DNA from: Candidatus Heimdallarchaeota archaeon | GTDB lineage: Archaea > Asgardarchaeota > Heimdallarchaeia > JABLTI01 | Assembly: GCA_030614005.1 (NCBI GenBank) | Contig: JAUWKS010000023.1 | Coordinates: forward strand, 17,414 to 49,413 | Length of the DNA: 32,000 bases | Direction of reading: 5' to 3' | Notes under the pieces: model-generated | Databases searched by the model: none | The model's input: the letters and a program-made list of their open reading frames with translations, nothing else | Told to the model about the DNA's origin: nothing | Made by a program: the position numbers and the translations under genes | Part shown: positions 1 through 32,000 of the stretch, piece by piece | How the letters are laid out: every line of letters begins with the position of its first letter | Numbering within the stretch: the stretch's first letter is position 1

Positions 1-1
1 T

Positions 2-2266
2 GGAGGCGGAGTAAAGGTTGGAATTCTTGATACCGGTATCCGATCAAGTCATGTTGATTTAATTGGTAGAGTTGGTAAAAAACAAAGTTTCGTTTTAACA
101 ACTTATGGATATGATTATTCTGATACATCCAATGATGATTTTGTAGGACATGGAACCCATGTTGCTGGTATAGTTGGTGGAGATGGAACAGGTAATTCTC
201 AAAGAATAGGTATTGCTCCTTCAGTAACATTTTATGCAGCAAAAATTGGTGATCATCAAGAAGATGGTGCACCCGCAACACTCGCTTCAATGGTTGCTGG
301 TGCAAACTGGCTTGCTGCACAAGGTGCTGATGTTATCAATATGAGTTTTGGAGCAGGTGGAGAACCAAACGTCAATATTCTAGAAGCTGCTATTGCAAAT
401 GTCGTTAATAATAAAGGTATCAAATTTGTTCATTCAAATGGCAACGAAGGAGAAAATGGTGTTTATTCCACAGATTCCCCAACTGCAGCTATTTCTGTAG
501 GTGCAGCAGATGACTCTTCGTTCCCCTTAGATATGGCTTATTTCTCATCTCAAGGTCCAAATGCTGACAATACAATGAAACCAGATTTAATTGCCCCTGG
601 TTATGATATTTTATCTTGCAGTCATCTTTCAGATAGTAGTTATGTTTTAAAAAGTGGAACTTCTATGTCCGCGCCACAAATTGCTGGTGCAGCTGCTTTA
701 TTGGTTGATGTCTGTAAAACAGAAGGTATCTCATACAATCCTGGAGCAATTAAAAGTGCTTTGATGAGTACATCCGATCCATTACCATCATCTACATTTG
801 ATTACCTAATTCAGGGTAGAGGTATGGCTAATGTTGGTGCTGCAGCAACTTTGTTAATAAATGCTGACCAAGAAGGCACTCTCCCAATCATTGGTGCTTT
901 AAATCCACTTATGAATCCAGTTTCAATTTATGCTGAATTGCTTCAAGGTCAAGTGATTGAACAATTTGTAACTTGTGTATCTCCTTTTAGAGATGACAAT
1001 TTAACATTGGAAGTCACAGGTGATGCCGCAGATTTATTAGTATTAGACGAAGTTACTAATTTCTATTCAGCAACTGCAAGAGTAACCTATACGATTCCGG
1101 TAGAAACTGCACCTGGTACATACGAAGGAGAATTTACTTTCAAATACAAAGGTACCGTATTGGATATTGTTGATATTGAAATTACTGTTGTTCCAAGTCA
1201 TGGTGAACATAGAATGCTTCTAAATTATCGAACTACCGACTGGATGATCGATCACATGTATGGTCAATATAAACACTTTACCGCTGATTTAATAGCAAGA
1301 GGATGGGTTATCAGTGAACAAAGTGTTGTCCTTACTGCTGATATACTAAGTGATTATGAAGCAGTCTGGTTCCCAGATCCATTCAGCATTCGTTTTAATG
1401 ATGCAATGGTAAGTTCTACCTATAATCCTCTATCTACAGCTGAATTAACAGTATTAGATAATTTTGTAACTGCTGGTGGAAGTGTTTTCATTGATTTCAA
1501 TGGAAATGCCTATGATGAAGAAAACTCAGTAATTTATGGAACAAATGTAACTCACGTCAATGAATTTACAGAAAATTATGGTATACATGTTAGAGATGAT
1601 ATTTGGGGTTCACCTTCAACAATCATTGTAAACCCAGTAGGCAGTCATGCTCTCACTGCTGGAGTTACAGGGGTAGATCATTATGGATGTACTTTAGAAA
1701 CATCTGGTGATGCTGTTCAAGTCACTGAAATTTCTGCTGGATCACAGTATTCCACTCTTGCATATTACCAAGCTTCTTCTGGTGGTAGAGTAATTGTTAT
1801 GTCAACAAACTTCGCACTAGATACAGATGGTTATAAAAACAAATACAGTGGAAGTGGTACACAGAACGATATTTTCGGTCGAAATCTTGTCCGATGGGCA
1901 ACAGCAGAACATCGAATTAAACAATACAATTACACTTTCACTGCTGGAACAATGAACATGACTTACGAATACATAGGCGGTCCTGGTGCAGACTTTGGTG
2001 GATATGTTATCACACCTGATGAAACCCGTCACAACCTTACTTGGGTAGAATTATCCAGTGGTATGTGGTCATTCACTTATAATTGTGAAACCCTTGGTAC
2101 CTATCATTTCTATCCTGAATGTGGAGAAACTGGTGTTGACGAATTTGATTACCTACTCTTTGAGTGCATTGAAACGTTTAAGAGTGGATTTACACCAATA
2201 ATTCTAATTTCAATTAGTATTTTAGGATTAGCCGGTAGTTATCTCATTTCAAGACGAAAGAAGTAA
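2..2266 (+). CDS. S8 (subtilisin) serine protease, 5'-truncated by the window edge, with Ig-like and GATase1/GIFT-like C-terminal domains and a C-terminal TM anchor; Site-1-protease-like architecture
   Basis: The frame is open from base 2, not only from 290. Catalytic Asp in ILDTG (29-31), His in HGTHVAG (149-151), oxyanion Asn in SNGNEG, Ser in GTSMSAP (662-664). C-terminal hydrophobic helix plus RRKK. Confidence 0.95.
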   Translation, partial: [754 protein letters not shown]

Positions 2267-2274
2267 ACTTTGAT

Positions 2275-2310
2275 GCGAAACGAGTAAGCTCGTATTTCGC
2301 TTTTCTTTCC
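2275..2310 (+). terminator. Hairpin plus T-tract terminator after the protease gene
   Basis: GCGAAA-CGAG-taag-CTCG-ta-TTTCGC at 2275-2300, followed by T-rich runs. Confidence 0.6.
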
Positions 2311-2457
2311 TTTTTTTTCTATTTTTTTATTCTTTTAATTAGAGAGGAGACCATTTGCCGCAATTGAAAGTTTTTTACATCAACCATAGGACTTAATAAA
2401 TAAGTTGTTAAAATAAATTTGACAAACATTTAACGTCATAATAACATTTGTAGAAAA

Positions 2458-2841
2458 ATGAATGATGGAGATACCAAGTTGACATTTGAATCAGAAGCTG
2501 CAAGATTACAGAATGATGGTGTAGTAGGAGCGCTCGCTTTAGTAGGGGCTGATGGTGCTGTCCATTGGCAAACACAGAATTGGCAAGTAGATGGACCATC
2601 CATGATTGATTCATGGACAAAAAAAGCGCCTTGGATTGTAATACAAGGAATAAAATATTCAACAATAGACATTACAAATAGTCGAATGATTTGTACTAAC
2701 ACCCAACAGCAAGGACATATAGTTATTGCAAAAACTCCATTCTGGCAAGGTTTCGTGATGGCGTGGTGTTCACCTGCTCATCAAGTTAGATCTGCCTACG
2801 TTGATATTGCTCGTTTAGCATCTGAAGTGAAACCTGGTTAA
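2458..2841 (+). CDS. Asgard-type profilin
   Basis: Motifs ALALVGADG-x4-QTQNWQV, IQGIKYS and TNTQQQGHIVIA parallel Lokiarchaeal profilin as recalled (AIAIIGKDG..TENWNV, IQGIKYM, TNITGKGHILIA). Length 127 aa. Confidence 0.9.
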   Translation: MNDGDTKLTFESEAARLQNDGVVGALALVGADGAVHWQTQNWQVDGPSMIDSWTKKAPWIVIQGIKYSTIDITNSRMICTNTQQQGHIVIAKTPFWQGFVMAWCSPAHQVRSAYVDIARLASEVKPG

Positions 2842-2907
2842 TCATAAAACCAACATTCACTTTTTACTTATTTTAAATAATATTAAAAACCTTTTTTTTC
2901 TTCTTTC

Positions 2908-5900
2908 TTAATTATCTTGTCCAAAAATATTTGGATTTGAGAATATTTCTGTGGCGGTAATATATACAGTTCCTTTCTCTACTACTTGGATTCTCGAAAG
3001 ATCAATACCTGTAACAATCATTTTTGAAAGATAATGCCCGTATTCTGCTAATGTTTGTATTTTTCTTCCTACAACGAGTGTTTTCAAAATATTATGTGGA
3101 CATAATGAATCTCGTAACTCTACTCCAATGCTTCCGATTACTGAGTCTGAAATATCTGTCATAATTTGTTTTTCCACAGTTGCATTTGTGAAAAGTCCAA
3201 CCATTTCTCGAGATAATTTTTCAGAGATGAGAAGAACAGGTTTATCTGATAATGAAATTCCCAAACAGGTTCCCAAATGTCGACCATTTGTTGTTCGTAC
3301 ACGTAAGCATTCAATTGGAATTACTTCAGAAGGATGGAAAACTCGTGCTGAATTTTTCAAAGTAACTTTGTTTCTCTTGATACTATTGATGGATCCACCT
3401 GAAATAAATACTCTATAAGAGTTGAGAATTTCATGGGGAAGTATCGGAAAACCTCTTTGTAATGAATAGTTAATCAATGTCTTTGGTTTGAGAGCTTCGC
3501 CTTCTGGAAGGCGCAACTGCTTAGCAATGAGATATTTCAATAACCAAAGTCGTTCTGTTGGATCATCTTCAGAGATATTTAATCTCTGAACTAAATAATT
3601 GACAATTGATTTATCTGGTTGCTTTGTATCTACTAGAAAAATTTTCCCCATAAGTGGATGTTTCACTGAAGCAATGATTGTACCAAATGAAATTCCATGA
3701 TGAAATAGACAATTTTTACCTATCGGATTATTATCTTCATCATCGAAATCTTTAGCTAACCATGGAGCAGTTCTGTATGGTTTTTGTGGTAAAATCTCGT
3801 CTAAATTACAAATAATTGATCCTCTTTTTATTCTTATCTTATTGATTGGTACTAAGCCGAGAATTTCTGGCTTTCCAATTTTATCAGAGCTAGGGTAACT
3901 GATATTTCTAAAATTAGCGAATTCTTGTAACTTTGAAATGTGTAAAGCTACATCTCTTTCTATCTGTAATGAATCAACTACTTCCTGAATAACAAAGATT
4001 TTTCGTTTTGTCGCTGATTCCAATAGCTCTTCCGTAACCCAAAGTGGTTTGATTTGATCAAATATTTTATCAATAATTACTTGATCTCCAATAGGCTCTG
4101 TTACCAATGTATACCCGAGTTTATTTTTATCATAAACAACTGCTTCTTGTAAGTAACCATAAAATTCGCGTGAACCATCATCTTTTAGATTAAATAGAGC
4201 TTTCCCTGTTAATTTCCATGCTTCAGTAGCTGCTTCCAATAATTTTTCTGAAATCATAGACGTTTTTTGTGGTTTTACCAGATTTTCTTCGATAATTTGG
4301 CGAGAAGGACTTTTTACTTCTCCAGTTTCTTGTGGAGTTTGTATTGGTGGTGAAGCTTCCTCTACTGAAGAAGCAGTTAAGGGCGTGGAACTTACATCTA
4401 CATCCGGAATTGATGGTATCTCTGCAATAGCATCTATAGGTTTACTTGCTGGAATTTCTGTCTCAGTGGTTTCTATTGCATCTAATTCATCTGGTTGCAA
4501 AGCATTGATTTCTTTTACTTCAGTTATTTCACCAAATGTTTCACCTATTTCTTGAGCTTCAATAATGCGTTCAGAATCAATTTTTGCAGGTTTTGTAATA
4601 TCAGAAGTTTTTCGTTTTTCTACTTCCTCTGCTAAACTTGAGAAGGTTACTTTTGTTATTACTTGTTTGCTTTGTGTTTTTTGCACTTCTTTTGGTTTTG
4701 GTAGTTCTTCAACTTCCTTAACTTCCTTTGAATCCAAAAGTTTAGTTAGAAATTCTTCAAAAGAGTTGAGAATAACTTTTTCGGTTAACTCGTTCATCCT
4801 TTTTGGTGAACCTTTAATATTATATTGTAAATTAAAATCTTCCATACCAACAATTTCTAAATCAATATCAGGAGTAATTGTTAATTGAGGTGTTTGAGGT
4901 ATGCGTAATTTTGCATCTATTTCTTCCGATTCAAAAGGTATTTCATCTTCTTCACTAGTATCTTCAATATCTAATGTATCAATTAAAAAGAAAGTATTTT
5001 CAAACTTTTCTTCCTCAATTGACAAAGTTTCAATGAGTGGATCAGTTGCTATTTCAGAAGCTGCAATTTTGCTTTCATCTGCCGAATGAGATGAATGGGC
5101 ACTTGCACTAGAATCAACTTCAATCCCAAATTGATCTTCAACAAATAATTCGTGTGATTCATCCATTTTTAAATGGTCTTTATCTAAACGACATAAACAA
5201 TTATTGTAATTTTTAATATCCTTAGTTAATAATTTAATATAATCAAGAAGCTCATTTATTGTTTGTTGAAATTCGCGTAACTTTTTGAAATCAGGAAGAG
5301 AACCGATTTTTGATGAGGAACGAATTTCTAATTGAGTTGCTTTAAGTGTTGCAAGTAACTCTGCTAAGGCATCACGATATTTATTTCTTAAATTAATTTC
5401 TTTCTTTAAATCTGTAGAGATAGTTGATAATTCAGCATCGTTTGCAACACCATGACCATAAGAGAACTGCAAGAAGTTTTGCAAAGTAAATTTAAGTAGA
5501 TAACCTTTTGATGGATTTCGTTTCAGATATTTCTCTCGAGCACCAAACCGATTTCTGGCTAATCTGAGATCATATTCTAATGTTTCTAGTTTTCTGGCAG
5601 CCGAATCTTGATTTACTTTTTTCTCAGCTAATAAAATTTTTATTTTGTGCATATCATGCTCTAATTTCTTAACATTCCTCTCTAATTCACTAATTTCTCT
5701 ACGAATTTTAAGATGTCTAAAGAATGTTCGAGGAACTTTATAGTTGGGTATTAAGTCTTCAATTGATATTTTGCCAATTAAACTATTAGCACTCAGAGGG
5801 ATTTCCTTTGTATCTATTGCTTCTCGTAATTCTTCGTCTGTTAGTGCAGTTGCTTGTTGAAATTGTTGTTCTAATACTTGTATTTTAGTTTCGAAAACTT

Positions 5901-5985
5901 CAGAATCAATTTTCTCAAGAGCGTATTGCTTTTCGATTTCCATTATATCTTTAAGAATTTTAATCCTGGAGTTCATATGTTTCAT
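2908..5985 (-). CDS. Large protein of unknown function: N-terminal CdvA-like coiled coil, acidic disordered linker, three tandem split PRC-barrel-like modules
   Basis: ORF of more than 1,000 codons. The likely start is ATG 5985 or 5976; the track start TTG 6096 adds a low-complexity N-rich leader. Heptad-rich N-terminus, E/S/T/P-rich middle and a three-fold C-terminal repeat. The domain names are inference. Confidence 0.6.
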   Translation of the reverse strand: MKHMNSRIKILKDIMEIEKQYALEKIDSEVFETKIQVLEQQFQQATALTDEELREAIDTKEIPLSANSLIGKISIEDLIPNYKVPRTFFRHLKIRREISELERNVKKLEHDMHKIKILLAEKKVNQDSAARKLETLEYDLRLARNRFGAREKYLKRNPSKGYLLKFTLQNFLQFSYGHGVANDAELSTISTDLKKEINLRNKYRDALAELLATLKATQLEIRSSSKIGSLPDFKKLREFQQTINELLDYIKLLTKDIKNYNNCLCRLDKDHLKMDESHELFVEDQFGIEVDSSASAHSSHSADESKIAASEIATDPLIETLSIEEEKFENTFFLIDTLDIEDTSEEDEIPFESEEIDAKLRIPQTPQLTITPDIDLEIVGMEDFNLQYNIKGSPKRMNELTEKVILNSFEEFLTKLLDSKEVKEVEELPKPKEVQKTQSKQVITKVTFSSLAEEVEKRKTSDITKPAKIDSERIIEAQEIGETFGEITEVKEINALQPDELDAIETTETEIPASKPIDAIAEIPSIPDVDVSSTPLTASSVEEASPPIQTPQETGEVKSPSRQIIEENLVKPQKTSMISEKLLEAATEAWKLTGKALFNLKDDGSREFYGYLQEAVVYDKNKLGYTLVTEPIGDQVIIDKIFDQIKPLWVTEELLESATKRKIFVIQEVVDSLQIERDVALHISKLQEFANFRNISYPSSDKIGKPEILGLVPINKIRIKRGSIICNLDEILPQKPYRTAPWLAKDFDDEDNNPIGKNCLFHHGISFGTIIASVKHPLMGKIFLVDTKQPDKSIVNYLVQRLNISEDDPTERLWLLKYLIAKQLRLPEGEALKPKTLINYSLQRGFPILPHEILNSYRVFISGGSINSIKRNKVTLKNSARVFHPSEVIPIECLRVRTTNGRHLGTCLGISLSDKPVLLISEKLSREMVGLFTNATVEKQIMTDISDSVIGSIGVELRDSLCPHNILKTLVVGRKIQTLAEYGHYLSKMIVTGIDLSRIQVVEKGTVYITATEIFSNPNIFGQDN

Positions 5986-6164
5986 TTCCCAGTGTCTTTT
6001 ATTATTATTATTATCTTGTTCTTTATGCTTTAATAAATCTAACATATTGAATTTAATGTTCACAGCATATTTACTATTATATGAGTCTTTCAGCAAGCTC
6101 AGAAAATAATTAAATAAGATAAAGGTTTTTTAATATCCCATATTAATTTAGTAACTCTTTTGGT

Positions 6165-6938
6165 TTGAAAAATATGAGCTTCATTGAATGGTACAATAAT
6201 TATCAAGATTGGATAATGCTTGTGTGCATGATTGTTGTTTTAGTAGTTATCCTTGCTGTGTTCTATTTGTTAAGCAAAAAGGGAATGGATGTTTTTTTTA
6301 CACGAAAAGGAGTTCACATTTCTGGAGGATGTTATTCCTTCTTTTGGCTTATGGCTTCTGATAATAGTTGGGCAAGATGGGTTGGTGCAATCTTACCATT
6401 TGTTACAGCAATCATTTTCTTGTTTATTGGGTTGAAAGTTATACCTGGTCGTTTTATGGTAGATAGCATGTCCCGAACAGGCGAGCCATTTGATTTAATT
6501 AAAGGAACTCTATTTTATGCATTAGTAATGACTTTGCTTTGTATCTTTATTTGGAAAGATCAACCATGGGGTTTGATCATTATTATGACCATTGCTTGGG
6601 GAGATGGTATAGCTCCAATAGCAGGTAGATATTTTGGAAAACATAAGTATCGCACTATTGGTGGAGTAGAAAAATCTCTAGAAGGGAGCATTGCTATGTT
6701 CATTTTTTCTGTAGCTTTCAGTTATCTCATTGTCTTTTTATTCGGTTTTGTTCATGGAGAGAATTGGTTATTTGGAGCAATTTATCCCTGGCTCTGGGGG
6801 AAAATACTCATACTAGCATTTGCTGCTACAATAGCAGAAGGTTTAAGCCCGACAGATTTTGATAATCTGACTGTTCCAATAGTTATGGTTTTAATTTCTT
6901 GGGCAATGGGACTTCAATGGTTAAATCCCTTATTATAA
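6165..6938 (+). CDS. CTP-dependent polyprenol kinase (phytol/farnesol kinase VTE5/FOLK-like; dolichol kinase superfamily), integral membrane
   Basis: RKGVHI, SMSRTGEPFDLIKGTLFYAL, WGDGIAPIAGRYFGKHKY, KSLEGSIAMF and multiple TM helices. Start is TTG 6165 or ATG 6174. Confidence 0.85.
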   Translation: MKNMSFIEWYNNYQDWIMLVCMIVVLVVILAVFYLLSKKGMDVFFTRKGVHISGGCYSFFWLMASDNSWARWVGAILPFVTAIIFLFIGLKVIPGRFMVDSMSRTGEPFDLIKGTLFYALVMTLLCIFIWKDQPWGLIIIMTIAWGDGIAPIAGRYFGKHKYRTIGGVEKSLEGSIAMFIFSVAFSYLIVFLFGFVHGENWLFGAIYPWLWGKILILAFAATIAEGLSPTDFDNLTVPIVMVLISWAMGLQWLNPLL

Positions 6939-6949
6939 AAAAAGGAGAA

Positions 6950-7435
6950 TCATTGAAGATTCTCTATAATATAAAGTAACTCTTCTTCGAGTGTTTCTTT
7001 GTGTTCTGGATTTTCAATCATTTCTCCTACTTGAACGCCCTCTGAATTAAGTATATAGAAGGTTGGAATTTTGCGAAGATCAAAATCATCTACTTCGGGA
7101 GGTGATGGTGGAACTCTCCATCTGATATCAGGATCTAAAGGTGCAGTCTTTATACCTCCGAAAAAGATTACATCAATATCAGGTTGCTTTTCCAAAATTT
7201 TTGCTAATGCTGCAACATTCGTTTTGCAATCTTTACACCAAACAGCAGAAAAAACAACAAAAGTGTATCCCTTAGCTTTTTCAGCAAGAGCTGCAATTAC
7301 ATCCTCTTTTGGTTCATATGATTCACAGTTGGTTTTTATTTCTTCACCACTCTTTCCTTCTAAACAACTCATATAATCATCGACTGATTTACCATTTTTC
7401 TTAAGTTGAGCTAAATCGTGTTTTTGTTTTACCAT
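6950..7435 (-). CDS. Thioredoxin-fold protein (WCKDC)
   Basis: VVFSAVWCKDC CxxC motif after a beta strand; cis-Pro motif RKIPTF; 161 aa. Confidence 0.88.
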   Translation of the reverse strand: MVKQKHDLAQLKKNGKSVDDYMSCLEGKSGEEIKTNCESYEPKEDVIAALAEKAKGYTFVVFSAVWCKDCKTNVAALAKILEKQPDIDVIFFGGIKTAPLDPDIRWRVPPSPPEVDDFDLRKIPTFYILNSEGVQVGEMIENPEHKETLEEELLYIIENLQ

Positions 7436-7516
7436 TTCAAATTCTCCTAATATTTACAAAACTAATTTTGTTATAACTTTACTATTAATAATAGTTCTTT
7501 CTTTGATATTGAGATA

Positions 7517-8950
7517 TTATCTTCTTTTTTGTTTAGATATTAATCTAAAAGTAGTTAAAAACAGCGTTATAACAATAAATATTGAAGTCGAAAAAACAAT
7601 ACCAATACTTGCAACAGTGTTTGTAATATGAGTGCTGTTTGTTGTTGGAGTTGGGGAAGGTATTTCCGGCAATGTTATTGGTGGCGAAATTTCAACATCA
7701 GGGAAATCAGATGCATTAAGAGGATCTGTATTGAAGTAAATTTCAAAACCATCGTAATATTGATCTCCATCTGTATCGTTTTCTGTTTTATTAGTACCAT
7801 GAACTTCTTCTTGAATATCTGCAAGTAAATCATTGTCAGAGTCTACACCAAGTATCTCGAGACCATCTGAACCATCTGCAACAAATATCAGATTATTACT
7901 TCCATAAAGTCCAATATCTGTATTATATGAAGTACCTCCATCTGAATAATAACCTCTTAATTCAATAGTAAACAAATCGTAAACACAATATTCAATGCCA
8001 TCCCAGGAATCTGAAACAATCACACCATCGATATAAGGAGTGAAATCATTTGCATAGCCACTATCACTGAAAAATGCAAGTGTTTGAGGATCAAACCACC
8101 CTCCAGACCAATAAGCATAACTAATGCCATTCTCACCATTAGCAATCCAAGAAATATGCGTTCCAGAATTATTTGTACTGTAAACACCATTTGTATTGTA
8201 CGAATATGAAATATAGTTTTCATAAGCAGGTAAGGAAGGGTTTGATATATCGAAATAAATTATTCCGAGAGAACCATATGCCAAAGCAAGAATATCTAAT
8301 TCCTCGCTAACAGAAAGATCATGGGCAAATGCTCCTACAATATCAAAAGATATTGCATGCAATTTTTGAATCGAATAAAGATTTTCTATAACATAAATTT
8401 CTAACCCATCGGAACCATCTGCTAAGTAAAGAATATCACCAATAATTTCAAGTTCTTGAGCGTTTCCTCCATCAAAATAGGAATTCACTTGCTCAATATT
8501 CATTGGATTAGAAATATTTAGGATAACTATGCCTGCAAGTCCATTAGCAACAAAAAGTAAGTCATTATGTTTTATTATAGAATTTGGGTTGCTAGTAAGT
8601 GCAATTGAATTTATTTCAACCGGATTGAAGATGTCTGTAGAATTTATTACTCTGATTTTGTTGGAATAACAAGAAATATAGCTAATATTTCCATCTACTA
8701 AAACATCTATTGCTTCATCGTCGTTAAAAACCAACTCACTCAACTTCCAAAAACCAGAACTTTTTACATTTGGAATAATATTGAATTCATTAGAGAAAAT
8801 ACTTACTTCCTCATTGGTTCTTCCAGAAATTATTGTAGTAGTATTCGAATAATTTGGTGCAAAACTAAATACTGAACAGAAAAGAGAAATAATTACTACT
8901 CTTTTGTATAGAAATTGAATAGTATGCATTTGGATATTCTTTGCACTCAT
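7517..8950 (-). CDS. Cell-surface protein: signal peptide, LVIVD-repeat beta-propeller, two TSP3-like Ca-binding repeats, P/T linker, C-terminal TM anchor
   Basis: Repeated [L/V]Y[L/V]A[D/N]GxxG[L/I]xI motifs; DSDNDLLADIQEE and DTDGDQYYDGFE; C-terminal hydrophobic helix plus KQKRR. Confidence 0.85.
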   Translation of the reverse strand: MSAKNIQMHTIQFLYKRVVIISLFCSVFSFAPNYSNTTTIISGRTNEEVSIFSNEFNIIPNVKSSGFWKLSELVFNDDEAIDVLVDGNISYISCYSNKIRVINSTDIFNPVEINSIALTSNPNSIIKHNDLLFVANGLAGIVILNISNPMNIEQVNSYFDGGNAQELEIIGDILYLADGSDGLEIYVIENLYSIQKLHAISFDIVGAFAHDLSVSEELDILALAYGSLGIIYFDISNPSLPAYENYISYSYNTNGVYSTNNSGTHISWIANGENGISYAYWSGGWFDPQTLAFFSDSGYANDFTPYIDGVIVSDSWDGIEYCVYDLFTIELRGYYSDGGTSYNTDIGLYGSNNLIFVADGSDGLEILGVDSDNDLLADIQEEVHGTNKTENDTDGDQYYDGFEIYFNTDPLNASDFPDVEISPPITLPEIPSPTPTTNSTHITNTVASIGIVFSTSIFIVITLFLTTFRLISKQKRR

Positions 8951-9100
8951 AATAAACAGTGGAATTTACTCAAGTTCTAAATAATAAATCATCGTTTTGG
9001 TCTCAGAAAGAATTTCCGCTTTTTTTCGGAATTTTTAAAAAGAATAAAATATACTTTATGATTATAAAACAATTGTTTAAAGAAAAGAGAGCTGTAAAAT

Positions 9101-10057
9101 ATGCCTGGGTTATCGTATTCAAATGAAGAATTAAATAATTTTCTAATGGAACTTTTCCAATCAAAATTAGCGGTTGCAATATTTAATCAGCTTGTTGAAG
9201 ATGGAGGAAATACTGTGATTGGAATAGTTGAGAGTTTGCAAGAAAAAGGAATGAAAGCTTCAAAAACATGCGTTTATGAAGAAATATCACATTTAGTTGC
9301 AAAAGGAATGATCAATAGAGTTTCTAAAAGACCTCCGGTTTATACCATTAATTTAGCTCGGGAAAATTTAGAAGAACTTGCAAGTCAATTTTTTATGGAT
9401 ACACGAGAAGAACTTTTGAGACGGTGGGCTGCAACTTATCCTTTCTTACCAGAATTTTTGAAAACAAGTCAAGATTCTTCAACTAGTCTATCGAGTATTC
9501 CAATGATTAGCTTTAATCCCTATCCAATTGTAGATATTTTCAAAACTGATGCAGCGGGATTGCAGAGATATATGATACGAGTTTTCCAATCAAATATCAT
9601 AATGATTTCTGAATCACTCATTGGAACTTTACTAAGTGCTGATTCAATTCGATCACAATTTGAAAAGGAAAATTTCAGACCACTTTTTGCAATTATGCAA
9701 AAAAACTTTGAAAGAAATGATAAAATAACACTAAAAGTCCTTGTTACAATGAAGAGTAAAGAGATTATTAATTTAACTCAAATAAATAAAGTACCTGATT
9801 TTTACAAGAAATATTTTAAAATAATTAATTATGAAATAAGGGAACCCTCTACTAAGTTAACTAGTTTCGTTATTGCTGATGATAAGATTCTATTTCCAAT
9901 TGGAATTGGGGGTTCTAACCCTAGAACATATTTAATCATTGAGATTAGAGATTCTAAAATGGTTAAAAAAGCTCATTCTGCTTTTGTTAAGACATGGAAT
10001 AAAGCAAAACCAATTATGAAGATTGAAAATGGTAAATATCAAGAATCTGTTAGTTAG
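9101..10057 (+). CDS. TrmB-family transcriptional regulator (wHTH plus PLD-like effector domain)
   Basis: N-terminal SKTCVYEEISHLVAKGMINRVSKRPPVY helix-wing; C-terminal FVIADDKILF...IRDSKMVKKAHSAFVKTWNKAKP is typical of TrmB C-domains. Confidence 0.8.
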   Translation: MPGLSYSNEELNNFLMELFQSKLAVAIFNQLVEDGGNTVIGIVESLQEKGMKASKTCVYEEISHLVAKGMINRVSKRPPVYTINLARENLEELASQFFMDTREELLRRWAATYPFLPEFLKTSQDSSTSLSSIPMISFNPYPIVDIFKTDAAGLQRYMIRVFQSNIIMISESLIGTLLSADSIRSQFEKENFRPLFAIMQKNFERNDKITLKVLVTMKSKEIINLTQINKVPDFYKKYFKIINYEIREPSTKLTSFVIADDKILFPIGIGGSNPRTYLIIEIRDSKMVKKAHSAFVKTWNKAKPIMKIENGKYQESVS

Positions 10058-10073
10058 GGTAAAAAGGAGTATT

Positions 10074-10099
10074 GGGGAGATAAAGTTCTCCCCGTTTTT
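10074..10099 (+). terminator. GC hairpin plus T6 terminator after the TrmB gene
   Basis: GGGGAGA-taaagt-TCTCCCC-g-TTTTTT. Confidence 0.7.
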
Positions 10100-10276
10100 T
10101 TGCTTCTGCTTTCTCTTTTCAAACCCCAATCATCGTTAATAATATATAATTCAGACAAAATTAAGCCCCCATAAAAATGCTTTTTATTTCACGATAATAT
10201 TAATCCTTCAAATTTTTCTTTTTTTCTATTTTCTTACTTCTTCCATCAAAAAAGGCTATTTTTAATTTTAGTGTCA

Positions 10277-10350
10277 AAGGAAAATACTCTTATATTAAAA
10301 AATAGTTTGAATTGTTGTTGACAATAATAGTCAATTAGTTTATGAGGTAT
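10277..10350 (+). promoter_or_regulatory. Promoter of TM2 gene copy 1: TATA box, palindromic operator, SD
   Basis: AAAGGAAAAtACTCTTATATT (TATA at 10290), TTGAC-N7-GTCAA at 10318-10334, TGAGGTA SD before ATG 10356. All three are conserved in copy 2. Confidence 0.75.
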
Positions 10351-10355
10351 TATAA

Positions 10356-10556
10356 ATGGCTGAAGACAAAGACAACGACAAATTAATACAAATTCTAATA
10401 ACCTGGTTATTAGGTTATTTAGGAATTCACAGAATGATGAAAGGTTACTGGGTATCAGGTATAGTCTATCTATGTACTTTTGGACTTTTCTCAGTCGGTT
10501 ATATAATCGACCTTATTTATGTCATAACTGATAAACCACTAATGTGGCAAAAATAA
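10356..10556 (+). CDS. TM2-domain small membrane protein (copy 1)
   Basis: LGYLGIHRMMKG...GIVYLCTFGLFSVGYIIDLI matches the TM2 consensus; 66 aa with a clear SD. Confidence 0.9.
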   Translation: MAEDKDNDKLIQILITWLLGYLGIHRMMKGYWVSGIVYLCTFGLFSVGYIIDLIYVITDKPLMWQK

Positions 10557-10568
10557 AAAAATATCGAT

Positions 10569-10610
10569 TCAATGAATTTAATTCATTGATTCATTTTCTC
10601 TTTTTTTCCC
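10569..10610 (+). terminator. Hairpin plus T-tract after TM2 copy 1
   Basis: TCAATGAAT-tta-ATTCATTGA (9-bp stem) followed by T-runs; conserved in copy 2. Confidence 0.6.
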
Positions 10611-10647
10611 CTCTAAATAGATAAATACTATCTTTTTTGATTTGATA

Positions 10648-10721
10648 AAGGAAAACACTCTTATATTGAGATTATATATCAACTGCTATTGACAATGATG
10701 GTCAATAAAATTATGAGGTAT
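10648..10721 (+). promoter_or_regulatory. Promoter of TM2 gene copy 2: TATA box, palindromic operator, SD
   Basis: AAAGGAAAAcACTCTTATATT (TATA at 10661), ATTGAC-N7-GTCAAT at 10688-10706, TGAGGTA SD before ATG 10727. Every element is offset 371 nt from copy 1. Confidence 0.75.
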
Positions 10722-10726
10722 TAAAA

Positions 10727-10918
10727 ATGGCTGATAATGACAAACTCATACAGATATTAATTACTTGGTTTTTAGGTGCTTTAGGCATCCACAGAATGAT
10801 GAAAGGTTACTGGTTATCCGGTATCGTCTATCTATTTACAGGTGGACTTTTCTTCATTGGTTGGTTATATGATCTTTATTGTGTTATAACCGACAAAGCA
10901 TTGTTCTGGCAAAGTTAA
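10727..10918 (+). CDS. TM2-domain small membrane protein (copy 2)
   Basis: LGALGIHRMMKG...TGGLFFIGWLYDL; 46/61 identical to copy 1 by manual alignment. Confidence 0.9.
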   Translation: MADNDKLIQILITWFLGALGIHRMMKGYWLSGIVYLFTGGLFFIGWLYDLYCVITDKALFWQS

Positions 10919-10931
10919 GAAACCTTTGATT

Positions 10932-10972
10932 CAATGAATTATATTCATTGTTTCTATTTTTTCTTTTTTTTT
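10932..10972 (+). terminator. Hairpin plus T-tract after TM2 copy 2
   Basis: CAATGAAT-tat-ATTCATTG followed by T-runs. Confidence 0.6.
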
Positions 10973-10996
10973 AATTTAACAAAAAAATGAACGATT

Positions 10997-11344
10997 TTAT
11001 TTTTCTGTATTGAAAGCGTCGAGTAATTCTTGAGTACTTGCATGACCACGTTTCTTTGCTATTTGTCCTAAAGACCATTCAGCGGAAATTTTTACCTTTT
11101 CACTTTCATCATTATTCTTTGATGTTATTAGTGTTTTAATAACAGAATCAAAATGCCCAAATAGAGCAAAAGCTTCAGCAAAAATGGATCGAACATTTTC
11201 ATCTTGTTCTTTTTTGAATGCACTAATTATTGATGGGACAGATTCATCTGCACCCATTTCTCCGAGATTCATCACAGCTTTACTGCGAGTATCTGCATTA
11301 AGATCTCTAAGCTGCCTAGTTAAAGTATTAATACTTTTGCTCAT
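10997..11344 (-). CDS. HEAT-repeat (PBS-lyase-like) protein
   Basis: LRDLNADTRSKAVMNLGEM, DENVRSIFAEAFALFG and ESEKVKISAEWSLGQI are three HEAT-like repeats. Confidence 0.85.
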   Translation of the reverse strand: MSKSINTLTRQLRDLNADTRSKAVMNLGEMGADESVPSIISAFKKEQDENVRSIFAEAFALFGHFDSVIKTLITSKNNDESEKVKISAEWSLGQIAKKRGHASTQELLDAFNTEK

Positions 11345-11470
11345 TTTATTACTTCCATAAAATAATGTACTTTTCTACTATTTATACTAAATGATTCCAA
11401 CTACAAAAATTTGGTTATATAAACTAGTTTGGTAGTAAAAGTTATTAATTTCGAGATAATAATGGTAATT

Positions 11471-11562
11471 AACTTCCTGGAGGATAAGAAGTGAATACAC
11501 TCTGGGGGCGATGTATTGTTATCGCCCAGAAGAACGGTACTTTCTAAGAATCTTATCCAGTT
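11471..11562. ncRNA. Candidate structured RNA or DNA element (nested hairpin with possible pseudoknot); family not recognised
   Basis: GGATAAGA (11482-89) pairs with TCTTATCC (11551-58); GGGCGAT (11506-12) pairs with ATCGCCC (11521-27); AATACA (11494-99) is complementary to loop TGTATT (11512-17). About 43% GC versus about 21% in the preceding 70 nt. Confidence 0.3.
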
Positions 11563-11889
11563 GAAAATAGGTGGTAAATTATTAATTGCTCTTTTTTTTA
11601 GCATTATTTGTTCAAGTAGATTTACCCATTGTAAACCATTTTCAAATGAATTCGAAAATCTTAGATTAAAATGGATATTTGGGTTGCCAGAACCTTCTAT
11701 TTCTGGATGTAAAAAAGATTTTTACTGCCAAATGAGATTACACAGAACAAGCAAAAAAGCTTATAATTACTTTTACTTCTCGAAATTAAAAGACCTAGTA
11801 GTTCTACGAAGGATAATAAAATCTTTACGCTTGGCAAAGAAAAAATATTGGTTGAAAATTCAATCAGAAAATAAAAGTGGTGCACAAAA

Positions 11890-14379
11890 ATGAATGCGAA
11901 AAAACAGAAAACAAATGGTGATGGTCCTCAACCTAAACTTGAAAAACACTATAATATAGCAGAGGCTGAAAAACGAATACAAGACTTATGGACTACAAAA
12001 GAGCATTACGAAGCAGTATATGGTTTTGATTTCAAAGATACTGAAAAACCGCTCTTTGCTATAGATACTCCTCCTCCCTTCACAAGTGGATTACTCCATA
12101 TGGGTCATGCTTATTGGTGCAGTATTTCCGATTTAATAGGACGATACAAACGTATGAGAGGATATAATGTGCTTCTTCCTCAGGGATGGGATACGCAAGG
12201 ATTACCTACAGAGTTAAAAGTGCAGTATAAATGGAATATCTCTCGAGATGATCGTCCTCATTTTAAAGCCAAGTGTAGAGAATGGACTGAGTTAATGATT
12301 AAAGATATGAAGGATGTCATCGCAAAAATTGGTTATCGACCTGATTGGGAGGCATTTGAATATCGAACAATGGATAAATCATATCAAAAGCGTGTTCAGA
12401 ATTCTCTTCTAGAAATGCACCAAAAAGATGAAGTTTATTTTGATAACTTCCCGAATATGTGGTGTACATATTGTGGGACAACAATTGCTCAAGCTGAAAC
12501 AGGATATATAGAGAAAAAAGGGTTCATGAATTGGGTGAAGTTTCCAATAGAAGGTGAAGAGGACAGTTTCATTGAAATCGCCACATCACGCCCTGAACTT
12601 ATTCCCGCTTGCCAAGCAATTTTGATCCATCCTAAAGATAAACGTTTCAAAAAATATCTTGGTAAAAAAGCGGTGATACCTATTTTTGGTCGCGCTATTC
12701 CGATAATTGGTGATGAAGAAGTTGATATGGAATTTGGCACTGGTGCAGTAATGAACTGCACTTTCGGTGACGAACAAGATATCAAATGGCAGCAAAGACA
12801 TAATTTGCCTATCAAAAGTATTGTCTCTCGAGATGGTAAAATAATTGATACAGGATTTCGGTACGATGATATGTTGCTTAAAGATGCACAAAGAGAAATA
12901 TCCATCGCTTTGAAAGAAGCAGGTTTTATCTCAAAACAAGAACGAATTAAACATAGGGTTCTTTGTCATACTGAAAGAGGTGACTGTGAAACTCCAATGG
13001 AATTTCTCACTACAAAGCAATATATGATTAAATTGAAAGATTTTGCTCCTGAACTAATCAAAGCAGCAAAGAAGATGAAATGGTATCCTTCTCTCTATCT
13101 TAGACGAGCTACAGATTGGATACAAGCTTTAGAGTGGGATTGGATAATCTCTCGGCAAAGACTTTTTGGAACACCTATACCATTCTGGAGTTGTTCTGAT
13201 TGTAATGAAGTAATAGCTCCTTCACCAGATATGGAACTTCCAATAGATACTTCATTAATAGATCCACCTGTAACCAAATGTCCAAAATGCGGGTCAAAGA
13301 ATATCTCTGGCACCACGGATGTTTGCGATTGTTGGGTTGACTCAAGTCTAACACCATTAACCATTACAAAATATTATGAGGATCCTGAGTTTGCCAAACG
13401 ATGGATATCAAATAAATCAAATGATATCATTAGATTACAAGGGCATGATATAATTAGAACCTGGTATACTTACACTACATTTAGAACTCTGAAATTAACT
13501 GGTGGTAAGATGCCTTACGGTAGTGTTCTTATTAATGGTCATGTTCTTGGTCCAGACTCAATGAAAATGTCCAAGTCAAAAGGAAATGTTGTTGATCCTC
13601 GTGATGGAATCGAAAAATATGGTGCAGATGCTATTAGGCAGACAATTTTAGGGAAGAAAGTTGGCTATGATTTTCCATTCCAGTGGGATAAAGCTCAATA
13701 CGGTAAGTCCTTCTTACAAAAACTGTGGTCAGTTTCGAGATATCTTAGTATCTACATCGATGATGTTCCGGATGGAAAATCAAATTATTCACCAATAGAT
13801 ATTTGGTTATTGTCTGAACTTGAAAAAACAAGAAAAGAAATAACAGTAACATTGGATAAATATGAATTCCATACTAGTTTGCAATTAATACATGAATTTA
13901 CTTGGAGAAAACTTTGCGATAACTATCTCGAGAGTGTGAAATCGTTTTTCAGAACTGATGACGCTGTAAGGTCCGCTACAGTAAAACGTATTTTACGAGA
14001 TACCTTGTGGACTGTGCTGCGATTACTTGCTCCATTCTGCCCACATATTACTGAAGAAATCTACTTGAAAATGTTCAAAGATAACATAGGTGCTGTATCA
14101 ATACATGCAACATCTTGGCCTGAAAGGGAACGAAGAAAGCTTGATCCAGAAAAAGCTGAGCTCGGTGGATTACTAATAGAGCTAATTGCACAGATACGAC
14201 AATGTAAAGCAACGAAGAGAATAGCCTTGAATCAACCAATAAAATCTGCAACTGTGACTGCACCAGCTGATAAAATCGAACAAATAAAAGAATTTGAGCA
14301 TTTAATAAAATTACCAGTTCATGTTGGTGAAATAATAATAAATGCCGGAGAAGAAATTTCTGCAGAAATTGAAGAATAA
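11890..14379 (+). CDS. valS: Valyl-tRNA synthetase (archaeal type)
   Basis: DTPPPFTSGLLHMGH (HIGH), GWDTQGLPTE, ATSRPELIPAC, DWIISRQRLFGTPIP, KMSKSKGN, LLAPFCPHITEE; 829 aa. Confidence 0.95.
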   Translation: MNAKKQKTNGDGPQPKLEKHYNIAEAEKRIQDLWTTKEHYEAVYGFDFKDTEKPLFAIDTPPPFTSGLLHMGHAYWCSISDLIGRYKRMRGYNVLLPQGWDTQGLPTELKVQYKWNISRDDRPHFKAKCREWTELMIKDMKDVIAKIGYRPDWEAFEYRTMDKSYQKRVQNSLLEMHQKDEVYFDNFPNMWCTYCGTTIAQAETGYIEKKGFMNWVKFPIEGEEDSFIEIATSRPELIPACQAILIHPKDKRFKKYLGKKAVIPIFGRAIPIIGDEEVDMEFGTGAVMNCTFGDEQDIKWQQRHNLPIKSIVSRDGKIIDTGFRYDDMLLKDAQREISIALKEAGFISKQERIKHRVLCHTERGDCETPMEFLTTKQYMIKLKDFAPELIKAAKKMKWYPSLYLRRATDWIQALEWDWIISRQRLFGTPIPFWSCSDCNEVIAPSPDMELPIDTSLIDPPVTKCPKCGSKNISGTTDVCDCWVDSSLTPLTITKYYEDPEFAKRWISNKSNDIIRLQGHDIIRTWYTYTTFRTLKLTGGKMPYGSVLINGHVLGPDSMKMSKSKGNVVDPRDGIEKYGADAIRQTILGKKVGYDFPFQWDKAQYGKSFLQKLWSVSRYLSIYIDDVPDGKSNYSPIDIWLLSELEKTRKEITVTLDKYEFHTSLQLIHEFTWRKLCDNYLESVKSFFRTDDAVRSATVKRILRDTLWTVLRLLAPFCPHITEEIYLKMFKDNIGAVSIHATSWPERERRKLDPEKAELGGLLIELIAQIRQCKATKRIALNQPIKSATVTAPADKIEQIKEFEHLIKLPVHVGEIIINAGEEISAEIEE

Positions 14380-14435
14380 AGAGATCTTTATCTCTTTCGT
14401 TCTTTTTTCTAAACTAACTGCTATTTTTGAGCAGT
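14378..14435. terminator. Two hairpins between the convergent valS and GTPase genes
   Basis: AAAGAGAT-cttt-ATCTCTTT (14378-97) with a downstream T-run, and ACTGCT-N7-AGCAGT (14417-35). Confidence 0.55.
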
Positions 14436-14483
14436 AGCTTAAAAATTTATAAAATATGCATATCAAAAATAACATTACATATT

Positions 14484-15089
14484 TTATAATTCTAAACTAT
14501 TTAACAATTCTAATAGAGCTTCTCTAATACCTTCTTCATTAATGGAAGAGGATGGTAGTACTTGTACTCCATTCATATTTAGAAGTTCGCTAATTTCCTC
14601 AGGGGATTTGGCATCTGCTATATCTTGTTTGTTTGCTAAAACGATTAGGGGAACATCATCTCCCAATATAAGGCGAATTTCTTCATAGAGAGCTACAGCA
14701 TGACCAATATGACCTGAAATGCTTGAGTCAATAACAAATAAAATACCTTTAGCGCCTCTAAGCGTTGCTTTTCGAACAGCAGAAAATCGCATTTGCCCTG
14801 CTGCACCGAATAAGCCAATTTCTCGAACATTAGCATTTTCGTATTTCTCTTTATTATTTTCATAATCTCCATAAGCAATAATTTCTTCTTGCCCATCAGA
14901 ACTTGTAACCCAAACAACTTTGCCTAAATCAAAACCAACTGTAGTTGTTTGACCATCTGGTTGTAACTTATCTGCACTTCTAGCTCTGGGATCAAGTTTA
15001 TGTATAGTTGTTGTTTTGCCAGAATGATAGGGTCCGCCAATAACAATTTTAATTAGTTTACTAGTAAAAATTGATGAAATTATTATCAC
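14484..15089 (-). CDS. Small GTPase, MglA-like / archaeal Ras-superfamily
   Basis: G1 GPYHSGKTT, switch I TTTVGFDLG, G3 GAAGQMRF (no Asp), G4 NKQD, G5 SS. The GTG start overlaps the upstream roadblock stop (GTGA). Confidence 0.92.
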   Translation of the reverse strand: MIIISSIFTSKLIKIVIGGPYHSGKTTTIHKLDPRARSADKLQPDGQTTTVGFDLGKVVWVTSSDGQEEIIAYGDYENNKEKYENANVREIGLFGAAGQMRFSAVRKATLRGAKGILFVIDSSISGHIGHAVALYEEIRLILGDDVPLIVLANKQDIADAKSPEEISELLNMNGVQVLPSSSINEEGIREALLELLNSLEL

Positions 15090-15499
15090 GCACCTAATAC
15101 ATGGTCAGTTAAGACTTTATTGATTTTCTTGGTTGATCTTTCTATCTCCATAAACAAAATACCCAATTTTGCATCTCGCGGGGCAATTGTAATTAGAATT
15201 AGTTCTTGATTAACTTCAGTTAATATTGTAATTCCTTTCTCACCTTCAACGAGAACCCTGTGTAGTTTTTTGTGTTTGAAAGTTTCTGTGGTTTGTTCAC
15301 CTAGAGAAAGAATCGATGCTGCTAGAGCAGATGCTTCAAATTCATTTATGCTTTCTTGAGAAGCAGAGACTACTGGTAAACCATCCATTGAAACAAGGAT
15401 GGATGCATAACTAGAAGTTGTTTGTTCTAATTTTTCTAATATTTTTTGAATATTGCTCAATTGTAAATTAATATCTTCATTCAAAGTCTTGCACATCAT
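15086..15499 (-). CDS. Roadblock/LC7 (MglB-like) protein RB4
   Basis: ASILVSMDGLPV, EASALAASILSLGEQ, RVLVEGEKG, AKLGILFMEI. Confidence 0.92.
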   Translation of the reverse strand: MMCKTLNEDINLQLSNIQKILEKLEQTTSSYASILVSMDGLPVVSASQESINEFEASALAASILSLGEQTTETFKHKKLHRVLVEGEKGITILTEVNQELILITIAPRDAKLGILFMEIERSTKKINKVLTDHVLGA

Positions 15500-15630
15500 T
15501 TTTGTTTTTAGTTCGGAGCTTTAAAAATTGGATTATTTAGGCAATTTTGTCATAGTAATACAATAATACGAGTAAAAGTAAAAAAAAAAAATAAAAAAAG
15601 ACGAATATTACCCAATAAAGGACAATTATA

Positions 15631-16119
15631 TTAGTCTTTGAATAATCTTATTATCCAATCAGAAGCTATCTCTAATATTGATTCGACATCAGGATCAACC
15701 TTGCCCAGAATCTTCTTAACTGATTTTGTCATAGTTGAATAAATGGTATTGCTTTTAATAACCATCAAAACAAATCGTCGGTCGGATTTTTGAATATGAA
15801 TTGTTTTAATCCATATCTGGTTATCTTTTGTTATATATTGACTTGTTCTTACTGTGCCAACTCCAAGATAATCAGCAATTCTCTCTGAGAGAACATATGA
15901 TAATGCAGATGCAGCAGATAAATGATCTCTTTTTGATAATGGATGTAAGTTTTCAGAAATAATTAACCCTCCATCATCTGTTATTATACTTGATTGTAGA
16001 TTTCCAAATCGGTTTATTTCTTCTAATACTATTTTGAGTACAAGGCTTCTTGGAGGATCATCTAATTTTCTTATTCGATTTCGAAGTTTATTTTTGAAAC
16101 TCATTATAGTTTTTGCCAT
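15631..16119 (-). CDS. Divergent roadblock/LC7 protein RB3 with a basic N-terminal extension
   Basis: SSIITDDGGLIISE...LSAASALSYVLSERIADYLGVG has the roadblock pattern. ATG 16119 has a GGAGA SD; the track start TTG 16134 lies within that SD region. Confidence 0.75.
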   Translation of the reverse strand: MAKTIMSFKNKLRNRIRKLDDPPRSLVLKIVLEEINRFGNLQSSIITDDGGLIISENLHPLSKRDHLSAASALSYVLSERIADYLGVGTVRTSQYITKDNQIWIKTIHIQKSDRRFVLMVIKSNTIYSTMTKSVKKILGKVDPDVESILEIASDWIIRLFKD

Positions 16120-16145
16120 GTTTGATATCTCCAATTTTTCATTTC

Positions 16146-16541
16146 TTAGGATGTTGATACAATTGCCTCGTTAATTTTACCAATTGCCTTGTTTATTTCG
16201 ATGAAAAGAAGTCCAAGTCTTGCTTTTTTAGGGGCAACACATAATAAAATTAAATTGCTATTGATTTGGGTTAAGATTGAAGTTCCTTCTTCTGCTGAGA
16301 TTAATACTCTCTTTAATCCTTCATGTTTGAAAGTTTCTGTTGTTTGTTCACCTAATGCTAATATTGAAGATGCAACACCAGAAGCTTCAACTTCGTTCAC
16401 ATAATTATGTGCTGCTGAAGTAACTGGCATACCATCACTAGTTGCTACTATAGAAGCATATGTTGATGATTTCATTTCTAATTCTTTTAGTATTTTTTGA
16501 ATACTAGTTAATGCAAATGTTATATTTTCTATACCTGACAA
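16146..16541 (-). CDS. Roadblock/LC7 (MglB-like) protein RB2
   Basis: 64/119 ungapped identity to RB4. The likely start is TTG 16541, preceded by TGAGGTA-TTAATA (the same SD geometry as the TM2 genes). The track start 16646 adds 35 non-homologous residues. Confidence 0.88.
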   Translation of the reverse strand: MSGIENITFALTSIQKILKELEMKSSTYASIVATSDGMPVTSAAHNYVNEVEASGVASSILALGEQTTETFKHEGLKRVLISAEEGTSILTQINSNLILLCVAPKKARLGLLFIEINKAIGKINEAIVSTS

Positions 16542-16736
16542 TATTAATACCTCATTGTGGAATTTAACAAAAAAATCACTTGTTTTCTCGACATAATTCC
16601 AATGCAAGTGAAACGCAGTTAAATAAATACCTTGCTCTTTCGGCATAAATTGACAATAATTTATCCATTAATAATTTCAAAGTCAGCTTATTAAGTAGAT
16701 TAAAAAAGATAAAAATAAAAAAAAAGAATTGTGATT

Positions 16737-17102
16737 CTAAAGCATTGATACAGCTTCAGAAACTGAATTCTTTAGTTCAAAGAAAATTAAGCCTAATTGA
16801 GCATCTGCATTTGTCAAAGCAACTAATACAGCGGTACTTCCACATTCAACAGCGAGGGTATAACCTTTTTCACTTTTAACTAGAACTTGTTCAACAGATC
16901 CTTGATTCAATACTTTGCCTACTCTTGTGCCAAGAGCAATCATTGCTGCTGACATAGCGGATAAAGCATCAGCGTCAATTTTCTTTGGAAGAGCGGAAGC
17001 CATCATCAAACCATCACGAGTAACAATAGCGCTAGCAGTGACGTCTGTTCTTTGTCCGAGTCCTTCCAAAATACCTTCTAATTTTTGACGAGTTTTTGAC
17101 AT
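16737..17102 (-). CDS. Roadblock/LC7 (MglB-like) protein RB1, canonical
   Basis: ASAIVTRDGLMMAS, DALSAMSAAMIALG, EQVLVKSEKG, AQLGLIFFEL; GGAGA SD. Confidence 0.95.
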   Translation of the reverse strand: MSKTRQKLEGILEGLGQRTDVTASAIVTRDGLMMASALPKKIDADALSAMSAAMIALGTRVGKVLNQGSVEQVLVKSEKGYTLAVECGSTAVLVALTNADAQLGLIFFELKNSVSEAVSML

Positions 17103-17116
17103 TTTTTAGTATCTCC

Positions 17117-17668
17117 TTAGAAAATGAACTCTTCGTTCTCCAAAACCTCTCTGGGAGCGACTTTGAACTCACAAGCTGAATCTCCTAATGCTTCACACTT
17201 GACTTCAACGCATTCAATATCGTTGCGACCTGTAACTAGTCTCATAAAAGCTGCAAAAACACCTCTTGAGTGATTACAGTGGCCATTTGATCTTTCTTGA
17301 GCGACGATTTGCTTCTGTCCATCAGAAGCTTCGAAAGTTTCTGTACCAGCTACATAAGCAGTGCCGGCATCAAAATTAAATTCTTTAACATGGAAGTCAC
17401 CAAATCCTGCTTGTGAATATGCTTCCACGCCTGCGTTGTAACCGTTTTCATCTCTTGGTAAAATTCCACCGTCAAACATTGGTTTACCGAAAGTTGTAGC
17501 TCCTTCGATTCCTGCTAAATAAAATGCTTTGTTAGCTACAGGTCCGATGAACTCTCAAAGCTTGTCATAAAGTGCGTTAATATCACTTATAGGGAATAAT
17601 GCCATTCGAGCGATTCCAACTTTAATCATTCCGCGTTTTTCTATATTAATGAATTCTTTATCTGACAT
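17117..17668 (-). pseudogene. V4R-domain protein (183 codons) interrupted by one in-frame TGA at codon 38; either a pseudogene or error, or a recoded gene
   Basis: ATG 17668 has a TGAGG SD and is in frame with track ORF 17479 (63 codons upstream): MSDKEFINIEKRGMIKVGIARMALFPISDINALYDKL*EFIGPVANKAFYLAGIEGATTFGKPMFDG... The TGA is at 17557-17555. V4R motifs are YLAGIEG, QAGFGDF, CNHSRGVFAAF and EVKCEALGDSACEF. Confidence 0.85.
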
Positions 17669-17912
17669 TAGATTGCCTCAGATTTTTTGGAATAATTTGT
17701 TCATTTGAAATTAAATATTCAATCTCAATTTATTACATCCACTTTTCCCAACGAATACCTAAATATATAGTTGACTCTTACGGCATACTTCGACAAAAAC
17801 TGAAGAAAACCATTTGTGAACTATTTTTACATTTAAAAGTACTAAGGGAAAAAGTATTTAGTTTATTGTTTTGTAACGATATTTAAGCTAACAATTTTAC
17901 GGGGTTTTTTAT

Positions 17913-18611
17913 TTGAAAATATTGGTCATCGCTTCTTGTAGTAAAACAAAATCTATTCAATATCCACATCAACCAGTTTGTAGTGAAATACCATCAAAAG
18001 AGTCTCGAGAGCAAATATTACTTAAATTTCCAATGAAAAAAACTGCTAAGGATTTGTATAGGGGTGCATTAAATTTAAGCACAAACTCAGCAGTCAGGTT
18101 ACTGAAAAACTATTTTGATGTTAGCTATTACATTGTTTCAGCTGGTTTCGGGCTAATAGAAGAGAGCGTTCTCTTACCTCCGTATGATTGTTCATTTTCT
18201 GAAATGACTAAAGATCAGATCGTCGAACGGGCAGAATTATTACACATCCCAGAGGATTTTCAAGAAATTATTATCAAGGAAAATCCCGATTTGATTTATT
18301 TGGCTCTTGGAAAAAATTACCTAACAGCTATAGGGAAGTGGGATGAAAAGCTTCCTTGTAAAACAATTGCCTTTGATCATTCTGATTCAGCTAATGTTAT
18401 TACGCTGCCTGCAGATCATATTATTGTAAAGAAAGTGTCTCGAATAGGTGGATTGCCAATTCATGGTGTAATTGGTTTTAAAGGTGACCTCCTTCTGCTA
18501 ACTACACGTTACTTAAAGGAACAATCCAATCCAGAAAAAGCTTTGAAGGAGCTCCTAGATAATCCTGATGACTTAATTTACACTGTGAACTCTCTACGAG
18601 AACATACCTGA
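17913..18611 (+). CDS. YaaA/DUF6884-like protein
   Basis: ILVIASCSKTK, AKDLYRG, YYIVSAGFGLI, LPPYDCSF motifs; function not established. Confidence 0.6.
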   Translation: MKILVIASCSKTKSIQYPHQPVCSEIPSKESREQILLKFPMKKTAKDLYRGALNLSTNSAVRLLKNYFDVSYYIVSAGFGLIEESVLLPPYDCSFSEMTKDQIVERAELLHIPEDFQEIIIKENPDLIYLALGKNYLTAIGKWDEKLPCKTIAFDHSDSANVITLPADHIIVKKVSRIGGLPIHGVIGFKGDLLLLTTRYLKEQSNPEKALKELLDNPDDLIYTVNSLREHT

Positions 18612-18975
18612 TAGCAGCCTACTTCTAAATAATATAGATAGATTTTCTCTTTTTCTTTACTTCATTTTATTACAATTTTGAATATTTTTTAACAAAATTA
18701 TTAGGAAAGAGACATTTACTAAGAATTATATTCCATATAATAATAATTTGAATAGAAATTATTTTAAACTGATATTCCTAATTAAATTTGGAATACATTG
18801 GAGCAAAGAAAATGAGTCTAAAATTAAATCTAAAAATAGACCCAAAGGCACTTTCATTTCAACGATTCGTTTCAATTTCCGTCCGGGAAGAGTAAATTAC
18901 TGGTAGAGATAATAATAAATTATGAGAAGAACTATGGAACATTTCCATAAGTTTTTTTCATAATCGGTTTCTGAA

Positions 18976-19818
18976 TTATTCATTTGGACTAATCAGTTGT
19001 AGAAATTTACGAACTTGCTCATTGTCCTGATTAATAGAAAACAAATGTTCATCTGCAACGGATTTCTTTGCTAGAACAATTTCATGACTATCAAGTTCTT
19101 GCATATAAGCTTGAACCATCATCAAAGGGATTTTTAGTTCATCAGATATTTCTTGGGGTGACAAGGTCTTTCGTTTCTTAAGTAGTAAGAGAATGGCAAT
19201 ATTCTCTTTTCTACACAAAGTATCCATTTGTGGAGAAATGTTAACGCTAATTTTATCATCTACTTGTATTTCTTTTTCTGCTCGTTCTTTAGCAAATTTT
19301 TTTGCCCTATCGATGGCTTCTTCATCATCATCTACAAGATAGACCAGTTGAGAGGAGCGCATTTTTTGAAAAGTCGGTTCTAACGAAGTAAACACTTCTG
19401 AGGAAATTCCTCCTGCTTTAGAGAAAATTACTACATGAATTCCCAAATCTACTGCTAAAGATATCTGTATGCCAGTTTCTTCTCCTCCACCAATAGTTAT
19501 TACACAATCACTAGAATAAATTAATGGCCAACAGTGTTTGTGTCCATCAAAAGTTGTAGCGATGTTTACATGAGAATCGGGATTGCCTTGTTCTTTATAG
19601 TTGCCTGCTAGAACACCGACTGAAATACCACCTGCATCATTTACTCCTTTTGTAACTGCTTCAGTTACACCCTTTTTTCCACTAGTAATCACTGCAACAT
19701 TAACTGCTCTACCAAGAGCAAAACCGACTTTGTAAGCAAAATCCCATGCTGCTTTATCTTGTTCATTGTTTAAATCAAGTGATTTGCTTCCTATTACAGC
19801 AATTTGCAATTTTCTCAT
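18976..19818 (-). CDS. SLOG/LOG-like Rossmann domain (TIGR00725-like, degenerate) fused to a C-terminal winged HTH; putative nucleotide-sensing transcription regulator
   Basis: IAVIGS, VITSGKKGVTEAVTKGVNDAGGISVGVL, SSDCVITIGGG; C-terminal ILLLLKKRKTLSPQEISDELKIPLMMVQAYMQELDSHEIV...FSIN. Confidence 0.75.
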   Translation of the reverse strand: MRKLQIAVIGSKSLDLNNEQDKAAWDFAYKVGFALGRAVNVAVITSGKKGVTEAVTKGVNDAGGISVGVLAGNYKEQGNPDSHVNIATTFDGHKHCWPLIYSSDCVITIGGGEETGIQISLAVDLGIHVVIFSKAGGISSEVFTSLEPTFQKMRSSQLVYLVDDDEEAIDRAKKFAKERAEKEIQVDDKISVNISPQMDTLCRKENIAILLLLKKRKTLSPQEISDELKIPLMMVQAYMQELDSHEIVLAKKSVADEHLFSINQDNEQVRKFLQLISPNE

Positions 19819-19980
19819 AAGGGATTAACTTACATTAAATACTATTTTTGTTTTTCGATTAAGGTAGATAAATAAAGTAATAAGCAAACTATATGATAGC
19901 AATTGATTAATAGTTGAAATACAGTAAATTGCTACGCTTATTCTCTCTTAAGAAGAAATAATATCAGGAGTTATGAAAAA

Positions 19981-21300
19981 TTGATTGTTCGAGATCCAGT
20001 TCATGGTGATATATCATTCACAGAAAATGAACGAAAAATAATTGATTGCCCTGAAGTGCAAAGATTGCGAGGAATAAAACAACTAGGCACAGCTCATTTT
20101 GTTTATCCAGGTGCAACTCATACTAGATTTGATCATAGTTTAGGAACAAGTTTTCTAGCAAAAAAAATAGTTCAAACGCTACGATTGAATGGTTATGAAG
20201 TGGATTCTGAAACAGAAGAATTGATTGCTATTGCTGGGTTAGTTCATGATATCAGTCATGTTCCATATGGGCATACTTTTGAAGATGAGCGAAAAATTTT
20301 CGAGAAACATGACAAGAATGAGAATTTCAAGCGTAACTTATCTGCTGGAATGTTGGGTGAACAACTCAATAGTTTGGGCATAAAAAATAAGTTAATTAAA
20401 ATCCTTACAAATAAAGATCCAACAATTAATACTGGAGGAGAGAGTTGGATGAGTCAAATAATCAATGATACTATTTGTTCTGATCTCTTAGATTATATTC
20501 GAAGAGATTGTTATCATACCGGTATTAACAAAGATTATGATGATCGTGTACTAAGCTATTTCATAATAGAAAAAGGAAAGCTGGTTTTGAATTTCGTCAA
20601 AAACGGGATGGAACGATCTGATGCTCGCTCTGAAATTTTACATCTTTTGCGATTACGCTATTTTCTTACTGAAAGGGTCTATTTCCATCATGCTAAATTA
20701 TCCTCAGGAGCAATGATTTCCAAAGCAGTTGAAATGGCAATTAAAGAAGGCATTATTTCTCGAGATAGATTATACAATTTGAATGACTGGACCTTATTTT
20801 ATTTCTTAAAGGGATTCCCAGAAAAGCGACCTGCAACATCTCCTATTAGGAATCTTATAGAGCGAGTAGAAAAAAGACAGCTATTAAAACGAGCTTACGT
20901 CCTCTCAAGTGCAACTCTAAGTTCGAGAAAAAGTCGCGAGAATTTCATTCAAAAGTTTAATCCTCCAACTCCAGAAAGAGACCAAATAGAAGATATGATT
21001 ATTGATAGATTACAGAAAAAGAATAAGAATTTGAAAATTAACAAATCAGATGTCATCATTCATTGCTTAAGTTCTTCCTCCTTAAAAGAAGCAGAAGTGT
21101 TGATAAAAAACACTTCGGGAAAGATCACTCAACTAAACGCGAGACCACATCCTGCTGCTGACATAAAAGCTATTGAAGATTCATATGAAGATCTATGGCG
21201 AATGTATGTTTTCGCTGATAAAAAGTACGTTCAAGATGTAGCGAAAATTTGTGTAGAAACGTTTGGAAGAGAGAACGAATATTCGCCTAAGAAAAGCTAA
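19981..21300 (+). CDS. HD-domain phosphohydrolase, dNTP triphosphohydrolase/SAMHD1-like (COG1078 type)
   Basis: RDPVHG, QRLRGIKQLG, YPGATHTRFDHSLG, GLVHDISH, DLLDYIRRD, VYFHH; TTG start with a GGAG SD 10 nt upstream. Confidence 0.9.
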   Translation: MIVRDPVHGDISFTENERKIIDCPEVQRLRGIKQLGTAHFVYPGATHTRFDHSLGTSFLAKKIVQTLRLNGYEVDSETEELIAIAGLVHDISHVPYGHTFEDERKIFEKHDKNENFKRNLSAGMLGEQLNSLGIKNKLIKILTNKDPTINTGGESWMSQIINDTICSDLLDYIRRDCYHTGINKDYDDRVLSYFIIEKGKLVLNFVKNGMERSDARSEILHLLRLRYFLTERVYFHHAKLSSGAMISKAVEMAIKEGIISRDRLYNLNDWTLFYFLKGFPEKRPATSPIRNLIERVEKRQLLKRAYVLSSATLSSRKSRENFIQKFNPPTPERDQIEDMIIDRLQKKNKNLKINKSDVIIHCLSSSSLKEAEVLIKNTSGKITQLNARPHPAADIKAIEDSYEDLWRMYVFADKKYVQDVAKICVETFGRENEYSPKKS

Positions 21301-21317
21301 ACGAGATGTAAAGTTAA

Positions 21318-22238
21318 TTACATCTCCGCGAGTAAATCCTTTAAACTAATATGATATTTGCCTAATGTACCACCAAAATTGCCAGCAGATATTTTTAATA
21401 CTCCTTTAACTTTTGATGCTTCTTTCATAGCGATTTTCATAGCACTGCGAACATCTACTAATGTTAAACCGTTAATGACGATTTCAGGAATACTATTTAC
21501 TCCTTCTGGTACCGCTAAATCTTTTATTTTTCCTCGTAAAGTAGGACAAAATGGATGGTTAGTTGTAGGCCCTATACTCTTATGAGGTTGACCTTCATAC
21601 ACCGTTTTAGAACCAGCACTACAGATAGCAAATGGAGTAATGATATTTTCCATGGGATATAGAGCATTTAAAACCCTCTTACCAGCTTTTAGAGCTGCTT
21701 TTTCAGTATCGCACATTAACCAAATGTTTCCACCAGAAACACCAGTTTGATAACCAATTTCTTGTTCAATAAACCAGTCTCCCATCATTAAGGGAATTCT
21801 AATCATCTTACGGTTAAACAATTCCACTTCTTTCTGGTAAACATCTCCACAATAACCAACACTTTCCATCATATCAAAAGTCTTACTCATTGTAAGATAG
21901 TTGAAAACAGTAGTTGTTGGAACAACAAGAATACCTTGTCGAATTCTCAAACCAAGCTCTTTGTAGAATTTCTTAAGACTTTTTTCCGGCTTTTTAGGAT
22001 CCCAGTTACCCCATACTTGCAAAATAAATCCATGATTTTTATCAGGAGTTTCATCTCCGCGTACCCATCTTTCGATAGCTGCTTCAGTACGACCCACAAC
22101 AATTGAAGGTAGAGCTGAGCATTGGGCAGCAGTGTATTGTATTAATTGTTCGTCTCGTAGTGTTACCAACAGCCTCGAGACAATTCCTTCGAATGCTTCA
22201 CAATAGGTATCTTCGACTTCTACTCCATTAAGTTCCAT
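21318..22238 (-). CDS. ftr: Formylmethanofuran:tetrahydromethanopterin formyltransferase
   Basis: GVEVEDTYCEAF, DETPD, RIRQGILVVPTT, GVSGGN, CSAGSK, TTNHPFCPTL, EIVINGL, ISAGNFGGTLG. Confidence 0.93.
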   Translation of the reverse strand: MELNGVEVEDTYCEAFEGIVSRLLVTLRDEQLIQYTAAQCSALPSIVVGRTEAAIERWVRGDETPDKNHGFILQVWGNWDPKKPEKSLKKFYKELGLRIRQGILVVPTTTVFNYLTMSKTFDMMESVGYCGDVYQKEVELFNRKMIRIPLMMGDWFIEQEIGYQTGVSGGNIWLMCDTEKAALKAGKRVLNALYPMENIITPFAICSAGSKTVYEGQPHKSIGPTTNHPFCPTLRGKIKDLAVPEGVNSIPEIVINGLTLVDVRSAMKIAMKEASKVKGVLKISAGNFGGTLGKYHISLKDLLAEM

Positions 22239-22464
22239 ATTTGCAAACCTTCGTTAGTTAACATTTGAAAACTAATTAATTGAAAAACATTTTGTTGATA
22301 AGCAACAATGAAAATAGGGAAATATCACAATTAGCATATTTGGATTGCTGATTTTTTCAGATATTAAGAAATTAATAATATAGTTTTGAATCTAAATTGT
22401 TCTTGCTCTGAAATTTTAACAGTAAGCTTATAATTATAAAGAGAATGTAAGATTCCTATATTTA

Positions 22465-23172
22465 ATGGATAGATTCATGATGTTTGGACTTGGAATGAAT
22501 ACTAATAAATGGGTTAAAGCGTCGCGGAAAACAGAAAAGGAAACGAAAAAAAAATCCGGGTCTGACTATAATACCTGGAAGAATATTAAAACAACTTTTA
22601 GCAAAGACTTGGAAGCTTTCGAAGAAAAACATCTTGAAAACCAATCGAAGATTGTTGGATCACTTGTATATTCCGAAATGGTTTCATTTACAAAACGATT
22701 CTCAATTGTTGAATCTTTAGCAAATTGGGGATATTATCATTCATCATTGCATGAATTGAGATTTCTATTTGATACAACTATTTTAGCATACTACCTTGAT
22801 CAACAGCTCCCAAATACTGATCATATAAGCAAAATTAATCTGATGCAAAAACACAAAGGAGAATTATGGGGTACAAGATTAAGAAGAAGAGTTTTCATGC
22901 ATGAAAAGGAGCTTGGTACTGATATTGAAAAGGTAATAGAAGACATCAATAATTCTATAGACCAATATCTTGCAGACAATCTTGTTGATTCATGGAAATT
23001 AGTAAACTTACCCTATAATGAATCAGAGTACAAAGAATGCGTTCGCAACATGAAGAATGTAGTTGCATTGCTGATTAAACTTTTTACAAGAAGATTCGAC
23101 AGCTTTGAATATTCCTGTAATATGGTTGTAACTCATATAGAAGAAGAACAAAATGAACCCTTACAGGTTTAA
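22465..23172 (+). CDS. Hypothetical all-alpha protein (weak HEPN/DUF5677-like motif)
   Basis: 235-aa ORF with normal composition. SSLHELRFLFDTTILAYYL recalls the LLRxLxE...xYL motif; weak support. Confidence 0.55.
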   Translation: MDRFMMFGLGMNTNKWVKASRKTEKETKKKSGSDYNTWKNIKTTFSKDLEAFEEKHLENQSKIVGSLVYSEMVSFTKRFSIVESLANWGYYHSSLHELRFLFDTTILAYYLDQQLPNTDHISKINLMQKHKGELWGTRLRRRVFMHEKELGTDIEKVIEDINNSIDQYLADNLVDSWKLVNLPYNESEYKECVRNMKNVVALLIKLFTRRFDSFEYSCNMVVTHIEEEQNEPLQV

Positions 23173-23270
23173 TTTCTTCTTTTTTTGGTTTTAATATTTT
23201 ATAAAATAAGGCATTATTTTTTTAATGATTGAAACTATAAGGTAATAAAAAAAAAGTGGTTTATTCACAA

Positions 23271-24635
23271 ATGATATTTGAAAAAATAACTTCAATGGGC
23301 ATTGCTAGTAATTCGTACTTTGTTACTTCTGAAGGAGAAGCTTTTGTTGTTGATCCAAGACGTGATGTAGATGCATATCTTACTCTTTTACAAGAAAATG
23401 ATGCTAAATTAGTTGCTATTTTCGACACTCATAGAAATGAAGATTTTGTGAATGGTTCACCTGAACTAGCAAATGCTACCGGAGCAAAAATTTACCATGG
23501 GCATAAACTAAATTTCAAATATGGAAACCCAGTTAAAGATGGTGATGAATTTAAAGTTGGGGACATGGATATCAACATACTCGAGACACCTGGACACACA
23601 CCAGAGAGCATATCTATAGTAATAAAAACTTTAGCGCATCCCGATTATCCTTATATGGTCTTTACTGGTGATACACTTTTTGCTGGAGATGTTGGAAGAA
23701 TTGATTTTTATCGAAATCCAAAAAAACAATTGGAAGCAGCAGGATGGTTATATGATAGTCTTTTCAATAAATTGTTAAAATTAGGTAATCATACAATTGT
23801 TCTTCCTGCCCATGGAGAGGGATCAATATGTGGTGGGGGAATTAGTGGAATACCTTTTACTACAGTTGGATACGAAAAGAAAACAAATCCAAGATTATTA
23901 TTATCCAAAGAAGAATTTATTTCTTTCAAATCAGAAGAAAAATTCGAAATAGCACCCAATATGAGTGTTTTAGAGAAATTCAATCTGGAAGGACCACCTA
24001 TTTTAAATGGTTTAATACGACCTCCCTCGCTATCCGTGAATGAAGTAAAGCAATTTATAGCTCAAGGAGCACAAATTATTGATGTACGCGAACCTGAAAG
24101 TTTTGCTGGTGGACATATTCCAAATACAACAAGTATATGGAAAAATGGATTGCCAAATTATGCACTATGGTTAGTATCCTACGATAAGCCAATTGTTTTG
24201 ATAAAAAGTACACACCAAGATATAGAACAAAGTGTGCGATATTTGATACGATTAGGATTTGACAATATTGTAGGTTATTTGCGAGGATTTAGAGAATGGT
24301 ACATGAATGGTGAAGAAATCTCTAAAACAGATGTTTGGTCGGTTCATGAATTGCATAGAAATCTCGAAGACGACAATATATACATTCTTGATGTAAGAAC
24401 AGGTCGTAGCGTTGCAGATAGCGGGACAATAAAAGGATCCCATCATTTATTTCTCGGGGAATTAACTCAGAGAATAGCTGAAATCCCTAGGGACAAAAAA
24501 ATCTGTGTTTATTGTGACTCTGGTTTTAAAGCAAAAGCTGGTGCAAGTATCCTACTAAAAAATGGATACAAAAATGTAGCCAGTATTTTTGGGAGTATGA
24601 CTGCATGGAAAAATGCTGGGTATCCTATTGAATAA
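23271..24635 (+). CDS. MBL-fold hydrolase (persulfide dioxygenase/glyoxalase II-like) fused to two rhodanese domains
   Basis: DTHRNED, TPGHTPES, FTGDTLFAGDVGR, PAHG; IIDVREPESFAGGHIP; LDVRT...VYCDSG (active Cys in the second rhodanese only). ATG 23271 preferred over GTG 23256. Confidence 0.9.
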   Translation: MIFEKITSMGIASNSYFVTSEGEAFVVDPRRDVDAYLTLLQENDAKLVAIFDTHRNEDFVNGSPELANATGAKIYHGHKLNFKYGNPVKDGDEFKVGDMDINILETPGHTPESISIVIKTLAHPDYPYMVFTGDTLFAGDVGRIDFYRNPKKQLEAAGWLYDSLFNKLLKLGNHTIVLPAHGEGSICGGGISGIPFTTVGYEKKTNPRLLLSKEEFISFKSEEKFEIAPNMSVLEKFNLEGPPILNGLIRPPSLSVNEVKQFIAQGAQIIDVREPESFAGGHIPNTTSIWKNGLPNYALWLVSYDKPIVLIKSTHQDIEQSVRYLIRLGFDNIVGYLRGFREWYMNGEEISKTDVWSVHELHRNLEDDNIYILDVRTGRSVADSGTIKGSHHLFLGELTQRIAEIPRDKKICVYCDSGFKAKAGASILLKNGYKNVASIFGSMTAWKNAGYPIE

Positions 24636-24782
24636 GCTTTTCAATGCCAATGCTTTTTTCCTCGTATTATACCAATTTATTAAACTATAATTTATAATTA
24701 GGAACTTTTTTTAGTTGAAAAAACTAAACTGATATATACAATATGAATAAATTTCATAATTATAAAGGAGGGATATCAAGAA

Positions 24783-25085
24783 TTGATTGATTTTAAGGCA
24801 GGAATAGAAAAAAAATGTACTGAAGAGGATTTTCCATGTGCACTTACATTTGAGATTCAAGAGAAACTCCAATCTTTCACTGCTGTCATTAAGATTTTTT
24901 CCTCAAGAGGGTTTACTGTTAAGGAATTCATAGATGATCGTATGTGTATAATGTCTCGAGATAATGAAGGCTTCAATGAAGCTATTAAAATCAAAGACAA
25001 TAAAATTCAGATACAAGCAATGAAAGAAACAATAATGGATCTTTGTGATGATTTATCCCAGTATTGTAAAAATATTCTGGAATAA
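24783..25085 (+). CDS. Hypothetical protein
   Basis: 100-aa ORF with a GGAGGG SD upstream of the TTG start; no recognised motif. Confidence 0.6.
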   Translation: MIDFKAGIEKKCTEEDFPCALTFEIQEKLQSFTAVIKIFSSRGFTVKEFIDDRMCIMSRDNEGFNEAIKIKDNKIQIQAMKETIMDLCDDLSQYCKNILE

Positions 25086-25214
25086 GCCAAAGGAAAAATC
25101 TAAAACAAAGATCAACTAATTTTTTTTAGTTCTTCATAAAAACTATGTTCTAATAAATCGAATAACTTAATAATAGATGACAATTAAGCGTTAAGAAATA
25201 GTTTGTGAAAGAAA

Positions 25215-25676
25215 ATGACTCTCAATCCAGAACAAATTGCTAACGAAATAAACGAAACTGAAAACAAAGTAATTTTTATTGCAGGTATATTTGAAGAATT
25301 CTTTGCTTTCAATATTGCAAATGATTTTAATTACTCATATTTGGACTTTGATTCTTTTCTGAAAGATAATAAAATTGATTCTCGATTATTCACAAGTTCT
25401 GAAAAAGAAACAAACATTCGAATTAGTATAGATAACTGGACACAAAAAAAGGCTTACGCAGAACAAAAGGGTACAATAATTGTAGATGATTTTAATTTGA
25501 ACAATATTGATACTCTCTTAACTAAGAGCCTTCTGAATCAAGAAATGCTTTATCTGTCAAAAAATAATGATCGTTTAAAAACAAAATTGGTTTTTATCGT
25601 AGATACAAAAGAGAATACCTTAGAAGATCAAGTGTTAGATAAAATTTTAACAAATTGTAAAATAATCTATTATTGA
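25215..25676 (+). CDS. Hypothetical protein (possible degenerate P-loop-like alpha/beta fold)
   Basis: 153-aa ORF; VIFIAG strand, TIIVDD Walker-B-like, KLVFIV strand, but no Walker A GKT. Confidence 0.55.
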   Translation: MTLNPEQIANEINETENKVIFIAGIFEEFFAFNIANDFNYSYLDFDSFLKDNKIDSRLFTSSEKETNIRISIDNWTQKKAYAEQKGTIIVDDFNLNNIDTLLTKSLLNQEMLYLSKNNDRLKTKLVFIVDTKENTLEDQVLDKILTNCKIIYY

Positions 25677-25758
25677 TTTTCTGATTTTAAATGAATGATT
25701 CACTTGTATTAGATGTCAAAGTACTATTTTAGTTGAGAAAATTCACTACTGATGAAAA

Positions 25759-26562
25759 ATGAACGCTGTCAAAAAGAACAAAGAACAAAAATTTCAAAAG
25801 AAAGTGTTCAACTGGTGGAAGGAAAACAAACGAGATCTTCCTTGGAGAAAAACAATAAATCCATATTATATTATGATCGCAGAAATAATGTTACAACAAA
25901 CACAGGTAAATCGCACAATAGAAAAGTATAATGAATTTATAGAAAGATTTCCAACAATAGAAAGCTTGGTTGAAGCTGAAATAGTAGAGGTATTGCGATA
26001 TTGGTCTGGTTTAGGTTATAATAGAAGAGCACTCTGGTTGCATAATGCAGCAAAACAAATAATAGAAAAAGGTTCTTTTCCAAAGACTCCGGAAGAATTA
26101 GTGAAACTGAAGGGAATTGGATCATACACTTCGAGGTCAATACTTATTTTTGCTTTCAATGAAGATTTAGCAACGATAGATACAAATATTCGAAGAATAT
26201 TGGTTGCAGAAAAATTTGCTGAAGAAAATGCCCCTGAAAAGGAATTGTTAAAGATTGCGAGTAAACTGTTGCCAGTTGGAAGGTCTAGAGATTGGCACAA
26301 CGCATTAATGGACTATGGATCATTAGAATTAACTGCTGCAAAAACAGGTATTAAACCAATCTCAAAACAACCAAAGTATAAATCTTCGAAAAGGTTTTAT
26401 CGAGGGGTTATTGTGAAATTTTTCACAAGAAAAGAGACAGCTGACGCAATAGAAATCGCAGAGAATTGTGAAATACCAATTGAACAATTGGACGAAATTC
26501 TTCAATCGCTGCAAAAAGATGGATTAATAAAAAAAGACGATAATAATTATTCTCTACCATAA
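25759..26562 (+). CDS. mutY: MutY-like HhH-GPD adenine glycosylase lacking the Fe-S cluster motif, with a short C-terminal wHTH-like domain
   Basis: RDLPWR, IMIAEIMLQQTQV, WSGLGYNRRA, LKGIGSYT, IDTNIRR, NALMDYG; no CX6CX2CX5C after the last motif. Confidence 0.85.
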   Translation: MNAVKKNKEQKFQKKVFNWWKENKRDLPWRKTINPYYIMIAEIMLQQTQVNRTIEKYNEFIERFPTIESLVEAEIVEVLRYWSGLGYNRRALWLHNAAKQIIEKGSFPKTPEELVKLKGIGSYTSRSILIFAFNEDLATIDTNIRRILVAEKFAEENAPEKELLKIASKLLPVGRSRDWHNALMDYGSLELTAAKTGIKPISKQPKYKSSKRFYRGVIVKFFTRKETADAIEIAENCEIPIEQLDEILQSLQKDGLIKKDDNNYSLP

Positions 26563-26597
26563 AAAAAACAGAGAAGATAGATGAAAAGTCATCTATC
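26563..26597 (-). terminator. Hairpin plus T8 terminator for the large surface-protein gene
   Basis: GATAGATGA-aaag-TCATCTATC (26576-97); the minus strand continues TTCTCTGTTTTTTTT. Confidence 0.7.
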
Positions 26598-26615
26598 AAT
26601 ATGTATTGTTGAAAA

Positions 26616-29600
26616 CTAATCATCTGTTTGTTCTGGATCAATAACTTCCTCTTGTGCATCATCAGCAGATGAGGAACTTATATCAGGTAATGAGAATGTT
26701 TCAGTAGAACTCTCATCAACAATTTCAGGTTCGTGAGGAGGTAAAGATTGAGTTTCTTTCGCAACGGAAATTTCTTCCAAATCAGCTAGAAGTGTAGAAT
26801 ATTCTTCGTCAAGTTTAGTCAATTTCAGTTTTAAAGCTGCTTTGCGATCAGCAATAATTTTCTTTTTGAGACCTTTGATTGCAGAGTTTTTTACCGCAGA
26901 AGATTTTTCATCTCTGAAATGAGAAATTTCTTTTTTATAGAGCTGAATACTGTCTTCAAGATCTTCCTCTGAAGCTAACCAAATAGTATTACCAGAAAGA
27001 GCAATCTTGTAATCTTTGGAATGCTCAACAACTAGTTGCTTAATTTGTCCCTTGTTAAGTTTCTTGTCAAGGTATTGTGTGATTTCTTTGGCAGAAAGGC
27101 TAACCTTTCCTTTTGATCTCTGAGTTTCTATGTATCTGAACATACGTTGTTCGGGACGAGTATAACGATATGTTAACAAGAAAATAACTAAAATTGCTAT
27201 TAACAATATTGCACTACTAAGACCAATAGACAAAGCAAGAAGATTTCTGCGAGTAACAGGAGTGCTATCAGCATTAAGTGGATCAGAACCAGCATTGATT
27301 TCTTCAGCATCGCTAAAGGAATCACTGTCGGTATCATACTTGTTAGGATCTGTTCCATAAATCTTAACTTCGTCTCCATCTGATAAAGTATCGTTGTCAC
27401 TGTCAGCATCGAAAGGATCGGTATCTGCAGCATACTCTTCAAGATTAGTCAATCCATCTGTATCCGGATCTTCTGAAGCATCATCAACAAAGGGGTCAGT
27501 ACCAACATTATGTTCCCACAAATCATCCATTCCATCTCCGTCGGTATCTGCATTGTGAGGATTAGTGCCAATAGTATATTCTTCTACATTAGATAACCCA
27601 TCTCCGTCTGAATCGAGATTCCCGTCAGCAACAAGAGGATTGAATCCTTGGTCAACTTCGTAGCCATCTGGCATTCCATCTCCGTCGGTATCTGCAACCA
27701 TTGGATCAGTATGAAGGTTGTATTCTTCTAAATGAGTAAGGCCATCTGAATCGTTATCATCTCCAATGTCGTTTCTAAGAGGATTTGTACCCCAAGTTAC
27801 TTCCCAAAGATCACCTAATGAATCACCATCTGTATCAGTTGAATTAGCAAAAGTTGAATAGGTAATAATTTCATCATAATCATCCAAACCATCGCCATCC
27901 GAATCTGAATCGAGAGGATTACTATAATACAGTTTAACTTCATCTCCATCTCTTAATCCGTCTCCATCGGAGTCGCTGTTAAGTGGTTTGTTTGTTAAAA
28001 TGTATCCAGTAGTGTTTGCATAAGGATTTGTTGGCCAGTAGATGCCGTAAAGCTCTTCTCCATCTGTTAAGTCGTCAGCGTCTGTATCTGGGTTGTTAGG
28101 GTTAAGACTGAGATTATATTCATCGATATTAGAAACAGAGTCTCCATCTAGATCAGAAAGAGAATCGTCGAGTAAAGGATCAAGACCATATTTAACTTCA
28201 AAATCATCATCCATACCATCGATATCAGTATCAACAACAGTCGGATCAGTAAGATGGGTTAGATATTCATCTCCATCTGTTAAACCATCACTGTCGGTGT
28301 CAATATCTGTAGGATCAGTGAAGATATTTCCAGTCGTTATGTTGGCATTAGGGCTTGTTGGATAATACAAACCAAGAGTTTCATTTCCATCTAGTAAACC
28401 ATCGCTGTCGGTGTCGTTATTTAATGGATTTGTGATAAATCCGTCGAATCCAATAATAATTTCTTCTCCATCTTTCAAGAAGTCAGCATCTGTATCATTA
28501 TTATTTGGATCTGTTAAATAATCGAAAACTTCGTCACCATCAATTATCTGGTCATCGTCAGTATCGTCTTTAGTTTCATCTGTAAGATAAACATTAATTT
28601 CATCACCATCGTATAAGCGATCTCCATCAGAATCTAACTCAACAACTTTGAGACCATCTGCTCCATCTGCGTAATAACAGTATTCATCTAGAACGAATGT
28701 TCCAAGATTGTAAGATGTGCCATCATTTCCATCATCAAAAGTACCAACAATACCATCGATAACTGGTATACTTCTATCTGTAATATTGAAAATTTTTAAT
28801 CCATCATTCCGATATGTTACAAATGCTTTATTCCCTTCAAGTGAGACACTTGATGCATAAGATTCATTAACATATCTATATTCTGAAGGGCAAACTGGGT
28901 TTTGAGGAATCCAAACTGCTACAATAAAGAAACCATTTTGATCGGTGACATAAGCGTATCTTGCTGTATTATCAAAATCAACTTCTAAACTAAATGGATC
29001 ACTTAAATCTGAAGTAAAAGAACCAGTTAAACTTGGAGTGACTGGATTTGCTACGCTAATTATTTCCAAACCCCAATTTCTGTAAGTAATAAATGCGTAT
29101 TCTTCTCCTCCATCTTCTTTCTTAACAATATCTCGAGCATACTCACCGTTATAATAACCAGAACCAATTTTGGTTGGCGTAGTTGGTTCGACAAAAGAAA
29201 CCAATACAAGCCCTTGGTAACCACAAGCTAAGTACGCATAATGTTCATCAATATCAATAGCTAACGTTTGATTTGTGCCAATAAGAAAATTATTTTCTTG
29301 ACCAACAACATTTGGACTAGCTTTGTTACCTAAGTCTAAAATGACAATACCATTTATTCCATAAGCTAAATAAGCGAAATCATCTGCTAACACGAAATCG
29401 TAGCAGATAGCTGAAGCACTAACATAAAATCCTACAAGAGTAATATCGGATATATTACTGACATCTAAGATTCTGAATCCATTTGATCCATCTGCAACAA
29501 ATGCGAAATCGTCTACAACAATGACTTTGTGAACTGTTCCTGAATCGGACCAATTTCCTACTTTACTATAAATATGACTAAATCCACCTGTTACTTCAAA

Positions 29601-29762
29601 TTCAACAGAATCTTGAATTGTTTCTGCAACCGCAATTTCTATATTAAACGAGTCTTGATTATTTGCTGAGCCATCTGCAATTTGCTGTTGGAACATACAA
29701 GTTACAATAACAATTGCCATAATGGACTTCAGAATTTTTGTTTTATTTACACTTAAAGTCAT
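26616..29762 (-). CDS. Type I membrane protein: signal peptide, LVIVD beta-propeller, 18 TSP3-like DxDxDG Ca-binding repeats, TM helix, ~180-aa cytoplasmic domain
   Basis: Repeated AFVADGSNG/AYLAYGING/AYLACGYQG/AFVTYRNDG blades; 18 D-x-D-x-D-x4-[D/N/H]-x2-E units counted; TM LLALSIGLSSAILLIAILVIFLL followed by RYTR. Confidence 0.9.
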   Translation of the reverse strand: MTLSVNKTKILKSIMAIVIVTCMFQQQIADGSANNQDSFNIEIAVAETIQDSVEFEVTGGFSHIYSKVGNWSDSGTVHKVIVVDDFAFVADGSNGFRILDVSNISDITLVGFYVSASAICYDFVLADDFAYLAYGINGIVILDLGNKASPNVVGQENNFLIGTNQTLAIDIDEHYAYLACGYQGLVLVSFVEPTTPTKIGSGYYNGEYARDIVKKEDGGEEYAFITYRNWGLEIISVANPVTPSLTGSFTSDLSDPFSLEVDFDNTARYAYVTDQNGFFIVAVWIPQNPVCPSEYRYVNESYASSVSLEGNKAFVTYRNDGLKIFNITDRSIPVIDGIVGTFDDGNDGTSYNLGTFVLDEYCYYADGADGLKVVELDSDGDRLYDGDEINVYLTDETKDDTDDDQIIDGDEVFDYLTDPNNNDTDADFLKDGEEIIIGFDGFITNPLNNDTDSDGLLDGNETLGLYYPTSPNANITTGNIFTDPTDIDTDSDGLTDGDEYLTHLTDPTVVDTDIDGMDDDFEVKYGLDPLLDDSLSDLDGDSVSNIDEYNLSLNPNNPDTDADDLTDGEELYGIYWPTNPYANTTGYILTNKPLNSDSDGDGLRDGDEVKLYYSNPLDSDSDGDGLDDYDEIITYSTFANSTDTDGDSLGDLWEVTWGTNPLRNDIGDDNDSDGLTHLEEYNLHTDPMVADTDGDGMPDGYEVDQGFNPLVADGNLDSDGDGLSNVEEYTIGTNPHNADTDGDGMDDLWEHNVGTDPFVDDASEDPDTDGLTNLEEYAADTDPFDADSDNDTLSDGDEVKIYGTDPNKYDTDSDSFSDAEEINAGSDPLNADSTPVTRRNLLALSIGLSSAILLIAILVIFLLTYRYTRPEQRMFRYIETQRSKGKVSLSAKEITQYLDKKLNKGQIKQLVVEHSKDYKIALSGNTIWLASEEDLEDSIQLYKKEISHFRDEKSSAVKNSAIKGLKKKIIADRKAALKLKLTKLDEEYSTLLADLEEISVAKETQSLPPHEPEIVDESSTETFSLPDISSSSADDAQEEVIDPEQTDD
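27264..28634 (-). repeat. Intragenic array of 18 TSP3-like calcium-binding repeats
   Basis: Runs from DSDGDRLYDGDE to DTDSDSFSDAEE...DPLNADS. Confidence 0.85.
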
Positions 29763-29979
29763 TGTTTGAAAGTCTCCTATATAGATAATATCGGATTCTT
29801 TTTTTTGTTATCCTTTTCTAGGATGTTTTTGCTTTAAAAAAGCATTTCCCTATTTGAATTTTTAGTCATTCTTGTAGTTGTTATTCTGTATTTTCAGCTG
29901 AAACCAAGTATATCTTTTTTAGACCTATTTTGCAGCAGCTTCTAGATTACTCCTCCGTTGAGTGGTTAATTTAAATAAA

Positions 29980-30125
29980 ATGATAATTGGGGCAACAAGA
30001 TTCTTAGGGTCGCATATTGTTGACGAAATAATTAAAAATGATAATCAAGTGACTGCTTTAGTAAGAAAAACAAGTTGCACTTCATCTCTATGATCATTAT
30101 TGGAGATTTGCTACATCTTAATTAA
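29980..30125 (+). pseudogene. Remnant of an NAD(P)-dependent epimerase/dehydratase (extended or atypical SDR) N-terminus
   Basis: ATG 29980 reads MIIGATRFLGSHIVDEIIKNDNQVTALVRKTSCTSSL*; the consensus is GATGFLG, here with G>R. IIIGDL continues in another frame at 30093-30110 and stops at 30125. Absent from the ORF track. Confidence 0.75.
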
Positions 30126-30167
30126 GAAAGGTAGATTATGAGACAAGTCAAAAAGGAAGATAAAAAA

Positions 30168-30992
30168 ATGATTATAGATGGTCATGCACACGCTCTTGGT
30201 GAATTTTCTAACGTTGAGTCGATAAAAACTATTCTCGATGAATTAAAAGTGGATAAAATAGTTCTCTGCCCAGGTTCAAGTGAAGACCCCACTATTACAC
30301 CAATAAAACCAAAAATAAAAGGCAATTTCATCACTAAAAATGCTAGAATAGTCTTTGTATCAAATATTTTTCTTCGACGATATAGCAAAGGTATGGGAGA
30401 CAGAGATGCCGGCAATCAATATGTTCACTCATTAGTTGAAAAATTACCTGAAAGAATAATCCAGTTTTATTGGGTAAATTTCTTTAGAGAAGATTATTTT
30501 GAAGAATTAAGAGAAAAATTCTCTAAATGGAAATTCAAAGGATTGAAACTTCATCAATGCGTGTTGCCATTTTCAAATGATAGTGAAGATATGGAAAAAT
30601 TATCACAATTTGCTGCGGAAAACAACTTGCCTATTTTCATTCATATATTTAATCCAAAAGAAGCAGATAAATTAGTTGGACTTGGTAGAAAACATCCGAA
30701 AACAAATTACATAATTGCTCATATGATGGGTTTAGAGAATGTTATTAGCAAAGGCAAGGATCTGAAGAATTTCTATTTCGATATTTCAACTTACTATATT
30801 GTTAGTAATCAACGCATAAAAAAAGCCATAAAGTTTTTTGGAGCTGATCACGTTCTCTTAGGTTCTGATTCCCCATTAGGTTATGATAATCTAAAGAACA
30901 ATATCAAAAAAATAAAAAAAATGGATATTCCTAAAGAACAGAAGGAACTTATTCTAGGTAATGGAATAGCAAAACTGCTAGATATTCAATAA
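30168..30992 (+). CDS. Amidohydrolase-superfamily metal-dependent hydrolase (Amidohydro_2/COG2159 type)
   Basis: MIIDGHAH, GLKLH, LPIFIH, IIAHMMG, YFDIS, VLLGSDSP; ATG 30168 preferred over 30138. Confidence 0.88.
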   Translation: MIIDGHAHALGEFSNVESIKTILDELKVDKIVLCPGSSEDPTITPIKPKIKGNFITKNARIVFVSNIFLRRYSKGMGDRDAGNQYVHSLVEKLPERIIQFYWVNFFREDYFEELREKFSKWKFKGLKLHQCVLPFSNDSEDMEKLSQFAAENNLPIFIHIFNPKEADKLVGLGRKHPKTNYIIAHMMGLENVISKGKDLKNFYFDISTYYIVSNQRIKKAIKFFGADHVLLGSDSPLGYDNLKNNIKKIKKMDIPKEQKELILGNGIAKLLDIQ

Positions 30993-31097
30993 TTCGCATC
31001 GTAGAAGATTTTTTTATTATAATCAAAGCAAATTGTAATTGATTTCTTAAGAAATAGAAAGACCAGTTTTTAATAAAATGGCGCAAAGCTATTCATT

Positions 31098-31787
31098 ATG
31101 ACAAAAAGAGATGAACAAACAAATATTCTGAAGCTGCCTGCCCTCCAAAAATGGGTCAATGAAAATGGAGAAGTTGATTATATCAAATTAAATGAATCGA
31201 AAGAATTCTGGAAACAGCTTGCAATAATTGAGAATTATGATTTAAAAAACAAAAATAGGGAAGAAAGATTCGCTTTTTGGTTGAATGCTTATAATTTCAT
31301 TACTATTAAAAGCGTTTTAATTGAATTGAAGAAAAAGCCTGTATGGAAAGGAAATCTTACACTGGTTTCAAAATTGAGATTTTTTATTTTACGAAAACAT
31401 AACGTAGCAAGAGATAGATATAATCTCAATTCGATAGAACACAATAAAATACGAAAAGGATTCAAAGATCCAAGAATTCATTTTGCAATAAATTGTGGGA
31501 GTGCAAGCTGCCCATACTTGCCAAATCAGTTATTTACATCAAAAAATTTGGAAAAAATGTTAGATGGATTAACGAATTTTTTCATAAATTCTAATGCAAA
31601 TGTTTGTTATGATGAAAAATTAAATCTTCTTTATCTGAACAAAATTTTTGATTGGTATTCAAAAGACTTTACAAGAGATGGTGGAATAAAGAAATTTATC
31701 GCAAAATATTGGAAAGGTCCAATTGATAAACTTGAGAATTCAAAAATATACTTTAAAAAATACAAATGGCAGGTAAATGCACAATAA
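31098..31787 (+). CDS. DUF547-domain protein
   Basis: AFWLNAYN, LNSIEH, DPRIHFAINCGSASCP, KIFDWY. Confidence 0.88.
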   Translation: MTKRDEQTNILKLPALQKWVNENGEVDYIKLNESKEFWKQLAIIENYDLKNKNREERFAFWLNAYNFITIKSVLIELKKKPVWKGNLTLVSKLRFFILRKHNVARDRYNLNSIEHNKIRKGFKDPRIHFAINCGSASCPYLPNQLFTSKNLEKMLDGLTNFFINSNANVCYDEKLNLLYLNKIFDWYSKDFTRDGGIKKFIAKYWKGPIDKLENSKIYFKKYKWQVNAQ

Positions 31788-31873
31788 CCTTGCATTTGAA
31801 GAAATTTTTTTACCTATCTTTTCAGAAGTGATTCATGGTCTATCTTGGTTAACGCACTCTTAAAGAGTTGGTG

Positions 31874-31999
31874 TTAACGTTTGACTTTCTGCGAGTCCGC
31901 CCAACTCCCGTGAGGGAGGAACTTTCGTTTGACGTTTGGCTGTATATCGCTAAAAAACTTCTCTCGAAAGACTCGAATATCTTTCAAGAGTCGTTGCCT
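31874..31999 (-). CDS. 3' end (41 aa) of an unidentified gene entering from beyond the window; GC-rich, possibly mobile-element-borne
   Basis: The minus frame is open from 31999: RQRLLKDIRVFREKFFSDIQPNVKRKFLPHGSWADSQKVKR*. About 45% GC over 31861-32000. The stop falls inside a hairpin at 31848-31878. Confidence 0.3.
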   Translation of the reverse strand, partial: RQRLLKDIRVFREKFFSDIQPNVKRKFLPHGSWADSQKVKR

Positions 32000-32000
32000 G

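Follow-up and report, generated by a model that had tools for sequence, protein, structure and literature searches.

Layout and predicted fold of an apparently active Asgard subtilase hint at an archaeal root for eukaryotic site-1 protease

Regulated intramembrane proteolysis in the eukaryotic secretory pathway is gated by site-1 protease (S1P). The locus described here raises the question whether this protease has an archaeal root. The window, by which we mean the whole stretch of 32,000 nucleotides that was analysed from contig JAUWKS010000023.1 of a Candidatus Heimdallarchaeota archaeon, has a frame on the plus strand (2..2266) that is open from its first bases, and the original prediction, made from the sequence, was that this frame encodes a subtilase with the domain order and motifs of S1P and that it is a candidate prokaryotic ancestor of that enzyme. 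A broad subtilase phylogeny published in 2019 had proposed that the S1P group (called SBT7) originated within the eukaryotes (PMC6713707). Our full-text literature search that combined Asgard with site-1 protease or MBTPS1 gave no relevant paper, and the main text of a recent list of Asgard-eukaryote homologues based on structure does not name the protease family. With a family that spans the Asgard phylum and has the fused S1P body plan, the origin of S1P becomes directly testable. If descent is true, then a secretory-pathway protease joins the eukaryote-like Asgard proteins, and if it fails, then these are archaeal surface subtilases of an ordinary, as yet uncharacterised kind.

Anatomy of the protease

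The frame in the window constitutes the C-terminal 754 codons of a 982-codon gene. The full ORF (L001:817-3765) starts with an ATG 684 nt upstream of window base 1 and encodes a protein of 982 aa, on which all residues are numbered here, with residue 229 at window nt 2. The layout of the protein is a signal peptide, a pro-region of ~200 aa, an S8 domain, a beta-sandwich, a GIFT domain, an Ig-like domain, a TM helix, and an RRKK tail (Table 1). The S8 triad, the beta-rich domain, the alpha/beta domain, and the C-terminal TM helix of the original prediction are all present, as seen with Pfam, in the AF2 model, and in the sequence. The match to PF00082 scores 158 bits against a cut-off of 21.8 bits, which places the protein in peptidase family S8, and in VIA the S8 domain aligned with subtilisin BPN' over 268 residues with an rmsd of 1.7 A and a Z of about 40. 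The catalytic residues and the oxyanion-hole Asn are invariant in A1, the 38-member family alignment, and the protease is apparently active. No NCBIfam model was above its cut-off for the protease, the best being mycosin with 97 bits against 279.

The region that packs against the S8 domain (residues 516-632) matched no Pfam family, MBTPS1_3rd (PF23094) included. The domain after it has a GATase-like fold and gives significant profile and fold matches to IFT52, which assigns it to the GIFT superfamily. The extra domain between GIFT and the membrane, of which the original prediction made no mention, also had no Pfam match; the AF2 model gives it seven or eight strands, and positions 347-402 of profile A3 match filamin repeats in the PDB (E 6.5e-5). 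The AF2 model puts the C-terminal helix at 959-981, and a TM helix with a basic tail recurs across the protease family. The full-length AF2 model has a pLDDT of 85 and a pTM of 0.77, and its inter-domain geometry is a prediction built on the 38-sequence alignment.

Table 1. Features of the protease gene and its downstream neighbour, in window coordinates
Feature	Position	Strand	Residues	Basis or remark
Signal peptide	upstream of window (L001:817-1500, with pro-region and first mature residues)		1-26	hydrophobic N-terminus
Pro-region	upstream of window (L001:817-1500)		about 27-207	
S8 (subtilase) catalytic domain	2..862	+	229-515	Pfam PF00082, E 4e-46
Catalytic Asp (GILDTGI)	29..31	+	238	invariant in A1
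Catalytic His (GHGTHV)	149..151	+	278	invariant in A1
Oxyanion-hole Asn (NGNEG)	443..445	+	376	invariant in A1
Catalytic Ser (SGTSMSAP)	662..664	+	449	invariant in A1
P-like beta-sandwich, packed against S8	863..1213	+	516-632	all-beta in AF2 model
GIFT (class-I GATase-like) domain, alpha/beta	1214..1912	+	633-865	domain model pLDDT 96
Extra Ig/filamin-like beta-sandwich, ~85 aa	1913..2167	+	866-950	between GIFT and membrane
C-terminal TM helix and short basic tail SRRKK	2180..2263	+	helix about 958-977	sequence
Stop codon TAA	2264-2266	+		
Profilin-like gene, downstream neighbour	2458..2841	+		Pfam Profilin E 2.8e-4, 21.4 bits, below 25-bit cut-off

Comparison with eukaryotic site-1 protease

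When the full-length AF2 model was searched against the PDB with Foldseek, a comparison that the original prediction had proposed, human S1P was the best match (9CSD, E 8e-36, and 8UW8, E 3e-34, with ~757 columns each), and the next match after S1P was Vpr with 1.5e-26 over 463 columns. In VIA, residues 207-864 of the model superposed on residues 190-873 of the 8UW8 chain over 590 residues at 3.7 A, with about 20% identity over these residues. Matches confined to the S8 domain cover ~268 residues, and no listed chain other than S1P exceeds 392. In the ESM Atlas, too, a eukaryotic S1P cluster came first (TM 0.59/0.57), with an alignment of 676 residues over query 41-866, and the rows other than this cluster aligned over at most 517 residues and had no GIFT family. 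In a language-model look-up of the Atlas, a plant MBTPS1 cluster came second with 0.83, which is below the 0.9 level for counting and is taken as a lead only.

The profile searches gave the same partner. Positions 1-383 of profile A5 aligned with S1P 417-852 as a single segment (80.9 bits, E 6.7e-22, the best of 177,635 PDB sequences), which runs from the helix of the catalytic Ser into GIFT and crosses both domain junctions collinearly, with a single-residue gap in the linker joining the P-like and GIFT domains. On the sequence profiles, this match is far beyond chance. It bears out the claim that the similarity extends into the non-catalytic C-terminal domain, and the four human MBTPS1 segments that had been quoted in the original prediction proved to be genuine and to align in the claimed register, since HMMER with A5 against 8UW8/8UWC prints stretches of 81 and 21 protein letters opposite the matching family columns. 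Among the 60 best PDB matches of the full-length profile, S1P is the sole eukaryotic chain. In the C-terminal searches of the PDB, S1P surfaced only with a profile broadened to 76 diverse relatives; single-sequence and narrow-family queries returned noise from antibodies, or IFT52 alone, with S1P absent at E <= 10.

The published map of human S1P (D218/H249/N338/S414, P-like 479-616, GIFT 617-998, TM, and a short tail; PMC11231238) agrees with that of the Asgard protease almost position for position, the catalytic residues and domain borders being shifted by no more than about 20-40 residues from those of human S1P. S1P (SKI-1/MBTPS1; plant SBT6.1; PDB 8UW8, 8UWC, 9CSD) and the Asgard protease have the same order from the signal peptide to the basic tail, and the type-I topology, in which a signal peptide is combined with a single TM helix near the C-terminus and a short basic cytoplasmic tail, appears from the sequence and the model to be alike in both. 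There are also differences. The Asgard protease has an Ig-like domain before the TM helix that is without a resolved counterpart in the S1P structures, whereas the GIFT domain of human S1P bears long insertions relative to the Asgard family. The pro-regions are unrelated in sequence: that of S1P consists of a single folded A-domain plus a B segment that is unstructured, whereas that of the Asgard protease is predicted to form two beta-alpha-beta-beta-alpha-beta units, the second of which superposes on the classical subtilisin propeptide in the AF2 model. The pro-region profile had no match in the PDB or Pfam, and none to the S1P A-domain or to I9. In addition, S1P sits in the Golgi lumen, whereas the Asgard protease would, from its predicted topology, face the outside of the cell, and it is not known to have a partner like SPRING or a transcription factor in the membrane as its substrate.

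Taken together, the profile alignment and the modelled fold show that the S8-to-GIFT core is homologous to eukaryotic S1P in the same relative domain arrangement. Our best explanation, which we consider probable, is that the protein is a subtilase that is catalytically competent, anchored in the membrane with type-I topology, and exposed on the surface of a Heimdall-type Asgard cell. We infer that the fused S8/P-like/GIFT/TM body plan has a single origin and is common to this family and eukaryotic S1P by descent.

The domains taken singly tell a different story, and they are the ground for the main alternative, namely, that a pyrolysin/Vpr-type subtilase with a beta-sandwich was fused to a generic GIFT domain and a membrane anchor independently, once in the Asgard archaea and once in the stem of the eukaryotes. 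If this is the case, then the likeness to S1P would be one of layout and not of descent. The GIFT profile A4 matched IFT52 with 56.6 bits (E 2e-14) and S1P with 40.1 bits (E 2e-9), and in VIA the GIFT model matched IFT52 with Z 23.4 (203 residues, 2.4 A), S1P with Z 19.6 (S1P 614-874), and OST48 with Z 19.5. In the Atlas, the GIFT model lies next to clusters of DUF4350, GldG, and IFT52 proteins that come from bacteria, archaea, and eukaryotes (TM about 0.8), and S1P is absent from the top rows. Thus the expectation that the C-terminal domain should match MBTPS1 better than it matches generic GIFT domains does not hold at the domain level because GIFT alone matches IFT52 at least as well. The Pfam model MBTPS1_4th (PF23090) gave 12 bits on the protease against a cut-off of 27 bits, and 9 of the 38 relatives matched it at all, with a best E of 5e-4; more members of the family are matched by IFT52_GIFT and ABC_transp_aux than by MBTPS1_4th, in every case below cut-off. 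The comparison with MBTPS1 domain profiles that had been proposed went against the prediction, for this domain as for MBTPS1_3rd.

The S8 domain alone is also nearer to prokaryotic enzymes, matching Tk-SP with 212 bits, Vpr with 184, BPN' with 168, and S1P with 152, S1P being about 34th among the matches to S8 profiles. The highest-scoring S8 domains are those of Tk-SP (Thermococcus; 3AFG/9UES) and Vpr (Bacillus; 8JMW), which align with the protease model over 330-392 residues (Z 42-44), and A5 positions 1-178 match Vpr. These are pyrolysin-type enzymes, secreted and soluble or fibril-forming, without a GIFT domain and without a C-terminal membrane anchor. The P-like beta-sandwich is collinear with S1P about 480-620 in A5 and lies inside the 590-residue superposition on 8UW8, but a beta-sandwich after S8 is also found in Vpr (8JMW) and Tk-SP and is not exclusive to S1P. 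Lastly, GIFT domains are mobile, being fused elsewhere with thermonuclease in haloarchaea and with glycoside hydrolases in Bacteroidota.

Independent fusion is nevertheless unlikely. The A5 alignment is unbroken over both junctions, the three domains superpose together, and no other S8+GIFT cluster was found among the rows of the ESM Atlas search. The junction itself is specifically S1P-like: profile A6, whose 85 positions span the P-like/GIFT junction together with the N-terminal half of GIFT, found S1P alone in the PDB (E 8e-7), and IFT52 and OST48 were not found at E <= 10. IFT52, OST48/Wbp1, and GldG/DUF4350 are matched best by GIFT alone and none of them is fused to a protease, and over the first ~65 GIFT positions IFT52, OST48, GldG, and DUF4350 have no detectable sequence likeness to the family, whereas that of S1P, whose GIFT domain is aligned by the family profiles at S1P 602-852, is detectable.

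The S1P-like layout and fold hint at an archaeal root for S1P. We propose tentatively, and as a possibility that may well fail, that eukaryotic S1P descends vertically from the Asgard S8/P-like/GIFT/TM family, which would then be a eukaryotic signature protein that has not been listed. Of this part of the original prediction, the body plan, the fold, the collinear homology, and the A6 match stand in its favour, while GIFT and S8 taken alone, the Pfam models, and the junction motif described below go against it. If it is true, then the archaeal host already carried on its surface a protease with the body plan of the one that, in the Golgi, opens SREBP/ATF6-type signalling, and IFT52 and OST48 may have taken their GIFT modules from the same pool as the Asgard family.

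Possible role and gene neighbourhood

We infer the function of the protease from its anatomy only. The Sec signal peptide would export it, and the pro-region would chaperone folding and then be removed by autoprocessing. The mature enzyme would stay tethered through the C-terminal helix, with the S8 domain braced by the P-like beta-sandwich and GIFT and raised on the Ig-like stalk, and would cleave proteins at the cell surface. Candidate roles are the maturation or shedding of surface proteins and the scavenging of peptides.

A more specific role would be that of a functional site-1 protease, which cleaves a membrane regulator and licenses an M50 site-2 protease in a cascade ancestral to SREBP/ATF6 processing. 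The body plan and topology are those of S1P, there are three M50 genes in the genome, and in Odin-type relatives the TM helix is followed by cytoplasmic zinc ribbons, suggestive of some coupling across the membrane in this branch. However, M50 genes also occur in 14 of the 14 control genomes and because of this their presence is uninformative for a proteolytic cascade, and we rejected it as support. S1P cleaves at R-x-(hydrophobic)-x with Arg at P4, whereas at the pro/mature junction of the Asgard family alignment, which is the presumed autoprocessing site, a conserved basic RxxL/RxLx motif of the P4-Arg type was not found; what is conserved near this junction is DTTD(I/V)x(Y/L/F), followed by a variable linker. 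The neighbours, namely, ThiN, profilin, a PRC protein, and a class-I tRNA synthetase, are housekeeping or cytoskeletal, and a candidate membrane-regulator substrate was not found near the protease gene. In addition, the 2-6 module matches found in most genomes and the soluble short forms present in the family fit a broader role. Such a cascade is therefore quite improbable, and the link to regulated intramembrane proteolysis that had been suggested was not found in the M50 distribution, the junction motif, or the gene neighbours.

The adjacency to profilin, also claimed in the original prediction, is real. The order of the protease, profilin, and a convergent giant PRC-barrel gene is kept in seven other Heimdall loci. 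This adjacency is conserved within Heimdall genomes and implies no function.

The protease family in Asgard archaea

The S8-P-like-GIFT-TM module is a multi-copy family found throughout the Asgard archaea. Its C-terminal module was present in 294 of 300 Asgard genomes, including all of the 90 high-quality genomes, in 70 of 70 genera, and in all 30 sampled families of the phylum. The subfamilies are only 20-25% identical to each other. Within the family there are long forms, short ones of ~660 aa, and forms with zinc ribbons. That an S1P gene was instead acquired by Asgard archaea from a eukaryote, which the eukaryotic origin proposed for the S1P group in 2019 (PMC6713707) would allow, is highly improbable since this breadth, the divergence of the subfamilies, and an S8 domain much closer to prokaryotic subtilases than to S1P argue for an old residence in Asgard.

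A word-indexed search of a 5.8-billion-protein set returned Asgard relatives, haloarchaeal DUF4350-nuclease proteins, and Vpr-like enzymes and no eukaryotic S1P, which reflects the word index and not absence. A scan of contigs with a narrow peptide pattern gave 12 loci, 11 labelled Heimdallarchaeota and one Promethearchaeati, and is uninformative on wider spread. One protein, P0184, was considered as a non-Asgard S8-GIFT protein and was rejected because it has no subtilase domain and only ThuA/DUF4350; it was not found in 61 Asgard genomes. The named relatives are almost all Asgard (Heimdall, Gerd, Thor, Odin, and Njord), together with one MAG labelled Bathyarchaeia, and one of the most distant among the unnamed relatives is 100% identical to a sequence in an Asgard-phylum genome.

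The subtilase and its relatives in the same genome

The window is G000:C57:17414-49413, and named relatives place its organism among the Heimdall-type Asgard archaea. The frame of the subtilase (window 2..2266, plus strand) is open through the 5' end of the window. The complete gene, the two additional relatives found in the same genome and the domains of the window protein are collected in the table. The domains were placed on an AlphaFold2 model that was built without templates (pLDDT 85.1, pTM 0.77), and the resulting layout suggests a type-I membrane protein whose protease part is extracellular.

Coordinates of the subtilase genes and of the domains of the window subtilase (L001 is the locus of the window gene; L002 and L003 are the paralogue loci on contigs C69 and C85)
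Feature	Position	Strand	Remarks
Full-length subtilase ORF	L001:817-3765		982 codons; ATG 684 nt upstream of window base 1
Paralogue, 1005 aa	L002:814-3831 (G000:C69)		49-51% identity to the window subtilase (tblastn)
Third paralogue, 734 aa	G000:C85:16149-18035 (L003:1297-3501)	minus	30-34% identity to the window subtilase
Hydrophobic N-terminal helix or signal peptide	residues 1-26		sequence and AF2 model
Pro-region	residues about 27-207		two predicted beta-alpha-beta-beta-alpha-beta units, 67-128 and 131-187
Low-confidence linker	residues 201-207		AF2 model
S8 domain	ends at residue 515		D238, H278, N376 and S449 invariant in 38 relatives
Beta-sandwich (P-like)	residues 516-632		
Alpha/beta domain (GIFT)	residues 633-865 (window 1214..1912)		
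Second beta-sandwich (Ig-like)	residues 866-950		missing from the original prediction
C-terminal helix	residues about 958-977		followed by the tail SRRKK

The VIA alignments of pro-subtilisin E and pro-Tk-subtilisin begin at model residue 128-130 and, therefore, the second unit of the pro-region overlies the classical propeptide. Neither Pfam nor PDB gave a match to the pro-region. Its start (residues 42-58; L001:940-990, upstream of the window) carries a nearly invariant D-x-N-G-D-K-I-D-D-K-L motif (D47, N49, D51, K52, I53 and D55) that is reminiscent of a calcium-binding loop. The 734-aa paralogue has a membrane anchor immediately before S8 and is without the pro-region and the C-terminal TM helix. 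With this N-terminal anchor, and with its beta-sandwich, GIFT domain and triad motifs preserved, it represents the same module in type-II anchored form. In the 1005-aa paralogue, the Ig-like domain and the TM helix are separated by a Thr/Pro-rich stretch (TPPDPTTPPTSTPTITTTPTT), which is absent in the window copy and looks like a glycosylated stalk.

Likeness to site-1 protease as a whole and domain by domain

The window subtilase shows the S1P body plan in a prokaryotic variant, and it agrees almost position for position with the map published for the human enzyme (D218/H249/N338/S414, P-like 479-616, GIFT 617-998, then a TM helix and a short tail; PMC11231238). Profile A5 was built from 76 diverse relatives; it begins at the catalytic-Ser helix and covers the rest of the ectodomain. 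Its best match in the whole PDB sequence set was human S1P (80.9 bits, E 6.7e-22), in a single stretch in which profile positions 1-383 align with S1P 417-852. The runners-up were TPP2 (59 bits, S8 end only), IFT52 (55 bits) and Vpr (50 bits). The four human S1P segments that had been quoted are all present in this alignment and face the family columns with which they had been paired; the similarity to S1P is thus not due to chance. Human S1P was the top Foldseek match of the full-length model (9CSD_A, E 8.2e-36; 8UW8_A, E 2.8e-34), with about 757 columns each and a TM by target of 0.63, nine orders of magnitude before Vpr. VIA-align superposed 590 residues on 8UW8 at 3.7 A and 20% identity (model 207-864 on chain 190-873); among other subtilases, 268 residues aligned for ordinary subtilisins and 330-392 for Tk-SP and Vpr. 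In the ESM Atlas the top match was a eukaryotic S1P cluster (TM 0.59/0.57, 676 aligned residues, query 41-866), and all rows below it had at most 517 aligned residues and no GIFT family.

Taken singly, the domains are not specific for S1P. When folded by itself (pLDDT 96), the GIFT domain was closest by VIA to mouse IFT52 (Z 23.4, 203 residues, 2.4 A), followed by S1P (Z 19.6), OST48 (Z 19.5) and bacterial GATase-like proteins (Z 16-17), and Foldseek repeated this order. A GIFT-only profile scored IFT52 at 56.6 bits against 40.1 for S1P, while Pfam MBTPS1_4th gave 12 bits against a cut-off of 27 and matched fewer relatives than did IFT52_GIFT or ABC_transp_aux. Because IFT52 outranks S1P and MBTPS1_4th stays below its cut-off, the isolated C-terminal domain is not nearer to S1P than to generic GIFT domains, a result that had been named beforehand as one against the proposed ancestry. 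Its neighbours in the Atlas, at TM values close to 0.8 throughout, were DUF4350, GldG and IFT52 clusters of bacterial, archaeal and eukaryotic origin. With S8 only, Tk-SP (212 bits), Vpr (184) and subtilisin BPN' (168) scored above S1P (152), which was the sole eukaryotic chain among the best 60 matches. Among solved structures, the Asgard GIFT domain is nearest to the three eukaryotic families with this fold (IFT52, S1P and OST48) and then to bacterial GATase-like proteins, and this likeness may bear on the source of the IFT52 and OST48 GIFT modules.

The junction between the domains bears on whether the fusion arose once or by convergence. Profile A6, whose 85 positions reach from the final beta-sandwich strand across the linker to the middle of GIFT (the DW..DH...GY.VE...Y..L..D segment), matched only S1P in PDB (E 8e-7), with no IFT52, OST48 or other GATase-like chain at E <= 10. 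In the A5 alignment the P-like/GIFT linker aligns to S1P with just one single-residue gap. Since these two results are joined by the superposition of all three domains together, the profiles and the model favour, and do not prove, a single origin of the fused module over convergence.

Distribution and origin of the family

An exhaustive HMMER search, in which 1.84 billion representatives were compared with a narrower C-terminal profile, gave 430 matches at E <= 0.001, of which 159 had E <= 1e-10. Nearly all matches carrying a name are Asgard (Heimdall, Gerd, Thor, Odin and Njord), plus one MAG labelled Bathyarchaeia, and one of the most distant S8-type matches recurs with 100% identity in a genome of the Asgard phylum. 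The module was present at E <= 1e-10 in 294 of 300 genomes sampled across the phylum, including 90/90 high-quality genomes and 70/70 genera, mostly with 2-6 matches per genome. Because this profile did not detect human S1P, an equally distant bacterial family could have been missed; the only argument against this, the Atlas fold search, covers just clusters of at least 50 members. Among the variants, members of ~660 aa have neither anchor nor stalk, and Odin-type members of ~1250 aa carry a zinc ribbon on the cytoplasmic side. In four metagenomic relatives of the latter length (P0159, P0167, P0183 and P0186; the P0167 cluster is named Odinarchaeia), Zn_Ribbon_1/DZR (Pfam) and an acidic tail lie beyond the TM helix, which would wire an outer protease to an inner nucleic-acid- or protein-binding finger.

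A phylogeny of subtilases from 2019 suggested that the S1P group arose in eukaryotes (PMC6713707), and a full-text literature search found no relevant paper joining Asgard with site-1 protease or MBTPS1. The proposal that the subtilase is a candidate prokaryotic ancestor of S1P is partly supported, by the body plan, the fold and the collinear profile match; GIFT and S8 taken alone are not specific for S1P. We consider it rather probable that the Asgard family and eukaryotic S1P share the fused module by descent. That the Asgard family is the direct vertical ancestor of S1P is a tentative proposal that we would not at present adopt.

Function and gene neighbourhood

The results do not support a site-1 role in intramembrane proteolysis. 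The genome has M50 proteases, the expected site-2 partners, but so do 14 of 14 control genomes. S1P holds a P4 Arg in an acidic pocket, whereas the pro/mature junction of this family has a conserved DTTD(I/V)x(Y/L/F) followed by a variable linker and no basic RxxL-type motif. On the safest mechanistic reading the subtilase would be a self-activating surface protease, and its role may be the maturing or shedding of specific surface proteins, or peptide scavenging.

The gene lies between ThiN upstream and, as had been pointed out, profilin downstream, on which the gene for a giant PRC-barrel protein converges. The order protease, profilin and convergent ~1060-aa PRC-barrel/coiled-coil gene (window 2..6096) is kept in seven other Heimdall loci (L011-L017), with identities of only 46-83% for the protease and 74-96% for profilin; three paralogue-type loci (L002, L009 and L010) are without profilin and without the conserved order. 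This is conserved synteny within one class and not evidence of shared function. Directly past the stop codon of the protease, window 2267..2330 has a terminator-like inverted repeat (GCGAAACGAG...CTCGTATTTCGC) with T-runs and, since these precede profilin, the latter probably has its own transcription. Elsewhere in the window, the minus strand at 26616..29762 encodes a protein of 1048 aa that combines LVIVD repeats with five bacterial thrombospondin type-3 repeats and is probably a large calcium-binding surface protein.

Follow-up and report, generated by a model that had tools for sequence, protein, structure and literature searches.

MglB is a GAP for MglA, a GTPase with the G3 sequence TxxGQ, and in the conservon a roadblock gene and an MglA-like GTPase gene occur in one operon with those for the sensor kinase CvnA and for CvnC (DUF742). 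Among other roadblock and GTPase systems, Ragulator-Rag combines LAMTOR2/3 and LAMTOR4/5 roadblock heterodimers with Rag GTPases, which carry a C-terminal roadblock domain, and the TRAPP core, a Rab GEF, combines Bet3/TRAPPC3, C5 and C6 with longin subunits. The origin of eukaryotic membrane trafficking is widely discussed in terms of raw material supplied by the small GTPases, roadblock/longin proteins and TRAPPC3-like proteins of Asgard archaea. MglA is under the control of a roadblock dimer, and MglB acts in complex with RomY (PMC9481161). An Asgard operon of a LAMTOR1-like roadblock, a Rab-like GTPase and a DENN protein has been described in the preprint of Liu et al. (10.1101/2020.10.19.343400), conserved neighbourhoods being absent for most such genes. 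In MK-D1, GTPase genes generally lie outside operons with roadblock, longin or TRAPPC3 genes, and genome layout helps little in matching GTPases to their regulators (Tran et al. 2024, PMC10933270).

The DNA analysed here, a 32,000-nt stretch from a Candidatus Heimdallarchaeota archaeon (the window), carries a V4R gene, four roadblock genes (RB1 to RB4) and a small GTPase gene. The explanation that we favour, and regard as somewhat probable, is that a conserved Asgard signalling cluster is present at this locus in a rearranged form specific to the genus; in it, a sensor of V4R/Bet3 fold and roadblock heteromers would tune a GTPase.

Gene organization of the locus

A sequence-only reading of the window had described six minus-strand genes arranged as three pairs, and the genes, their spacings and a 4-nt overlap were all confirmed by ORF and Pfam analysis. 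The V4R gene (nt 17117–17668, 183 codons), with a GAGG Shine-Dalgarno (SD) motif 7 nt before the ATG, is separated by 14 nt from RB1 (nt 16737–17102, 121 aa). The intergenic region of 195 nt that follows (nt 16542–16736), in which T10, T5 and T6 tracts come immediately behind RB1, precedes RB2 (nt 16146–16541), which encodes 131 aa if translation begins at a TTG preceded by a GAGGT SD, its longest ORF extending to nt 16646. After a gap of 26 nt comes RB3 (nt 15631–16119, 162 aa, with a GGAG SD before the ATG), followed by a 131-nt region (nt 15500–15630) containing T7 and T11-12 tracts and by RB4 (nt 15086–15499, 137 aa), the TGA stop of which overlaps the GTG start of the GTPase gene (nt 14484–15089, 201 aa) by 4 nt; RB4 is translationally coupled to the GTPase gene via this overlap. 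At -28 to -21 relative to the RB4 ATG there is a TTTTTAAA box that may serve as promoter for a leaderless RB4-GTPase transcript, and the 195-nt region may comprise an archaeal terminator and, after it, a promoter of the RB2-RB3 unit. Three transcription units, V4R-RB1, RB2-RB3 and RB4-GTPase, are probable. Flanking genes matched DUF6884, SLOG-wHTH and HD hydrolase in Pfam, and the opposite flank is occupied by a class I aaRS-like gene, as judged from its sequence.

The small GTPase

The GTPase matched Pfam Arf (7.4e-13) and possessed the motifs GxxxxGKT (G1) and NKQD (G4). The G3 motif, GxxGQ, lacks the Asp, as had been noted from the sequence, and GxxGQ was invariant in alignments of 35 members of the family; a profile alignment set LkGvpGQ of the GTPase against LYTVPGQ of MglA. 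MglA has an intrinsic arginine before the G2 Thr; the residues preceding the G2 Thr in the GTPase are not Arg. An AF2 model (pLDDT 91.7) consisted of a single G domain, for which the top structural match was MglA 3t12_A (Z 22.3, rmsd 1.8 A, 158 residues), tied within 1 Z with Arl6 and Arf6 (Z 21.5-21.7). Profile comparison gave 2e-14 for Asgard ArfR (8oun) versus 1.3e-12 for MglA. Together, motifs, profiles and the model suggest an MglA/Arf-like GTPase.

The roadblock proteins

RB1 (3.9e-14, 52.6 bits), RB4 (4e-11, 42.9 bits) and RB2 (2.8e-6, 27.4 bits) all exceeded the gathering score of 23 bits for Roadblock/LC7 (Robl_LC7, PF03259). RB3, a divergent roadblock, fell below it with 18 bits versus 23 (E = 2.5e-3) and was therefore assigned through its own orthologous group: it matched the RB3 profile at 1e-64, this profile cross-matched those of RB1 and RB4, and in the roadblock tree it was placed in a supported RB3 clade (25 leaves, support 0.99). 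RB1 fell in an RB1 clade (45 leaves, support 0.95), and RB2 was sister to RB4 (support 0.95) with 54% identity. RB2 is thus a recent lineage-specific duplicate of RB4, so that the four roadblock genes reported earlier are real but represent three types, the type labels being partly circular as they come from profiles seeded with the same clusters. Ten Pfam-level roadblock matches were found in the 3.6-Mb genome, and the clustering here is not due to chance, since three of the ten, plus the sub-threshold RB3, fall within 2.5 kb.

A conserved Asgard cluster headed by a protein of predicted Bet3/V4R fold

In a search of 399 Asgard genomes, orthologues of RB1, RB4-type, RB3-type and the GxxGQ GTPase, which occur together in the window, were found clustered at about 45 loci in many genera. 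Most of these loci are headed by an unannotated protein of about 158 aa, labelled X in this analysis, that is encoded directly upstream of RB1. X was present in 46 of the 399 genomes (25 of 85 genera), and RB1 followed it immediately at about 42 of some 50 X loci; RB1 of the window is the orthologue of the roadblock gene in this position.

The cluster occurs in a collinear form, X-RB1-GTPase-RB4-RB3, and in a divergent form of two operons, [RB4<GTPase][X>RB1>RB4'>RB3-long], the latter matching the window in its six-part content. The three-pair layout is thus present in the window but lineage-specific. The closest relatives have GTPases 50-53% identical to that of the window and the gene strings RB1-[KaiC~GTPase]-RB4-GTPase-RB3 (loci L038 and P0004) or Y173-RB1-RB4-GTPase-RB3 (L148). 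RB1 shared 58% identity with RB1 of L038, and RB4 shared 48% with RB150 of the same locus, which likewise abuts its GTPase gene. For the 173-aa gene that precedes RB1 in L148, protein-atlas features reached 0.86 at most, spread across ATC_hydrolase, DUF6125, V4R and TRAPP clusters, which makes it a lead only.

No match to X was obtained in Pfam and NCBIfam searches, and Pfam gave none, hence no DENN domain, for the long forms of RB3 and of RB4 and for the 219-aa RB3 of L105. The AF2 model of X (pLDDT 76.7, pTM 0.72) had MopR/PoxR V4R sensors and TRAPP subunits as its best Foldseek matches. In an exhaustive structure search (VIA), the four best were TRAPP Bet3-family subunits and Thor-TRAPPC3 (7yh2), with Z 10.0-11.1, and TRAPP subunits or V4R sensors made up the majority of the eight hits that reached Z >= 8. 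This one predicted model points to a Bet3/V4R fold for X. Profile-profile comparison (hhalign) of X with V4R gave a probability of 0.45%, and therefore no link between the two at the sequence level.

X was not found in the window genome (90% complete), and in this genus its slot, directly upstream of RB1, is occupied by V4R; that slot and fold are both the same would follow from the one predicted model of X. The gene-order conservation proposed as a check on the sequence-only reading was seen for the core of RB1, RB4-type, RB3-type and GTPase in many Asgard genera, whereas V4R was found in only three congeners among the 399 genomes. V4R and roadblock genes are also adjacent at P0014, where a V4R 41% identical to that of the window lies beside a roadblock gene, and in a Halobacteriota MAG carrying KaiC~GTPase-RB-V4R and RB-V4R-V4R, an independent recurrence of this adjacency. 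Because the core co-occurs across genera and the protein encoded before RB1 has a predicted Bet3/V4R fold, the proposed association of a sensor-like V4R/TRAPP-fold protein, a roadblock set and one MglA-like GTPase is upheld as a real, recurrent unit. No description of such a cluster was found in the literature searched on archaeal roadblock proteins and GTPases in connection with V4R, TRAPP or KaiC.

It is very improbable that the locus is instead the archaeal counterpart of the conservon of actinobacteria (CvnA-D), a kinase-linked roadblock-GTPase relay. Its roadblock genes do adjoin an MglA-like GTPase gene, and the X-type cluster of one congener, G002, has a PAS/histidine-kinase-like gene of 1428 aa at a distance of about 1.3 kb; however, neither a histidine kinase gene nor a DUF742/CvnC-like gene was seen among the cluster neighbours in the window that were scanned with Pfam, and the conservon has no counterpart to the Bet3/V4R-fold subunit or to the three roadblock types.

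The V4R gene and its in-frame TGA

With read-through of an in-frame TGA at codon 38 (nt 17555–17557, minus strand), the V4R protein matched PF02830 at 7.9e-8 and 32.7 bits (cut-off 31), and it has all the Zn-type Cys-Glu-Cys-Cys residues (C131, E155, C158 and C166) that are invariant in the V4R alignment. The family assignment made earlier therefore stands, but for a frame that is broken; without read-through the longest ORF, starting at nt 17479, encodes 120 aa. This V4R was found in only 3 of 399 Asgard genomes, all congeners. In both congeners compared, G010 and G001, the orthologue is intact (183 aa) and has GTA (Val) at the TGA site, a two-base difference. V4R and RB1 evolve under purifying selection, with dN/dS of 0.04-0.20 in the congener comparison.

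Selenocysteine or a reassigned TGA was rejected, since the congeners have Val and RB4 of the same cluster uses TGA as its stop. Assembled contigs of sequencing runs (Logan) matched the window identically over most of the region. The TGA site is uncovered among the contigs listed for runs X1 and X2, and one X3 contig (nt 17533–17773) crosses it with two differing letters, which, if they fall in this codon, would fit a GTA allele. An error in the assembly or a minor allele could account for the TGA. The runs listed as holding the region are of cold-seep and marine-sediment DNA, with no RNA run among them. With the frame cut at codon 38, the V4R input arm in this assembly may be inactive or reliant on read-through; the window copy of the cluster is both rearranged and partly damaged.

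Loss of the GTPase module in congeners

In G010 the RB2-RB3-RB4-GTPase block is missing at exact borders and V4R-RB1 directly abuts the aaRS gene; in G001 a deletion extends from RB2 to the middle of the GTPase gene, leaving a stump with a TAA. V4R-RB1 is kept in both and, being conserved where the block is gone, can do without the GTPase of this block. The GTPase module is dispensable in the genus and separable from V4R-RB1, so the self-contained switch that had been proposed is not an obligate unit of six genes.

Such losses bear on two other explanations. The locus could be a decaying accessory in the genus, with V4R a fresh pseudogene, the other genes perhaps going and nothing functional left in the strain. 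The two-base replacement of a conserved Val by TGA, the loss of the cluster in G010 and its reduction to a stump in G001, together with the restriction of V4R to 3 of 399 genomes, would be expected from decay; the other five ORFs, however, are unbroken and show SD motifs as well as a coupled overlap, dN/dS is low over the rest of V4R, and the TGA itself may be an error or minor allele, so that we hold this to be quite unlikely.

Alternatively, two independent units could lie side by side, namely an autonomous V4R-RB1 pair, e.g. a sensor of some ligand together with its roadblock adaptor, acting on other targets, and an RB2-RB3-RB4-GTPase cassette of MglA/MglB type. The congener deletions, the purifying selection still acting there on V4R and RB1, the T-rich tracts between the two parts and an additional X-RB1 pair in L110, on its own and without the remaining cluster genes, agree with such a division. 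Against it, in dozens of clusters the RB1 orthologue has the Bet3-fold gene on one side and the GTPase gene on the other, and the closest relatives have RB1 in one gene string with RB4-GTPase-RB3; independence of the two parts is thus considered unlikely.

Proposed mechanism

Under the favoured explanation, that of a rearranged Asgard signalling cluster, that cluster would comprise a protein of Bet3/V4R fold whose gene immediately precedes RB1, an RB4-type and a divergent RB3-type roadblock, and one MglA/Arf-like GTPase without the G3 Asp, and the window locus would depart from it by replacement of X with a zinc-type V4R, duplication of RB4 to RB2 and division into three probable transcription units. 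The results above establish which genes are present, their orthology, the conservation of their neighbourhood, the folds and the purifying selection; on this basis a mechanism may be drawn by analogy with MglB, Ragulator and TRAPP, every protein contact and activity in it being put conditionally. The roadblock paralogues would form heteromeric platforms on which the GTPase is bound and its nucleotide state set, and the V4R/Bet3-fold subunit, docked through RB1, would supply a small-molecule or lipid input. The heterodimers, GAP/GEF activity and ligand sensing put forward in the sequence-only reading would belong to the same analogy. Prediction of a V4R-RB1 complex gave ipSAE of 0.06 and 0.02 versus a mark of 0.32, values that, obtained without controls, tell neither way on binding.

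A more specific form of this proposal, possible but short of likely, is an operon-encoded Asgard 'proto-TRAPP/Ragulator', in which a Bet3/V4R-fold subunit on RB1 and an RB4-type/RB3-type platform would act as a ligand-controlled GEF/GAP for one GTPase. If so, modularity of the input subunit would be evident from the natural exchange of X, which is Bet3-like and poor in cysteine, for a V4R of the zinc type in this genus; it is because a ligand-sensor V4R displaced a Bet3-like subunit that this position is argued to be the input module. The cluster names candidate partners, a single GTPase, roadblocks of three types and one protein of Bet3/V4R fold, all small and soluble, which can be expressed and assayed, and comparison among the congeners reveals the parts that are open to loss. 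This makes it feasible to test a possible forerunner of eukaryotic GTPase-regulator complexes.

Comparison with known systems

As in the MglA/MglB polarity switch known from Myxococcus xanthus and Thermus thermophilus (PDB 3t12, 6h5b), a GTPase without the G3 Asp is encoded beside a roadblock protein in the window, but there are three roadblock types and a duplicate plus a V4R/Bet3-fold subunit, and the GTPase is equally close to Arf/Arl and, by profile, to Asgard ArfR. The coupling of a Bet3/V4R-fold gene to genes of the roadblock/longin superfamily and of a small GTPase resembles the TRAPP core and Thor-TRAPPC3 (PDB 7yh2; PMC10933270), although the cluster partners match Pfam Roadblock/LC7 rather than the longin family and the window protein is a Zn-type V4R rather than Pfam TRAPP. 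Several roadblock paralogues appear to be dedicated to one GTPase system, as in Ragulator-Rag; the window GTPase, of 201 aa, is modelled as a single G domain, lacking the C-terminal roadblock domain of Rag, and no LAMTOR1-like anchor was identified. The cluster shares with the LAMTOR1-like/DENN operon a conserved Asgard neighbourhood that pairs roadblock and small GTPase genes, and differs in having no DENN by Pfam, a GTPase of another family and a Bet3/V4R-fold subunit. With the conservon it shares a roadblock and an MglA-like GTPase in one operon, whereas no sensor kinase or CvnC-type gene was seen at the window locus, and a Bet3/V4R-fold partner is absent from the conservon.

Gene content and organization of the locus

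ORF listing, translation and Pfam scans confirmed the six co-directional minus-strand genes previously proposed from the sequence: V4R (17117–17668), RB1 (16737–17102), RB2 (16146–16541, with the longest ORF extending to 16646), RB3 (15631–16119, below the Pfam threshold), RB4 (15086–15499) and the GTPase gene (14484–15089). The gaps, T-tracts and overlap described in that reading were all present: V4R and RB1 were separated by 14 nt, RB2 and RB3 by 26 nt, RB1 and RB2 by ~195 nt with T10, T5 and T6 tracts, and RB3 and RB4 by 131 nt with T7 and T11-12 tracts, while a 4-nt overlap joined RB4 to the GTPase gene. A TTTTTAAA box was located at -28 to -21 of the RB4 start, and GAGGT and GGAG motifs preceded the RB2 TTG and the RB3 ATG, respectively. 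RB4 and the GTPase gene are translationally coupled, and three transcription units for the six genes appear plausible from sequence.

Only 10 roadblock matches at the Pfam level were observed in the whole 3.6-Mb genome; thus, the presence of three or four inside 2.5 kb is not due to chance. The count of four roadblock genes stood, but they represent only three orthologous types, RB2 being a duplicate of RB4 (54% identical). In a tree of 124 roadblock domains, mildly circular because these same clusters had seeded the profiles behind the type labels, window RB1 and RB3 fell inside the RB1 (support 0.95) and RB3 (0.99) clades, and RB2 and RB4 were sisters (0.95) beside RB4 of the related Asgard locus L038 (0.98); the RB4 group overall was poorly supported.

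The GTPase possessed canonical G1, G2 and G4 motifs, whereas G3 was GxxGQ in 35 of 35 aligned family members, in agreement with the lack of the G3 Asp noted earlier. Its AF2 model (pLDDT 91.7) best matched T. thermophilus MglA in the MglB complex (Z 22.3, rmsd 1.8 Å over 158 residues, 28% identity), with Arl6 and Arf6 within 1 Z of this match, and in profile comparison Asgard ArfR structures and MglA scored alike. "MglA/Arf-like" is a defensible label for the predicted protein.

A roadblock-GTPase neighbourhood conserved in Asgard archaea

Few close relatives of the window GTPase were found among 5.8 billion proteins. The nearest (50–53% identity) lie in clusters arranged as RB1-[KaiC~GTPase]-RB4-GTPase-RB3 (L038 and P0004) or Y173-RB1-RB4-GTPase-RB3 (L148), and more distant ones (40–43% identity) in the form X-RB1-GTPase-RB4-RB3, seen in the congener G002 and in Helarchaeota Hel_GB_B, where X denotes a ~158-aa unannotated protein. 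Profiles for each cluster part, run on 399 Asgard species genomes, detected X in 46 genomes (25 of 85 genera), with RB1 directly after it in about 42 of about 50 loci. The clusters were either collinear, X>RB1>GTPase>RB4>RB3, or divergent, [RB4<GTPase] and [X>RB1>RB4'>RB3-long], the latter having a six-part content exactly matching that of the window. This GTPase family also occurs in Thermoproteota and Nitrososphaerota, there with a single roadblock gene as its partner. Gene order is thus conserved in part: the RB1/GTPase/RB4/RB3 neighbourhood, with its three orthologous roadblock types, recurs across Asgard, but the window V4R was detected in just 3 of the 399 genomes, all in the window's genus.

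Several variants were also observed. Locus L097 (G125:C89, 1987–8757) carries the entire X-RB1-GTPase-RB4-RB3 cluster in tandem duplicate, one copy having a ~550-nt gap between RB1 and RB4 with no GTPase ORF detected. In divergent loci (L103, 3214–4794; L104, 4517–6127; and similar ones), RB3 forms the C-terminal domain of a 450–560-aa protein whose N-terminal ~320 residues had no Pfam match; RB4 of family f31 bears a ~130-aa N-terminal extension. Two genes precede the X-type cluster of G002 (L037, G002:C161, 726–6129): a 1428-aa PAS/histidine-kinase-like gene and, on the opposite strand, a 340-aa seven-blade WD40 gene. All ten genomes searched in the genus carry another RB3-like paralogue (161–179 aa; L099, G000:C24:2658-3038, in the window genome), which stands alone, with no cluster gene detected nearby.

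The putative input-subunit position

X had no Pfam or NCBIfam match and no link to V4R at the sequence level. In its AF2 model (pLDDT 76.7, pTM 0.72), a beta-beta-alpha-alpha-beta-beta unit comes after helices at the N-terminus. The best Foldseek matches were the phenol-sensor (V4R) domains of MopR, PoxR and DmpR and TRAPP subunits (E 2e-4 to 5e-3); when 48,161 chains were searched exhaustively with VIA-align, the top matches were TRAPP Bet3-family subunits (7b6d_F, Z 11.1; 2cfh_A, Z 11.0; 3cue_B, Z 10.0) and Thor-TRAPPC3 (7yh2_A, Z 10.0), followed by PoxR (9.1) and DmpR (9.0). These matches indicate that X, as modelled, adopts the Bet3/V4R fold but lacks the cysteine metal site. No X was detected in the window genome, where V4R, with a Cys-Glu-Cys-Cys site, occupies X's position. 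A Bet3/V4R-fold gene adjoins RB1, and we take V4R to have displaced a putative input subunit of the same fold.

Most of the wider V4R relatives are sensor domains at the N-terminus of ~300–1300-aa proteins. Independent V4R-roadblock linkage was observed for P0014, a V4R protein (41% identity) whose gene adjoins a roadblock gene, and outside Asgard in a Halobacteriota MAG (JAXHTJ010000016.1, L062, 3041–12925), where three strings link V4R, roadblock and GTPase: KaiC-domain~small-GTPase fusion (389 aa)-roadblock-V4R, roadblock-roadblock-KaiC~GTPase (392 aa), and roadblock-V4R-V4R. Within the nearest Asgard clusters (L038, P0004) there is likewise a KaiC/GvpD-like~GTPase fusion. In L148, the cluster type nearest the window, a 173-aa cysteine-bearing protein (655–1176) upstream of RB1 had no Pfam match; language-model features pointed weakly to ATC_hydrolase, DUF6125, V4R and TRAPP clusters, and this protein could represent a third form of the putative input subunit.

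The V4R gene is present as proposed, but its reading frame holds an in-frame TGA at 17555–17557. Intact 183-aa orthologues exist in two congeners, G010 (84% identity) and G001 (about 95%), both reading CTT GTA GAG versus CTT TGA GAG in the window. Because two bases of a Val codon have changed, neither selenocysteine nor stop-codon recoding can explain the TGA. Pairwise dN/dS was 0.04–0.14 for V4R, 0.18–0.20 for RB1 and 0.04–0.09 for flanking genes; the low value for V4R indicates that the lesion is recent, or else an artefact of the assembly or of an allele. A public cold-seep contig (run X3; window 17533–17773) spans the TGA with two letters differing at unlisted positions, and contigs of run X1 break on either side of the site.

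Congeners lacking an intact GTPase block

The flanks were collinear in G010 and G001 (HD hydrolase, SLOG-wHTH, DUF6884, V4R, RB1 and a class I aaRS-like gene). Window 17913–21300, encoding DUF6884, a SLOG-wHTH fusion and an HD hydrolase with an HD-associated domain, is collinear with the V4R-RB1 flank of G010; in G001 the DUF6884 and HD genes are present, with no SLOG-wHTH ORF listed between them. G010 lacks window 16720–14427, exactly RB2-RB3-RB4-GTPase, and G001 lacks 16708–14703, leaving a GTPase stump (residues 127–201) containing a TAA. The six-gene layout is therefore older than the split of G001 from the window genome and was later deleted in G001. V4R-RB1 was kept under constraint in these congeners, which contradicts an obligate, self-contained six-gene switch and gives the main rival reading, that the V4R-RB1 pair can function without this GTPase.

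Proposed mechanism and comparison with known systems

For the roadblock-regulated GTPase module, we infer by analogy with MglB, a GAP for MglA, and with Ragulator and TRAPP (PMC9481161, PMC10933270) that roadblock paralogues would assemble into heteromeric complexes, bind the GTPase and control its nucleotide state, with V4R or X docking via RB1 to supply ligand input.

The cluster was not described in the papers searched. Tran et al. 2024 (PMC10933270) state that in MK-D1 GTPase genes do not, as a rule, share operons with RB, longin or TRAPPC3 genes, and Liu et al. (10.1101/2020.10.19.343400) name an ESCRT neighbourhood and a LAMTOR1-like/Rab-like/DENN operon. We rate the window as belonging to an already known class, the roadblock-regulated small GTPase modules; what sets it apart is the exchange of X for V4R, the duplicated RB4, the arrangement in three probable units and a decay still under way within the genus.
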